Positions 1 through 64,000 of a DNA stretch of 64,000 nucleotides are shown piece by piece. Below the pieces are notes generated by a model that searched no databases, had not been told where the DNA came from, and was given only the letters and a program-made list of their open reading frames with translations. Source of the DNA: an uncultured Planctomycetia bacterium (GTDB taxonomy: Bacteria; Omnitrophota; Gorgyraeia; Pluralincolimonadales; Pluralincolimonadaceae). A program made the position numbers and the translations under genes. The stretch's first letter is position 1. Each line of letters begins with the position of its first letter. The stretch is from NCBI GenBank assembly GCA_964650515.1, contig CAZYUB010000001.1, forward strand, positions 65,726 through 129,725, read 5' to 3'.

Positions 1-12
1 CGATAACAGCAA

Positions 13-2460
13 ATGTACGCACGCAATGAAAAGGTGTTGCCGGTATATATAGAAGACGAGATGAAGGATTCGTACATCTCGTACGCGATGAGCGTAATAG
101 TCGGCAGGGCGCTGCCCGACGTAAGGGACGGCCTGAAACCGGTGCACCGCAGGATATTATACGGGATGAACGAGCTCGGCCTGGAGCATTCGAAACCCTA
201 CAAGAAGTCGGCGAGGATCGTCGGAGAGGTCCTCGGCAAGTACCATCCGCACGGCGACGTGGCAATATACGATTCCCTCGTAAGGATGGTGCAGGACTTC
301 TCACTGAGGTACCCGTTGGCCGACGGCCAGGGCAACTTCGGCTCTGTCGACGGCGATTCGCCGGCCGCCATGAGGTATACCGAGGCGCGTATGGCCGCGA
401 TAACGGAAGAGATGCTCGGCGACCTCGAAAAAGACACGGTGAATTTCGTCCCCAACTTCGACGCCTCGCTCAAGGAACCGGTGGTCCTTCCAGCCGCGCT
501 GCCGAACCTGCTTATCAACGGCTCATCGGGCATAGCGGTAGGCATGGCGACCAACATACCGCCGCACAACCTGGCGGAGGTGTCGGAGGGCATCGGCGCG
601 GTAATAGACGACCCGGATATATCCATAAAAGACCTGATGAAGATAATCAAGGCGCCGGATTTCCCGACGGGCGGCATAATATGCGGCCGCGAGGGGATCA
701 AGCAGGCGTATACTACAGGCCGCGGCCTCATAAAGATAAGGGCGAAGGCAAGCATTGAGTCGCAGAAGTCGGGCAAGGAATCGATAGTCATAACCGAGAT
801 CCCTTACCAGGTCAACAAGGCTAACCTCATCGAGAGCATCGCCCAGCTCGTCACCGACAAGAAGATAGAGGGGATATCCGACCTGCGTGACGAGTCCGAC
901 AAGGACGGCCTCAGGGTCGTAGTCGAGATGAAGAGGGACGCCAATGCTCAGGTCGTCCTGAACCAGCTCTTCAAGCACACACAGCTCGAGACGTCCTTCG
1001 GCATCATAATGCTGGCGCTCGTCGACAGCAGGCCGAAGGTACTGAACCTCAAACAGATGCTCGAGTGCTATATAAAGCACCGCAAGGAGATCGTGATTCG
1101 CAGGACGAAGTTCGACCTGGCTCGGGCCAAGGAAAGGGCGCATATATTAGAGGGATTAAAAAAGGCCCTCGCCAACCTCGACAAGATAATAGAGCTCATC
1201 AAGAAGTCGAAATCGGAGGCCGATGCGAAAGAGGGCCTCATGAAGAAATTCGATTTCAGCGAGATACAGGCGCAGGCGATACTCGAGATGCAGCTGCGCA
1301 GGCTTACGGCCCTCGAGCGCGAGAAACTCGAGGCTGAATACCTCGAGCTGATAAAGAAGATAGAATACCTCGAATCGATACTGAAGAGCGAGAAGAAGGT
1401 CTACCAGATAGTAAAGGAAGAGCTGTTCAAGATAAAGGAGAAATACGGCGACGAGAGGCTCACCAATATCGTCGGCGAGATCGAGGACCTTGAGATAGAG
1501 GACCTTATCGCGGAAGAGGACGTCGTCATAACGATAAGTAACACCGGATACATTAAGAGATTGCCGGTCTCCGCCTACCGCAAACAGCGAAGGGGAGGCA
1601 AGGGGGTAACCGGCGCCGACGTGAAAGAGGAGGATTTCGTCGAACACCTCTTCATTGCGACGACGCACGAATACATATTGTTCTTCACGAACCAGGGGCG
1701 CGTGCTGTGGCTGAAGGTCTACGACATACCGCAGGCGGGCCGCCAGGCCAGGGGCAAGGCGATGATAAACCTGCTCGAGATGCAGCAGGGCGAGCGCATA
1801 AGCGCGTTCGTGCCGGTCAAGGAGTTCAAGGCCGAGCACTTTCTCATCATGGCCACAAAACTGGGCGTTATCAAGAAGACATCGCTCGAAGCGTTCAGCC
1901 ACCCGCGAAAAGGCGGCATCATCGGCATAACGCTCGAGAAGGGGGATGAGCTGATAGGGGTCGCGATGACGGACGGGAAGAAGGAGATACTGCTCGCGAC
2001 CAAGGACGGCAAGGCGATAAGGTTCCAGGAGTCCCAGGTAAGGGACATGGGACGCTCGGCCAAGGGGGTAAAGGGCATCACTCTCGGCAAGAAGGACGAG
2101 CTGATAGCGATGGCCGTCGCTGACCCCGAGACGACCGTGCTTACGATAACATCGCTCGGGTTCGGCAAGAGGACGCAAATCAAAGAGTACAGGACGCAGA
2201 GCCGGGGAGGCAAGGGTATAATCAACATAAAGGTCACGCCGAAGAACGGCGAAGCCGTGGCGCTGAAGACCGTCTCCGACAACGACGAGATAATGCTGAT
2301 AACCGGCAAAGGTTCGATAGTCCGCTGCCCGGTCAAGGATATACGTTCGACCGGCCGCGCAGCCCAGGGCGTGAGGATAATCAAACTCGAAGAAAAAGAC
2401 AAAGTAGCTTCTGTCGCCTCGGTGATCGAGGAAGAAGAGGGCGAGGAGGACGCTAAATAA
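13..2460 (+). CDS. gyrA: DNA gyrase subunit A
   Basis: N-terminus carries the GyrA signature [33 protein letters not shown], with the active-site Tyr region. The C-terminal acidic tail [10 protein letters not shown] and the 815 aa length are typical for GyrA. Confidence 0.95.
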
Positions 2461-2475
2461 CACGCCCCGGCGGCA

Positions 2476-2504
2476 TGGACAAAACGATCGCAATCAGGTA
2501 TAAT
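2476..2504 (+). promoter_or_regulatory. sigma70-like promoter for tRNA-Glu (TGGACA, 17 nt spacer, TATAAT)
   Basis: TGGACA at 2476-2481 and TATAAT at 2499-2504 read directly from the sequence. The -10 element lies about 37 nt upstream of the mature tRNA 5' end. Confidence 0.5.
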
Positions 2505-2541
2505 TGTCCGGAACCTGCCCCGAAACAGATAAATATGACGC

Positions 2542-2618
2542 GTCCCCATCGTCTAGCCTGGTCAGGACACGAGCTTTTCAAGCTTGCGACCGGGGTTCAA
2601 ATCCCCGTGGGGACGCCA
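2542..2618 (+). tRNA. tRNA-Glu (anticodon UUC), CCA encoded
   Basis: Cloverleaf built by hand. Acceptor stem GTCCCCA pairs with TGGGGAC. D-arm is GTCT...GACA. Anticodon arm is CGAGC-TTTTCAA-GCTTG, giving loop TTTTCAA and anticodon TTC. T-arm is CGGGG-TTCAAAT-CCCCG. Discriminator G precedes CCA. The sequence is near-identical in pattern to E. coli tRNA-Glu. Confidence 0.9.
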
Positions 2619-2642
2619 TAATTAAAAATAAGGAGCAAAACA

Positions 2643-3257
2643 ATGAAAAACAGGATGAGGCCCATATGCCTGTTATTTGTTTTTTTAGGGGCGCTTCTAT
2701 CCGTCCTCCCGGCGGCTGACGCCGGCGAACTCATGATAGCGAGTTTTGAAGGGAACGGGCGGAGCGACCTCGGCACCGACATAGGCGCGTGGAATTCCAA
2801 CCCGCTTGATACCTCGCAGGGCTGCACGATCGAGATGAAAAAACTCTACGGCGTGCTCGGAAAACCGACCGAAGAGAGCCGCGTGATGATGATATCCTAT
2901 GATGTCGCGGCGAGCGGCCCGGCCTTCAACGGCATATACATAAAACTCAACGATACCGACCTTACCCCTTACGACCGGATGAAGATGGCCATAAAAGGGG
3001 ACGCCGGAAAGGGGTTCACGACAAAGTTCAAGCTAGAGATGAAGAACAATAAGGGCGAGCGGGTCGTCTTCATAATAAAAGGGATTACCGCCGAATGGCA
3101 GGAAGTCACGGTGCCGATGCAGGGGCTGAAAGACCTCGGCTCCATAACCGACTGGACTAAGATGAGGGAGATCGTCTTCACCTTTGACGACATGACCTGC
3201 GATTACAAGGAAGGCGTCCTTTACGTAGACAACATAACTTTCTCGTCAGACAAGTAG
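2643..3257 (+). CDS. secreted beta-sandwich protein, paralog A (CBM11/CIA30-like fold suspected)
   Basis: AAGGAG RBS sits 7 nt upstream of the start. Sec signal peptide is MKNRMRPICLLFVFLGALLSVLPAADA. C-terminal motif REIVFTFDD...GVLYVDNITF is shared with the downstream paralog. Confidence 0.6.
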   Translation: MKNRMRPICLLFVFLGALLSVLPAADAGELMIASFEGNGRSDLGTDIGAWNSNPLDTSQGCTIEMKKLYGVLGKPTEESRVMMISYDVAASGPAFNGIYIKLNDTDLTPYDRMKMAIKGDAGKGFTTKFKLEMKNNKGERVVFIIKGITAEWQEVTVPMQGLKDLGSITDWTKMREIVFTFDDMTCDYKEGVLYVDNITFSSDK

Positions 3258-3265
3258 GCCCCGCC

Positions 3266-3937
3266 ATGCGCACCGGGACAATAATATTTCTTGTATCGTC
3301 CGTAATTTCAGCGGCGCCTGCGGTTGCCGCTGATGAGGCCGTGAAGTCGTTCATGGTGGATAATTACGACGCCGGGCAGATGTTCAACCTGCTCGGAGGC
3401 AAGACGCAGGGATACGAAGAAGCGGGAGTCAAATGCATACCGACGTTCACAAAGGACCCCGGAGAGAGGCACGGCGATAGCGGTGCTTCGCTGCGGCTGG
3501 ATTTCGACGTGAGCAAAGGCGCCGGTTTTTCATATTACTGGTCTACGCTGCTTGCGGGCAGGAAGACCGACGTTGCCGGACAAGCGATAGAGCTTATGGC
3601 GTTCAGCGACCTCAGGGGTTATGGCTTCCTTTCGTTCTGGTACAGGGACCCCGCCGGAGGCGCGCTCTTTACGATCGAGATGCACCAGGACACCGACGGG
3701 GACGGCTCGTACATAATGGGCGTGGACAAGATATCGTCGGTGGACATAGCCCAGTATATAGACAAGCTTGCAGCGGGAAAATGGCAGAAGGTCGAAATAC
3801 CGCTCTCAAGGTTCTCGAATATAAACGACTGGAGCAGGGTGCTCGATATAGTATTCGTTTTCAGGAACGGCCGCGGCCTTAATAAGGGGACGGTATTCAT
3901 AGACGACCTGTCCTTCGTCAAATACGCCGCAAGATGA
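3266..3937 (+). CDS. secreted beta-sandwich protein, paralog B
   Basis: Signal peptide is MRTGTIIFLVSSVISAAPAVAADEA. C-terminal motif WSRVLDIVFVFRNG...GTVFIDDLSF aligns with paralog A. The two genes sit in tandem 9 nt apart. Confidence 0.6.
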   Translation: MRTGTIIFLVSSVISAAPAVAADEAVKSFMVDNYDAGQMFNLLGGKTQGYEEAGVKCIPTFTKDPGERHGDSGASLRLDFDVSKGAGFSYYWSTLLAGRKTDVAGQAIELMAFSDLRGYGFLSFWYRDPAGGALFTIEMHQDTDGDGSYIMGVDKISSVDIAQYIDKLAAGKWQKVEIPLSRFSNINDWSRVLDIVFVFRNGRGLNKGTVFIDDLSFVKYAAR

Positions 3938-5037
3938 ACTTCCTTATATTTAATGCTAACATCCTGGCGGCGGGCGGGGAAGTCATAAAAGAGGGCTCGA
4001 TCCTTGTAAAGGACGGCAGGATATCGAAGATCGGCAGGAAGCCGGCGTCCGGGCTCCCCTGCCATAGGATCATAGACGCGAACGGATGTTTTGCGGCGCC
4101 GGGTTTCATAGACCTGCAGGTATACGGCGACCCGGAGAGGGTCGCGTGCCACGAGGCGATGTTCGGGACCACGGGGTTCCTTATCACGATACCGTGCTCA
4201 AGCCGAAAGGCGACGGCGAAGAGGGTCGATTCCGCGGTAAACGATATAGGAGGGCAGTCCGGCGGCGCGAGGATGCTCGGGATTAACCTCGAGGGCCCTT
4301 ACCTGAACAGGGCGAAGCCGGGGGCGCAGGATAAGCGATCCGCGAGGAATCCGGACAGGCCGGAACTGAGGGACCTGGTCAGGAGGTCGAAAGGGCACCT
4401 GAAGCTTATGACGGTAGCCCCGGAACTTAAAGGGGCCTCCGAGGTGATAAAGGCCCTGAAGTCGAAAGGCGTGGTCCCCTCGATCGGCCACACGAAAGCG
4501 GCATTCGGGGAAGTCGAGAACGCCGCGGACCTCGGGGCGAATTGCGCGACGCACGTTTTTAACGCCATGGCCGAGTTTCACCACAGGGAGCCCGGGGCTA
4601 TTGGCGCGATACTGGAAGACCACAGGATAAGCGCGACGGTGATCCTCGACGGCGAACATATCAGCCCGCTGGCTTTCCGGATCCTGCTGAAGTGCAAAGG
4701 CAAAGAGAAGGTGATCCTCATCACCGATTCGCTAAGGAACGACTCGTCGTTCAACGCCAAGTGGGACGGCGGCGTATACAGGCTTAAGGACGGCACGATC
4801 GCGGGCAGTGGGCTTACAATGATAAACGCGGTCAAGAATGCGGTAAGGTTCGGCGACCTGTCTGTGGCCGAAGCCGTCGGGCTTGCCTCCGGCAACCCGG
4901 CAAAACTGCTCGGGCTCGGCAGTAAAGGCGCGATATGCCCCGGCAACGACGCGGATATAGTGCTCTTCGACAACAGGTTCGATGTCTGGCTTACTATGGC
5001 GGAAGGAAGGATAATATATAAAAAATGTGCGGCATAA
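3934..5037 (+). CDS. nagA: N-acetylglucosamine-6-phosphate deacetylase (E. coli-type single-metal class)
   Basis: GFIDLQVYGD aligns with E. coli GFIDVQLNGCGG. GINLEGPYLN aligns with GLHLEGPWLN. SIGHTKAA...ATHVFNAM...REPGAIGAIL also aligns along the E. coli NagA sequence. Confidence 0.85.
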   Translation: MNFLIFNANILAAGGEVIKEGSILVKDGRISKIGRKPASGLPCHRIIDANGCFAAPGFIDLQVYGDPERVACHEAMFGTTGFLITIPCSSRKATAKRVDSAVNDIGGQSGGARMLGINLEGPYLNRAKPGAQDKRSARNPDRPELRDLVRRSKGHLKLMTVAPELKGASEVIKALKSKGVVPSIGHTKAAFGEVENAADLGANCATHVFNAMAEFHHREPGAIGAILEDHRISATVILDGEHISPLAFRILLKCKGKEKVILITDSLRNDSSFNAKWDGGVYRLKDGTIAGSGLTMINAVKNAVRFGDLSVAEAVGLASGNPAKLLGLGSKGAICPGNDADIVLFDNRFDVWLTMAEGRIIYKKCAA

Positions 5038-6854
5038 CAGGATATATAGGCAGCGAGCAAGCGGCCCCTGTGCTGGTAAGGGGCCTCGCGAGGCTTGAAT
5101 ACAGGGGTTACGATTCCGCCGGCATTGCGGTTCTCGAGGGGTCGAGGATCAGGTCCCTCAAGATGCCGGGGAAGATAAAAGGGCTTTACGAAGGGCTCAG
5201 GAAAAACCCGCTTACCGGTTGCACCGGGATAGCCCATACGAGATGGGCCACCCACGGCGTCCCGAACTACGTGAACGCCCACCCGCACTACGACTGCAAA
5301 AAAGAAATAGCCCTTGTACATAACGGCATAATAGAGAATTGCGAGGAGCTCAAGGCCATGCTCCAGAAGAAAGGCCATAAGTTCTGCTCCGATACCGACA
5401 CCGAGGTCCTGCCTCACCTAATCGAGGAACATTACCGCGGAAATCTCGAGGATGCGGTAAGGAAGGCGCTGAAAGAAGCCCAGGGGTCCTACGCGATAGC
5501 GGTTATACATAAGGATGAGCCGGGAAAGCTGGTCGGCGCCCGTAACGGGAGCCCGCTCATAGTCGGCATAGGGAAAGGCGAGAACCTCCTCGCCTCGGAT
5601 TGCCCGGCCGTAATGGATAGGACTCGCAAGGTGATCTTCGTGGACGACAAGGAGGTCATCGCGCTGACGAAAGACAGCGTTTCGATAACGGACTTGGACG
5701 GCAGGAAGGTCCACAAGAAGGCGACCAGGATAGAATGGGACATCTCCCAGGCGGAGAAGGGCGGGTTCGCCCATTTCATGCTCAAGGAGATATACGAGCA
5801 GCCGCGTGTCATACATAAGATACTCACGACAAGGACGGACGCTGCCAAGGGAAAGATAAGACTCGACGGGATAAACCTCAGGCCTTCGGAGTTGAAAGGC
5901 ATAGACAATATAATGATCTCCGCCTGCGGCACGGCGTACCACGCGGGCCTCGTCGGCGAATATCTTATAGAGAAATTCGCCAAGATACCCGTAGAGGTGG
6001 ATGTCTCGAGCGAGCTGAGGTACCGCGATCCGGCCTATTCGCGCAGGACCCTATTCATAGCCGTCAGCCAGTCGGGAGAGACGGCGGACACGCTAGCCGC
6101 GCTCAGGGAAGCGAAGAAGAAAGGCATAAAAGTAATATCGATATGCAACGTGGTCGGCTCGACTATAGTCAGGGAGTCCGACGGCGTCATATACACTCAC
6201 GCCGGCCCGGAGATCGGCGTGGCCTCGACAAAAGCGTACACGGCCCAGGTCGCGATATTCATCCTGCTGGCGCTGTACCTCGGAGCGGCTAACGGCAGGA
6301 TCGGGCGCAGGCAGATGAAGAAGATGCTGGCCGAATTCGAGATGATACCGGAGCGCATGGACGGCATCCTCGACGAGGCCGGCAGGATAAAGGAATGCGC
6401 GAGGAAATATTATAAGCTGCCCTGTTTCATGTATATAGGCCGCGGAGTAAATTACCCGAACGCGTTCGAGGGCGCACTGAAACTCAAAGAGATATCTTAT
6501 ATACACGCGGAAGGGTACGGCGCGGGCGAGATGAAACACGGGCCGATAGCCCTGATAGAAAAGAACATGGCCGTGGTCGCTATAACACCGAGATCGCTTA
6601 CGTACGACAAGATGATATCAAACATCCAGGAGATACGCGCGCGCGACGGAAAAGTCATCGCGATAGCGACCGAGGGCGACCTCTCGGTAAAAAAATACGT
6701 AAGCACGGTGCTGTATATACCGAAGACCGAAGAGCCGCTATCCCCGCTGCTGACGGTAATGCCGCTGCAGCTCCTGGCATACCATATAGCGGTCGCCAGG
6801 GGAAGGGACGTTGACCAGCCGAGGAACCTGGCAAAATCGGTCACGGTCGAATAG
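5025..6854 (+). CDS. glmS: glutamine--fructose-6-phosphate aminotransferase
   Basis: N-terminal MCGITGYIG has the nucleophilic Cys2. Two SIS domains are visible. Length is 609 aa. The start overlaps the nagA end by 13 nt. Confidence 0.95.
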   Translation: MCGITGYIGSEQAAPVLVRGLARLEYRGYDSAGIAVLEGSRIRSLKMPGKIKGLYEGLRKNPLTGCTGIAHTRWATHGVPNYVNAHPHYDCKKEIALVHNGIIENCEELKAMLQKKGHKFCSDTDTEVLPHLIEEHYRGNLEDAVRKALKEAQGSYAIAVIHKDEPGKLVGARNGSPLIVGIGKGENLLASDCPAVMDRTRKVIFVDDKEVIALTKDSVSITDLDGRKVHKKATRIEWDISQAEKGGFAHFMLKEIYEQPRVIHKILTTRTDAAKGKIRLDGINLRPSELKGIDNIMISACGTAYHAGLVGEYLIEKFAKIPVEVDVSSELRYRDPAYSRRTLFIAVSQSGETADTLAALREAKKKGIKVISICNVVGSTIVRESDGVIYTHAGPEIGVASTKAYTAQVAIFILLALYLGAANGRIGRRQMKKMLAEFEMIPERMDGILDEAGRIKECARKYYKLPCFMYIGRGVNYPNAFEGALKLKEISYIHAEGYGAGEMKHGPIALIEKNMAVVAITPRSLTYDKMISNIQEIRARDGKVIAIATEGDLSVKKYVSTVLYIPKTEEPLSPLLTVMPLQLLAYHIAVARGRDVDQPRNLAKSVTVE

Positions 6855-6859
6855 GGACT

Positions 6860-7552
6860 ATGCCAACAGGCACACTGCATGTAGTCGCGACGCCGATAGG
6901 CAACCTCAAGGACATCACGTTCAGGGCTATCGAGACCCTTAAGGGCGTCGACCTCATAGCGGCGGAAGACACCCGCCACACTAAGATACTTACCGCGCAT
7001 TACGGGATAACAACCCCGCTTACGAGCTATTTCGAGCACAACCAGGTGACCAAGGGCGAACACCTTATAGGGCTGCTGAAGGAAGGCAGGGATATTGCGC
7101 TCGTCTCCGACGCAGGCACGCCGGGCATATCCGATCCAGGCGCGCACATAATAGGCCTTGCGGTCAAGAACGGCATAAGCGTCGTCGGGATACCCGGCCC
7201 GAGCGCGGTGATCATCGGACTCGTCGTATCCGGCATGCCGACCGACAGGTTCATATTCGAGGGGTTCCTCCCGAACAAGTCATCAGCGCGCAGGAAACGC
7301 CTTTCAGAGCTCAAGGACGAGAAGAGGACCGTCGTGCTTTACGAGTCGCCGCACCGCATATCGAAGACGCTTTCCGACATACTGGAGATATTCGGTGATA
7401 TAAAGTTGTCGGTGATGCGCGAGCTTACGAAAAAATTCGAGGAAACCCTGCGTTGCGGCGCGGCGGAAGCCGTCACGCATTTCGAGAAGACGAAGCCGAG
7501 AGGGGAGTTCATGATCGCTTTTAACCCGAAAGAAGGTGCGAGAGATGCCTAA
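6860..7552 (+). CDS. rsmI: 16S rRNA (cytidine1402-2'-O)-methyltransferase
   Basis: GTLHVVATPIGNLKDITFRAIETLKGVDLIAAEDTRHTKILTAHYGI is a typical RsmI/tetrapyrrole-methylase-like N-terminus. Length is 230 aa. Confidence 0.85.
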   Translation: MPTGTLHVVATPIGNLKDITFRAIETLKGVDLIAAEDTRHTKILTAHYGITTPLTSYFEHNQVTKGEHLIGLLKEGRDIALVSDAGTPGISDPGAHIIGLAVKNGISVVGIPGPSAVIIGLVVSGMPTDRFIFEGFLPNKSSARRKRLSELKDEKRTVVLYESPHRISKTLSDILEIFGDIKLSVMRELTKKFEETLRCGAAEAVTHFEKTKPRGEFMIAFNPKEGARDA

Positions 7553-8345
7553 GATACATCCTACGGCGATAATCGGCGGTAAGGCCGTGCTCGGTGACGT
7601 CGATATCGGGCCTTACGCGGTGATCGAGGACGGGGCGGCCATAGGCGACGGGACCTCGGTATTGGCGCACGCTTATGTCGCCGGCGGCACTACTATCGGG
7701 AAAGATTGCGAAGTCCATATGGGGGCGGTCGTCGGCCACGTCCCGCAGCACCTGAAGTATAAAGGCGCCAGGACATACCTGAAGATAGGCGACAGGAATA
7801 TCATACGCGAATACTGCAGCATACACCGCGGGTTCGAGGAAGGCTCGGCGACTGTCATAGGCGACGATAACCTCTTCATGGGCTTTTCGCATATCGCGCA
7901 CGACTGCCATATCGGGAACAATACCGTCGTATGCAACGGAGCGCTCGTTGCGGGGCACGTCACCGTCGAGGACGGCGCGTTCGTATCGGGGAACGTGACT
8001 ATACACCAGTTCGTGAAGATTGGGACTCTGGCGATGATAGGCGGCCTGGCCCGCGTGAACAAGGATGTTGTGCCGTATACGCTGATAGAAGGGGATTCCG
8101 AGGCCTGCTCCCTGAACACCGTCGGGATAAAACGCTCGGGCATAGGCGAGGAAGCCGCGGCGCAGATAAAGAAGATATACAGGCTCATCTACCGCTCGGG
8201 GCTGAACGTGAGCCAGGCGCTCGCGGAGGCCGCGAAACTCGGCGCGCTCTCCCCCGAGGCGGAAAAAATGGTTAGTTTCATTAAATCTTCGGAGCGTGGG
8301 ATATGCAAACACAGAAGACCGGCATCGAGCGAAGAAGATATATAA
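7536..8345 (+). CDS. lpxA: acyl-ACP--UDP-N-acetylglucosamine O-acyltransferase
   Basis: IHPTAIIGGKA... shows hexapeptide repeats. LKYKGARTYLKIGDRNIIRE, HIAHDCHIGN and the C-terminal KKIYRLIYRSGLN align with E. coli LpxA. Confidence 0.9.
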   Translation: MREMPKIHPTAIIGGKAVLGDVDIGPYAVIEDGAAIGDGTSVLAHAYVAGGTTIGKDCEVHMGAVVGHVPQHLKYKGARTYLKIGDRNIIREYCSIHRGFEEGSATVIGDDNLFMGFSHIAHDCHIGNNTVVCNGALVAGHVTVEDGAFVSGNVTIHQFVKIGTLAMIGGLARVNKDVVPYTLIEGDSEACSLNTVGIKRSGIGEEAAAQIKKIYRLIYRSGLNVSQALAEAAKLGALSPEAEKMVSFIKSSERGICKHRRPASSEEDI

Positions 8346-10399
8346 GGTTAAGCACGGTATTTCCCGTCGAATTCGAGGTAATAAGCCTCGACGACAAGGA
8401 AGTATTCTGCGAGTTCCACCAGGCCTTCACGCGCGACGTAAGCGAAGGGGGCATGTGCCTAGAGATAAACAACCTCAAAGACGACCTTGCCGAAAAGCTT
8501 AACAGGAAATCCGCGAAACTCCGCCTCCAGATAAACATGCCGTTCTCCTCTAAGCCGATCGAAGCGGTAGCGGAGACCGCCTGGATAAAGAAGATAAAAG
8601 AACACCATCCCAACAAATACCTCGCCGGCGTCTATTACGAAAAGATCGCGGAAAAAGACAGGCGCGGGATAGTGGGGCACGCCAGGTTCCTTACCTTAAG
8701 GCCGTTCTTCGTCGGCGCCGCCATAATCCTTCTGGCCGTCTCAGTCGCGCTGACAAGGATGGAACTCGCGAAGAAAGAGGCGATGCGCAAGGAGACGGAG
8801 AAGAAGCTAGCGCTTATAGAATCCGAAAGGTCGAAACTTGCGCAGGTCCTCGACGAGCTCAGGACGAACAGGGGCGAACTCGAATCGAAGATCAAGAGGT
8901 TTGAGCAGGAGAAGATGGACCTCCAGAGGAAGCTCGAAGAGGCGAAGGCAGAGGCGATGCAGAAGCCCGAGGAGATCGCAAAACTTGAGACGGAACTGGC
9001 CAAGGCAAAAGAAAGGACCGACGCGCTCAACGCCGAACTCGGCAAGGTCGCCGATTCGAGAAAAGCGCTTGAAGAACAGCTTAAGGTCCTGGAAGAGATA
9101 AAGGCCTCGAAGCCGGTCAAAGTCACGCTTGCCGCGGGAGGCATAATCGTAGGAAAGGTCATACTTGAGACGGCTGATTCCGTAAGGGTCGAGGTCCCGA
9201 CAGGCGTCATAACACTTAAGAGGGAGCTTATATCATCGATGGCCACCCCGAGCGAGGAAGAGGTCGCCGAGCTGGCCCGCGAAAGGATAAGGCTAGAGCT
9301 TAGGGCCAAGGAGGTAGAGAAGCAGAGGGACCTCGAGCGCAGGAGAGCGGAAGAGAGGGAGAAGACCGAGAAGGTGATAACGAAGAAGACACCCGGGGAG
9401 CCCGACCAGCTCGTATCGAGGAAGATCACCGACCGCGGGGTCATCATCAGGGACGGGAGGATATATTCCGACGGCTCGCTCTTCTTCATAAAGGGCGTCG
9501 CGTACGGCGTGAGCGCGCCGGGCCTGCCGCCCGGGGTCGACGGGTGTTTTTCGAAGATACCTTTATCGGTCTTTGAGAATGATTTCAGGATGATGAAGGG
9601 TGCCGGGATAAACACGATAAGGACATACGAGCCGTTCCCGGACGCGCTGCTCGACCTTGCCGAGAAATATGACCTGAAGATCATAGAGCAGGTGGTATAT
9701 CCGTCCGCATACACCGACTATTCCTCCGAGATCGAGCTGAAGGCCCTCAAGAAGATAGCGGCCGAGGCCGTGAAGAAGCACAAGAACAGGAAATGTATAC
9801 TGATGTGGTCGATATGGAACGACGCGCCGTTCTGCTACGACGAGCCGGGCAACCCCGTCCCCCGCTACGGGTTCGAGGCCGTGAATAAGTTCATGAAGGA
9901 GATATATCTTGCCGTCAAAGCCGCCGACAAGAGCCGACCGGTAACGGCGGCGAACATACTGAAGGTAAAGGGCTATGACCTCGGGTTCGATTTCCTCGAC
10001 GTGATAGGGTGCAACGCGTATATCGGAGGCCACGGTTTCAACTGGCGCGGCAGGGAAGAGGCGGTGAAGTCGGTCAAGGAGATGAAGGAGATATCCAGGA
10101 AGTACAAGAAGCCGGTCATAATTACCGAGACCGGGTTCAGCACTTTCGTAAAGAAGGACTCCCAGGACAAGGCGCTCGGCACGCAGATAAAAAGCGCCGA
10201 GGACGACCTTGCCGGCATCGTGATATTCGAATGGACGGACGAATGGTGGAAGGGCGGGAACCCGTCGGTCCAGGACAAGCATATAGAGGAGTACTGGGGC
10301 ATATTGACCTGGGACCGGAAGCCGAAACCCGGCTTCGAGACGGTCTCGAAGCTGTTCAATTCCATACCGACGGATTCGCTCGGATACTCGCCGCAATAG
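8303..10399 (+). CDS. PilZ domain - TM helix - coiled coil - TIM-barrel glycoside-hydrolase-like fusion protein
   Basis: PilZ motifs RRRYIR and DVSEGG sit in the first 60 aa. A single hydrophobic helix FFVGAAIILLAVSVALT follows, then about 180 aa of K/E/L-rich heptads. The C-terminal region of about 330 aa has a b/a pattern with IITETGF and MWSIWNDAPF strands reminiscent of clan GH-A enzymes. Confidence 0.75.
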   Translation: MQTQKTGIERRRYIRLSTVFPVEFEVISLDDKEVFCEFHQAFTRDVSEGGMCLEINNLKDDLAEKLNRKSAKLRLQINMPFSSKPIEAVAETAWIKKIKEHHPNKYLAGVYYEKIAEKDRRGIVGHARFLTLRPFFVGAAIILLAVSVALTRMELAKKEAMRKETEKKLALIESERSKLAQVLDELRTNRGELESKIKRFEQEKMDLQRKLEEAKAEAMQKPEEIAKLETELAKAKERTDALNAELGKVADSRKALEEQLKVLEEIKASKPVKVTLAAGGIIVGKVILETADSVRVEVPTGVITLKRELISSMATPSEEEVAELARERIRLELRAKEVEKQRDLERRRAEEREKTEKVITKKTPGEPDQLVSRKITDRGVIIRDGRIYSDGSLFFIKGVAYGVSAPGLPPGVDGCFSKIPLSVFENDFRMMKGAGINTIRTYEPFPDALLDLAEKYDLKIIEQVVYPSAYTDYSSEIELKALKKIAAEAVKKHKNRKCILMWSIWNDAPFCYDEPGNPVPRYGFEAVNKFMKEIYLAVKAADKSRPVTAANILKVKGYDLGFDFLDVIGCNAYIGGHGFNWRGREEAVKSVKEMKEISRKYKKPVIITETGFSTFVKKDSQDKALGTQIKSAEDDLAGIVIFEWTDEWWKGGNPSVQDKHIEEYWGILTWDRKPKPGFETVSKLFNSIPTDSLGYSPQ

Positions 10400-10418
10400 G
10401 CGAATTAGAAATTATGCC

Positions 10419-10447
10419 TTGACAAACAGGTATGCCCATGCTATCCT
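10419..10447 (+). promoter_or_regulatory. sigma70-like promoter of the pyr operon (TTGACA, 17 nt spacer, TATCCT)
   Basis: TTGACA at 10419-10424 and TATCCT at 10442-10447. The promoter sits in the 186 nt gap between the upstream gene and pyrR. Confidence 0.45.
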
Positions 10448-10453
10448 TTACCA

Positions 10454-10575
10454 CTGGAACCTTTTAACCCGGCCCGGTGAGGCCGGAAAAGGAGAAGAAG
10501 ATGTACCATAATACGGAGAATACTATATTGTGCCTGTTTTCGGCGTATGTGCCGGGGACAGGCATTTGTATTTGT
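10454..10575 (+). promoter_or_regulatory. PyrR-binding loop plus intrinsic terminator (pyr attenuator)
   Basis: CCCGGUGAGGCCGGAAAAGGAGAAG at 10469-10500 closely matches the B. subtilis PyrR binding-loop consensus UCCAGAGAGGCUGAGAAGGAU. Downstream hairpin TGCCTGT...ACAGGCA at 10531-10564 is followed by a T-rich tract, TTTGTATTTGT. Confidence 0.55.
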
Positions 10576-10585
10576 GGGGGCTTTA

Positions 10586-11134
10586 ATGAAGCTTAAAGAG
10601 AAGGCAAAGGTCCTTGATGCGGAGCAGATCGACAAGTCGCTTGTCCGCATAGCGCACGAGGTGCTCGAGAGTAACAAGGACACGGACGGCCTGGCCATAG
10701 TAGGCATCAGGACCCGCGGGGCGGTGCTTGCCCAGAGGCTGGCCGGCAAGATCAGGAGTATATCCGGCGCCGAGATCCCTGTCGGCGCGCTCGACATAAC
10801 CCTTTACAGGGACGACCTTACGACGGTAGCGGAGCAGCCCGTGGTGCACAAGACGGAGATAGATTTCGATATCCATAACAGGGTGATAGTGCTAGTAGAC
10901 GATGTGCTTTATACCGGAAGGACGATACGCTGCGCGCTGGATGCACTGATAGATTTCGGCAGGCCCAGGAGCATACAGCTCGCGGTGCTCGTTGACAGGG
11001 GGCACAGGGAGCTGCCCATAAGGGCCGATTATGCGGGCAAGAACATCCCGACCTCGCAAAAGGAGACGGTCCAAGTGAAGATAGCGGAAACGGACGGGGC
11101 CGATGAAGTCGTAGTGGCGGAAAAGGAGGAGTAA
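10586..11134 (+). CDS. pyrR: bifunctional pyrimidine operon regulator / uracil phosphoribosyltransferase
   Basis: MKLKEKAKVLDAEQIDKSLVRIAHEVLESNK...IVGIRTRGAVLAQRLA...LDITLYRDDL aligns with B. subtilis PyrR. PRPP motif VLVDDVLYTGRT is present. Confidence 0.9.
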   Translation: MKLKEKAKVLDAEQIDKSLVRIAHEVLESNKDTDGLAIVGIRTRGAVLAQRLAGKIRSISGAEIPVGALDITLYRDDLTTVAEQPVVHKTEIDFDIHNRVIVLVDDVLYTGRTIRCALDALIDFGRPRSIQLAVLVDRGHRELPIRADYAGKNIPTSQKETVQVKIAETDGADEVVVAEKEE

Positions 11135-11135
11135 G

Positions 11136-12074
11136 GTGGCCGTTATGTGGAAGAAGAAAGACCTGCTCGACCTCGAGAGCCTCTCCACCCAGGAGATAGA
11201 GCTGATCCTCGAGACGACGGGTTCTTTCAAGGAGATATCCCAGAGGCCGATAAAGAAGGTCCCGACTCTGCGCGGCCAGACGGTCGTGCTCTTCTTCTTC
11301 GAGCCGTCGACAAGGACGCGGACCTCGTTCGAACTGGCCGCGAAACGCATGAGCGCGGATATCGTGAACATCCAGACGGGCTCCTCGAGCCTTACGAAGG
11401 GGGAGACGCTCAAGGACACCGCCAGGAACATAGAGGCGATGAAGGTAAATATAATAATTATGCGCCATTCGTCCTCGGGCGCGCCGCACCTGCTCGCGAG
11501 ATCGGTCGCGCCGTCGATAATAAACGCCGGCGACGGCTCGCACGAGCACCCGACGCAGGGGCTGCTCGACATATTCACGATAAAAGAGCACAAGAAAAAG
11601 ATAAACGGGCTTAACGTCTCGATAATCGGCGATATAGCGCATTCGAGGGTCGCGCGTTCGAATATCTGGGGGCTCGTGAAGCTCGGGGCCAACGTGACGG
11701 TCTGCGCCCCGGCGACCTTGATGCCGCCGGAGATAGAGAAGCTCGGCGTGAAGGTGACCTACGATATAAACGAGGCGATAGAGGGCGCCGACGTCATAAA
11801 TATGCTGAGAATACAGCTCGAGCGCCAGGGGCAGAGCCTCTTCCCGTCCATAAGGGATTATTCGATGAGCTTCGGCCTGGACGCCGAAAAGATGAAGAGA
11901 GCGAAAAAAGACGTGCTTATCATGCACCCGGGCCCGATAAACAGGGGCGTGGAGATAACGCCCGAGATAGCGGACGGGCCGTATTCGGTCATACTCGAGC
12001 AGGTCACGAACGGTATCGCGGTAAGGATGGCCGTCCTGTACCTCGTATCCGGCGTCAAAGAAAGGATCGGGTAA
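11136..12074 (+). CDS. pyrB: aspartate carbamoyltransferase catalytic subunit (GTG start)
   Basis: STRTRTSFELAAKRMSAD, HPTQGLLD and HPGP motifs are present. AGGAGG lies 6 nt upstream of the GTG at 11136. The start is 1 nt after the pyrR stop. Confidence 0.9.
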   Translation: MAVMWKKKDLLDLESLSTQEIELILETTGSFKEISQRPIKKVPTLRGQTVVLFFFEPSTRTRTSFELAAKRMSADIVNIQTGSSSLTKGETLKDTARNIEAMKVNIIIMRHSSSGAPHLLARSVAPSIINAGDGSHEHPTQGLLDIFTIKEHKKKINGLNVSIIGDIAHSRVARSNIWGLVKLGANVTVCAPATLMPPEIEKLGVKVTYDINEAIEGADVINMLRIQLERQGQSLFPSIRDYSMSFGLDAEKMKRAKKDVLIMHPGPINRGVEITPEIADGPYSVILEQVTNGIAVRMAVLYLVSGVKERIG

Positions 12075-12075
12075 A

Positions 12076-13365
12076 ATGGACATCCTCCTTAAGGGCGGAC
12101 GGGTTATCGACCCGGCAAGCGGCACGGATACGACAGCCGACGTCCTCATAAAAGGCGGCAAGATAGCGCAGGCAGGCAAGGACATAAAGGCCGCCGGCGC
12201 GAAACAGGTTGACTGCAAGGGCAGGATCGTCCTCCCCGGGCTTATAGATGTCCACACGCATTTCAGGCAGCCCGGGCGGGAGGACGAGGAGACGTTTGTC
12301 ACGGGCTCAAGGGCCGCGCTGAAAGGCGGTTTCACGTCGGTCCTCTGCATGGCGAACACGAGCCCGGTAATAGACAATAAGGGCGTCGTAGAATACGTAT
12401 ATGCCGAGGCCGCCAAGGCCGGCCTCATCAATATATACACGGCGGCCGCGGTCACGAAGAACCTTGAAGGCAAGGAGCTGACGGAGATCGGCCAGATAGC
12501 GGCGGCGGGCGCAAAGGCGCTCTCCGACGACGGGAAACCCGTGATGAACGCCGAAATACTGCGCCGCGCGATGGAGTACGCGAAGATGTTCGGGCTCCCG
12601 GTGATCTCGCACTGCGAGGACATTAACCTATCGAGGAACGGCGTCATGAACGAGGGCTCGCTCTCGACAAGGCTCGGGCTAAAAGGTATTCCGCGCGCCT
12701 CAGAGACGGTAATGGTCATAAGGGATATAGAGATCGCGCAGCTTACGGGCGCGAAACTGCATATTGCGCACGTCTCGGCAAAGGAGAGCATAGAAGCTTT
12801 AAGGCAGGCGAAGAAGAGGAAGGTAAAGGTCACCTGCGAGACATGCCCGCATTATTTTGCGCTTACGGAAGAGGCGGTATTGGGTTATAATACGGGCGCG
12901 AAGGTCAGCCCGCCGCTTAGGACAAAAGAAGACGTCGAAGCGGTAAAAAAGGGCCTCTCGGACGGCACTATAGACATCATATCCACGGACCATGCGCCGC
13001 ATTCTCCGGAAGAGAAGGATGTGGAATTCGACTTCGCGTCGACGGGGATGATAGGACTGGAATTCGCGGCTTCCCTGGTGAACTCCGAGCTGGTCAGCGG
13101 CGGCGTGCTCGGATGGAAAGAGGTCGCGCAGAAGATGTCCGTAAACCCCGCGGCACTGCTTGGCCTGGAAGGGAAAGGGTCCCTTTCCGAGGGCTCGGAT
13201 GCCGACATTACCGTCTTCGACCCCGTCGCCGAATGGACCGTAGAGGCGGGGCGCATAGAATCAAAATCGAAAAATACGCCGTTGATAGGAAAGAAGCTCA
13301 GCGGCTTGGCGGTTATCACGATAGTCGGCGGAAAGATAAGGTATGAGAACGGGAGATTCGCCTAA
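12076..13365 (+). CDS. pyrC: dihydroorotase (multimeric type)
   Basis: GLIDVHTHFRQPG shows the HxH metal site. Length is 429 aa. Pathway context supports the call. Confidence 0.9.
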   Translation: MDILLKGGRVIDPASGTDTTADVLIKGGKIAQAGKDIKAAGAKQVDCKGRIVLPGLIDVHTHFRQPGREDEETFVTGSRAALKGGFTSVLCMANTSPVIDNKGVVEYVYAEAAKAGLINIYTAAAVTKNLEGKELTEIGQIAAAGAKALSDDGKPVMNAEILRRAMEYAKMFGLPVISHCEDINLSRNGVMNEGSLSTRLGLKGIPRASETVMVIRDIEIAQLTGAKLHIAHVSAKESIEALRQAKKRKVKVTCETCPHYFALTEEAVLGYNTGAKVSPPLRTKEDVEAVKKGLSDGTIDIISTDHAPHSPEEKDVEFDFASTGMIGLEFAASLVNSELVSGGVLGWKEVAQKMSVNPAALLGLEGKGSLSEGSDADITVFDPVAEWTVEAGRIESKSKNTPLIGKKLSGLAVITIVGGKIRYENGRFA

Positions 13366-13383
13366 ACGAAAAGGAGGAGGTCG

Positions 13384-13698
13384 ATGGGTATCAGGATGAT
13401 CAAGGTTTTGGCGTCCGTTATGGTCGTCTCGCTCGCTATGGGCTGCGCAGCCCCGGCGAACATGCTCTCGGGCAAGGAGAAACTCGAAGCGAAGGATTGG
13501 CTTGCCGCCGGCGACCTGTCTTTCCAGAACAGAGATTGGGACACCGCCCAGTATTTTTATGACCTCGTGGTCAGGAAATACCCCGATTCATATTACGGCG
13601 AGAAGGCCAAGGAAAACCTCAAGTACGTGGATTACCACAGGAGCCCTGCCGGGAAGACGATAGATGCCGGCAAGGATGCCCTTTCGCCCGTATTCTAA
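13384..13698 (+). CDS. small lipoprotein with a single BamD/TPR-like unit
   Basis: AAGGAGG RBS precedes the start. Signal peptide plus lipobox is VVSLAMGC. DWDTAQYFYDLVVRKYPDSYYGEKAKENLKYV resembles one TPR-like unit of BamD (YfiO). The protein is only 104 aa. Confidence 0.55.
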   Translation: MGIRMIKVLASVMVVSLAMGCAAPANMLSGKEKLEAKDWLAAGDLSFQNRDWDTAQYFYDLVVRKYPDSYYGEKAKENLKYVDYHRSPAGKTIDAGKDALSPVF

Positions 13699-13717
13699 GG
13701 GATAACCAGGGAGATAA

Positions 13718-14807
13718 ATGAAAGCACACTTAGTCCTCGAAGACGGGACCCATTTTGCCGGCGAGCAGTTCGGAGCCGAAGCGGAGGCGTTCGGGGAACT
13801 CGTCTTCAACACATCGATGACCGGATACCAGGAGATACTGACCGACCCTTCGTATAAGGGGCAGGTGGTCACGATGACATACCCGTTGATAGGCAATTAC
13901 GGGGTCAACGGCGAGGATGTAGAATCGTCGAGGCCGTGGGTGGAGGGCTTTGTTGTCAAGGAACTCAGCAGTATCGCGTCCAACTACCGCAGCAGCGGGA
14001 CGCTCAACGGCTATATGAAAAAGCACGGCATAGTCGGGATACAGGGCGTCGATACGAGGGCCGTCACGAGGATACTGCGGACAAAGGGCGCGATGAAATG
14101 CGCAATATCCGCCGGGGACCATGATGTTAAGGGCCTTCTTGAAAAAGTGAAAGCGTCAGCCGGCCTCATGGGAAGGGACCTCGTCAAGGAGGTCGCCTGC
14201 GCGGAACCCTTCGATTGGCCGCCGCAGCCTGGGCAAAAGACCGAGTTCACCGTCGCGGCCGTGGATTGCGGGATGAAACTGAATATCCTCAGGAACCTGG
14301 GCAGGATAGGATGCAAGGTCAGGGTCTTCCCTGCCTCGGCCAGCGCAAGCGATATAATGGCCGTGAAACCCGACGGCCTCTTCCTTTCCAACGGTCCCGG
14401 AGACCCAGAGGCGGTGCCTTACCACATAAAAACGGTAAGGGATCTGAGGGACAGGCTGCCGATATTCGGCATATGCCTCGGCCATCAGATACTCGGCCTC
14501 GCGTTCGGCGGAAAGACGTATAAACTGAAATTCGGGCACCATGGCGGCAACCATCCGGTCATGGACCTGCGGACGAGGAAAGTCGATATCACGTCGCAGA
14601 ACCACGGGTTCGCGGTCGATATAGATTCCATACCGGAAAAACAGATGGAGCTGACGCACGTGAACCTTTACGACAAGACCGTAGAGGGGATGGAACACAA
14701 AGAGCTGCCGGTCTTCTCAGTCCAGTACCACCCGGAGGCCTGCCCGGGGCCGCACGACGCGGAATATCTTTTCGGCAAATTCGCGGGAATGATGAGGGAG
14801 AGGAGAC

Positions 14808-14815
<8 letters not shown>
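13718..14815 (+). CDS. carA: carbamoyl-phosphate synthase small (glutaminase) subunit
   Basis: N-terminus is [16 protein letters not shown]. GATase motifs ICLGHQ and HHGGNHP are present. Confidence 0.95.
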
Positions 14816-18053
<3,238 letters not shown>

Positions 18054-18827
18054 ATGAAGCAGGCAAAAGGGAAGGTCTTATCTAACAGGGAAGTCAAGCC
18101 CGGGTATTTCCTTATGTCCGTAAAATGCCCGCCTGTTGCACGGGCCGCGAGGCCGGGGCAGTTCCTCACTATAAGGTGCGGCGATTCCGCCGAGCCGCTC
18201 CTCAGGCGGCCGTTCGGTTTTCACGGCGTAGAAGGCGGTTCGTTCCGGATACTTTATGAAGTGCTTGGGAAGGGGACGGCGAAGTTATCATCGGCGAAAG
18301 CCGGGGATACGCTCGATATACTGGGGCCCCTCGGCAACGGGTTCACTGTCCCGGAAGGCAGGAAAGATATAGTGATAATCGCAGGAGGAATAGGCGTAGC
18401 GCCTCTCGCTTTCCTCGCGGAAGAGATTTTAAAAGATAAAAGGAAATGCGTTTCGGTTATAATAGGGGCGAGGGGCAGGAAGTCGCTCCTTTGCAGGGAA
18501 CATTTCGAAAGCCTCGGCATGAAGACATTTGTGGCGACGGATGACGGCAGCTGCGGCAGGAGATGCTTTGCGACGGACCTGCTGGAAAGGTCGATCGCGG
18601 GGAAAAAGCCCTCGGAAACGGTCGTGTATGCCTGCGGGCCGTCCCCGATGCTTAAAGCCGCCGCGAATGCCGCGAAGAAACGCGGGATCGAGGCGTACGG
18701 GTCTTTCGAGGAGTATATAGCTTGCGGTGTTGGCGCGTGCCTCGGCTGCGCGATAAGGACAAAGTCCGGATATAAACTCATCTGTAAGGACGGGCCGGTG
18801 TTCAAACTGGAAGAGATGATATGGTAA
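18054..18827 (+). CDS. pyrK: dihydroorotate dehydrogenase electron-transfer subunit
   Basis: FAD/NAD-binding ferredoxin-reductase-like fold. C-terminal 2Fe-2S cysteines CGVGACLGCA are present. Length is 257 aa. Confidence 0.85.
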   Translation: MKQAKGKVLSNREVKPGYFLMSVKCPPVARAARPGQFLTIRCGDSAEPLLRRPFGFHGVEGGSFRILYEVLGKGTAKLSSAKAGDTLDILGPLGNGFTVPEGRKDIVIIAGGIGVAPLAFLAEEILKDKRKCVSVIIGARGRKSLLCREHFESLGMKTFVATDDGSCGRRCFATDLLERSIAGKKPSETVVYACGPSPMLKAAANAAKKRGIEAYGSFEEYIACGVGACLGCAIRTKSGYKLICKDGPVFKLEEMIW

Positions 18828-19735
18828 GACCCTCACTGAAGGTCAGGATAGGCGGGTTGGAGCTGAAGAACCCGGTCATGGCCGCTTCGGGCACTTTCGG
18901 CTCCGGCGAAGAGTATAAAGGCCTCGTTGATCTTAACGGCCTCGGCGCGATAGTAACCAAATCGGTGACTCTAAAGGCGCGGGAAGGCAACCCGCCTCCG
19001 CGCATGGTCGAGACGCCTTCGGGCATGCTGAATTCGATAGGCATACAGAATGACGGTGTTGACGTTTTCATAAAAGACAAGATGCCGTTCCTGGATAAAC
19101 TGAGAGCCGCCGTAGTCGTATCGATAGCGGGGCACTGCATAGAGGATTACGCGCGGCTGGCTGCGAAGCTCGACAAGGTAAAAGGGGCGGATGCCATAGA
19201 GATAAACATCTCCTGCCCGAACGTAAAAGGCGGCCTTGAATTCTCAAAGGAGCCCGGATCGGCGGCGGATGTCGTAAGGGCGGTAAGGAGATCCACCCGA
19301 AAGCCGGTCATTACCAAGCTTTCCCCTAACGTGAAGGACATAAGCGAGATAGCGCTCGCGGCGCAGGAGGCCGGCACGGACGCCGTTTCGCTCGTCAATA
19401 CGTTTACCGGTATGGCGGTGGATATCAATTCCCGGATGCCGGTACTCGGTAATATCGTCGGAGGGCTCAGCGGCCCCGCGATAAAACCAATCGCGCTCCG
19501 AATGGTTTGGGAGACGGCCCGCAAGGTCAGGGTCCCGGTAATAGGCATGGGCGGGATAATGGATAGCGGCGACGCGCTCGAGTTCATAATAGCCGGGGCC
19601 TCAGCGGTGCAGGTCGGCACCGCGAACTTCGTGGACCCGTCGGTGATGGCGGGTATAATAGGCGGTATAGAGAGATATATGCGTGCCGGGAAGATAAAAA
19701 ATATAAAGGAGCTGACCGGATGCCTGAAAACGTAG
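18821..19735 (+). CDS. pyrD: dihydroorotate dehydrogenase catalytic subunit (class 1B)
   Basis: LKNPVMAASGTFG...NSIGIQNDG...ISCPN motifs are present. Length is 304 aa. Confidence 0.9.
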   Translation: MVRPSLKVRIGGLELKNPVMAASGTFGSGEEYKGLVDLNGLGAIVTKSVTLKAREGNPPPRMVETPSGMLNSIGIQNDGVDVFIKDKMPFLDKLRAAVVVSIAGHCIEDYARLAAKLDKVKGADAIEINISCPNVKGGLEFSKEPGSAADVVRAVRRSTRKPVITKLSPNVKDISEIALAAQEAGTDAVSLVNTFTGMAVDINSRMPVLGNIVGGLSGPAIKPIALRMVWETARKVRVPVIGMGGIMDSGDALEFIIAGASAVQVGTANFVDPSVMAGIIGGIERYMRAGKIKNIKELTGCLKT

Positions 19736-20448
19736 CGGCCGGCGATAAGCTTATAGTGGCCCTTGACATGAAAACACTCGACGAGGCCGCCCTGATGGTC
19801 AAGAAGCTCGGGACGGCCGTGCGCGTCTTCAAGGTAGGCATGGGCCTGTTCACGGCTTACGGGCCGGATGCCGTTAAGATGGTCCACGATAAGGGCGCGA
19901 AGGTATTCCTTGACCTTAAATTCCACGACATACCGAATACGGTGGCGCATGCCGTAAGGTCGGCGGCAAAGCTAGGCGTGTTCATGATGAATATCCATGC
20001 GATGGGAGGTTCTGAGATGATGTCGGCGGCGTCTTCGGCGGCGGCAGAGGCCGCCGCGGCCGCAAGTCCCGGCAACAGGCCGATACTGCTTGGCGTAACA
20101 GTCCTGACAAGCATGGACCAGGCATCGATAGGAGAGATAGGGGTCGACAGGAAGATAGACGAAGAGGTCATCGCCCTCGCGAGGCTCGCTAAGGACGCCG
20201 GGCTCGACGGAGTTGTCGCCTCGCCGAACGAGACCCCGCTTATAAGGCAGAATCTCGGAAAGGATTTCGTAATAGTCACCCCTGGGATACGCCCCGCGGG
20301 CGCGGAAAAAGGCGACCAGAAGAGGACGATGACGCCCGACGGCGCCATCAGAGCCGGCGCGGATTATATTGTGGTAGGCAGGCCGGTCGTCGAGGCGAAA
20401 GACCCGGTATATGCGGCAAAGAACATAATAAAGGAGATGGGGGGTTGA
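19720..20448 (+). CDS. pyrF: orotidine-5'-phosphate decarboxylase
   Basis: KLIVALDMKTLDEA...DLKFHDIPNTV motifs are present. Confidence 0.9.
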   Translation: MPENVAAGDKLIVALDMKTLDEAALMVKKLGTAVRVFKVGMGLFTAYGPDAVKMVHDKGAKVFLDLKFHDIPNTVAHAVRSAAKLGVFMMNIHAMGGSEMMSAASSAAAEAAAAASPGNRPILLGVTVLTSMDQASIGEIGVDRKIDEEVIALARLAKDAGLDGVVASPNETPLIRQNLGKDFVIVTPGIRPAGAEKGDQKRTMTPDGAIRAGADYIVVGRPVVEAKDPVYAAKNIIKEMGG

Positions 20449-21014
20449 ACCAAAAGGCCGTTTTAGATATCTTCAGGAGATGCAACGCGTTCCACAAAGG
20501 CCATTTTAAGCTCTCAAGCGGCCTGCACAGCGAATATTATATGCAATGCGCCCTGGTATTAGCCGATACGAAGATGTCGGCCAAATTATGCGGGGAGCTG
20601 GCGAAAAAGTTCAAAACCAAAAAAGCCAACGTCGTGATAGGCCCGGCCATCGGCGGCATAACGGCTGCGTATGAGGTCGCCCGCGCGCTCGGCATAAAGG
20701 GCATATTCGCCGAGAGGGAGGACGGCAAGATGGCGTTAAGGCGCGGTTTCACGCTCTCTCGCGGTGACAGGGCCATCGTGATAGAGGATGTGACCACTAC
20801 CGGCGGTTCCGCGCGCGAAGTAGCCGAACTTGTCAAAGGCCTCGGCGCGAAGGTCGTCGGGGTAGGGGCTATCATCGACAGGTCTGCAGGGAAGGCGAAA
20901 TTCGGCGTGCCGTTCAAATCGCTCGCCAGGTTGAAGATAGACACATTCCGCCCGGAAGAGTGCCCGTTATGCAAGGCGGGAAAACCCATCATAAAACCGG
21001 GCAGCAGGAAGTAA
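20445..21014 (+). CDS. pyrE: orotate phosphoribosyltransferase
   Basis: GHFKLSSGLHSEYYM N-terminus. PRPP-binding motif VIEDVTTTGGS is present. Confidence 0.9.
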   Translation: MNQKAVLDIFRRCNAFHKGHFKLSSGLHSEYYMQCALVLADTKMSAKLCGELAKKFKTKKANVVIGPAIGGITAAYEVARALGIKGIFAEREDGKMALRRGFTLSRGDRAIVIEDVTTTGGSAREVAELVKGLGAKVVGVGAIIDRSAGKAKFGVPFKSLARLKIDTFRPEECPLCKAGKPIIKPGSRK

Positions 21015-21017
21015 ACC

Positions 21018-22252
21018 CTACAGTTCCAGCAGTTTCTTCTTCGGGAAGACGAGCCGCAGGAGTGGCGGGGTAACGAGCGTCGTGGCAAGCACCATTATTA
21101 CCATGGCGGAAAAGATATCTTTCTCAATTATCGAATGGCCGAGCCCAAATCCCGCGATTATCAGGCCGACCTCCCCCCTTGAGATCATCCCGACGCCTAC
21201 CCTCAGAGATTCACGGGTGTCGAATCCGGTCATCCTCGCTCCTGCCATGCTGCCGATTACTTTGGTCAAGATCGCGATGAGGGTTATCCCGGCCACGAAT
21301 ACGATATTGTCCCCGAGTTCACGCGCGTTCGCGCGCAGGCCGATATCGACGAGGAATATCGGGACGAAGAACGGGTAAGCGAACGTCTTGGCAGAATGTT
21401 CGATCTTCTCGAAATGCTTCGACCTCGTGAGCAATACGCCGCAGAGGTAGGAGCCGGTTATTGCCGCTACCTTACCTATATATTCCGCGCCCCACGCATA
21501 GAAGAACGATATGACCAGGGCCATCGCGAAGAGCGCATGCGCGGAGGTAAGCTTCACGGAAAAATCCAGTATCCTGTCGAATAATCTCACGCCTATCAGG
21601 ATCGCGACGAGGAAGAACCCCGACATCTGCAGCAGCAGCAGCGCGACCGGCCAGACGGTGGAAGAGAGCGAGCTTCCGGAGGCGCCTACCGGGCTTATCG
21701 ACAGCGCAACTACAAGGGAGAGCACGATTATGCCCATCACGTCATCTATGACGGCGGCGCCAAGTATCGTAGAGCCCTCCTTGGACTTGACCGCGCCTAT
21801 TTCGAGCAGCGTCTGGGCGGTGATGGAGACCGAAGTCGCTGTGAGGATCGTCCCTATGAAGACGGCTTCCGGAACAGGAAACCCTAATAACAGCGAAAAC
21901 CATGTGCCTGCGCCCATCGGCAATATGACTCCGCCGGCCGCCGCCCAGAAGGCATTTTTGCCGACGGCCAGGATACCTTTAAGGTCTGTCTCGAGCCCGG
22001 CAATGAACATAAGCAGGACTACGCCTATCTCCGCGATATCATGGACTATCCCGCCGATATCGGGCGCGGCTTCAGCGCCGTTAGGGATAAATATCGGCCA
22101 GCCCATCATGTTCAGCACGCTCGGCCCGAGCAACAGGCCGACAAGTATCTCGCCGAATACCGGAGGTTGTTTTATAGCGGCGCTCAAGCTGCCGATGAGT
22201 TTAGCCGCGGCTATTATTATCCCGAGGGCGAGCAAAAGCTGCATCATATGGT

Positions 22253-22256
<4 letters not shown>
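21018..22256 (-). CDS. monovalent cation:proton antiporter, CPA2 family (NapA/Kef-like)
   Basis: 412 aa polytopic membrane protein. LLALGIIIAAAKLIGSLSAAIKQPPVFGEILVGLLLGPSVLN is a typical CPA2 N-terminus. The start overlaps the atpC stop. Confidence 0.75.
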
Positions 22257-23996
<1,740 letters not shown>

Positions 23997-24863
23997 TTAT
24001 TTGAGCGCTTCCGCCGAAGACGCCACTTCAAGCACTTGGTTCGTTATCGAGGCCTGGCGCGCCTTGTTCCTCAGCATCGTCAGGCTGTCTATGAGCTCCA
24101 CGGCGTTATCCGTCGCCGACTGCATCGCTATCATCCTCGAGGAATGCTCCGTCGTAAAAGCGTCGAGCAGTATCAGCCGCATCTTTACCGACAGGTATCT
24201 CGGGATCAGCCCTTCCAATATCTCGTCTATGCCAGGGTCCGCGATAAACTCCATCTCGCCCTTTATGGGGTGCGGAGGAGTGATACTGAGGAATTTCCTG
24301 ATATCCGGCTTATATTTTGTCGCCGACTCAAAATGGCTGTGGGCTATATATATTTCGTCCGCCTCACGGCTGAGGAACATATCTATCATGTCCTTCGCGA
24401 TCCTGTCGGCGGTCTCGGCGAAATAGCGCCCATGCAGGCCTATGTAACTCTTGACTATCTGGGCGCCCCTCTTGCTGAAATGGACGAAACCCTTCCTGCC
24501 GACCGCTATTATCTTTACGTTCTCCCTGCCGTGCTGCCTCAGCATCTTCTCCGTCAGGCGTATGATATTGTTGTTGTATACGCTGCAGAGCCCGCTGTCG
24601 GAGGTTATCATGCAGAGCGCGAATTTCCTCGCGCCGTCCCTTTCCTCGAGGAGCGGGTGCGCCTTCAGCTGCTCGGGGCTCAGGCTCAGCAGGAGTTTTA
24701 TGAGAATGGAGTCGAGCTTACGGTAATAAGGCCTGCCGGTGTCCAGCATCTGCTCGCTGCGTTTGAATTTCGCGGTCGAGACCATCTGCATGGCGCGCGT
24801 GATCTTCTTCGTGCTCTCGACGCTTCTTATCCTGCTCTTTATCTGCCTAAGCGATAGTATCAT
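23997..24863 (-). CDS. atpG: F0F1 ATP synthase gamma subunit
   Basis: [29 protein letters not shown]-terminus. Length is 288 aa. Confidence 0.9.
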
Positions 24864-26382
24864 TTTTTGTCAGCGCTTCGTTGAACTGCCTCTTAAACTC
24901 CGAGACCGCCTTATTGAGCTTAGCGGCGGTGCTGTCGCTTATCTCTTTCTTCGTGTCTATCTCGTGCTCTATCTCGGGATACTTTTCGGCCGCGAAAGCG
25001 TAGAGGCCCGCCTCGAACTTCTTTATATGCTCTACCGGCATGTCATCGAGATAGCCGTTAGTCCCGGCGTATATTATGATGACCTGTTTCGACAGCGGAA
25101 GCGGCTCGTACTGGCCCTGCTTGAGCAGCTCGGTCATCTTCTCGCCGCGCGTCAGCTGCGCCTGGGTCACTTTATCGAGCTCCGAGCCGAACTGCGCGAA
25201 AGCAGCCAGTTCCCTGTATTGCGCGAGGTCGATCCTGAGCTTAGCGGCTACGCTCTTCATGGCCTTCGTCTGCGCTTTTCCGCCGACGCGCGACACTGAG
25301 AGGCCGACGTTTATGGCCGGCCTGACACCGCCGTAGAAGAGGTCGGTCTCGAGGTATATCTGGCCGTCGGTTATAGAGATGACGTTCGTGGGGATGTAGC
25401 TTGTTATATCCCCGGCCTGCGTCTCTATGAACGGCAGGGCGGTAAGGGAGCCGCCGCCGAGTTCGTCCGAAAGTTTCGCGGCGCGCTCGAGAAGCCTCGA
25501 ATGCAGGTAGAAGATGTCCCCGGGATACGCCTCGCGCCCCGGCGGACGCCTCAACAGCAGCGAGAGCTGCCTGTACGCCTGCGCGTGCTTCGAAAGGTCG
25601 TCGTATATGACCAGCGCGTGCTTGCCGTTATACATGAACTCCTCGCCCATCGCGCAGCCGGCGTATGGCGCCAGGTATTGAAGCGGGGCGGGGGATTCGG
25701 CAGGCGCGCTGACTATCGTCGTATATTCCATCGCGCCGTATTTGGCGAGCGTCTCCGATACCGAGACGATCGTCGAAAGCTTCTGCCCGATCGCGACGTA
25801 TATGCAATAGACGCCTTTGTCCTTCTGGTTTATTATCGTATCTATGGCTATTGCCGTCTTGCCGGTCTGCCTGTCACCTATGACCAGCTCGCGCTGGCCG
25901 CGCCCGATAGGTATCATCGAATCTATGGCCTTGATGCCCGTCTGAAGGGGCTCCTTGACCGGCTGGCGCTGGATGACGTTCGGCGAGTGGCCCTCTATGG
26001 GCCTGTACCTGTCCGCGACCACCGGGCCCTTGTCGTCTATCGGGTTGCCGAGCGCGTCGACGACCCTGCCGACGAGCGCCTTTCCGGCCGGGACCTGCGC
26101 TATCTTTCCGGTCCTCTTGACGGTATCGCCGTCCTTGATATTCTCATCGGATCCGAAGATGGCAATGCCGACGCTCTCTTCCTCGAGGTTCAGGACCATG
26201 CCCATTACCCCGCCCGGGAGCTCGACGAGCTCTCCCATCATCGCGTCATCGAGCCCGTAGACCCGCGCGATCCCGTCGCCGACCTGGAGTATAGTCCCGA
26301 CGGATTCCATCTTCATCTTGGACTTGAATTTTTCCAGTTCGCCTTTTATGACTGAAGTCACTTCTTCCGGTCTTAGTGCCAT
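24847..26382 (-). CDS. atpA: F0F1 ATP synthase alpha subunit
   Basis: [16 protein letters not shown]-loop. Length is 511 aa. Confidence 0.97.
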
Positions 26383-26383
26383 G

Positions 26384-26932
26384 TCAATCCACCTTTATTT
26401 CCATTAGATGTTCCCTCAATTCGGAAAGTTTCCTTCTTACCGAGCCGTCTATTACGATATTTCCGACCGTAGCCTGCACCCCGCCTATAAGCCAGGGATC
26501 GACCTCGATCTCGACCTCGAGCTTCTTGCCGATCTTATCCTCGAGCTTTTTCTTGATGGACTCGATCATGGCAGGGGAGAGGGGCTTCGCGCTTTTTATG
26601 AGCGCGTGCTCTATTCCCATCTCGCGGTAGTAAAATTCCTTAGCTTCGAGCGCGATGTTCGGGGCCTCTTCGCTGCGGTGCTTTTCCACTATAAGCTTCA
26701 TGAATTCGCGCGTCTGCTCGGAGAAGGTCCTCGCGAACACTTTATCTATGAATGCCGCCTTGTCCTTATAAGATATCTCCGGGTTCTTGAGGAATTTCAG
26801 CAACTCGGGGTCTGCCTCGAGCATCTTCCCGAGCAATATCAGGTCCTCGAGCCCGGCCTTAGCGCCTACGTTCTCCTTGGCGTAATCAAGGAACCCTTCG
26901 GCGTATCTCCTGGCGACCGAACGGTCGTTCAT
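26384..26932 (-). CDS. atpH: F0F1 ATP synthase delta subunit
   Basis: OSCP/delta pattern. [15 protein letters not shown]-terminus. Operon position supports the call. Confidence 0.8.
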
Positions 26933-27426
26933 TTCACCTTCTCCAGCTCATCGAGGAAGTCGGAAGCCAGCTTCCTGTCCTTCTCGTCGGTGACCTTCTC
27001 TTTAAGCAGTTTTTCCGTGGTGCCGAGCGTGAGCTCGACGACCCTTTCCTTGAGCTCCTGCTTCGCTTTCGAGACCTCTATCTCGATATTTTCCTGCGCC
27101 TTGTCGAGTATCGTGCGCGCTTCCTGCCTTGCGCCTTCCCTGATCTCCTGGGAGACCTTCTTGCCTTCGGCCACCGCCTCCTGTATCTTCGCGCGGGCCT
27201 CGGCCTCTATCCCGGCAAGCCGCTTGTCGTAATCGGCCCTGAGTTTCTCGACCGCGGACTGCGCGTCCTCGATCTTCCTGAACTCCGAGGCGATCCTCTC
27301 GCGCCTGTCGTCGAGCATCTTCAGCAGCTTCTTCCAGGCGAATATGCGCAGCAGGGTAAGCAGCAGCAGGAAGCTGACGACCTGTGCCACGATCTCGTTA
27401 GCGCTTAAAGACTTTAAGAGTTCCAT
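26929..27426 (-). CDS. atpF: F0F1 ATP synthase B subunit
   Basis: N-terminal TM helix followed by a long charged coiled coil. Operon position supports the call. Confidence 0.8.
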   Translation of the reverse strand: MELLKSLSANEIVAQVVSFLLLLTLLRIFAWKKLLKMLDDRRERIASEFRKIEDAQSAVEKLRADYDKRLAGIEAEARAKIQEAVAEGKKVSQEIREGARQEARTILDKAQENIEIEVSKAKQELKERVVELTLGTTEKLLKEKVTDEKDRKLASDFLDELEKVK

Positions 27427-27435
27427 CGCGGGATA

Positions 27436-27666
27436 TTATATCTTCCCCAGCAGAGAGAACGAAAGCACGAGCGCGTATATCGTGAGAGCCTCGATAAGGG
27501 CGCAACCGGCTATCATGTTGATGAGTATCTTCATTGAGGCCTCGGGCTGCCTGGCGGTCGCCTCCATGGCGGCGGCTACGGCCTTTCCGAGGGCTATTGC
27601 CGAACCAAACGCGGCAATAGCGAGCCCTATCGGGACCGATATGGAAAGCATTGCTTTGTAGTCCAT
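27436..27666 (-). CDS. atpE: F0F1 ATP synthase C subunit (H+ type)
   Basis: 76 aa two-helix hairpin. The ARQPEA loop is present. Carboxylate E sits in ALIEALTIY. Confidence 0.9.
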   Translation of the reverse strand: MDYKAMLSISVPIGLAIAAFGSAIALGKAVAAAMEATARQPEASMKILINMIAGCALIEALTIYALVLSFSLLGKI

Positions 27667-27706
27667 CTTGTTACCTCCTTTTAAGGTTAGCCCCGCAAGG
27701 GGGCGG

Positions 27707-28456
27707 TCATTCCTCGTGGTGCGGCAGTATAAGCGCGAAATACACCGTGCTTAACAAGCTGAAGACTACCGCCTGCATCACGCTGCTCAGCAGGGTCAGG
27801 AACATGTTGAACAGGAAGAGGGGGACGCCCCCTATCCCGAATTGCGCCGATACCGCCAAGAGCATATCCTCCGCCCAGACGTTGCTCCGGAGACGGAGGG
27901 AGAGGCTCAGCGGCTTCACGAGCTCCGATATTATATGTATGAAGAAGAGCAGGACCGGTATGAAGACCGTGAAAGCTATGACGCCCCTCGGGTTTCCCAT
28001 CAGGTGGTCTACATATCCGATGATGCCGTTCTCCTTTATTGCCGTGAACTGCACGTACAGGAAGACGCATATCGCGAGGGCGACCGTGGTCGAGAGGCTC
28101 GATGTGGACGACTTCAAGAACGGCACCATTCCCATCAGGTTCATGAGCAATATATAGATGAAGAGCGTCCCGATGAACGGCGTGAACCTTTTTCCTTTCG
28201 GCCCGAGTATGCCGCATACGAAATCATCTAGCCCACCGACGACGATCTCCATGAACAACTGGAGCCGCCCGGGTATCATCGAGCTCCTGCGGGACGCGAA
28301 GAACGCCAGCAGGGATACGAGCGCGACGATCATCAGCGAATATATTATGTTCTCGTAGAGGTGCAGGAAGTGCGCGAAAGGCGTCCCCTCGAGCTTCTCC
28401 GCCAGGAGCCCTACGAGATTAGGGAGTTCAGGTTGTGCCGCGTGAGTTTCTGTCAT
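27707..28456 (-). CDS. atpB: F0F1 ATP synthase A subunit
   Basis: 249 aa polytopic membrane protein. The conserved Arg-containing helix LSLSLRLRSN is present. Operon position supports the call. Confidence 0.85.
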   Translation of the reverse strand: MTETHAAQPELPNLVGLLAEKLEGTPFAHFLHLYENIIYSLMIVALVSLLAFFASRRSSMIPGRLQLFMEIVVGGLDDFVCGILGPKGKRFTPFIGTLFIYILLMNLMGMVPFLKSSTSSLSTTVALAICVFLYVQFTAIKENGIIGYVDHLMGNPRGVIAFTVFIPVLLFFIHIISELVKPLSLSLRLRSNVWAEDMLLAVSAQFGIGGVPLFLFNMFLTLLSSVMQAVVFSLLSTVYFALILPHHEE

Positions 28457-28688
28457 CTTTGTTGATTATCTTGAGTATTTTAATTATCTCTCTTACGCTT
28501 GTGTAGAAGCCAAACCCCATAAAAATCAGCGAAAGATAAGGCGCGAACCCGATCTTCTTCTCCAGGTATTCGCCTAAGAAGTATCCCGCCAGTGGGCCTG
28601 CCGCAAGGACTACGGGGACGAAGGTAAGAAGCCCCCAGACCTTAGTCAGCCTGTAGAATTCCGCCTTCTTTTTATCCTCTTCCCGCAT
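28428..28688 (-). CDS. ATP synthase gene-1 product (AtpZ/AtpI-like small membrane protein)
   Basis: 86 aa with two TM helices. GPLAGYFLGEYLEKKIG motif matches the ATPase_gene1 family. The gene sits immediately 5' of atpB. Confidence 0.55.
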   Translation of the reverse strand: MREEDKKKAEFYRLTKVWGLLTFVPVVLAAGPLAGYFLGEYLEKKIGFAPYLSLIFMGFGFYTSVREIIKILKIINKDDRNSRGTT

Positions 28689-28700
28689 ATTATACCACAG

Positions 28701-29846
28701 TCATTTTATCGTCTCAAGGACAAGCTTTTCGTTCGCGACGTCCATCTTGATATTGAAATTGCTGAGGAACGACATCCCGAGCAGCCCGTCTATGCCGTGG
28801 CCCGGGGGGTTTTCCGAAACAGCGACCGGCACGTCGTAGGCGGTCGAATTCCCGACTTTTATGCTCTTGACTATTATTACGTCGCTTTTCGTGGTGCTTC
28901 CGTCCGCGAGCGTGAAATTCACGCCTTCTATCGTATCGTTCGGGTTCGTCTCTATCTTTTGCGCTATCTCGCGCGATATCACGACTATAGACGCGCCCGT
29001 GTCGACGGCCAGCAGGCAGGTCGTGCCGCCGTTTAGTACGGCCTTGACCGTCATGCCGTTCGCCGTTTTTGTCAGCGAGACGGAGTCCCTGTTCAGGCCC
29101 TTCTCGATATCAAGGATCGCTTTTGACGCTATGCCCGCGTAGAGGGCCTCTTCCTCGCTGATGCCGCGGCTCTTCATGCCTTCGACTTTCTTATCGAACT
29201 CAAGCCGGAAATTCCCGACGGCATTCCCGTATTCGGTGATCGCCTTCCAGTAATTACGCTCGTATTCCGGAACCTTCATGCTCAACGCGTTTAGGTCCTC
29301 CACGATAGAAGCGATCTGGCTGTTCAGGGAGTTCATCTCCGTTATATGGCGGTTATAGCTCATTATGTCGCTCTGCGGATCCATCCCGGCAACCTCACCG
29401 TTGACCGCGTCGAATTTCACCCTGAGGTTCTTATATTTCTTCTTTTTTGACAATAAGGATGACTTCGCGTTATCGAGCAGTTTTTTCGCGTCGTCCGCGG
29501 CCTTCCTGCCCGCTATCAGTTCGCGGAGCTGCCTGGCCGTGTCCGCGAAGGATTCCGGGACGAGCGCGCCCTTCTCGATGGCTTTCTTCCTGGCGGCGGC
29601 CTCTATGGCGGCATTTTCCTTTTCGGAGGCCTTTTCGATGGATTCGATCTGGTCCCTGGATATCTTCATCGTGCCGGTGCCTATCGATAACGTCACGCGG
29701 TAGGGGTCCTCGGCCCTTATGACCCCCTTGAGCACGCCTTTGTTCTTAAGATAGACGGTATCGGCATGCGCCGCGGAGTGAAGCCGCGGCACAACCGCCG
29801 GCGCGAAGGCCAGCAGTATGGCTATAGCAAGTTTTCTTGTCACCAT
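28701..29846 (-). CDS. secreted retropepsin-like (clan AA) aspartic protease with coiled-coil region
   Basis: True start is placed at ATG 29844-29846, giving MVTRKLAIAILLAFAPAVVPRLHSAAHA as signal peptide. The central region is a K/E/A-rich coiled coil. The C-terminus has LLAVDTGAS (DTG motif) and GLLGMSFL, typical of the TIGR02281-like bacterial retropepsins. The upstream part of the track ORF overlaps nuoN and is rejected. Confidence 0.7.
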   Translation of the reverse strand: MVTRKLAIAILLAFAPAVVPRLHSAAHADTVYLKNKGVLKGVIRAEDPYRVTLSIGTGTMKISRDQIESIEKASEKENAAIEAAARKKAIEKGALVPESFADTARQLRELIAGRKAADDAKKLLDNAKSSLLSKKKKYKNLRVKFDAVNGEVAGMDPQSDIMSYNRHITEMNSLNSQIASIVEDLNALSMKVPEYERNYWKAITEYGNAVGNFRLEFDKKVEGMKSRGISEEEALYAGIASKAILDIEKGLNRDSVSLTKTANGMTVKAVLNGGTTCLLAVDTGASIVVISREIAQKIETNPNDTIEGVNFTLADGSTTKSDVIIVKSIKVGNSTAYDVPVAVSENPPGHGIDGLLGMSFLSNFNIKMDVANEKLVLETIK

Positions 29847-29848
29847 AT

Positions 29849-31270
29849 TTACAGTAAGGAGCTTCCTATCCACCTGAGGAACGGTACCGGGAAGAGGCCC
29901 GCTACTAGCACGCCTGCCAGCGCGATGACCAGCGCGAGCTTTACCGATAACGGCTTCGGTTCCCTGACCATAGTGTGAGGTTCGTTCAGGTACATGAATT
30001 TGACGACTTTTACGTAATAAAAGACCGCCAATACGCTGTTGATGACGCCGGCGACCGCTAGCATATAGTATTTCGACTGTATCGCGGCGGCAAAGACGAG
30101 GAACTTTCCGAAGAAACCCGCGAGAGGGGGTATGCCCGCAAGCGAGAGGAGGAATACCGTCAGTATGAACGCGAGGACGGGTTCCCGCTTCGAGAGCCCG
30201 CTGTATTCCTCGATATGGTCGCTCTTGATCGAGTTCGAGACGAGGACGACGCACCCGAACGCGCCTATATTCATCAGCACATACGCCAGAAGGTAATACA
30301 TGACCGCCTGTATGCCGAGGGACGTCCCGACGACGAAACCTATCAGAATATAGCCGGCCTGCGCTATCGAAGAATAACCGAGCATGCGCTTGATGTCTTC
30401 CTGGTTGATAGCGATGATATTTCCGGCGGTCATCGTGATTATCGCGACCGCCTGCGCTATATCCGCCCAGCCGGTGAACATCGGGAAGAAATTCTTCAGG
30501 AAGACCCTGACGAGGATCGCGAAACCTATCGCCTTGGGCCCGGCGGACAGGAATGCGGTTATCGGCGTCGGCGCGCCCTGGTAGGCGTCAGGCACCCACA
30601 TATGGAACGGGACGAGCGCGCATTTGAAACTAAGCCCGGCGAAGACCAGCAGCAGCGCCACCGCGGCGGCGAGCGAATTGGAGCCCCCGGCGTTTATAGC
30701 GCCCGATATCGCGGAAAGGTCCGTCGTGCCGAAAAGGCCGTATATAAACGATATACCGTAGAGCATAACCCCGGTCGCGAGCGCGCCGAACAGGAAATAC
30801 TTAAGCGCGGCTTCGCTCGAGAACGGGTTGCGTTTCAGGAAAGCGGTAAGCATATACGAGATCAGTGATATCGCCTCAAGCGATATGTATATCATCATCA
30901 GGTTGTTCGAGGATGCGGCTACCATCATGGCCACTGCGGCCGCGAGCAGCAGGAAATAGTATTCGCCGGCGTCCTCATCGGAGAACGGCCTGTACCCGAG
31001 CGATACCAGTATCACGAGCCCTGTGACAAGCAGGGAGATCTCCTTGAAGAATTCCGAGAACGTATCGTTCAGCAGCATGTTGGAGAAGAGGGGGCCCGCC
31101 GCCTCGTAACTGTGCGGCATGCATAATATGGAAAGCAGTATGGCCGCGAGGCAGAACACGCCGAGGACGGCCCTCTTTTTTACAAAGAGGCCCGCTATCA
31201 GCACCGCGACCGCCGATGCCGCAAGCAGCAGTTCGGGAAAAAAGAATTTTACGCTTTCCGCGACGCTCAA
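29849..31270 (-). CDS. nuoN: NADH-quinone oxidoreductase subunit N (TTG start inferred)
   Basis: Polytopic antiporter-like subunit. Start is set at the TTG preceded by GGGGGA, just inside the nuoM stop region. The more upstream part of the track ORF overlaps nuoM. Confidence 0.8.
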   Translation of the reverse strand: MSVAESVKFFFPELLLAASAVAVLIAGLFVKKRAVLGVFCLAAILLSILCMPHSYEAAGPLFSNMLLNDTFSEFFKEISLLVTGLVILVSLGYRPFSDEDAGEYYFLLLAAAVAMMVAASSNNLMMIYISLEAISLISYMLTAFLKRNPFSSEAALKYFLFGALATGVMLYGISFIYGLFGTTDLSAISGAINAGGSNSLAAAVALLLVFAGLSFKCALVPFHMWVPDAYQGAPTPITAFLSAGPKAIGFAILVRVFLKNFFPMFTGWADIAQAVAIITMTAGNIIAINQEDIKRMLGYSSIAQAGYILIGFVVGTSLGIQAVMYYLLAYVLMNIGAFGCVVLVSNSIKSDHIEEYSGLSKREPVLAFILTVFLLSLAGIPPLAGFFGKFLVFAAAIQSKYYMLAVAGVINSVLAVFYYVKVVKFMYLNEPHTMVREPKPLSVKLALVIALAGVLVAGLFPVPFLRWIGSSLL

Positions 31271-32745
31271 AGGAGTAATCCCCCGATGTTCCGGATGAGT
31301 TCCGTTATGGCTGTTGACTGGTAGTTCAGTATCAGCAGCGGGTAAACGCCGATGGCGATGACGACCGCCATGAGCGGCACGAGAGTGAACAGCTCGCGTT
31401 TGTTGATATCCGCGATGCCGGCCCAAGCGTTATTCAAGGGCCCGAGCAGCACGCGCTGTATCATGTAAAGGAAGTATCCGGCCGTTATCACGATGCCGAG
31501 CACCGATATTATCGTTATGAGCCGGAAGGAGATAAAGCCGCCCATTAGCGACATGAACTCGCTGACGAACCCGCTGAGGCCGGGAAGGCCGAGGGAGGCG
31601 AGCGTAAACACTATCAGCACGCCCGAATAGACCGGCATCTTCGTCCCGAGGCCGCCGAACTTTCCGAGGTCCCTCGTGTGGGCGCGGTCATAGAGCACGC
31701 CGACCAGGAGGAACATGCCGCCGGTAATGACGCCGTGGTTGAACATCTGCAGCAGGGCGCCGTTAAAGCCGGTGACCGTCATGCTCGCAAGCCCGAGCAT
31801 GACGAATCCCATGTGGCTTACCGAAGAGTACGCGACCATCTTCTTGAAATCCGTCTGCGCCATCGCTACGAACGCGCCGTACACGATATTTATCAGCCCG
31901 AGTATCGCGAACGGAAGCGCGAAATAAACGGCGGCGTCCTTGAGTATCGGATAGCTTATCCTGAAGAACCCGTATCCGCCCATTTTAAGCAGGACGCCCG
32001 CGAGCAGCACGCTGATCGGCGTCGGGGCCTCGACGTGCGCGTCGGGCAACCACGTGTGGAACGGGAATACGGGGACCTTTATCGCGAAACCGAGGTAGAA
32101 ACCTATGAAGACCATGACCTGCAGGCCCAAGGCGAGGCCGCTTCCGGCGGACGCGAGCTCGAGCATATTGAACGTATGCGGGTTGGACGTGAAATAGAGC
32201 GCGAGTATCGAAAGCAGCATGAAGACCGACCCGGCCAGCGTATATATGAAGAACTTGATCGCGGCGTATTCCCTGCGCGGCCCGCCCCATATGCCTATAA
32301 GGAAATACATCGGGACGAGCACTACCTCCCAGAACACGTAAAAGAGGAAGAGGTCGAGCGACAGGAACGTTCCGAGCATGCCGGTGTTAAGCAGGAGGTA
32401 TAGGAAATAGTATTCTTTCTGGCGTTCCTTGATTCCGTATGAGCCGATGCACGCGAGAAAACCGAGCAGCGCCGTCAGGAAGACGAGCCCTATGCTTATC
32501 CCGTCGATGCCGAGGTGATAGTTGATGTTCACCTGCGGTATCCACGGCACCTTCTCGACGAACTGCATCGCGGCCTCGTTATAGTCGAAGCCCAGAACGG
32601 CCATTACCGCCAGCAGCAGCGTTATGCCGGTTGCGGCGGTCGCGATGCCCTTGATCAGGCCGGTCCTGCCTTTCGGGACAAAAAGGATAAGCAGTCCCGC
32701 CAGCAGCGGCAGGAATATTACGGAACTCAATAACGGAAAAGGCAT
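31267..32745 (-). CDS. nuoM: NADH-quinone oxidoreductase subunit M
   Basis: Start ATG at 32743-32745 is preceded by AGGAGG and overlaps the nuoL stop (TGATG). MPFPLLSSVIFLPLLAGLLILF is a typical NuoM N-terminus. Confidence 0.85.
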   Translation of the reverse strand: MPFPLLSSVIFLPLLAGLLILFVPKGRTGLIKGIATAATGITLLLAVMAVLGFDYNEAAMQFVEKVPWIPQVNINYHLGIDGISIGLVFLTALLGFLACIGSYGIKERQKEYYFLYLLLNTGMLGTFLSLDLFLFYVFWEVVLVPMYFLIGIWGGPRREYAAIKFFIYTLAGSVFMLLSILALYFTSNPHTFNMLELASAGSGLALGLQVMVFIGFYLGFAIKVPVFPFHTWLPDAHVEAPTPISVLLAGVLLKMGGYGFFRISYPILKDAAVYFALPFAILGLINIVYGAFVAMAQTDFKKMVAYSSVSHMGFVMLGLASMTVTGFNGALLQMFNHGVITGGMFLLVGVLYDRAHTRDLGKFGGLGTKMPVYSGVLIVFTLASLGLPGLSGFVSEFMSLMGGFISFRLITIISVLGIVITAGYFLYMIQRVLLGPLNNAWAGIADINKRELFTLVPLMAVVIAIGVYPLLILNYQSTAITELIRNIGGLLL

Positions 32746-34607
32746 CACTGACCTCCTGTCAATTTTATCAGTATCATTATCGCAAGGCCGAAGAACGCTA
32801 TTAGGATATAATTTTGGACGAAACCGGTCTGGAGCCGGCGGAATACCGCGGAACAGAGCCATGTTATATTCGCGGCCATGTTCACTATGCCGTCTACGAT
32901 ATAAAGGTCAAACCAGTACTGAATCCTGCCGGATACGGCCGAAAGATATGCGGTAAGGTTCACCGCGCCGTCGACTACCTTCGAATCGAACGCGGCGGCG
33001 ATGTCCGCTAACCGCATGCTCGGCCTTATTATGAGCGCGTCGTATATCTCGTCCACATAGTACTTGTTCGATATGAGCTTATACAGGAAAGCGAACCTCG
33101 AGCGCAGGGGAGCAGGGAGTATCTTGTTATCAAGTATGTAGAATACATACGCTGCGCCTATACCCGCGGCGGATATCGCTATAGATATGCCCATCATAAG
33201 GGGTTCGAGTTTTACCGGCCTGAAGAAACCCGCGAATACCGAGAATGCCGCCAGTATGCCAAGCGGTACGGTCATTACGGCAGGCGACTCGTGAGCGTGC
33301 AGTTCCGAGCGCGGCTTGCCGAACAGCACGACGAATATCAGGCGGAACATATAAAATGCCGTGAGCAGGCTCGTCACTGCGGCAATGCCGAACAGGACCG
33401 GGTGGCCTTCCCTGAGGATCTCGGAGAGGATCTCGTCCTTCGACCAGAACCCCGACAGCGGCGGAACGCCTGCGATCGCGAGCGCGCCTATTATGAAAGT
33501 CCATCCGGTGGCCTTCATCTTCCCGAGCAGGCCGCCCATCTTGAATATGTCCTGCGTATGGACCGCGTGTATGACACTTCCGGCACAGAGGAAGAGCAGG
33601 GCCTTGAAGAACGCGTGCGTCATGAGATGGAATGTGCCGCCGTCGTAGCCGCCGACGCCGAGCGCGAGCATCATAAAGCCCAGCTGGCTTATCGTAGAGT
33701 AAGCTAGTATGCGCTTAATGTCGTTATTTACCGTCGCGATGGTTGCCGCCATGAACGCGGTTATGGCACCAATATATGCTACCCAGATTAGCGAAGAATG
33801 GTGCGCCAGGAACAGCCCGTAGGTACGCGCGACGAGGTATACGCCCGCGGCCACCATCGTCGCCGCGTGTATGAGGGCCGAGACCGGCGTCGGGCCTTCC
33901 ATCGCGTCGGGAAGCCATACATGCAGCGGGAATTGCGCCGATTTGCCTACAGCGCCGCAGAATATGAGCAACGCGATGATTGTCAGCAGGGAGTCGTTAA
34001 TCCCGAGGTTGCCGAGGTCCCTGAAATAGAGCGTCTTTGTGGCGGAGAACAGCAGCAGTATCCCTATCAGCAGGCCCGTATCGCCTATCCTGGTGGTTAT
34101 GAACGCCTTCATACCGGCCCTGGCGGCAGCCGGCCGCTCGAACCAGAAAGATATGAGCAGGTACGAGCAAAGGCCCACGCCTTCCCAGAATATATAGAGC
34201 ATCACGAAATTGTCGGAGAGCAGAAGGCCCAGCATCGAGCCCATGAACAGCGACATATAGGCGAAGAACCTCGAAAAACGCCCGTCGTCGCGCATGTACC
34301 CTATGGAATATATCTGTATGAGGGTTCCTACGACGGTCACGACCATCAGCATCATGCACGACAACGGGTCCACCGTGACGCCGAAATCGAGGGAGATGCC
34401 GCCGAACGAAAGCCAGCGGCCTACCATATATGAACCTTCGCCGAAGCGCGAGTTCCCGATGAAGGTCATCGCGGCGATGGCAAGCGATATGAAGGAGGCG
34501 CCTATCGAGACGAGTGCCGCCGATTTCTTGAGCCTGCGCCCGAAGAGGATATTCACCGCGAAGGCAGCAAACGGGAATAAGGGTATAAGGTGCGCGTATC
34601 TTACCAT
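32745..34607 (-). CDS. nuoL: NADH-quinone oxidoreductase subunit L
   Basis: 620 aa antiporter-like subunit with a long C-terminal amphipathic extension. Confidence 0.9.
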   Translation of the reverse strand: MVRYAHLIPLFPFAAFAVNILFGRRLKKSAALVSIGASFISLAIAAMTFIGNSRFGEGSYMVGRWLSFGGISLDFGVTVDPLSCMMLMVVTVVGTLIQIYSIGYMRDDGRFSRFFAYMSLFMGSMLGLLLSDNFVMLYIFWEGVGLCSYLLISFWFERPAAARAGMKAFITTRIGDTGLLIGILLLFSATKTLYFRDLGNLGINDSLLTIIALLIFCGAVGKSAQFPLHVWLPDAMEGPTPVSALIHAATMVAAGVYLVARTYGLFLAHHSSLIWVAYIGAITAFMAATIATVNNDIKRILAYSTISQLGFMMLALGVGGYDGGTFHLMTHAFFKALLFLCAGSVIHAVHTQDIFKMGGLLGKMKATGWTFIIGALAIAGVPPLSGFWSKDEILSEILREGHPVLFGIAAVTSLLTAFYMFRLIFVVLFGKPRSELHAHESPAVMTVPLGILAAFSVFAGFFRPVKLEPLMMGISIAISAAGIGAAYVFYILDNKILPAPLRSRFAFLYKLISNKYYVDEIYDALIIRPSMRLADIAAAFDSKVVDGAVNLTAYLSAVSGRIQYWFDLYIVDGIVNMAANITWLCSAVFRRLQTGFVQNYILIAFFGLAIMILIKLTGGQ

Positions 34608-34906
34608 TTCAGTATGTTCATCTTTTCCGTGAAGATCGTTTTCATGTTCCTGTAAACCGCTATGACCAGCACAAGCCCTATCACCGCGGAAGCGGCGGCT
34701 ATCGCCATGACAAACAGCGCGAAGACCTGCCCAAGCGTCCCGTTCCCGATGAATTTATTGAACGTTATGAGATTAATGTTCGCGGCGTTTAATATCAGCT
34801 CTATCGACATCAATATCCCGATCGCCGTCCTGCGTGTCAACGCACCGTAAAGGCCCGTCGCGAAGAGGACCGCGCCCAATATAAGGAAATGGCTCTGGGG
34901 TATCAT
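34601..34906 (-). CDS. nuoK: NADH-quinone oxidoreductase subunit K
   Basis: 101 aa three-helix membrane protein. LILGAVLFATGLYGALTRR N-terminus. Confidence 0.85.
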   Translation of the reverse strand: MIPQSHFLILGAVLFATGLYGALTRRTAIGILMSIELILNAANINLITFNKFIGNGTLGQVFALFVMAIAAASAVIGLVLVIAVYRNMKTIFTEKMNILKW

Positions 34907-35469
34907 TGTTTTTTGGCCTTTCCTATGACTATCGCGCCGACGAGCGCGGCGAGCAGTATGAGTGAGATGAACTCGAACGGAAGCGCGTATGCGGACATGA
35001 GCGCGCGCCCGATATTCTCCAGCCCGGGCGCCTCGGCCGAAGCCGCGCCTTCAGAAGCGGTTTTCCACGGCGCGCCGCTGATAATGAATATAAAGAAAGA
35101 CAAAATAGCCGCGGTCACGGCGGCCGACACCAGGACCTGCCTGTTCGCCTGCCTTATCGAGCGGTCCTCGATGTTGGACGTCAGCATAATCGCGAATATG
35201 AATAGCGTGACGATAGCGCCTACGTATATGAGCACCTGGACTATCGCGAGGAACTCCGCGTTCAGGAAGAGGTAGACCCCCGCGACGCAGAAGAGGCAAA
35301 GCGCGAGCGAGACCGCGCAATGGAATATATTGCGCATGGCCACGACGCCGAACGCGAAGACGCAGGCAAGTCCCGCTATCACATAGAAGGAGGCCTGCAC
35401 GACGAAATCCCGCGGCAGCCCGTAATTGCTTACGATATCACTTAACTGTCGGATGAGCCCATTCATCAT
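34903..35469 (-). CDS. nuoJ: NADH-quinone oxidoreductase subunit J
   Basis: 188 aa membrane protein. Operon position supports the call. Confidence 0.8.
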   Translation of the reverse strand: MMNGLIRQLSDIVSNYGLPRDFVVQASFYVIAGLACVFAFGVVAMRNIFHCAVSLALCLFCVAGVYLFLNAEFLAIVQVLIYVGAIVTLFIFAIMLTSNIEDRSIRQANRQVLVSAAVTAAILSFFIFIISGAPWKTASEGAASAEAPGLENIGRALMSAYALPFEFISLILLAALVGAIVIGKAKKQ

Positions 35470-35836
35470 ATTTGTTTGTACCCAAAAGGTCTATGTGCAG
35501 TTTATCGTGCCCGTAAACGGCTATCTCGTAGATCTTGTTCATGTATATCGCCTGCGTCGGGCAGGCCTGTTCGCACAGCCCGCAGAAGCAGCACAGCTCC
35601 ATGTTATATTTGAAGTGCCCGAAATCCTTTTTCTTGTCGGCACCCTCCTTCACGGAAAGGTCGAGGCAGGATGTCGGGCATATCTTAACGCACTGGTTGC
35701 ATTTGATGCATTTCTCCGTCCGCAGGTCGACGAGCCCCCTGAACCTTTCGGACATAGGCATCTTCTGCGTCGGGTATTGCAGCGTCACCGGCTTCACGAA
35801 TATGTTCTTCAGCGTCACGAACAGAGCTTTTATCAT
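35438..35836 (-). CDS. nuoI: NADH-quinone oxidoreductase subunit I (2x[4Fe-4S] ferredoxin-like). Start is uncertain, either 35836 or 35851
   Basis: CIKCNQCVKICP and CCFCGLCEQACP cluster motifs. ATGA overlap with the nuoH stop at 35836. Upstream in-frame extension is rejected. Confidence 0.85.
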   Translation of the reverse strand: MIKALFVTLKNIFVKPVTLQYPTQKMPMSERFRGLVDLRTEKCIKCNQCVKICPTSCLDLSVKEGADKKKDFGHFKYNMELCCFCGLCEQACPTQAIYMNKIYEIAVYGHDKLHIDLLGTNKYDEWAHPTVK

Positions 35837-36777
35837 CTCAGTAATACCCATCCCGCTACGGCAAGGTTTGCGAACGATACCGGCGTAAGCACCTTCCACG
35901 CAAAATTCATCAGCTGGTCGACCCTCACCCTCGGCAGCGTCCACCTTATCCACATCATCAGCGTAACGATCCCGTATGTCTTTATTAGGAACCATATTAT
36001 AGGATGCAGGAACGGCCCGTTCCAGCCGCCGAGGAACAGCACCGCTGCCAGAGCCGATATGATGAACATGTTCGTGTACTCGCCGAGGAAGAACATCGCG
36101 AACTTCATCCCCGAGTATTCGGTATGGAACCCCGCCACGAGCTCCGACTCCGCCTCCGGGATGTCGAATGGCGTCCTGTTGACTTCCGCGGTCCCGGCGA
36201 TAAGGAAGATGAGGAACGCGACGGCCATGCTCGGATGGAATACGAACCAGGCGCTCTTCTGCGCCTCAACGATCTTCTGCACGGAGAGCGTGCCGGCGAA
36301 CATCACGGCCGTCACCATCGCCAGTATAAGGGGGATCTCATAGCTGATTATCTGCGCGGCCGACCTCATGCCGCCGAGCAGGGAATATTTGTTGTTCGAG
36401 CCCCATCCGGCCATGAATATCCCGAGGACGCAAAGCGAGGTCATCGCCATGATGTAAAGCACGCCTATATTCAGGTCGTGGCCTATCGGAGCGAATACCA
36501 TTACGGACGGCACTACGGCGAAGAAGGGGGCGGTCCACCAAACGAGCTTATCCGCTCCCGTCGGGGTGATGTTTTCCTTAAGGAGCAGCTTGATGACGTC
36601 CGCGACCGACTGCAGGGCGCCGTGCCAGCCGACGCGCATCGGCCCGTAGCGCGTCTGGATATGCGCCGAGACCTTGCGCTCCCACCATATAAGGAACATG
36701 GCCGATACGGCGATAAACCCGAGGACCATCACGCCTACTATCACCATTATTATGAAGGTCAGTATGGAGACGGTCAT
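35833..36777 (-). CDS. nuoH: NADH-quinone oxidoreductase subunit H
   Basis: WWERKVSAHIQTRYGPMRVGWHG motif. Start is placed at MTVSILTF, adjacent to the nuoD stop. Confidence 0.9.
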   Translation of the reverse strand: MTVSILTFIIMVIVGVMVLGFIAVSAMFLIWWERKVSAHIQTRYGPMRVGWHGALQSVADVIKLLLKENITPTGADKLVWWTAPFFAVVPSVMVFAPIGHDLNIGVLYIMAMTSLCVLGIFMAGWGSNNKYSLLGGMRSAAQIISYEIPLILAMVTAVMFAGTLSVQKIVEAQKSAWFVFHPSMAVAFLIFLIAGTAEVNRTPFDIPEAESELVAGFHTEYSGMKFAMFFLGEYTNMFIISALAAVLFLGGWNGPFLHPIIWFLIKTYGIVTLMMWIRWTLPRVRVDQLMNFAWKVLTPVSFANLAVAGWVLLR

Positions 36778-37898
36778 CTGTCTATCTCCCCCATGACCAC
36801 ATCGAGGCTCCCGAGAACGCATACCGCGTCCGCGATCTTGAGGCCTTTTATCAATTCGGGCAGTACCGAGATATTCGAGAAGGAAGGGGCGCGTATCTTT
36901 AACCTGTACGGCATCGGCGATCCGTCGCTGACTATATAAAACCCGAGCTCGCCGCGTGGGTTCTCGCTCCTCATATATGCCTGTCCGGGCGCCGGCCTGA
37001 ATATCCTGCCCGCCTTGACCGTCGGGTCGCCTTCGGGAATACCCCCGGCGGCCTGCTCGATGATGCGCAGGCTCTGGCGCATCTCCTCCATCCTTACCTT
37101 ATACCTGTCCCATGCGTCGCCGTTGCTGCCGGTCGGGATATCGAAATCGAATTTGTCGTAGCACTCATAGGGCTCATCCTTGCGAAGGTCCCATTTTACC
37201 CCCGAAGCGCGCAGGTTCGGCCCGGTCACCCCGTAGTTGACCGCTTTCTCGGCGGTCAGCGTGCCTATGCCTTTCGTCCTGGCGGTAAATATCCTGTTCG
37301 CGCTGAACATCGCCTCGAGATCATCCAGCTTCGGCCGCATATACGCGACGATCTTCTTTATCTTTTCCCCGGAGCCCGCGGGCAGATCGTGCGATACGCC
37401 GCCTATCCTCATATAATTGTAGGTCAGCCGCTGGCCGCATACAGAATCGAAGAACTCCACTATCTTCTCGCGCTCGCGCATGCCGTAAAAGAGGGGAGTG
37501 GCGAAAGCGCCGAGGTCCTGGGTGAAAGTAGTCACCCCGAAGAGATGGCTCGCTATCCTGTTGAGCTCCGCCATTATGACCCTGATATATTTTGCCCGGT
37601 CATTCGCCTCGATGCCCAGGAGCTTTTCGGCGGCGAGGACATAGGCGAGATTATTGTTCATCGACGCGAGGTAGTCGAGCCTGTCGGTAAAAGGTATGAA
37701 TTGCGTATATGAGCGATTCTCGGCGATCTTCTCGATACTGCGGTGCAGGTAGCCGATATGGACGATACTGTCGACGACCGTCTCGCCGCTGAGCTTGAGC
37801 TCGAGGCGCAGGACCCCGTGGGTGGACGGGTGCTGCGGCCCCATATTCACCCAGAACTCTTCGGTAGTTATGTCTTCCTTAACGGATGTATAGTCCAT
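36774..37898 (-). CDS. nuoD: NADH-quinone oxidoreductase subunit D (49 kDa)
   Basis: NMGPQHPSTHGVLRLELKLSGE N-terminus. Length is 374 aa. Confidence 0.95.
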   Translation of the reverse strand: MDYTSVKEDITTEEFWVNMGPQHPSTHGVLRLELKLSGETVVDSIVHIGYLHRSIEKIAENRSYTQFIPFTDRLDYLASMNNNLAYVLAAEKLLGIEANDRAKYIRVIMAELNRIASHLFGVTTFTQDLGAFATPLFYGMREREKIVEFFDSVCGQRLTYNYMRIGGVSHDLPAGSGEKIKKIVAYMRPKLDDLEAMFSANRIFTARTKGIGTLTAEKAVNYGVTGPNLRASGVKWDLRKDEPYECYDKFDFDIPTGSNGDAWDRYKVRMEEMRQSLRIIEQAAGGIPEGDPTVKAGRIFRPAPGQAYMRSENPRGELGFYIVSDGSPMPYRLKIRAPSFSNISVLPELIKGLKIADAVCVLGSLDVVMGEIDR

Positions 37899-38218
37899 TC
37901 TTCCGGATTCAGTATCCTTCTGAGGTCAGGATGGTTCAGGAATTTCACGCCGAAGAGGTCGAAGACCTCGCGCTCGAGCCAGTCCGCGGACCTCCACAAT
38001 CCCTCGAGGCTTTCGACGGTAAGGTCGCCTTTCAGCCGCGTCCTGATTACCGCGGCGGCGCGGCCCTTCATAGAATAAAAGCTGTATATTAATTCGATAT
38101 GGTCCTTATTATCCACGGCGGTTATGCAGTGCAGGCTGTCGAAGCCCCTGTTGAGCAGGCCGCGCGCGGCTTCAAGCAGGCCGTCCTTGGGTATCTCCAG
38201 GGCTTCAACGTTTGCCAT
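37868..38218 (-). CDS. nuoC: NADH-quinone oxidoreductase subunit C (30 kDa), short form
   Basis: 116 aa. [22 protein letters not shown] is the NuoC signature. The gene is separate, not fused to nuoD. Confidence 0.85.
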
Positions 38219-38720
38219 GTCTCTCCTTCATTATCTTTTCCTGCAGCTTCATTATCCCGAAAAGGAGGTTCTCGGGCCTCGGCGGGCAGCCGGGTATGTG
38301 CACGTCGACCGGGATCCCGAGCGCTTCGGTCCCCTTTACGACGGAGTAGGTATCATTATAGAAGATGCCGCCGGATACCGCGCAATTGCCCATCGCGATG
38401 ACGTACTTGGGCTCGGGCATCTGGGCGTAAAGCCGTTTCATGCAGTCGCCCATCTTCACGCATATGGTCCCGGCGACTATCATCACGTCGCATTGCCTGG
38501 GGCTGGCGCGGAAGACGCCGGCGCCGAAACGGTCGATATCGAACCTTGAGGCACCCGTTCCTATCATTTCGATGGCGCAGCAGGCGAGGCCGAAGGTAAG
38601 AGGCCAGAGCGAAGAGGCCTTGCTCCACTTGAGCACGCTTTCGCTCGTCGTCAGGACGAGGTTGCCGCCGGGGAACTTCTCGATCAGGCCCGAAGCAGGT
38701 ATCTTCTCTATTACTGCCAT
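38205..38720 (-). CDS. nuoB: NADH-quinone oxidoreductase subunit B (20 kDa)
   Basis: Start is at [11 protein letters not shown] 38718-38720, overlapping the nuoA stop. Motifs [14 protein letters not shown] and IPGCPP are present. Upstream extension is rejected. Confidence 0.9.
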
Positions 38721-39067
38721 TCGAGGGCCCCTTTCTTCCACGCATATATGAGGCCGGCTATCAGGACCGCGATGAATACCATCATCTCGGCGAAAGCAAT
38801 GACGCCCGACTCGCGGAATATGACCGCCCACGGCACAAGGAAGAGTATTTCCACGTCGAACACGACGAAGATAAGCGCGATTATGTAATAACGGACATTG
38901 AATTGTATCCAGGAATTGCCCCTGACCGTCTCGCCGCATTCGTAGCAGGAGTTCTTCGCGGGATTAGGGTCCCGCGGGCGCAGGAACCAGGAGACTATGA
39001 ATGCCCCGGCAACGAAAGCGATGCCGAAGAGTAGAAAAAGGCCTGCGTACCCGTAATCTGCGATCAT
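38711..39067 (-). CDS. nuoA: NADH-quinone oxidoreductase subunit A
   Basis: 118 aa three-helix membrane protein. YECGE motif is present. Confidence 0.85.
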
Positions 39068-39124
39068 AAGTTAATGCGGCTCCTATGGGATGCAAAACCG
39101 GTCAAAATCTGGCTGGCTCCTGTA

Positions 39125-39154
39125 ATTATACAAAATATCGGCCCATTATGTCAA
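39125..39154 (-). promoter_or_regulatory. sigma70-like promoter of the nuo operon on the minus strand (TTGACA, 18 nt spacer, TATAAT)
   Basis: Reverse complement of 39125-39154 reads TTGACAtaatgggccgatattttgTATAAT. It lies about 60 nt upstream of the nuoA ATG. Confidence 0.5.
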
Positions 39155-39179
39155 AGGTATAAATGCCCAATAAAAAACC

Positions 39180-39207
39180 TTGACAAGCGGCGGGCGTATG
39201 TTATAAT
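39180..39207 (+). promoter_or_regulatory. sigma70 promoter of cspA (TTGACA, 16 nt spacer, TATAAT)
   Basis: Consensus hexamers read directly from the sequence. The promoter lies about 125 nt upstream of the cspA ATG and is divergent from the nuo promoter. Confidence 0.55.
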
Positions 39208-39331
39208 TACTTCCGTAGTAAATAAGATTAGAAATCGTATACCGCAGCGGTTGATGATAACTAACCTTTGCGGTTTTTTTACGACCAGGTCATTATTTAC
39301 TATAATCCAAGAGGAAAGGAGGTAGTAAGTA

Positions 39332-39532
39332 ATGGCTAAGGGCAAGGTAAAGTGGTTCAGCGATCAGAAAGGTTACGGATTCATTACTCCTGAGAACGGC
39401 AAGGATGTGTTTGTTCATCACAGCGCGATCCAGGGTGAAGGTTATAAATCTTTAACCGAGGGACAGGAAGTCCAGTTCGACATCGAGAAGGGTCCCAAGG
39501 GTGAGCAGGCTACGAACGTAGTAAAGCTCTAA
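39332..39532 (+). CDS. cspA: cold-shock protein
   Basis: [16 protein letters not shown] is RNP1 and VFVHHS is RNP2. Length is 66 aa. AAGGAGG RBS precedes the start. Confidence 0.95.
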
Positions 39533-39550
39533 TAAGGACGCTAACACGAT

Positions 39551-39588
39551 ATAGGGGGTATCCCAAAAGGATGCCCCCTATTTTTTAT
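39551..39588 (+). terminator. rho-independent terminator of cspA
   Basis: TAGGGGGTATCCcaaaaGGATGCCCCCTA stem followed by TTTTTTATT. Confidence 0.8.
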
Positions 39589-39622
39589 TGAATTTTTTCC
39601 GCAAAAGCGTAAAATACGGGCC

Positions 39623-40147
39623 ATGGCAAAGTTCAAACTCAAGAAGAAGACGCTTATCTATGACGGCAGGATAGTCCGGCTCGTCGTCAGCGACGGCACG
39701 ATAAAGGGCAGGAAGGCCAGGTGGGAGGTAGTCCACCATATCGGCTCGGTGGGCATACTGCCGCTGCTGCCGGGCGGAAAGGTCGTCCTCGTGGAGCAGT
39801 TCCGTTATGCCGTCGGGGAGAAGTTGCTCGAGATACCGGCAGGCACCCTGCATAAAGGCGAAGCGCCACTGTCTGCGGCCCGCAGGGAGATTCGCGAGGA
39901 GATCGGCTATGCCGCGGAAAAGTTCGAAAAGCTCGATATCTTCTACCCCTCTCCGGGGGTAACGGATGAGTTCGTGGTCATATATAAAGCTACCTGGCTG
40001 AAGCCCTCGAGGCTGGAACCCGATTTCGACGAGGACATAAAGGTGAGGACGGTCAAGCTTTCCGACGCCTTGAAATATGTCAGGCAGGGCAGGATAAAGG
40101 ACGCAAAGACGATAATAGCGCTGCTGCTCATTTCGGGGAAAAGATGA
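39623..40147 (+). CDS. Nudix hydrolase (ADP-ribose pyrophosphatase-like)
   Basis: Nudix box GTLHKGEAPLSAARREIREEIG fits Gx5Ex7REUxEExGU. Confidence 0.85.
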   Translation: MAKFKLKKKTLIYDGRIVRLVVSDGTIKGRKARWEVVHHIGSVGILPLLPGGKVVLVEQFRYAVGEKLLEIPAGTLHKGEAPLSAARREIREEIGYAAEKFEKLDIFYPSPGVTDEFVVIYKATWLKPSRLEPDFDEDIKVRTVKLSDALKYVRQGRIKDAKTIIALLLISGKR

Positions 40148-40518
40148 AGGAACGCCTGGATATAACCGGGATACTCGAGAAGATCGCGGAGAAGGACCCG
40201 AGGTATAAGACCGACGCCTACCTCTTTGTGCTCAATGGCCTTACCCACACGGTATCGAGGTTCGAGAAGCCGCGCCATGTCAACGGCAGGGAGCTCTCCG
40301 AAGGGCTCCGCGAATACGCGATAGACCAGTTCGGCCCGCTCGCCCGCACGGTGCTGGAGAGCTGGGGGGTCACGAAGACCGAGGATTTCGGGAACATCGT
40401 ATTTAGCCTCATAAAAGCCAAACTTCTCTCCAAGACGGAAGAGGACTCGATCGATGACTTCAGGGACGTCTTCGAGTTTAAGAAAGCCCTCGATAATACC
40501 GTAAAATACGTCCTATAA
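40144..40518 (+). CDS. conserved hypothetical protein translationally coupled to the Nudix gene
   Basis: ATGA overlap with the Nudix stop. 124 aa helical protein with LFVLNGLTHTVSRF...GRELSEGLREYAIDQFGPLARTVLESWGV. I recognise no family. Confidence 0.45.
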   Translation: MKERLDITGILEKIAEKDPRYKTDAYLFVLNGLTHTVSRFEKPRHVNGRELSEGLREYAIDQFGPLARTVLESWGVTKTEDFGNIVFSLIKAKLLSKTEEDSIDDFRDVFEFKKALDNTVKYVL

Positions 40519-40707
40519 AAAAGCAATTAATTTCGTTTGACCTGCCGATGTATATAATGTATATTTATCGGAGATTCGGGGGATGGGGTAAACGCCAGGA
40601 AAGAACCAATCCTGGCAGAAAAACTCGTTCTTCGAGTCATTTTTTTGTCCATTTTTTTGGCGCGAAATATTGAAGGTTAGCGGAGCGGAGAAAAGCGAGG
40701 CTTAGAA

Positions 40708-41433
40708 GTGGGTAAGAAAGCGTTATCGGTTGTTTTCCTTATTTCGGCTATGCTTGCTTGCGGGAACACCCGCGCAGACGTTACCCTGCAGAATGCAGGG
40801 TTCGAATCCTGGACCGGAGGGTCCCCTGACGGGTGGAATGTATCTACGGTATCCGCCGGCGCAGCAGCGGGCGCGTATTCAATAAGCGATTCCGGAGTTT
40901 ACGTGAATGACGGGGCAAAAAGCGGCATGATCTATTTCTTTTCAAGGCCCAATTTCGGCAGTTTTAACATCGATACCTATATATTTCAGCGCTTGTCCGG
41001 GGCAGAGGCGGGGCAGGCATATACATTCGGTATCAGCAAACGCTGTTCCGTCGGCAGCAACTTTTCGGGCTTAGGAAGCGCTTCGATGGCCGTGGGTATA
41101 GATCCTTACGGAGGCACTGACCCGCTTTCTTCAAATATTATATGGGGCGTCGCCGATTCGACCGGGCTATACGGCCAAGACGCCGCTTTCGTCCCCCTTA
41201 CATCCGAAGCGGTCGCGCAGGGGCCGGGGATAACAGTGTTCCTGAAGAGCAATACACTTGCCCAAACATATCCGGCGGGAGGAAGCGGCCAACCGTACAG
41301 CACGGACCTGTACACGTACGCCTATTTTGATTCGGCGCAAGTCAATCCGGTTCCCGAACCGGCGACGATGCTTCTTTTCAGCGCGGGGCTCGGAGGATTA
41401 CTGATATCGAAGAGGAAAAAGCTTGAGAAATAA
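40708..41433 (+). CDS. PEP-CTERM sorting-domain protein (GTG start)
   Basis: Signal peptide present. C-terminal motif NPVPEPATMLLFSAGLGGLLISKRKK is VPEP plus TM plus a basic tail. The roughly 190 aa body is shared with the C-half of the next gene. Confidence 0.8.
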   Translation: MGKKALSVVFLISAMLACGNTRADVTLQNAGFESWTGGSPDGWNVSTVSAGAAAGAYSISDSGVYVNDGAKSGMIYFFSRPNFGSFNIDTYIFQRLSGAEAGQAYTFGISKRCSVGSNFSGLGSASMAVGIDPYGGTDPLSSNIIWGVADSTGLYGQDAAFVPLTSEAVAQGPGITVFLKSNTLAQTYPAGGSGQPYSTDLYTYAYFDSAQVNPVPEPATMLLFSAGLGGLLISKRKKLEK

Positions 41434-42967
41434 ATTAATAATCATAACAGCGGCGCTATTGTGCATTTCCGGAAACGCGCAAGCGCTGGATATAAGCGGC
41501 TACGACGCGGACCTCTATGACCGTTTCGTCGCAGGCACTTACGGCACCGATAACCCGATAGCCAATTCTGACTTCATCGGCGCTTCTTACGACTGGTCAG
41601 GCGTCGGATGGCAGACGGACCAGAACTGGAAGAGCGTGGCGATGGTCTCCGCGCAGAACTTCGTATGCGCGAACCATTACAGGGTGCCGGTAGGGAGCAC
41701 CGTCTCGTTCTTTAACGCGGACGGGCAGCTCAAGACCTATACCGTGCAGGGTTACTCCACGTTCGACTACCAGCTTACGCAGAACGGCAATCCACTCTTC
41801 GATAACAACGGCAACCCTTATATGTGCATACCGGACCTCGCTCTCGGCTGGCTTACAGAGGCGATCCCGGTTTCGGACGGCATCACGGCCTATTCGGTGC
41901 TTGACGCCGATGATTATTCCACCTCGTGGTTCGATACCGGCTGGTACGTCGGCAAGGACATCCTTTCGTACGGCTGGACCGCGAAAGCAGGGAACAATAC
42001 GATAGATAACTTCCAGAATGTCGCCACCACCGGTTTTTCCAATCCGACTAACGGCACGACGACCGCTGTTTACAGCTACGACAGGAACAATGACCCGCAG
42101 GGGCAGGCGGGGGCGCAGGGTGGCGACTCAGGAAGCCCGAGCTTCATGGTATGGGACGGGCAGCTGACCATCGCGGGAACACATTTCGCCGTATCTAACG
42201 GCACCGAGGCCTGGAATACCTACGATTCTTTCGTGCCGTATTATGCCGACGCTATCGATGCCGCGATGAGTTCCGCCGGGTATTCCCTTAACAGGATAAC
42301 TATAGATGTCTTTCCGACGAAGCTGAAGAACGCGGGTTTCGAGAGCGTGAGCTGGAATACCTGCCAGCCCAATGACTGGAACTACCGGGAAACTTCGTCC
42401 GGCGGCTTCTTCTTCGACACATCCTATTACAGCGGCGGGAACAAAAGATCAGGCACGTATTCTGTCGGGATGGGCGAGGAGATAAATGACGCGGGTTCGT
42501 TCGAGCATGACGGCTCTTTCAACCAGACGCTGGCGGGCTCGACCGCGGGTACGACTTACGGATTCTCGTTCTGGTTCCAGAGCGTAAATTATATACCGGC
42601 GGATATGCTGGCATCCGATGCGACCGTGATGGTGGCCGCCGGCATCGACCCGACGGGCGGTTCCGATCCCGATTCGCCCGATATAATATGGAACATGGTC
42701 GCGCTGACGCCCGAGCAGTTCACCGCCGCCTGGCAGCAGATGATAGTGACCGCGCAGTCCAACGGCACGCCGATGACGTTCTTCATCCGCAGGCACCTGT
42801 TATGCAACATATCCGAAGCCGATATCGCGGCCGGCAGGTATTGGAGCTCGTCTATATACGTGGACGACGCTTCGATATTCATCGTGCCCGAGCCCGCGAC
42901 TTTCCTGATGCTCATGGCGGGGCTTTCCGGCCTCCGGTTTTTCTTCCCAAGAAGGCGCCCTTCGTAG
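41423..42967 (+). CDS. PEP-CTERM protein with N-terminal trypsin-like (S1) domain
   Basis: Signal peptide present. Candidate triad residues are H85 in FVCANHY, D138 in IPDLALGWL and S236 in GGDSGSPS. The spacings 53 and 98 resemble those of the S1 fold. C-terminal domain is homologous to the previous gene. VPEPATFLMLMAGLSGL...RRR is the PEP-CTERM anchor. Confidence 0.7.
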   Translation: MRNKLIIITAALLCISGNAQALDISGYDADLYDRFVAGTYGTDNPIANSDFIGASYDWSGVGWQTDQNWKSVAMVSAQNFVCANHYRVPVGSTVSFFNADGQLKTYTVQGYSTFDYQLTQNGNPLFDNNGNPYMCIPDLALGWLTEAIPVSDGITAYSVLDADDYSTSWFDTGWYVGKDILSYGWTAKAGNNTIDNFQNVATTGFSNPTNGTTTAVYSYDRNNDPQGQAGAQGGDSGSPSFMVWDGQLTIAGTHFAVSNGTEAWNTYDSFVPYYADAIDAAMSSAGYSLNRITIDVFPTKLKNAGFESVSWNTCQPNDWNYRETSSGGFFFDTSYYSGGNKRSGTYSVGMGEEINDAGSFEHDGSFNQTLAGSTAGTTYGFSFWFQSVNYIPADMLASDATVMVAAGIDPTGGSDPDSPDIIWNMVALTPEQFTAAWQQMIVTAQSNGTPMTFFIRRHLLCNISEADIAAGRYWSSSIYVDDASIFIVPEPATFLMLMAGLSGLRFFFPRRRPS

Positions 42968-42994
42968 TATAATCTTCGCTCGGAGGGATCCATC

Positions 42995-45661
42995 GTGAAG
43001 TGGTACCAGCTCGGCCAAGAAGAAGTATTCTCTGCCTTTAAGGCTTCCGAATCGGGGCTTAACAGCCCTGAGGCGTCCAGGCGCCTTTCCGAATACGGCC
43101 CCAACTCCCTTCCGGAAGAAGGAAAAATAAGCAAGCTTAAGATACTTATCCACCAGTTCGCAAACCCGCTTATCTATATCCTTATGGCGGCTGCGGTCGT
43201 CACTACCGTCCTGAAAGATTATATAGATACCGGTGTCATCGCCGGCGTCCTTATCCTTAACGCTATAATAGGTTTTATACAGGAATTCAGGGCCGAGACG
43301 AGCGTCAGGGCGCTCAGGGCCATGACCGTCACGAAGGCAAGGGTCCTGCGCGACGGCATCGAAAAGGAGATCGACAGCAGGGGGCTCGTACCCGGCGATG
43401 TCGTGATGCTCGCCTCAGGAGACAAGGTGCCCGCGGAGATGCGCTTGTTCGGCGTCAACGAGCTTAATATCGAAGAAGCGATGCTGACCGGTGAGTCGCT
43501 TCCGGTCGAGAAGACGGTAAAGCCCATATCCGAAGACGACCTGACTTACGGCGACCAGACAAATATCGCGTTCATGGGGACGATGGTCGTAAGGGGCAGG
43601 GGGAAGGGCGTGGTAGTCGGGACTGGTGTCAAGACCGCGCTCGGCCGCATCGCGAAGGACGTCAAGGAACTTTCCATAACGAAGAACCCCCTGCAGGAGA
43701 AGATAGAGAAGTTCGCGCATTTTATCGGGGCGCTTTCGATAGGCGGCGCCGCGGCGGTATTCGCGCTCGGCATGGCGCTCGGCTTCAAGGCCGCGGAGAT
43801 GTTCAAGACCGCCGTGGCCGTAACGGTCGCGACGGTGCCGGAGGGGCTCCCGATAGTCGTTACCGTCACGATGGCTATAGGGCTGAACAGGATGGCGCGC
43901 CGCAACGCGATAATACGCAAACTCCACGCGGTCGAAACGCTCGGCAGCACGACGGTCATCTGTTCCGACAAGACCGGGACCCTGACGAAGAACGAGATGA
44001 CGGTGCGCCTTATACATGACGGCCGCAAGGCCTATGAGGTCGAAGGCACCGGTTATGAGCCGAGGGGTTATATACTGCATGAAGGTAACCGGGCGGACAT
44101 CTCCGAGCTCAACGACTTGCAGGGCCTCCTGAGGATAGGCCTGCTCTGCAACGAGTCCGAGATATACGAGGAGGAAGGGCGTTTCAAGGTCAAGGGCGAC
44201 CCGACCGAAGGCGCGTTGATCGTCTCCGCGATGAAGGCGGGGCTCGATCCCGAGAAAGAGAGGGACGCATACCCGCAGATCTCCGTGATACCGTTCGAGT
44301 CCGACCGCGGGTATATGGCGACGCTCCATGACCGCGGCGGAAAGCGGCTTATTTTTGTAAAAGGCACGCCGGAGAACATCGTCGGTATGTGCACCGAATG
44401 CATGCTCGACGGCGAGTTGAGAAGGAAAGAGATACTCAGGGCTTCCGAATCGTTCGCGGCTGAGGGGATGAGGGTCCTCGCAATGGGGTATAAGGAAGCG
44501 CCCGCGGGCTCGGAGGCGCTTACGCATGATGACATAAAAGAAGGCGTGAAATTCGCCGGGCTCCAGGGCATGATAGACCCGCCCAGGCCCGAATCGATAG
44601 AAGCGATAAAGGGCTGCAAGGCCGCCGGGATAAGGGTGGTCATGATAACCGGCGACCACGCCGTGACCGCCGGCGCTATAGGCAGGCAGATAGGGATAAC
44701 CGGCGGCGACGCGAAAGTCATAACGGGCAAGGAACTCGCGGTCATGGGCGACGGCGAGCTATACGAGAGGGTGGCGGATGTCTCGATATTCGCGAGGGTC
44801 GCGCCGGAGCATAAGCTCAGGATAGTCCAGCAGTTGATGAAGCGCGGCGAGATCGTCGCGGTGACCGGCGACGGCGTAAACGACGCTCCCGCGCTCAAGG
44901 CCGCGCACATAGGCGTCGCGATGGGCCGTTCAGGGACCGATGTCGCGAAGGAAGCGGCCGATATGGTGGTCGTCGACGACAATTTCGCGAGCATCTTCAG
45001 CGCCGTTGAAGAAGGCAGGATCGTCTTCGATAACCTGCGCAAGGTCGTGGTCTTCCTTATACCGACAGGTTTCGCCGCACTGATATCCATAGGCATATCT
45101 ATGGTCCTCGGCCTCCCGGCTCCGTACCTTCCCGCGCAGCTGCTCTGGATAAACCTCGTAACGAACGGCCTGCAGGACGTGGCGCTCGGTTTCGAGCCGG
45201 GCGAGAAGGATATAATAAGGAGAAAGCCGAGGCCCCCGAAAGAGGGGATCATGTCCCGCCTGATGCTCGAAAGGAGCATCCTCGTGGGCTCGTTGATATC
45301 CGCAGGCGTCGTATTCAATTATCTCGCGGCCATAAAGGACGGCGGCGATATCGCGAACGCGAGGACTACGGCGGTCACAACGATGGTATTCTTCCAGTTC
45401 TTCCAGGCATGGAACTCCCGCTCCGAGACCGTATCCGTGTTCAGGATTCCGCTGCTGAGCAACCCGTTCCTCTTCTACAGCATGATAGCGGCGTTCTTCG
45501 CGCAGCTCGCCTTCATCTATGTCCCGGCGATGCAGTGGGTCTTCAGGACCGTCCCGTTGACGGCGGCGGAGTGGGGGCGTATCGCACTGGTCTCACTGTC
45601 CGTCATCATAGTCGTGGAGCTGGACAAGGCCGCAAGGAACAGGTTCTCCCGCGGCAGGTAA
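42995..45661 (+). CDS. P-type cation-transporting ATPase (type IIA, Ca2+-ATPase-like), GTG start
   Basis: DKTGTLT phosphorylation motif. TGDGVNDAPALK motif. Ten-TM architecture. Length is 888 aa. Confidence 0.9.
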   Translation: MKWYQLGQEEVFSAFKASESGLNSPEASRRLSEYGPNSLPEEGKISKLKILIHQFANPLIYILMAAAVVTTVLKDYIDTGVIAGVLILNAIIGFIQEFRAETSVRALRAMTVTKARVLRDGIEKEIDSRGLVPGDVVMLASGDKVPAEMRLFGVNELNIEEAMLTGESLPVEKTVKPISEDDLTYGDQTNIAFMGTMVVRGRGKGVVVGTGVKTALGRIAKDVKELSITKNPLQEKIEKFAHFIGALSIGGAAAVFALGMALGFKAAEMFKTAVAVTVATVPEGLPIVVTVTMAIGLNRMARRNAIIRKLHAVETLGSTTVICSDKTGTLTKNEMTVRLIHDGRKAYEVEGTGYEPRGYILHEGNRADISELNDLQGLLRIGLLCNESEIYEEEGRFKVKGDPTEGALIVSAMKAGLDPEKERDAYPQISVIPFESDRGYMATLHDRGGKRLIFVKGTPENIVGMCTECMLDGELRRKEILRASESFAAEGMRVLAMGYKEAPAGSEALTHDDIKEGVKFAGLQGMIDPPRPESIEAIKGCKAAGIRVVMITGDHAVTAGAIGRQIGITGGDAKVITGKELAVMGDGELYERVADVSIFARVAPEHKLRIVQQLMKRGEIVAVTGDGVNDAPALKAAHIGVAMGRSGTDVAKEAADMVVVDDNFASIFSAVEEGRIVFDNLRKVVVFLIPTGFAALISIGISMVLGLPAPYLPAQLLWINLVTNGLQDVALGFEPGEKDIIRRKPRPPKEGIMSRLMLERSILVGSLISAGVVFNYLAAIKDGGDIANARTTAVTTMVFFQFFQAWNSRSETVSVFRIPLLSNPFLFYSMIAAFFAQLAFIYVPAMQWVFRTVPLTAAEWGRIALVSLSVIIVVELDKAARNRFSRGR

Positions 45662-45684
45662 GGCGTTTTATTTTTGAATATTAC

Positions 45685-45713
45685 TTGACAACATAACAAT
45701 TATGGTATATACT
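45685..45713 (+). promoter_or_regulatory. sigma70 promoter of the marR operon (TTGACA, 17 nt spacer, TATACT)
   Basis: Hexamers read directly from the sequence. The promoter lies about 30 nt upstream of the marR ATG. Confidence 0.55.
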
Positions 45714-45744
45714 ATTAGTAAGTTAACAGATAACGGAGAATAAC

Positions 45745-46203
45745 ATGGCTACAGATCTCGACAGGTTGAACAACGACAGCGTGCGCCGGCTCGTTAATGT
45801 CTCTGAGGCGATAATCAAGGCCGCCGACAGGTTCTTCGCGAAGTTCGGCGTGACTACCGCCCAGTACGATATCCTTGTGATACTGAAATACTCCAAAAGG
45901 AGATTGACCCAAAGCGACCTCGGGATAAACAGGGTCGTCTCCCGCTCTAACATAACCGGCATCCTCGACAGGCTGGAGAAGACCGGCATGGCGAAGAGGG
46001 AAGGCAGCGCCGACGACCGCAGGATAAAGCATATCTCGATAACAAAAAAAGGCCTCGACCTCATAGATAAAGTAGAAGGCAAGTATTTCGATAACGTAAA
46101 GAAGCTCGTATGGTTCCTCGACGATAAGGATAAGAAGGGGCTCGTCGAGATCCTGGACCGGCTCGAGAGGGGCCTAAGGAGGGCGGAAGATGTATTATCA
46201 TGA
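45745..46203 (+). CDS. MarR-family transcriptional regulator
   Basis: Winged-helix region TTAQYDILVILKYSKRRLTQSDLGINRVVSRSNITGILDRLEKTGMAKR. Length is 152 aa. Confidence 0.85.
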   Translation: MATDLDRLNNDSVRRLVNVSEAIIKAADRFFAKFGVTTAQYDILVILKYSKRRLTQSDLGINRVVSRSNITGILDRLEKTGMAKREGSADDRRIKHISITKKGLDLIDKVEGKYFDNVKKLVWFLDDKDKKGLVEILDRLERGLRRAEDVLS

Positions 46204-48832
46204 TATTTTCAACCTGTTCGAATATTTCCCGCTGCTGTGGATAGCGTCCATAATCGCGACGCCTATAATTGCCGGGAACAAGAAACGCAACGCTGTCCTG
46301 TGGCTGTTGCTGGCGATACCGCTGGGGCCGCTCGCACTTTTCATCATTGCCGTAATGCCTAAGCCCGACAGGGCCAAGGAAGACCCATCCGGGCTCGACG
46401 CAAGGATCTCGGACCTCGAAAGGCGCGTATGGCGCATCGAGCACGCCGCAATACAGGCTGCGCCGAAAGAAGCGGCGCAGCCCGAGATAAAGCCCGTCAT
46501 TGCCGAGACGCCGCGGCCTGCGGCACATCAGGAGGTCCGGCCGAAACCCGTTCCTGCGCCCAGCCACGATCTCGAGCAGAAGATGGGCCGCTATTGGCTC
46601 AACCGCATAGGCATCCTCGTGCTCGCGATGGGTGTCGCGTTCCTTGTAAGCTATACATTCAAGTATTTCGGACCGTTCGTGAAGATACTTACCGGATACC
46701 TTATAGCGTCCGCGCTGTTCATTACCGGCTTCAGGCTGGAGAGGAAGCAGAAGTACGTGTATTACGGGCGCACCCTGCTCGGCGGCGCGTGGGCTATAGC
46801 TTATTTTACGACGTATGCAATGTACCATTTCCCGGCGTCGCGCATAATTCATAGCCAGCTTCTTGACCTTGTCCTGCTCGCCGTCGTAGCGGTAGCGATG
46901 CTGCTGCGCTCGTTGAGGTACAAGTCCCAGGAGCTGTCATCTGTCGCGCTCTTCGTGGGTTATTTCACGGCCACGATGGGAGACATCAACTATTTCACGC
47001 TCGCGAGCTGCCTCATGCTCGCGGTAATATCAGTAATACTCGTGTATAAGATGCGCTGGCTCAGGATGATATTCATAGGGATAGCGCTGACCTACCTTAC
47101 GCATATATTCTGGGTGGTAAAGCAGGTCAAGCTGTCGTATGTCCCCATCGGGCAGCTCGACGTCAGCCAGGTGCAGTTCTGGCTGAATAACGGGTTCGTA
47201 TTCCTTTACTGGCTTGTATTCACAGTCTCGATATATATGATAAGGAACCCCGTGGAAAGGGAGGAGAAGCAACTCGCGGTCGCGAACTTTTCCAACTTCC
47301 TTCCTTTCTTCGTGCTGGCGTATTCCAGGATATACGTGGAATACCCGGAATGGAAGTTCCCGTTCGTCCTCGGGCTCGGCATAGTTTACTCCGCGCTGGC
47401 GTTCATATCGTCCCGCGCGAAGAACGGCATCATGACGACGGTAAACACGCTTATAGCGCTGTCGCTCGTGACGTTCTCGATACCGCTCATGGCGGTCCCG
47501 CTCAGCACGACGATAATATGGCTGGTCGAGCTCCCGTGCCTGGTCTACATCGGCCAGCGTTTCGGGAATAAGGCGTTCAGGATATTCGCCCTGCTGTTAT
47601 CCGCGGCCGTATTCTTCAGGGTCGCGACATTCGATTTCGCGATATCGAAAGACCTCGTATTGCTGATAGGCGCGCTGTCGTCTTTCGCGAGCGTGTTCGT
47701 ATCCAGGATGATCAAGGAAGATGCCGCGTTCAGGGGGGAGAAGTTCCTCGTAAACGCGTATTCGCTGTTCGGTACCGTATATTTGACAACGCTGCTATGG
47801 AACAAAGTCCCGGAAGCGTGGCTTGGCACGGCGCTCTTCGAAGAAGTGTTTGCTCTTGCGCTGGCAGCCTGCCTGATGAAGGACAAGGCGCTGCGCGCTT
47901 ATTCGTATATCCTCATCATTGTCGCCTTGATCGTGTTATACTTTACAGGCACCGGAAATAATTTTATCTGGATAATTGTCCAGCTGCCGGCGCTCCTGTT
48001 CATAGGGCTGCGTTACGGCATGAGGCCTGTCAGGATAATCGCCCTCGCGAGCGCCGCGGCCTTGTTCATGAGGGCGTGTTGGGCGGACAGCAGGATGATT
48101 GCGTTCGCCGGTATGGCGGCGATGTACCTTTGCGATTGCCTTAACAGGTATCTGAAACGCGAGGAGAGCTTTGGCGGAGAAAGTAATCTGATAAAGGCGT
48201 ACTCGGCGCTCGGGACCGCGTATCTGACGTTCTTCCTCTGGGATATCGTCCCTCTGCGCTGGCTGACACTCGCGCTTGCGTCCGAGATGGCGGCCCTGTT
48301 TATAGTCGGCCGCACCGTCAAGGACGCGTCTTTCCGGGTTTATTCGCTCGTCCTGCTTGTGATGGCGGCTTTCCGCATGGCTTTTATTGACGGGAGCGGA
48401 GGATTCGGCGCAGCGGACTGGACGGCTTTTGCGGTCGAGGCCGCGATGATGGCCTTCGTCTACCTGTCGTATAGGGGCATGAAGAACAGGAACGAGGTAT
48501 CCGGGGTCGAAAATCCGGCGCCTACGGCCGTATTCGTGATCGCCGCGCTGGCGCTTACCTTTGTCATGTTTGATAACGTCGAAAGGAACCTCATAAGTTT
48601 GGCTTTGGGCGTGGAAGGAGCGGCCATGTTCGCGCTCGGCTTCGCGGCGAAAGACAAGGCCTCGAGGATTGGCGGTTTTGGCGTTTTCGGGATCACGCTG
48701 GCGAGGATAATCATCGTGGACATGGCGCATGTAGCGGTTACCTATAAGATAATAAGTTTCATGGCCCTCGGCGCCATATTCCTTGTAACGTCGTTCTTGT
48801 ATAACAAATACAATATAGGCCGGGATAAATGA
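46190..48832 (+). CDS. large polytopic membrane protein (DUF2339-like)
   Basis: 880 aa with more than 20 predicted TM helices. The protein has a short N-terminal membrane hairpin followed by a proline-rich linker. The start overlaps the marR stop. Confidence 0.5.
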   Translation: MYYHDIFNLFEYFPLLWIASIIATPIIAGNKKRNAVLWLLLAIPLGPLALFIIAVMPKPDRAKEDPSGLDARISDLERRVWRIEHAAIQAAPKEAAQPEIKPVIAETPRPAAHQEVRPKPVPAPSHDLEQKMGRYWLNRIGILVLAMGVAFLVSYTFKYFGPFVKILTGYLIASALFITGFRLERKQKYVYYGRTLLGGAWAIAYFTTYAMYHFPASRIIHSQLLDLVLLAVVAVAMLLRSLRYKSQELSSVALFVGYFTATMGDINYFTLASCLMLAVISVILVYKMRWLRMIFIGIALTYLTHIFWVVKQVKLSYVPIGQLDVSQVQFWLNNGFVFLYWLVFTVSIYMIRNPVEREEKQLAVANFSNFLPFFVLAYSRIYVEYPEWKFPFVLGLGIVYSALAFISSRAKNGIMTTVNTLIALSLVTFSIPLMAVPLSTTIIWLVELPCLVYIGQRFGNKAFRIFALLLSAAVFFRVATFDFAISKDLVLLIGALSSFASVFVSRMIKEDAAFRGEKFLVNAYSLFGTVYLTTLLWNKVPEAWLGTALFEEVFALALAACLMKDKALRAYSYILIIVALIVLYFTGTGNNFIWIIVQLPALLFIGLRYGMRPVRIIALASAAALFMRACWADSRMIAFAGMAAMYLCDCLNRYLKREESFGGESNLIKAYSALGTAYLTFFLWDIVPLRWLTLALASEMAALFIVGRTVKDASFRVYSLVLLVMAAFRMAFIDGSGGFGAADWTAFAVEAAMMAFVYLSYRGMKNRNEVSGVENPAPTAVFVIAALALTFVMFDNVERNLISLALGVEGAAMFALGFAAKDKASRIGGFGVFGITLARIIIVDMAHVAVTYKIISFMALGAIFLVTSFLYNKYNIGRDK

Positions 48833-49575
48833 CGGGAACCGGGGCTTCAAAGAAACTTACCACGAGCGACGGGGTCGGCATCGCTTACGAGCATTTCAGG
48901 AACGGGCACGACTCGGTCGTCGTGGTCTGCCCGGGGTTCTTCAACAGCAAGAAGAACGGCGGGATACGCAAGGCGATAGATATCGTCTCCGGTTCTCACG
49001 ACGTCGTAATATTCGATTTCCGCGGGCACGGCGACAGCGGCGGTAAATTCAGCTGGACCGCGAAAGAGCCGCTGGACCTCCGGGCGGTCCTCGATTACAC
49101 GGCCGGCTTCGGGTACAGGAAGACGGGGATACTCGCGTTCTCGCTCGGGGCCGCGGTCTCGCTCATAGTCGCGCCCGACAGGCCGGAGATAAAAAGCATG
49201 GTACTCGTCAGCGCGCCTTACAGCTTCTGGGACATCAATTACCATTTCTGGGAGCCGGAGATGTTCTCGGACCTGAAAGCGAACATGGAATGCAGATGGG
49301 AAGGCAAGGGCGCGAAAGTCGACCACGTATTCATGGACAAGGACAAGCCGATAGACCGCGTCTCCTCGATAAAAAATACCGCGATCATGTTCATACACGG
49401 AGCGAAGGACTGGGTTATCAAGGACTACCATTCGAAGAAGCTCTACAATTCGGCGGCCGTCAACGAGAAGAAGCTCGAGATATTCAACGACGGGCTGCAC
49501 GCGGAGCGGCTTATAGAGCAATATCCGGAGAGGATGGCGGAACTCGTCACCGGCTGGTTCGGCAGGACTTTATAA
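48829..49575 (+). CDS. alpha/beta-hydrolase
   Basis: GxSxG in ILAFSLGAAV. HGxGDS motif in FRGHGDSGG. Length is 248 aa. Confidence 0.75.
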   Translation: MTGTGASKKLTTSDGVGIAYEHFRNGHDSVVVVCPGFFNSKKNGGIRKAIDIVSGSHDVVIFDFRGHGDSGGKFSWTAKEPLDLRAVLDYTAGFGYRKTGILAFSLGAAVSLIVAPDRPEIKSMVLVSAPYSFWDINYHFWEPEMFSDLKANMECRWEGKGAKVDHVFMDKDKPIDRVSSIKNTAIMFIHGAKDWVIKDYHSKKLYNSAAVNEKKLEIFNDGLHAERLIEQYPERMAELVTGWFGRTL

Positions 49576-49588
49576 AAGGAGACGGCAG

Positions 49589-50314
49589 ATGAGGTGGCTT
49601 ATCATGACGGTAATGCAGCTGGTATTCACGCTTGCGCTTTACGTGATGGGCGCGGTATTGATAGGATTATCGCTCTACCCGGGCGTAAACCTGGTCTTGC
49701 ATACGGTCGAGCCCGCGTCGGGGCTCGGGCTTGTCCCGGGCCTGATCGTCATCTGCATATCGATAGCGGCCGGGTATTTCCTCTATGGGCTCACGCTGAT
49801 ACTACTCGTCGGTGGGATAAGGACCGTGCTGAACCTGCGGCTTAAGGAAGGCGATTACCCGATACCGTCGGCCGGCGCGTTCAAATGGGCCTTCGTCAAT
49901 TCGCTCTTCCTGCTCGTCTCCGTCACGTTCATGGATTTCATCCTGCTTACGCCTTTCTGCAACCTCTTCTACCGCCTCATGGGAGCGAAGATGGGAAAGA
50001 ACGTGCAGATAAATTCCAAGAATGTGGCAGACATATCGCTTCTCGAGATAGGGGACCGTTCAGTCATCGGCGGGAATTCGACCGTGATATGCCACTCGTT
50101 CGAGAGGGGGCGGCTGAAGTTGCGCAAAGTCAGGATAGGAAACGACGCGGTCATCGGGCTCAACTCTGTGATACTCCCCGGAGTCGAGATCGGCGACCGC
50201 GCGATGGTCGCGGCCGGCGCGGTGCTTCTTAAGGACACGAAGGTAGGCCACGGCGAATTATTCTACGGAGTGCCGGCCGAGTCGGCGAAAGAAAGGCACA
50301 AAGAGGTAAAGTAA
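49589..50314 (+). CDS. membrane-anchored hexapeptide-repeat (LbH) acyltransferase
   Basis: About 130 aa with 3-4 TM helices, then hexapeptide repeats: VQINSKNVADISLLEIGDRSVIGGNSTVI...VRIGNDAVIGLNSVILPGVEIGDRAMV. Confidence 0.65.
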   Translation: MRWLIMTVMQLVFTLALYVMGAVLIGLSLYPGVNLVLHTVEPASGLGLVPGLIVICISIAAGYFLYGLTLILLVGGIRTVLNLRLKEGDYPIPSAGAFKWAFVNSLFLLVSVTFMDFILLTPFCNLFYRLMGAKMGKNVQINSKNVADISLLEIGDRSVIGGNSTVICHSFERGRLKLRKVRIGNDAVIGLNSVILPGVEIGDRAMVAAGAVLLKDTKVGHGELFYGVPAESAKERHKEVK

Positions 50315-52021
50315 ATGGCCAAGCCGAATTTCGATAACCTTTCCATACACGAGATAACGGAGTCGATAAACAAGCGCTGGTTCTCGAAGACCGCCCTGCA
50401 GATAAAGACGAAGGACGGCTGGAATGCGCTTTCGTATGTCCCGCTCGGCGAAAGGGCAGTGGATATCTCCTCGACACTGCTGAAGCTCGGTATGGAAAAA
50501 GGCGACCGCGCGGCAATACTTTCGGAATCGCGCCCGGAGTGGGGCATCGCGCTCTTCGGGACGATCTCATGCGGCGGGATAGTCGTCCCGATAGACGTGA
50601 AGCTCAGCGAAAAAGAGATAGAGTTCATATTAAACGACAGCGGCGCGAAATTTATCTTTGTGTCGGAGAAGCACCTGCCCGAGATAGACCATATCAGGCC
50701 GAAGCTCACCGCGCTTAAGCACGTCTTCCTGCTCGATGATTCCGCGCGCGACGACGTCATAAAGATCAGCGGCTTGAAGATGAAGGAGGGGGACAGGAAA
50801 TACCTGCCGCTTGAGGCCGGCGATACCGCGGTCATCGTCTATACGTCCGGCACGACGGGTGTCGCGAAGGGCGTGGAGCTGACCTACAAGAACCTGATGT
50901 TCCAGGCGAAGGAGCTCAACCGGCTCGTCCGTTATTCCGAGGCGGATAACTTCCTGTCGATGCTGCCGCTCAACCACATGCTGGAACTTACCGGCGGTTT
51001 CCTCTCACCGCTTTACGTCGGCGCCACGATAACCTATTGCGACAGCTTAAAGCCGGCGAACATCATCGCGCTGATGAACGAGACGCGGACGACCGTAATG
51101 ATCACGGTGCCGCTGGTGCTGAAGATGTTCCACGACGGCATAATCAAAAAGGCGAGGTCGCTGCCGTTCGTCCAGAGGCAGTTCTTTTTCATCTGCCTGC
51201 ACCTTTGCAGGTTCCTCCTGAAGTTTAATATGAAACCGGGAAAAGCCGCATTCTCGAAGATACACGGCCAGTTCGGCAGGCACCTGAGGTGTTTCGTCTC
51301 GGGCGGGGCGCCGCTGGACCTTACCGTCGAGATGGATTTTAACGCGATGGGATTCACGATATTGCAGGGCTACGGGCTGACCGAGACATCACCGGTCATC
51401 GCGGTCAACACCTTCAGGGAATTGAAATACGGCTCCGTCGGCAAGCCGATCCCCGGCGTCGAGGTCAAACTGATGAAGCCCGACGGCACATTCGGCGAAG
51501 AAGGCGAGATAGTCACGCGCGGGGACCATGTTATGAAAGGGTATTACAAGAACCCCGGAAAGACCGCCGAGATGATAAGAGACGGCTGGCTGCATACAGG
51601 AGATATCGGCAAGTTCGATAAAGACGGATTCCTGTATATTACGGGCCGGATAAGGAACCTCATAGTCCTCGGCGGAGGCAAAAAGGTATTCCCGGAAGAG
51701 ATAGAGGAGGTAATGTCCGCGAGCCCGTATATAAAAGAGATATGCGTCCTCGGCAGGAAAGCAACGGAAGGGCTCAAGGCCGGCACTGAGGAGGTGTTCG
51801 CGGTCATCGTGCCCAATCTCGAACATTTTGAAGGCAGCGATAAAAAAGATAAAGACCTTATCAGGAATAAGGTAGCGTCCGAAGTAAGCCGCCTCAGCAG
51901 TAACCTTGCCGAATACAAGAAGATATCGGATTTCATGCTGTATTTCGACGAACTTCCGAAGACATCGACGAGGAAGATCAAAAGGAATGCTGTTAAAGAA
52001 CTGGCAGGGCCTACCGGTTAG
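50315..52021 (+). CDS. AMP-dependent acyl-CoA (or acyl-ACP) synthetase
   Basis: YTSGTTGVAKGV AMP-binding motif. Length is 568 aa. The start is immediately after the LbH gene stop. Confidence 0.85.
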   Translation: MAKPNFDNLSIHEITESINKRWFSKTALQIKTKDGWNALSYVPLGERAVDISSTLLKLGMEKGDRAAILSESRPEWGIALFGTISCGGIVVPIDVKLSEKEIEFILNDSGAKFIFVSEKHLPEIDHIRPKLTALKHVFLLDDSARDDVIKISGLKMKEGDRKYLPLEAGDTAVIVYTSGTTGVAKGVELTYKNLMFQAKELNRLVRYSEADNFLSMLPLNHMLELTGGFLSPLYVGATITYCDSLKPANIIALMNETRTTVMITVPLVLKMFHDGIIKKARSLPFVQRQFFFICLHLCRFLLKFNMKPGKAAFSKIHGQFGRHLRCFVSGGAPLDLTVEMDFNAMGFTILQGYGLTETSPVIAVNTFRELKYGSVGKPIPGVEVKLMKPDGTFGEEGEIVTRGDHVMKGYYKNPGKTAEMIRDGWLHTGDIGKFDKDGFLYITGRIRNLIVLGGGKKVFPEEIEEVMSASPYIKEICVLGRKATEGLKAGTEEVFAVIVPNLEHFEGSDKKDKDLIRNKVASEVSRLSSNLAEYKKISDFMLYFDELPKTSTRKIKRNAVKELAGPTG

Positions 52022-52766
52022 AGCGCCAGAGGCGGTAGAGTTCCTCGAACCCGCATTCGTTTATCTTCCTGCCGCTTTTCTTGACAGCGCGTTCGACATT
52101 ACCGAAGCGTTTCGCGAACTTTTTCGTGGCGTTGTGCAGGGATTCCTCGGCGTCGATTCCGCCGAAGCGAGAGAGTATCACTACCGCGAACAGTAAGTCG
52201 CCGATCTCCTCGGCGAGACGGCGCTTATTGCCGCTCTTGATCTCCGCCTTGACTTCATCCAGCTCTTCGTGGATCTTGTCGACGACGAACTTAACGTCCG
52301 GCCAGTCGAATCCCTGTGTCGCGGCGCGCCTTGATATCTTCTGGGCTTCTATCAGGGCGGGAAGGGTCTTCGGCACGCCGTCTAAAATGCTCTTGCGGTC
52401 CTTATAGCCCCTTTCCTTCTCCTTGCGCGATTGCCAGTGGCGGTAGGCGTCGTCGGGGTCCTTGGCTTTATGTTTTTCGAAGACATGCGGATGCCTGTTG
52501 AGCATTTTTTCGGAAGACGTGCGCAGCACGTCGTAGATGTCGAACGCGCCGCGCTCCCTGGCTATCTGCGCCTGGAAGATAACCTGGAAGAGGAAATCAC
52601 CGAGCTCATCCTTCAGTTTTTCGGGATCTTTCGAGTCGATCGCGTCGCAAAGCTCATACGCTTCCTCGATTATGTGTTTCTTCAGGGAAGCGTGCGTTTG
52701 CGCCCTGTCCCACGGGCAGCCGTCCTTCGCGCGAAGGCGCTCCATTATCTTGACTAGTTTTTTCAT
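52011..52766 (-). CDS. mazG: nucleoside triphosphate pyrophosphohydrolase MazG
   Basis: Two MazG EExxE repeats, EEAYELCDAI and EELDEVKAEI. Length is 251 aa. Confidence 0.85.
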   Translation of the reverse strand: MKKLVKIMERLRAKDGCPWDRAQTHASLKKHIIEEAYELCDAIDSKDPEKLKDELGDFLFQVIFQAQIARERGAFDIYDVLRTSSEKMLNRHPHVFEKHKAKDPDDAYRHWQSRKEKERGYKDRKSILDGVPKTLPALIEAQKISRRAATQGFDWPDVKFVVDKIHEELDEVKAEIKSGNKRRLAEEIGDLLFAVVILSRFGGIDAEESLHNATKKFAKRFGNVERAVKKSGRKINECGFEELYRLWRSNR

Positions 52767-52787
52767 ATTAAGGTATACTGATTATAG

Positions 52788-53967
52788 CATGGAACGCGTA
52801 ATACTCAAAATCCTTGTGTTCGCGGCGTTTGCGGCGCTCGCAGCGCAGCCCGCCTGCGTAGCCATTACGGTCAGGGAAGACCCTGCTGCGGCTGCAGCGT
52901 ATAACCAGATGGGCGTGGACGCTTACAACAAGGGCGCGTATAAGGCCGCGATATCCTACCTCGAGCAGGCGCTGAAACTGAACAGGGGCAACAGGACCGT
53001 CGAGAAGAACCTCGCGGTCGCTTACGCGGGCCAGTCGGAGGCGGAGCTCGAGAGGCGCAACCTGGACCTCGCCGGGCAGTACGCGCAGCAGGCGCTGAAA
53101 TATGACGGGAAGAACATCACCGCGCTTTTCGTGCTCGGTGAGATAAAATATAACTCGCAGGAACTAGATGAGGCGAAAGCGCTCTGGCAGAAGATCCTCG
53201 ATATAGACCCGGATTTCAAATACGCCGAGGAGATCAGGAAGAGGATAGGCAAGGCCGAGACCGAGAACAAGGTCGAAAAAGAATACCGCTCTTCCGGGAT
53301 CGACCAGTTCGATATCAGGTACGCTAAGGAGGGCGCGCGGACCAGTTATAACGTGCGGTACTACCTGCAGGAAGCGTACAGGATACTCGGGCAGGAGTTC
53401 GATTACCGGCCGAAATACAGGATAGGCGTCATCCTTTACGACAGGGGCGATTTCGAGTCCATTCGCGACTGGAAGGGCGGCGCGAGCGGCATCTATGACG
53501 GCAAGATCCGGCTGCCGTTCGTCGGGGCGGGGTTCTCCGGCGACGAAATAAAGGGGATCGTCTGGCATGAATACACGCACCTGCTCGTCAATGATATCTC
53601 GCTCGGCAAGGCGCCGGACTGGCTCCACGAGGGGCTCGCTTATTACGAACAGTACAGGTGCATGCGCAGCAACCTCACGATACTGAAGAATGCCGTGAAG
53701 AACGACCTGTTGTTGGGGTTCGCCGAGCTTGATGGCGTTATCGGCGCCTCGACGGATAATGTACAATATCACCTTGCCACCCAGGAAGCGTATACGCTCG
53801 TGAAATATATGATGAAGAGGTACAATAAATACACGGTAAGGGAAATGCTCAGGATGCTCGGGGAAGGGATGGCATTCGAGGAAGTGGCGAAAAAGAAACT
53901 GTACGTGACTGTGCAGGAGCTCGAGAAACGCTGGTTGAAAAAGCTGAAAGCGGGGGAACTTTACTGA
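52788..53967 (+). CDS. secreted TPR-repeat protein with C-terminal HExxH (MA-clan-like) domain
   Basis: Start is placed at MERVILKILVFAAFAALAAQPACVA (signal peptide). TPR units are present. HEYTH and downstream EGLAYYE could be zinc ligands. Upstream part of the track ORF overlaps mazG and is rejected. Confidence 0.6.
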
Positions 53968-53968
53968 T

Positions 53969-54865
53969 ATGGCGGAAGATAATAAGATCAAGTCCGGTTT
54001 CGTCGCGATAGTCGGAAGGCCCAACGTCGGCAAGTCGACGGTGCTGAACCGCCTCGTCGGCGAAAAGGTCGCGATAGTCACCGAAAAGCCGGAGACGACG
54101 CGCAACAGGATACAGGGCATACTGACGGACAAGGACGCGCAGGTCGTCTTTGTGGATACGCCGGGCATACATAAGCCGAAGAACCTGCTCGGCAAGTACA
54201 TAACGAAGGCCGCGAAGGACTCGCTGCTCGAGGTCGACCTCGTCATATTCATAATCGACATGACAAAGGGTATCACCGACGAGGACAAGCTGATATTCAA
54301 GCTCGTGAAAGAGGCCGGCAAGCCCGCGCTGCTGCTGATAAACAAGGTCGACCTCAAGAGCAAATCACTCGCTCTGCCGCTCATAGAGGAGGCCGCGAAG
54401 CTTTACGATTTCAAGGAGCTGATACCGACATCGGCCCTGACCGGCGACAATATGGACGCGGTATTGGCGATGGCCATAAAGCACCTTCCGTACGGGCCGA
54501 AACTGTTCCCGGACAGCCAGTTTACCGATAAGACCGAAAGGTTCATGGCCGGCGAGATCGTCCGCGAGAAGGCGCTCGAGCTCACGCACGAAGAGGTCCC
54601 GCATTCGATAGCGGTGCTTATCGAGGAGTTTGCCGAAAGGCCGAAGAAGGTAACCTTCATCAGGGCGACGATATACGTCGAGCGGCAGTCGCAGAAGAAG
54701 ATAATAGTCGGGCACAGGGGGCAGATGCTCAAGTATATCGGCGAAGCCGCGAGAAGGGACATCCAGAAACTGATCGGAAGGCATGTTTTTATAGAACTCT
54801 GGGTCAAGGTCCATGAGAACTGGCGCAAGGACCCCCAGGCGCTGAAGGTCCTCGGTTATACATGA
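53969..54865 (+). CDS. era: GTPase Era
   Basis: G1 GRPNVGKST. G3 DTPG. G4 NKVD. C-terminal KH domain is present. Confidence 0.95.
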   Translation: MAEDNKIKSGFVAIVGRPNVGKSTVLNRLVGEKVAIVTEKPETTRNRIQGILTDKDAQVVFVDTPGIHKPKNLLGKYITKAAKDSLLEVDLVIFIIDMTKGITDEDKLIFKLVKEAGKPALLLINKVDLKSKSLALPLIEEAAKLYDFKELIPTSALTGDNMDAVLAMAIKHLPYGPKLFPDSQFTDKTERFMAGEIVREKALELTHEEVPHSIAVLIEEFAERPKKVTFIRATIYVERQSQKKIIVGHRGQMLKYIGEAARRDIQKLIGRHVFIELWVKVHENWRKDPQALKVLGYT

Positions 54866-54874
54866 TCGGCGGAT

Positions 54875-56566
54875 ATGAATAAATACGTAATACCTGCATC
54901 CCTGCTCCTGGTCCTTATCATGACATTTGTATCCTTCTATCCATGCCTCGGGAACGGTTTTACGCAGTGGGACGACAACCACCTTGTCACGGAGAACAGG
55001 CTTATACGCGACATCTCGCCGCGCGGCATCATCCGTATCTTCTCGACAGCGGATAACAGCAATTATAACCCGCTCACTCTCGTGTCCTACGCCGTGGAAT
55101 ACCGCCTCGCGGGGCTCGGTGACCCGTTCGTCTTCCACGCAACAAACCTTGCGCTGCACCTGCTGAATTCCGCCCTCGTCTTCTGGTTCATATACCTGGT
55201 AAGCAGGAGCGCGGCGGTATCGGTAATAACGGCGCTGTTGTTCGGCGTACACCCGATGCATGTCGAATCCGTCGCCTGGATCGCCGAACGAAAAGACGTG
55301 CTCTATTCGTTCTTCTTCCTGTCATCGCTGGTCGCCTACGTTTATTCCACGGAAAAAGGAGGGAGGAGGGGATTTTATTATCTTTCTCTGTGCCTCTCCC
55401 TTTTATCCATGCTTTCGAAGACCATGGCCGTCACTATGCCCGCGGTATTGCTGCTTATCGATTACCTGCTGCGCAGGAAGATAGACGGCAAGTCCCTGAT
55501 GGGGAAGGCGCCGTTTTTCGCGATAGCGTTCATCGTCGGCGCGGCGGGCTATTTCGCGCAACACGGCGGCGGGGCCCTGGGCCAGGCATACTTCGGGCCG
55601 GTAAAGAACGCGATGGTGGCGGTATACGGCCTCGGGTTTTACCTGAAGAAACTCTTTTTCCCGTCGGGCCTTTCCGCGTTCTATCCGTATCCGGCGGGCG
55701 CAGGGGACGCCATAACAGGCATGTTTCTTGCTTCGTTGCCGTTATTGCTGGCCGCGGCGGCGGCCGTCATCATTTCGTCCAGGTATACGAGAAAGGCGGT
55801 CTTCGGCGCGCTTTTCTTCCTCGTAGTCCTGTCGCCTGTGCTGAAATTCATCCCGCTCGGCAGGGCGATAGCCGCCGACCGTTATGTATATATCGCGTAC
55901 ATCGGGTTGTTTTACGTTATAGCCGAAGGCCTTTGCTCCATGGGGCGCAAAGGACCGGCCTTTAAATTCATGGTATCGGCGGCTGCAGCGGCGGCAATAT
56001 GTTTCCTGTCGTACCTGACATGGCAGAGGTGTTTCGTATGGAAGGACGATATCTCGCTGTGGAACGACGCGCTTAAACGCTATCCGAGCACGGAGGCCTA
56101 TTTCGGGCGCGGCGTAGGCCATGCCAACGCGGGACGGATTGACGACGCCATGCGGGATTATAACAAAGCGCTCGAATACGACCCGTACCTGAGCGACGTA
56201 TACGTAAACAGGGGGATACTATACGCGGCCACGGGGCAGGCGGAGAAGGCCCTGGAAGATTACTCGACCGCAATAATGTTAAGCCCCGGTTCGTATAAAC
56301 CGTATTATAACCGCGGCCTTATCTACGTCGCTATCGGGGATTACGAGAGGTCTGTCGGGGACTTCAGCGAGGTGATAAAACTAAAACCCGGCCATGCCGA
56401 GGCGTACTCGAACCGCGGCGCGAGTTTCGGCAATATGGGCAGGAACGAAGAGGCCATCGCCGATTTTGAAAAAGCAATAGAGATAGACCCGGGCTGCGAG
56501 GAAGCGCTTCGCAACAGGGCGGCCTATTATAATTCCAAAGACGAAAAATCGGGCAAAGCCCCTTGA
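54875..56566 (+). CDS. GT-C fold glycosyltransferase (PMT/TMTC-like) with C-terminal TPR repeats
   Basis: About 380 aa polytopic N-terminal region. Five or more TPR units at the C-terminus: YFGRGVGHANAGRIDDAMRDYNKALEYDP... Confidence 0.55.
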   Translation: MNKYVIPASLLLVLIMTFVSFYPCLGNGFTQWDDNHLVTENRLIRDISPRGIIRIFSTADNSNYNPLTLVSYAVEYRLAGLGDPFVFHATNLALHLLNSALVFWFIYLVSRSAAVSVITALLFGVHPMHVESVAWIAERKDVLYSFFFLSSLVAYVYSTEKGGRRGFYYLSLCLSLLSMLSKTMAVTMPAVLLLIDYLLRRKIDGKSLMGKAPFFAIAFIVGAAGYFAQHGGGALGQAYFGPVKNAMVAVYGLGFYLKKLFFPSGLSAFYPYPAGAGDAITGMFLASLPLLLAAAAAVIISSRYTRKAVFGALFFLVVLSPVLKFIPLGRAIAADRYVYIAYIGLFYVIAEGLCSMGRKGPAFKFMVSAAAAAAICFLSYLTWQRCFVWKDDISLWNDALKRYPSTEAYFGRGVGHANAGRIDDAMRDYNKALEYDPYLSDVYVNRGILYAATGQAEKALEDYSTAIMLSPGSYKPYYNRGLIYVAIGDYERSVGDFSEVIKLKPGHAEAYSNRGASFGNMGRNEEAIADFEKAIEIDPGCEEALRNRAAYYNSKDEKSGKAP

Positions 56567-56639
56567 ATTTCAGCCATCATATGGCATACTTTAATTGACC
56601 GAAAGGGCGGTCCGGCCGCCGGCCGGGCCTGACGCTCGG

Positions 56640-56790
56640 TGCGAAATACCCAAAGCGCACCGACCCCCATCAGGGCCGAAAGGGCGTGACGCAAAACTTC
56701 GGGCCTAAACCGAGGCCATTCCAGGTGGCACGGCAGGGCGGCGGAGTTACCGAAACCGGAGAAAAGGTCAAAGGCGTAGGTTGCCTCCCT
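56640..56790 (+). ncRNA. cyclic-di-GMP-I (GEMM) riboswitch aptamer
   Basis: CAGGGCCGAAAGGGCGUGACGCAAAACUUCGGGCCUAAACCGAGGCC...GGCAGGGCGGCGGAGUUACCGAAACCGG parallels V. cholerae Vc2 CAGGGCAAACC..GAAAG..GGGACGCAAAGCCUCCGGCCUAAACC...GGUAGGUAGCGGGGUUACCGAUGG. 5' boundary is uncertain. Confidence 0.6.
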
Positions 56791-56812
56791 TTATCGGTCG
56801 ACGTAAGATTTC

Positions 56813-56858
56813 GCCAGCGGCTAGAAGGAAGAGTTCCACAGCCGCTGGCCTGTTTTTT
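56813..56858 (+). terminator. intrinsic terminator in the riboswitch expression platform
   Basis: GCCAGCGGCT-(17 nt)-AGCCGCTGGC 10 bp stem followed by TGTTTTTT. Confidence 0.65.
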
Positions 56859-56882
56859 GCGAGCTGCGTAAGCAGCGAGCAT

Positions 56883-56907
56883 CCCGCAGATAGAATCTGC
56901 GGGAGAG
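56883..56907 (+). promoter_or_regulatory. SD-sequestering hairpin
   Basis: CCCGCAGA-TAGAA-TCTGCGGG is a perfect 8 bp stem. Its 3' arm overlaps GGGAGAG, the RBS of the ATG at 56912. Confidence 0.55.
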
Positions 56908-56911
56908 ACTC

Positions 56912-59044
56912 ATGCTTATATTTCGATGTTCTTCTCAGCAAGCGCAATCGCGCTTGCCATTTTGTTTTATAGCCTATATAATACAGCTGATGAACCCTGC
57001 CAACGTGAGCAATTTAGACAGAGCCGCGGTAGTCAGGAAGATACCGCTTTTTTCGGACCTGCCGCAGGTGGCGCAGAAGCTTATAGAAGAGCGCTGCTAC
57101 ATAGCGGAGTACAGGAAGGGCCATATCCTGTACAGGGAAGGCCTTCCGTCAGATTCTTTTTATTGTATCGTCTCCGGCCGTGCGAAAGTGTTCGTGAAGA
57201 CGCCTTCGGGCGAGGAGAAGACCCTCATATTCCTGCACAGGGGCGATTACGTCGGGATCGTGTCCCTGCTGACCAACGAGCCCCATTCCGCTTCGGTGCA
57301 GATGGTCAACGATTCCGTAGTCCTCAGGATAGACAAGAAGGATTTCGGCCAGCTTCTTAACGATGTCCCGCAACTCGCGCTTAAGCTCAGCGAATCGCTT
57401 TCGCGCCGCCTGAAAAGGAAAGAATCCAGGGCCAAGGCCGTATTCGAATCCACGATAATATCGGTCTATGGGCCCGCCAAGAAGACCGGCAGGACGATGT
57501 ATTCGGTGAACCTCGCGATAGCGCTCGCTTACGAGACGCGCAAAAAGGTCATGCTGATAGATATGAGCGCGACGGGCAAAGAATGCTCGTCGATGCTGCG
57601 CATGGAAGGCGAACTCCCCTGCGTCGGCATGGAGTCCGGCATGCTCAGTTACGAGGACGTGAAGGACAAGATGATCAAGTATGAGGCCGGGGGCATATTC
57701 CTGCTTAACGCCGCCTGCGGCCCGTCATCGCGCATAGACTCAGGCACGGTGATATCACTGCTCAGTTCGATAGCCGCGGAATTCAATTATATTGTCGTGG
57801 ATATGCCCGCGGAGATGGACAAGCCGATATATTCCGTATTGACCCAATCCGACCTGATACATATCGTCACCGATTCCGGGGAGCATAATCTCAGGTCCAC
57901 CGGACGGCTCATAGAGGAGCTCAGGAAGACGGTAAAGGACCCCGACGCGACGATAAAGACGATAATAAACGAATTCGTCATGACAAAGACATTCGAGGAG
58001 GAGATCAAGCTTCTCGGGCACAAGGCGTACGCGACATTGCCGGACCTTGGTATGCTTGCGGGAATGATGGCAGCGGGCCTGCCGCCGGTCCTCGCGGTGC
58101 CGGAATGCCTCTATTCGAGGTCGGTGCGCAGGATCGCCAGGGAGATAGGCAGGATACTCGTGGGCCTCGCGCTCGGTTCAGGCGCGGCGCTCGGCCTTGT
58201 CCATATAGGGGTGCTGAAAGTCCTCGAGAAAGAGAAGATACCGATAGATTTTATCGCGGGGACCTCGATCGGCGCGGTCGTAGCCGCGTTCTGGGCGTCG
58301 GGCATGGAAGCGGCCGAGCTCGAAAAGGTCGCGATGAGGTTCAAGGACAGGAAGATGCTGCTTTCGCTCGCGGACTTCTCGCTGATGCCTCTGCAGGGTT
58401 TCCTTAACGGGAACAACCTCAAGAAACTTTACCGTGAGTACCTCGGAAGGAAGACGTTCCACGACACGCATACGCCGCTCAAGATAGTCGCGAACACGCT
58501 GCGCTCGCGCGAAAACATAATATTCGACGAGGGAAGCCTGGTCGACGCGGTCCGCGCGTCGAGCTCGATACCCGCGATAATAAAGCCGGTCCGTTACGGC
58601 GATGATTTCCTGATAGACGGCGGGACGTTCGATCCGGTGCCGATAGACGTGCTCATGAAAGGCGGCGCAAAGAAGATCATAGCGGTCAACTGCCTGCCGA
58701 GCCAGGACGAGATGAAGAAGATATTCGACGAGTTCGAGCAGAAACGCCGCAAGGAAGAGGCAAAACTCGCGAACGGCTCGATATTCGCGCGCATATCGTA
58801 TAATTTCAATAACTGGGTGCGCAGGACATTCGCGCCGAACGTATTCGACGTGATGATGAACACCTCGCTCGCCATGCAGTATGTGCTGGCCGAGGAGTCG
58901 TCGCGCGAAGCGGACTGCGTAATACACCCCATACTCACGAACGCGGTCTGGTTCGAGCTGTATAAGGCGGAAGAGCTTATCAAGCGCGGTGAGGAGGAGA
59001 CACGCAGGATGCTCCCCCAGATAAAAGCGCTTATCGAAGAATAA
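56912..59044 (+). CDS. cNMP-binding domain - degenerate ParA/CpaE-like domain - patatin-like phospholipase
   Basis: cNMP-binding beta-barrel at about aa 40-160. Central MinD/ParA-like segment without an intact Walker A. Patatin motifs GLALGSGAALG (GxGxxG), GTSIGAVV (GxSxG) and IDGGTFD (DGG). Confidence 0.75.
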   Translation: MLIFRCSSQQAQSRLPFCFIAYIIQLMNPANVSNLDRAAVVRKIPLFSDLPQVAQKLIEERCYIAEYRKGHILYREGLPSDSFYCIVSGRAKVFVKTPSGEEKTLIFLHRGDYVGIVSLLTNEPHSASVQMVNDSVVLRIDKKDFGQLLNDVPQLALKLSESLSRRLKRKESRAKAVFESTIISVYGPAKKTGRTMYSVNLAIALAYETRKKVMLIDMSATGKECSSMLRMEGELPCVGMESGMLSYEDVKDKMIKYEAGGIFLLNAACGPSSRIDSGTVISLLSSIAAEFNYIVVDMPAEMDKPIYSVLTQSDLIHIVTDSGEHNLRSTGRLIEELRKTVKDPDATIKTIINEFVMTKTFEEEIKLLGHKAYATLPDLGMLAGMMAAGLPPVLAVPECLYSRSVRRIAREIGRILVGLALGSGAALGLVHIGVLKVLEKEKIPIDFIAGTSIGAVVAAFWASGMEAAELEKVAMRFKDRKMLLSLADFSLMPLQGFLNGNNLKKLYREYLGRKTFHDTHTPLKIVANTLRSRENIIFDEGSLVDAVRASSSIPAIIKPVRYGDDFLIDGGTFDPVPIDVLMKGGAKKIIAVNCLPSQDEMKKIFDEFEQKRRKEEAKLANGSIFARISYNFNNWVRRTFAPNVFDVMMNTSLAMQYVLAEESSREADCVIHPILTNAVWFELYKAEELIKRGEEETRRMLPQIKALIEE

Positions 59045-59059
59045 TAAAGGAGAGTCATA

Positions 59060-60370
59060 ATGGCAAGCGGCGAGAAATTCGATTGCATAGTGGTAGGGGC
59101 GGGCCCCGCCGGGACGACGTGCGCGTACGCGCTCGCGAAAGCCGGCCTCAGCGTGGTCCTGCTCGAGCGCGGGGAGAAGCCCGGCTCGAAGAACGTGATG
59201 GGAGGCATACTCTACTCGACCATACTGAACAAAGTGATCCCGGAATTCTGGAAAGAGGCGCCGGTCGAGCGCAGGATAGTTCAGAAAAAATTCGCGGTGC
59301 TTTCGGACGATTCCGAGGTCGGCCTCGGGCTGAGGTTCGAGGGATTCAACAAGCCGCCGTATAACAACACGTTCTCCGTATTGCGCGGGAAATTCGACGC
59401 GTGGTACGCGGCCAAGGCCGAAGAGGCCGGGGTGATGATACTCAACGAGGCCGTCGTCGATAAGGTCATCGTCGAGGGCAAGAAGGCCGTCGGGGTCAAG
59501 ACGCGGCTCGAGGACGGAGACCTTTTCGCGGACACGGTCGTCGTTGCGGAAGGCGTGACGTCGCTGCTGGCGCAAGGGCTGGGCCTGCGCGAGAAACACG
59601 TGCCCGAGCATATGGTGACATGCTGCAAAGAGGTAATCGGCCTGCCGAAAGAAACCATCGAAGAGAGGTTCGGCATTGAGGGCGATGAGGGCGCGTCGCT
59701 CGAGTATTTCGGAGGGTCGGTCAAGGGGCTCGTGGGCTCGGCGTTCTTATACACGAACAAGGAATCGGTATCGCTCGGCATTGGCGTCTCGACAAACGAC
59801 CTGAAGAACAATAAACTGACCCCGAACGACCTGATTGAGAATTTCAAGGAGCACCCGTCGATAAAACATTACATAAAAGGCGGGAAGCTGCTCGAATATT
59901 CCGCGCATATGATCCCTGAGTTCGGTTACGACCATCTTCCGAAACTCACGATGGACGGGCTAATTATCGCGGGCGACGCCGCCGGCTTCGTGAACATGAA
60001 CCCGCTCTACCACGAGGGCTCGAACCTCGCGATGGCGTCCGGGCTCGCCGCGGCCGAAACGATAATAGAAGCGAAGAAGAACAACGATCTCTCGGAGAAG
60101 GGCCTCGCCGGGTACCGCAGGAGGCTAGAGGGCTCATTCGTGTTGATGGACCTCAAGAGGTATAAGGGCATATCGAATTTCGCGCTGAAGCATCCCGAAT
60201 TTTTCAAGGAATACCCGGAATTGCTGGTAGATCTGGCGGAGGAGTTCTTCACCGTGTCCGAGACGCCTAAGGGCAAGTCGAGGATGGCCGTGATCAAGAA
60301 AGGCCTGAAGAGCGTGAACCTGCTGAAACTCGCCGTCGGGATGAATCGCGCGCGCAAAGTGATGTTCTAA
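59060..60370 (+). CDS. FixC-like FAD-dependent dehydrogenase (ETF-QO family)
   Basis: KFDCIVVGAGPAGTTCAYALAKAGLSVVLLERGEKPGSKNVMGG aligns with E. coli FixC KFDAIVVGAGLAGSVAALVLAREGAQVLVIERGNSAGAKNVTGG. SVLRGKFDAW also aligns. Confidence 0.75.
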   Translation: MASGEKFDCIVVGAGPAGTTCAYALAKAGLSVVLLERGEKPGSKNVMGGILYSTILNKVIPEFWKEAPVERRIVQKKFAVLSDDSEVGLGLRFEGFNKPPYNNTFSVLRGKFDAWYAAKAEEAGVMILNEAVVDKVIVEGKKAVGVKTRLEDGDLFADTVVVAEGVTSLLAQGLGLREKHVPEHMVTCCKEVIGLPKETIEERFGIEGDEGASLEYFGGSVKGLVGSAFLYTNKESVSLGIGVSTNDLKNNKLTPNDLIENFKEHPSIKHYIKGGKLLEYSAHMIPEFGYDHLPKLTMDGLIIAGDAAGFVNMNPLYHEGSNLAMASGLAAAETIIEAKKNNDLSEKGLAGYRRRLEGSFVLMDLKRYKGISNFALKHPEFFKEYPELLVDLAEEFFTVSETPKGKSRMAVIKKGLKSVNLLKLAVGMNRARKVMF

Positions 60371-60380
60371 AGAGAAACTT

Positions 60381-62183
60381 ATGCGTGAAGACACGATTCC
60401 TTTGATGTTTTTCGCGAGGGCGAACAAGTACGGCAACAGGTGCGCCCTGAGGCACAAGGCCGGCGGAAGGTACCACGACATAAGCTGGTCGGAGTTCGAG
60501 GGCAAGGTCAAGGACCTGGCTTTCGGGCTGATCACCCTCGGCCTGAAGCCGGGCGAGAAGGTCGCGCTGCTTTCGGAGAACCGTCCCGAGTGGGCGTATT
60601 CAGACCTGGCCGTCCTTTCGCTCGGATGCGCCGACGTGCCGCTTTACCCGACCGACGTCCCCCACCAGATGGAATATATAATAAGGGATTCCGACTCGGT
60701 AATCGCGATCGTCTCGACCGCCGGGCAGCTCGACAAGATACTTTCCGTAAGCGCGCGCCTGCCGTCGCTCAGGAAAATAATAGTCATGGACCCCGACGGC
60801 AGGGCAAAGAGGCCCGAGGTCATATCCTTCGCGGACCTGCTCGATGCGGGCTCCGCAGCCGCCGCGGACGCGAGGATGGATTTCGAGTCACGTCTCCGGT
60901 CACTGAAGAAGGAAGGCCTCGCCTCGATAGTATACACGTCGGGGACTACCGGCCAGGCGAAAGGCGTCTGCCTAACGCACGATAACTTCCTTTCCAACTG
61001 CCGTTCTTCATTGGATGTCCTGCCGTTCAACGAGAACGATGTATGCCTTTCTTTCCTGCCGCTTTCGCATGTCTTCGAAAGGATGGCGAGTTATTATTTC
61101 ACGCTGACGATCGGCGGCACGATCGCCTACGCGGAGAATATGGAATCGGTCGGCAGGAACCTGAAGGAAGTCCGGCCCACTTACGCCTGCGCGGCCCCGA
61201 GGTTCTACGAGAAACTCCACGCGGGAATAATGGAGAAGGCCTCGCAGAGCCCGCCGTCGAAGCAGAAAGCGCTCGAATGCGCCCTGAATACCGCCAAAGA
61301 ATACGCGCGGGCGAAACTGAACAACCTCGAGGCCGGACCGGCGCTCTGGCTTAAATACCATTGCGCGAAGATATTTATATTCCGCAGGATAAACGAGGCA
61401 GTCGGAGGGCGCATAAGGTTCTTCATATCCGGGAGCGCGCCGCTGTCTAAGGAACTGGCGGAGTTCTTCTATTCGGTCGGGATCTTCATATTCGAGGGGT
61501 ACGGGCTCACGGAGACGTCCCCGGTAGTGACCGTCAATACGTTCCGCGCGTTGAGGTACGGATCCGTAGGAAGGCCGATAAAGGACGTCGAGGTGAAGAC
61601 CGCTTCCGACGGGGAGATACTCATAAAAGGCCCGTCGGTCATGAATGGTTACTACAAGAACGATAGGGCAACGGCCGAATCGATAGACCCCGAGGGCTGG
61701 CTGCATACCGGCGATATCGGGTATTTCGACGCCGATGGCTTCCTGTATATCACAGACAGGAAGAAGGACATAATAATAACCGCGGGCGGCAAGAATATCG
61801 CGCCGCAGAACGTCGAGAACCTCATAAAGAGCGATTCATACATACAGGAAGTCGTGGTCCATGGCGACCGCAGGCCGTACCTGACGGCGCTGATAGTGCC
61901 GGATTTCAACGCGATGAAAGGCCTCGCGCTGCGGCTCGGGATACCGTACACGTCGGTGCCGGAACTTGTCGGGCATCCGCGCGTCCAGGAGTTCCTGTCG
62001 AAGAGGATAGAGGAAAAACAGGCGGAACTGGCCAATTACGAGAAGATAAAGAAATTCAGGATTCTCGACAGGGGACTGACGATAGAAGAAGGCGAGATCA
62101 CGCCCACGCTGAAAGTAAAGCGCCGGGTCGTCGCGGAGAAATACAAAGAGGTCTTCGACGAGATGTATTCGTCGCGGGGGTGA
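60381..62183 (+). CDS. long-chain acyl-CoA synthetase (AMP-forming)
   Basis: YTSGTTGQAKGV AMP-binding motif. Length is 600 aa. Confidence 0.85.
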   Translation: MREDTIPLMFFARANKYGNRCALRHKAGGRYHDISWSEFEGKVKDLAFGLITLGLKPGEKVALLSENRPEWAYSDLAVLSLGCADVPLYPTDVPHQMEYIIRDSDSVIAIVSTAGQLDKILSVSARLPSLRKIIVMDPDGRAKRPEVISFADLLDAGSAAAADARMDFESRLRSLKKEGLASIVYTSGTTGQAKGVCLTHDNFLSNCRSSLDVLPFNENDVCLSFLPLSHVFERMASYYFTLTIGGTIAYAENMESVGRNLKEVRPTYACAAPRFYEKLHAGIMEKASQSPPSKQKALECALNTAKEYARAKLNNLEAGPALWLKYHCAKIFIFRRINEAVGGRIRFFISGSAPLSKELAEFFYSVGIFIFEGYGLTETSPVVTVNTFRALRYGSVGRPIKDVEVKTASDGEILIKGPSVMNGYYKNDRATAESIDPEGWLHTGDIGYFDADGFLYITDRKKDIIITAGGKNIAPQNVENLIKSDSYIQEVVVHGDRRPYLTALIVPDFNAMKGLALRLGIPYTSVPELVGHPRVQEFLSKRIEEKQAELANYEKIKKFRILDRGLTIEEGEITPTLKVKRRVVAEKYKEVFDEMYSSRG

Positions 62184-62187
62184 GAGC

Positions 62188-63033
62188 TTGAAATTCGAAG
62201 GGTCCTTCAAGAACAAGGACGCGCAGAATATAATATACAGGGCGTTCATCCCCGATAACCCGAAGGCCGTCGTCGTCCTCGCGCACGGGCTCGGTGAGCA
62301 CTCGCTGAAATACGGGTATTTCGGAGACGCGCTTTATTCCGCGGGCATCGCGGCGTTCCTGTACGACCAGCGCGGGCACGGCAGGTCGCAGGGAAGGCGC
62401 GTCTATGTGAAGGATTTCGACGATTACGTGAGCGACCTCCGGCAGATGGCCGTGATCGCGAAGGTCGAGACGCTCTGCGACAGGGTTTTTATCGTCGGGC
62501 TCAGCATGGGCGGGCTGCTCGCGCTTGAATACGCGATAAGATACTCCGATGCCAGGAACGGAATAAGGGGCATCGTCGTTAGCGCGCCGGCGCTTAAACT
62601 GAAGTCGCCGCCGAGCGGCATAGAGAAAGGCATAGTCGGGCTCATCGCGTTCCTGATGCCGCGGCTTACTACGCCGAACAGGATACCGTTCGAGTGGCTG
62701 ACGCACGACAGGGAGCTCATAAAGGACACGAAGGCAGACAAGCTTTCGCAGCGCGTGATATCGTTCGGGTTATACGCCGAGATGACCAAGGCGATGCGTT
62801 TTGTCTCCGAGAATATCGGGAAAATGGATGTCCCTGCGTTATTCCTGCAGGGAACGGACGACAAGGTCGTGGATATGGCAGGCGTCAGGGAGATATTCGA
62901 CAGGATACCTGCCAAGGACAAGGAGCTCGCCCTTTATGAAGGGATGTACCATGAATTACTCAGGGAGACGCGGCGGGAAGAGATAATCGGGAAGATCACG
63001 GATTGGGTCTTAAAAAGAGCGGGGGAGAGATGA
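62188..63033 (+). CDS. alpha/beta-hydrolase, lysophospholipase/monoacylglycerol-lipase-like
   Basis: HGLGEHS. GLSMGG, GxSxG. Length is 281 aa. Confidence 0.75.
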   Translation: MKFEGSFKNKDAQNIIYRAFIPDNPKAVVVLAHGLGEHSLKYGYFGDALYSAGIAAFLYDQRGHGRSQGRRVYVKDFDDYVSDLRQMAVIAKVETLCDRVFIVGLSMGGLLALEYAIRYSDARNGIRGIVVSAPALKLKSPPSGIEKGIVGLIAFLMPRLTTPNRIPFEWLTHDRELIKDTKADKLSQRVISFGLYAEMTKAMRFVSENIGKMDVPALFLQGTDDKVVDMAGVREIFDRIPAKDKELALYEGMYHELLRETRREEIIGKITDWVLKRAGER

Positions 63034-63560
63034 AGGGGATAATAATAAGGTTAAAGATAATACTGGCCCTGGCGGCGTTGATGGCCGCCGTGGTCGTGTT
63101 GTATAAGCCGGTCCAGATAACGCTTTTCCACCTGATGGAGCCGAAGTTCGTGCTGCCGGTCGCTACGTCCGAAGCGAAGATACGCAGTGATGATTACGGC
63201 GACGGCACATTCGGCGCTAAACGCAGGGGCGGCCGCCTGCATCTCGGCATCGACCTAGCCGCGCCCGTAGGCACGCCGGTAAAGGCGGGAAAATCGGGCT
63301 TCGCCGTCTCAAAGAGCAGTAAGGGTATGGGCAAGTATGTAGCGATACAGCACGTGGACGGCACGAGGACGGTATACGGGCATCTTTCCAAGACGTTCGT
63401 CGACTCTCGCGGCGAAAAGGTCAAAAAAGGTGATATAATAGGCGAAGTAGGCAAGACCGGAAACGCGTGGAACCCGTGCATGGTCGCGCACCTGCATTTC
63501 GAGCTGTGGGTGGACGGCGAACCGGTCGATCCTCTTGCGGGGTATATGCAGCTGAAATGA
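63003..63560 (+). CDS. M23 family metallopeptidase. Start is uncertain, either TTG 63003 or ATG 63030
   Basis: N-terminal TM helix. HLGIDLAAP, HxxxD. AHLHFEL, HxH. Confidence 0.8.
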   Translation: MGLKKSGGEMKGIIIRLKIILALAALMAAVVVLYKPVQITLFHLMEPKFVLPVATSEAKIRSDDYGDGTFGAKRRGGRLHLGIDLAAPVGTPVKAGKSGFAVSKSSKGMGKYVAIQHVDGTRTVYGHLSKTFVDSRGEKVKKGDIIGEVGKTGNAWNPCMVAHLHFELWVDGEPVDPLAGYMQLK

Positions 63561-64000
63561 GATATGCGGTAAAGTATATAACGTTATTGCTTGTCCTGCC
63601 GGTATTTTTTTCGGGATGCGCGACGGTTGTGAACCCGGCTACCGGGAAGAAGGAATTCGTGATGATAGGCACGAAGGAAGAAGTGTCTATCGGCAACCAG
63701 GTAGCGACCGAGATAGAGACGAATTTCAGGCTTTCTAAGGACGAGGCGCTCATCGAAAGGGCCAACAGGATAGGCATGAGGATCGTGAAGGTGAGTGACA
63801 GGCAGGATATAAGGTATTATTTCAGGGTGCTGGAAAATAAGGACGCGAACGCACTCTCGACGCCCGGCGGTTACGTGTACGTGAACAGCGGCCTCATGCA
63901 GCGCGCGGACGACAATGAGCTCGCCGCGGTAATTGCCCATGAAGTCGGGCATATAGCCGCGCGGCACTCGGTAATGGCTATGCAGTCGAACATGGCGACA
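63557..64000 (+). CDS. M48 family metalloprotease lipoprotein (BepA/YfgC-like), 3'-truncated by the window edge
   Basis: ATGA overlap with the M23 gene stop. Lipobox FFSGC. HEVGH zinc motif. Reading frame is open to the end of the window. Confidence 0.7.
   Translation, partial: MRYAVKYITLLLVLPVFFSGCATVVNPATGKKEFVMIGTKEEVSIGNQVATEIETNFRLSKDEALIERANRIGMRIVKVSDRQDIRYYFRVLENKDANALSTPGGYVYVNSGLMQRADDNELAAVIAHEVGHIAARHSVMAMQSNMAT

What the first reader, a model, noticed from the sequence alone, without database searches (positions are those of the whole stretch)
56912..59044. Riboswitch-controlled three-domain protein: cNMP-binding, degenerate ParA/CpaE-like, patatin phospholipase
This combines a cyclic-nucleotide-binding beta-barrel, a MinD/CpaE-like segment apparently lacking an intact Walker A (YGPAKKTGRTMYSVNLAIALA), and a complete patatin catalytic core (GxGxxG, GTSIG, DGG). 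cNMP-patatin pairs recall neuropathy-target-esterase-like lipases. The inserted degenerate ParA-like module and the c-di-GMP riboswitch control are not architectures I recognise as described. A strong promoter-like element, TTGCCA-17-TATAAT at 56954-56982, lies inside the first 25 codons just before an alternative ATG at 56990. This could drive a riboswitch-independent shorter isoform.
Basis: partly seen in the sequence, partly recalled or inferred. Interest (0 to 1): 0.6.

Follow-up and report, generated by a model that had tools for sequence, protein, structure and literature searches.

The report
Riboswitch-led three-domain lipase of Omnitrophota
This is a real, uncharacterised lipid-cleaving enzyme, conserved across the uncultured phylum Omnitrophota, that carries two degenerate regulatory domains and sits behind an unusual c-di-GMP riboswitch, linking that bacterial signal to lipid breakdown.

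Summary
The ORF encodes three domains, confirmed by Pfam, PDB profile search and a confident AlphaFold model: a CRP/PKA-like cNMP-type barrel, a complete MinD/ParA-fold domain, and an RssA/PlpD-like patatin hydrolase. The Ser-Asp dyad is invariant in 61 relatives. The Walker A is degenerate. The two key cNMP-contacting residues are also replaced (Arg to His in 61/61), so cAMP/cGMP control is doubtful.

The true start is ATG 56990 (684 aa). ATG 56912 lies in a window-specific insertion, so there is no long isoform.

The riboswitch is real. Its aptamer starts near 56597 and has an expanded P1, which explains the sub-threshold Rfam score. Covariation supports the fold. A c-di-GMP-I-type aptamer lies upstream on the same strand in 26 of 80 related loci. 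It sits either directly before the gene or before a GH1 glycosidase gene that directly precedes it.

Two promoter-like elements (P1 before the leader, P2 before the ATG) keep their hexamers and spacing while their spacers diverge. Downstream genes (ETF-QO-like, acyl-CoA ligase, alpha/beta-hydrolase) suggest lipid catabolism.

The ligands, the switch direction and the substrate remain unknown. I found no paper describing this architecture.

The parts
56563..56590 (+). P1, a promoter-like element for the leader: TTGAAT (56563-68), 16-nt spacer, TGG-CATACT (-10 at 56585-90). The predicted transcription start is near 56597.
   Evidence: The hexamers and the 16-nt spacing are kept in 12 distinct leaders while the spacer sequences differ. 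The simple scanner did not flag it. This is an inference from conservation.
56595..56801 (+). Structured leader holding a c-di-GMP-I (GEMM-I)-type aptamer with an expanded P1. Elements: closing helix 56595-602 / 56794-801; P1a 56607-08 / 56691-92; inserted hairpin A 56611-27; P1b 56632-35 / 56684-87; inserted hairpin B 56636-63; P2 56695-56748; conserved 3' hairpins 56750-59 and 56773-85.
   Evidence: Rfam RF01051 scores 33.6 bits, E 8e-5, at 56664-56754. Orthologous aptamers score 35-82 bits. On 12 leaders the proposed structure is 98.9% paired, with 11 pairs showing compensatory changes, 0 of 500 shuffles as good, and slid controls at 26-48%.
56813..56858 (+). Intrinsic terminator of the leader: stem GCCAGCGGCU (56813-22) / AGCCGCUGGC (56840-49), then U6 (56853-58).
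   Evidence: RNAfold forms it. The stem is conserved with compensatory changes (for example GCCGGCGGCU/GGCCGCCGGC in L083 and GCCAACGGCU/AGCCGUUGGC in L004) and with a variable loop. In L089 an analogous 14-bp terminator lies 27 nt before the start codon.
56860..56945 (+). Window-specific insertion between terminator and promoter. It contains two hairpins and the non-conserved ATG 56912 with an SD-like GGGAGAG.
   Evidence: It is absent from L001, L004, L006 and L081-L088, except for its first hairpin in L083. It is not repeated elsewhere in the window.
56954..56982 (+). P2, a promoter-like element TTGCCA-17-TATAAT, 7 nt upstream of ATG 56990. Its -35 overlaps a terminator-like hairpin at 56938-56957.
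   Evidence: The scanner gives 11 of 12 matches. TTGNNN-17-TATAAT, followed 7-8 nt later by the ATG, is kept in the window and in every related leader whose gene start was recovered (12; L086 lacks the gene), while the spacers diverge. In L006 an in-frame stop shows that the conservation is at DNA level, not protein level.
56990..59044 (+). Coding sequence of the three-domain protein (684 aa from the conserved start).
   Evidence: Orthologues of 682-686 aa start at this Met. The AlphaFold2 model has pLDDT 86.3 and pTM 0.84.
57107..57361 (+). CRP/PKA-like cNMP-type beta-barrel (residues 66-150 in 710-aa numbering) with a non-canonical phosphate-binding cassette, GDYVGIVSLLTNEPHSA.
   Evidence: Pfam PF00027, E 1.8e-23. 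It aligns to PKG, PKA and CRP structures. The position of the canonical Arg is His in 61 of 61 members, and the position of the canonical Glu is I/T/M/V in 59 of 61.
57437..58156 (+). MinD/ParA-fold domain (residues about 176-415) with a degenerate Walker A. Only G193-[R/K]194-T195 is kept. The Walker B-like D297-x-P299 is conserved.
   Evidence: A family profile against the PDB gives 3ea0 (ParA-family ATPase) at E 1.7e-16 and archaeal MinD 1ion at 6.5e-13, over about 230 residues. Foldseek TM-scores, normalised to the target, are 0.75-0.79 to 3ea0, 4v02 and 1hyq. At the P-loop Lys position there are 43 R, 14 K and 4 other residues out of 61, and the signature Lys is never present.
58151..59035 (+). 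Patatin / RssA-like acyl hydrolase domain (residues 414-708): GSGAALG, GTS452IG, D569GG, plus a C-terminal helical region.
   Evidence: Pfam PF01734, E 1.7e-35. NCBIfam RssA aligns over positions 3-297 of 301 at 122 bits, below its equivalog cut-off. Foldseek to PlpD 5fya gives E 1e-18 and TM 0.84, followed by CapV/CapE and patatin. Ser and Asp are invariant in 61 of 61.
59060..63033 (+). Tightly spaced downstream genes, probably the same operon: FAD oxidoreductase with an ETF-QO ubiquinone-binding domain (59060-60370), AMP-binding acyl-CoA ligase (60381-62183), and an alpha/beta-hydrolase resembling lysophospholipases (62188-63033).
   Evidence: ORFs with gaps of 5-16 nt. Pfam assignments for the first two. 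The hydrolase was not scanned: it is named from its HGLGEHS and GLSMGG motifs and from a Hydrolase_4 gene at the same position in L089. An acyl-CoA ligase lies downstream in 15 related loci. In L089 the gene is followed by 3-hydroxyacyl-CoA dehydrogenase, enoyl-CoA hydratase, an acyl-CoA ligase and a Hydrolase_4 protein.

Best explanation
The locus encodes a cytoplasmic lipid acyl hydrolase (patatin/RssA type, Ser452-Asp569 dyad) that is conserved across Candidatus Omnitrophota.

Its catalytic domain is preceded by two regulatory modules that have kept their folds but lost their textbook chemistry.
- The first is a CRP/PKA-like ligand-binding barrel. The cyclic-phosphate Arg is always His and the ribose Glu is hydrophobic.
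- The second is a complete MinD/ParA-fold domain. Its deviant Walker A has decayed to G-[R/K]-T, so it is probably a pseudo-ATPase.
- Inferred mechanism: an unidentified small ligand binds the barrel. The MinD-like domain, a fold that normally forms nucleotide-sandwich dimers, relays this as a dimerisation or scaffold module that gates the hydrolase.

Expression works as follows.
- Promoter P1 (near 56563-56590) starts a leader at about 56597. The leader folds into a c-di-GMP-I-type aptamer with an expanded P1 and an extra conserved 3' domain, and is followed by an intrinsic terminator (56813-56858).
- c-di-GMP is inferred to set how much transcription reads through into the gene and the downstream lipid-utilisation genes. 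The direction of the switch is not determined.
- In the window's clade a second conserved promoter-like element, P2 (56954-56982), lies 7 nt before the ATG. It probably adds a riboswitch-independent transcript with little or no leader for the same 684-aa protein.

Inferred physiological role: release of fatty acids from phospholipids or glycolipids for activation by the adjacent acyl-CoA ligase and for beta-oxidation. In most of the phylum a GH1 glycosidase gene lies immediately upstream and is probably co-transcribed, which suggests glycolipid substrates.
For: Shown by tool results:
- Domain architecture and fold.
- Invariant Ser and Asp, degenerate P-loop and degenerate phosphate-binding cassette in 61 sequences: with residue-level alignments to MinD and to PKG/PKA.
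- A large family, almost all labelled Omnitrophota: more than 841 proteins; among at least 600 pattern-matching stretches in species-representative genomes, 540 encode a relative.
- The start codon at 56990, and the fact that 56912 lies in an insertion.
- A c-di-GMP-I or c-di-GMP-I-GGC aptamer upstream on the same strand in 21 of 80 loci at Rfam gathering score. A custom covariance model adds L001, L003, L004, L073 and L077, giving 26 of 80, or 26 of 67 loci with enough upstream DNA. It also finds the aptamer in L089, which was not used to build the model (81.8 bits).
- In L089 the order is aptamer, strong terminator, 27 nt, start codon. This is a classic termination riboswitch for this gene.
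- Covariation supports the expanded aptamer fold in the window clade.
- P1 and P2 keep their hexamers and spacing while their spacers vary.
- Lipid context: ETF-QO-like protein, acyl-CoA ligase and alpha/beta-hydrolase in the window; 3HCDH, ECH, acyl-CoA ligase and Hydrolase_4 in L089; an acyl-CoA ligase downstream in 15 loci; a GH1 gene immediately upstream in 48 of 80 loci.
Against: - No experiment supports any activity, ligand or transcript.
- RNAfold finds the terminator in every constrained fold and finds no clear antiterminator. The switching mechanism and its direction are therefore unresolved. The leader could terminate constitutively in this clade.
- P2 could make the gene largely independent of the riboswitch here.
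- About 60% of evaluable loci show no aptamer, so riboswitch control is not universal in the family.
- The oxyanion motif lacks the usual Arg/Lys: that position is L, M, Y or F. From memory, PNPLA2-type enzymes have a similar motif; this was not tested here.
- 14 of 61 members keep a GKT in the P-loop, so nucleotide binding by the central domain cannot be excluded.
- The operon structure is inferred only from gene spacing.
Confidence: 0.55

Rival explanations
1. In the window's clade the riboswitch leader is an autonomous RNA of about 260 nt that always terminates, perhaps acting as a c-di-GMP-binding small RNA or as a decoy. The lipase gene is then transcribed only from P2, so it is not riboswitch-controlled here.
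For: The stable terminator forms in all RNAfold scenarios, and no antiterminator was found. P2 is conserved and lies between the terminator and the ATG, 7-8 nt from it. In L086 the same leader and terminator are followed by unrelated DNA for more than 4 kb.
Against: In L089, and in the GH1-linked loci, the aptamer heads the transcription unit with no room for a second promoter. The link between leader and gene is kept in every other leader copy found. Minimum-free-energy folding is a poor detector of kinetic antiterminators.
Confidence: 0.2
2. The protein is an anti-phage or abortive-infection effector of the Pycsar/CBASS type. A cyclic-nucleotide alarm signal would bind the N-terminal domain and unleash the phospholipase on the cell's own membrane.
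For: In PADLOC the N-terminal domain matches cNMP-binding TIR effectors (PycTIR, E 2e-12 to 1.6e-13), and the patatin domain matches CBASS phospholipase effectors (E 1.5e-9). Foldseek hits CapV and CapE. NCBIfam gives a weak CBASS_lipase hit.
Against: The family shows conserved synteny: Era upstream, GH1 or an acyl-CoA ligase adjacent, and a tRNA about 5 kb downstream. This is unlike patchy defence islands. No nucleotide cyclase gene lies next to it in the window, L089, L090 or L091. The neighbours are lipid-catabolic. The closest patatin relatives are RssA and PlpD.
Confidence: 0.08
3. One reading: a cAMP- or cGMP-regulated lipase resembling neuropathy target esterase, made as two isoforms. 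The 710-aa form would be riboswitch-controlled and a shorter form would come from an internal promoter.
For: Pfam cNMP_binding and Patatin domains are present in one chain. ATG 56912 has an SD-like GGGAGAG upstream.
Against: ATG 56912 and its surroundings are missing from orthologous loci, and the extension is not conserved as protein. The canonical phosphate-binding Arg is His in 61 of 61 members and the Glu is lost in 59 of 61. The protein has a single cNMP-type domain. Its patatin domain fits RssA over the model's full length (positions 3-297 of 301). From memory, NTE has three cNMP domains and a membrane anchor; no anchor prediction was run on this protein.
Confidence: 0.04

Closest known systems
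RssA (YchK) / PlpD-type bacterial patatin-like phospholipases
   Same: The C-terminal 295 residues align over the full length of the RssA model. The best structural match is the PlpD lipase domain, with TM 0.84. The GxSxG Ser and the DGG Asp dyad are conserved.
   Different: RssA is a single-domain protein of about 300 aa, and PlpD is a secreted type Vd autotransporter. Here the domain is fused to two N-terminal regulatory folds. The score is below NCBIfam's equivalog cut-off (122 against 272 bits). The oxyanion-loop Arg/Lys is replaced by a hydrophobic residue.
Neuropathy target esterase (PNPLA6) and PNPLA7
   Same: A cNMP-type domain and a patatin domain occur in one polypeptide. According to PMC9319352 (abstract), the cNMP-binding domains of NTE are not essential for its activity.
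   Different: From memory, NTE has an N-terminal membrane anchor and three cNMP domains, and no MinD-like domain. Here there is a single barrel, and a MinD-fold module is inserted. No membrane-anchor prediction was run here. The sequence affinity of the patatin domain is to bacterial RssA and PlpD.
MinD/ParA (SIMIBI) deviant Walker A ATPases, including the CpaE/TadZ-like protein 3ea0
   Same: The fold is complete, aligning over about 230 residues at E 1.7e-16 to 6.5e-13 with TM 0.75-0.79. The Walker B-like Asp-x-Pro and the Thr after the P-loop are conserved.
   Different: The signature Lys and the Gly-Gly of KGGxxGK[ST] are lost in all members, and the P-loop Lys is Arg in 43 of 61. The domain is internal to a larger enzyme rather than a free-standing positioning ATPase.
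c-di-GMP-I (GEMM-I) riboswitches, RF01051 and the RF03167 GGC variant
   Same: The conserved core is present: GGGC...GACGCAAAAC...CCUAAAC...GGAGUUACCGAA, with P1/P2 architecture. Orthologous copies pass the Rfam threshold (35-82 bits). A terminator follows the aptamer.
   Different: In the window clade P1 carries two inserted hairpins. The usual GNRA-capped P1b hairpin is not apparent, the AAA linker is replaced by a hairpin, and an invariant block of about 45 nt follows the aptamer and closes a long-range helix with the 5' end. The window copy scores below Rfam's gathering threshold.
CapV/CapE (CBASS) and cNMP-domain Pycsar effectors
   Same: The logic is the same: a nucleotide-sensing module coupled to a patatin phospholipase or another membrane- or NAD-destroying effector. 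Profile and fold similarity are seen.
   Different: There is no adjacent cyclase. The gene is vertically conserved and syntenic, its neighbours are lipid-catabolic, and the sensor residues are non-canonical.

Membership tests
Patatin-like phospholipase (PF01734) | The Pfam model is matched above its gathering score. | tested here: met
   123.4 bits against a cut-off of 27.7, E 1.7e-35, over profile positions 1-190 of 191.
Patatin-like phospholipase (PF01734) | Catalytic Ser in GxSxG and catalytic Asp in DG[GA]. | tested here: met
   GTS452IG and D569GG are present. Ser and Asp are invariant in 61 of 61 family members.
Patatin-like phospholipase (PF01734) | Glycine-rich oxyanion loop, G-G-x-[RK]-G. 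| tested here: inconclusive
   The loop reads GSGAALG. The glycines are conserved, but the R/K position is L, M, Y or F in all 61 members. From memory, PNPLA2-type enzymes have a similar GCGFLG.
Patatin-like phospholipase (PF01734) | Patatin alpha/beta fold. | tested here: met
   Foldseek to PlpD 5fya gives E 1.1e-18 and TM 0.84. Patatin 1oxw/4pk* and CapV also match.
Patatin-like phospholipase (PF01734) | Lipid acyl-hydrolase activity. | not testable with these tools
   This needs an enzyme assay.
Cyclic nucleotide-binding domain (PF00027), as a cAMP/cGMP receptor | Beta-barrel fold and a Pfam match. | tested here: met
   82.7 bits against a cut-off of 27.5. Foldseek and phmmer match CRP, GlxR, PKA and PKG.
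Cyclic nucleotide-binding domain (PF00027), as a cAMP/cGMP receptor | Phosphate-binding cassette with G-E (contacting the ribose 2'-OH) and R-[ST]-A (contacting the cyclic phosphate). | tested here: not met
   Aligned to PKG GDYFGERALLYDEPRSA, the protein reads GDYVGIVSLLTNEPHSA. The Glu position is I, T, M or V in 59 of 61 members. The Arg position is His in 61 of 61.
MinD/ParA deviant Walker A ATPases | SIMIBI MinD-like fold over the whole domain. | tested here: met
   A family profile against the PDB gives E 1.7e-16 (3ea0) and 6.5e-13 (1ion) over about 230 residues. TM-scores are 0.75-0.79.
MinD/ParA deviant Walker A ATPases | Deviant Walker A, xKGGxxGK[ST], with the signature Lys. | tested here: not met
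   The window has GPAKKTGRT. The signature-Lys column is P, A, L, S, V or T. The Gly-Gly is not conserved. The P-loop Lys is R in 43, K in 14 and another residue in 4 of 61.
MinD/ParA deviant Walker A ATPases | Walker B / switch II Asp (hhhhD-x-P). | tested here: met
   D297 is invariant in 61 of 61 and P299 is present in 60 of 61.
MinD/ParA deviant Walker A ATPases | ATP binding, ATP hydrolysis and ATP-dependent dimerisation. | not testable with these tools
   This needs biochemistry. Loss of ATPase activity is inferred from the sequence.
c-di-GMP-I riboswitch (RF01051) | The Rfam gathering score is reached. | tested here: not met
   The window scores 33.6 bits against 35. Orthologous leaders score 35.0 (L002) and 56.6 (L006). 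More distant loci score 36.3-82.4 bits for RF01051, and three loci instead pass RF03167 (62.5-73.4 against 59).
c-di-GMP-I riboswitch (RF01051) | P1 and P2 helices supported by covariation around the conserved core. | tested here: met
   P1a 19-107 is CG in 11 sequences and UA in 1. P1b 43-103 is AU in 8 and CG in 3. P2 pairs also show compensatory changes. Overall 98.9% of cells are paired and 0 of 500 shuffles are as good.
c-di-GMP-I riboswitch (RF01051) | GNRA tetraloop on P1b docking into a receptor in P2 (type 1 architecture). | tested here: inconclusive
   In the window clade P1b is interrupted by inserted hairpins. A GAAA sequence (56678-81) is present, but not as a clear capped P1b hairpin.
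c-di-GMP-I riboswitch (RF01051) | Specific binding of c-di-GMP and ligand-dependent gene control. | not testable with these tools
   This needs in-line probing or ITC, and transcription assays.
Neuropathy target esterase (PNPLA6) family | N-terminal membrane anchor, three cNMP domains and a C-terminal NEST patatin domain. | tested here: not met
   There is one cNMP-type domain, a MinD-like insert, and a patatin domain closest to RssA and PlpD. No membrane-anchor prediction was run.
CBASS / Pycsar effectors | Encoded next to a cGAS/DncV-like or Pycsar cyclase, in a variable defence locus. | tested here: not met
   No cyclase neighbour is present in the window, L089, L090 or L091. Synteny is conserved across the phylum.

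The most novel reading that the evidence does not exclude
c-di-GMP, or a related nucleotide signal, is sensed twice at this locus. The first sensor is an atypical expanded GEMM-I leader. The second is the protein itself, through its His-substituted barrel or its decayed MinD-like nucleotide pocket. This would make it a feed-forward, second-messenger-gated lipase that Omnitrophota use to remodel or attack membranes, their own or those of a host or prey cell. The pseudo-ATPase MinD fold would be a new kind of allosteric relay for a patatin enzyme.
Probability: 0.1. Interest if true: 0.8.

Novelty: new variant of a known kind. Interest (0 to 1): 0.5.

Why it matters
Omnitrophota are widespread, uncultured, often ultra-small bacteria whose physiology is known almost only from genomes. 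This gene occurs in a very large number of their genomes but is annotated only as 'patatin-like phospholipase'.

If the model is right, three things follow.
- It defines a new regulatory architecture for patatin lipases: a ligand-binding barrel plus a MinD-fold pseudo-ATPase.
- It gives a concrete link between c-di-GMP signalling and lipid or glycolipid catabolism.
- It provides a natural GEMM-I variant with an expanded P1 and an extra conserved domain, which is useful for riboswitch structural biology.

It also corrects gene models. Several database entries extend the ORF through the promoter, and one extends it through the riboswitch.

Tried and rejected
- Rfam at gathering threshold on the whole window found only a tRNA. 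The riboswitch needed a local E-value search and comparative work.
- I first accepted Rfam's aptamer coordinates (56664-56754). I rejected them after the L006 alignment and the covariation count showed that the 5' strand lies upstream.
- I looked for an antiterminator with constrained RNAfold and by eye in the window and in L089. Nothing was convincing, so the ON/OFF direction is left open.
- Six of the seven literature searches looked for this architecture, for c-di-GMP riboswitches with patatin, or for Omnitrophota with c-di-GMP. None found a description of this family. The seventh looked up the c-di-GMP-I-GGC variant and found nothing on its ligand.
- I considered that the conservation upstream of ATG 56990 reflects an N-terminal protein extension. 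I rejected this because the spacer 'codons' vary, L006 has an in-frame stop and a 1-nt shift, and the hexamers and spacing are what is conserved.
- I considered a mobile repeat as the origin of the 56860-56945 insertion. There is no second copy in the window.
- I did not run the 1.84-billion-protein representative search or further homologue searches. The top hits would be saturated by the family itself.


Full report
**1. What is in the sequence**

- The ORF 56912..59044 (+) exists and encodes 710 aa.
- Pfam finds three domains: cNMP_binding at residues 66-150 (E 1.8e-23), AAA_31, a MinD/ParA-type family, at 191-343 (27.6 bits, just above the cut-off of 27), and Patatin at 419-581 (E 1.7e-35).
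- NCBIfam aligns residues 414-708 to the whole RssA model, positions 3-297 of 301. The score of 122.5 bits is below the equivalog cut-off.
- The promoter-like TTGCCA-17-TATAAT at 56954-56982 is found by the scanner with 11 of 12 matches.
- Rfam at gathering threshold reports only a tRNA in the window. A local search gives c-di-GMP-I at 56664-56754 with 33.6 bits against a threshold of 35, E 8e-5.

**2. The gene start**

- A homologue search returned more than 841 proteins. Nearly all named ones come from Candidatus Omnitrophota and are annotated only as 'patatin-like phospholipase family protein' or 'NTE family protein'.
- Most are 682-686 aa and begin at the Met that corresponds to ATG 56990.
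- I aligned the upstream DNA of the window with L001-L004 and L006 and with eight metagenomic copies. The stretch 56860-56945, which holds ATG 56912 and its SD-like GGGAGAG, is an insertion that other copies lack. The one exception is its first hairpin, which L083 shares.
- The apparent N-terminal extension in some database proteins is a translation of the promoter region. The 773-aa entry P0007 even reads through the riboswitch.
- The protein is therefore 684 aa, and there is no long isoform.

**3. The three domains**

An AlphaFold2 model built on a 61-sequence alignment is confident, with pLDDT 86.3 and pTM 0.84.

Foldseek against the PDB matches each domain:
- The C-terminal domain matches the PlpD lipase domain (E 1e-18, TM 0.84), CapV/CapE and patatin.
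- The central domain matches a ParA-family ATPase (3ea0, TM 0.75) and MinD (4v02 and 1hyq, TM 0.76-0.79).
- The N-terminal domain matches CRP and GlxR.

A profile of the central domain alone hits 3ea0 at E 1.7e-16 and archaeal MinD at 6.5e-13 over about 230 residues. It is a complete MinD/ParA fold, not a linker.

Column counts on 61 sequences show the following:
- *Walker A.* Only G193-[R/K]-T195 survives of the deviant motif. The P-loop Lys position is R in 43, K in 14 and another residue in 4. The signature Lys and the Gly-Gly are gone. The Walker B-like D297-x-P299 is conserved.
- *Phosphate-binding cassette.* The cNMP barrel looks very like PKG and PKA (GDYVGIVSLLTNEPHSA against GDYFGERALLYDEPRSA). 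However, the Arg that binds the cyclic phosphate is His in 61 of 61, and the Glu that binds the ribose is hydrophobic or Thr in 59 of 61.
- *Patatin motifs.* Ser452 and Asp569 are invariant. The glycine-rich loop is kept, but its usual Arg/Lys is L, M, Y or F.

I infer an active hydrolase, a pseudo-ATPase relay domain, and a sensor whose ligand is probably not cAMP or cGMP bound in the canonical way.

**4. The riboswitch**

*Distribution*
- I scanned 80 related loci from species-representative genomes. Rfam finds c-di-GMP-I, or the c-di-GMP-I-GGC variant, at gathering score in 21 of them. In every one the hit is upstream of the gene and on the same strand.
- A covariance model built from these hits adds L001, L003, L004, L073 and L077. 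It also adds L089, which was not used to build it (81.8 bits). In the 64-kb window its only hit is 56630-56754.
- The total is 26 of 80 loci, or 26 of the 67 that have at least 300 nt of upstream sequence.

*Position relative to the gene*
- In the window clade and in L089 the aptamer directly precedes the gene.
- In L013 and L015, which I inspected directly, it precedes a GH1 glycosidase gene (Pfam Glyco_hydro_1) that abuts or overlaps the lipase gene. Such a GH1 gene lies immediately upstream of the lipase gene in 48 of 80 loci. In the other GH1-linked loci with an aptamer, the aptamer lies just 5' of that GH1 gene.
- In L007 a nitroreductase gene intervenes.
- In L089 the order is promoter-like element, canonical aptamer, a 14-bp terminator, 27 nt, then the start codon. 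This is a textbook termination riboswitch for this gene.

*Why the window copy scores low*
- The Rfam alignment of L006 (56.6 bits) uses a 5' strand that lies upstream of the segment aligned in the window.
- On 12 distinct leaders I tested a fold with these elements: closing helix 56595-602 / 56794-801; P1a 56607-08 / 56691-92; inserted hairpin A; P1b 56632-35 / 56684-87; inserted hairpin B; the GEMM-I P2; and two 3' hairpins.
- 98.9% of cells pair, and 11 pairs show compensatory changes, including pairs in P1a and P1b. No shuffle out of 500 does as well, and slid controls pair at 26-48%.
- A block of about 45 nt after the aptamer is almost invariant, even where the proteins are only 67-73% identical.

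*The terminator and the switch*
- The terminator (56813-22 / 56840-49, then U6) is conserved with compensatory changes.
- I could not identify an antiterminator.
- The strand 56788-56800 can pair either with the 5' tail of the leader or with a near-repeat at 56672-82 inside the aptamer. This may be the switch, but the direction of regulation is open.

**5. Promoters**

- P1 is TTGAAT, a 16-nt spacer, then TGG-CATACT (56563-56590). P2 is TTGCCA, a 17-nt spacer, then TATAAT (56954-56982).
- In all 12 leaders both keep their hexamers and exact spacing while the spacers diverge. This is the pattern expected of functional sigma-70-type promoters.
- P1 places the transcription start at about 56597, the first base of the closing helix.
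- P2 ends 7-8 nt before the ATG, which suggests a transcript with little or no leader.
- Its -35 overlaps a terminator-like hairpin at 56938-57.
- P2 is absent in L089, where the terminator abuts the start codon.

**6. Genomic context and function**

- In the window the gene is followed, at gaps of 5-16 nt, by three genes: an FAD oxidoreductase with an ETF-QO ubiquinone-binding domain, an AMP-binding acyl-CoA ligase, and an alpha/beta-hydrolase resembling lysophospholipases.
- The hydrolase was not scanned against Pfam. I name it from its sequence motifs and from the Hydrolase_4 gene at the same position in L089.
- In L089 the gene is followed by 3-hydroxyacyl-CoA dehydrogenase, enoyl-CoA hydratase, an acyl-CoA ligase and a Hydrolase_4 protein. 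A PilZ-domain gene lies further on.
- An acyl-CoA ligase lies downstream in 15 loci.
- Together with the GH1 partner, this points to deacylation of phospholipids or glycolipids that feeds fatty-acid activation and beta-oxidation. This is an inference.

**7. Rival explanations**

- *Defence effector.* PADLOC profiles for PycTIR and for CBASS phospholipases match the individual domains. However, the conserved synteny, the lack of a neighbouring cyclase and the catabolic neighbours argue against it.
- *Autonomous, always-terminated leader RNA with expression only from P2.* This is possible in this clade. It fits poorly with L089 and with the GH1-linked loci.

**8. Novelty**

- Literature searches found no description of this architecture, nor of a c-di-GMP riboswitch controlling a patatin enzyme in Omnitrophota.
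- Each part belongs to a known kind. The combination, the two decayed regulatory folds and the expanded aptamer make it a new variant rather than a new category.

Noticed in passing
L013 2760-3992, L015 2750-3991, and 46 further loci: A GH1-family glycosidase gene of about 410 aa lies immediately upstream of the three-domain gene, often overlapping it, in 48 of 80 related loci. This forms a conserved gene pair that the window's clade has lost.
   Followed up: partly
L015 2126-2223, L026 2562-2659, L035 3780-3881: In these loci the upstream aptamer matches the c-di-GMP-I-GGC variant model (RF03167) rather than RF01051. From memory, this variant was proposed to have altered ligand-contact nucleotides, so the ligand may differ between lineages.
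   Followed up: no
L034 1095-1180 and 2251-2384; L054 9774-9860: L034 carries two c-di-GMP-I aptamers upstream of the operon. L054 has a further one downstream of the acyl-CoA ligase gene. GEMM-I elements seem to be frequent in these genomes.
   Followed up: no
L086 4330-8736: The same leader and terminator as in L081 are followed here by more than 4 kb of unrelated AT-rich DNA instead of P2 and the lipase gene. This could be an insertion or an assembly join.
   Followed up: partly
L089 15602-16105: A PilZ-domain gene (PilZ is a c-di-GMP receptor domain) lies between two M48 peptidase genes, in the same gene string as the lipase and beta-oxidation genes.
   Followed up: no
L042 9829-9886, L069 9942-9996, L079 5864-5918: nhaA-I RNA matches lie a few hundred bases after a conserved tRNA gene downstream of the family locus. 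The tRNA about 5 kb downstream recurs in many loci.
   Followed up: no
window 56636-56663: Hairpin B of the leader has a conserved 11-nt loop (AAnAnnCCAAA) on a stem that covaries at six pairs. This suggests a tertiary contact or a binding site. I do not recall it as part of the described GEMM-I consensus.
   Followed up: partly
window 58178-59611 (-), 53164-54384 (-), 54365-55261 (-): Long antisense ORFs of 298-477 aa overlap the real genes. They are probably composition artefacts, not genes.
   Followed up: no
window 2542-2615: A tRNA gene, the only Rfam hit at gathering score in the window.
   Followed up: no
P0007 (773 aa), P0001 (696 aa), P0010, P0022: Public gene calls for orthologues start upstream of the conserved Met. 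Some start at the TTG of the P2 -35 box, and P0007 starts upstream of the riboswitch. These annotated N-termini are artefacts.
   Followed up: yes
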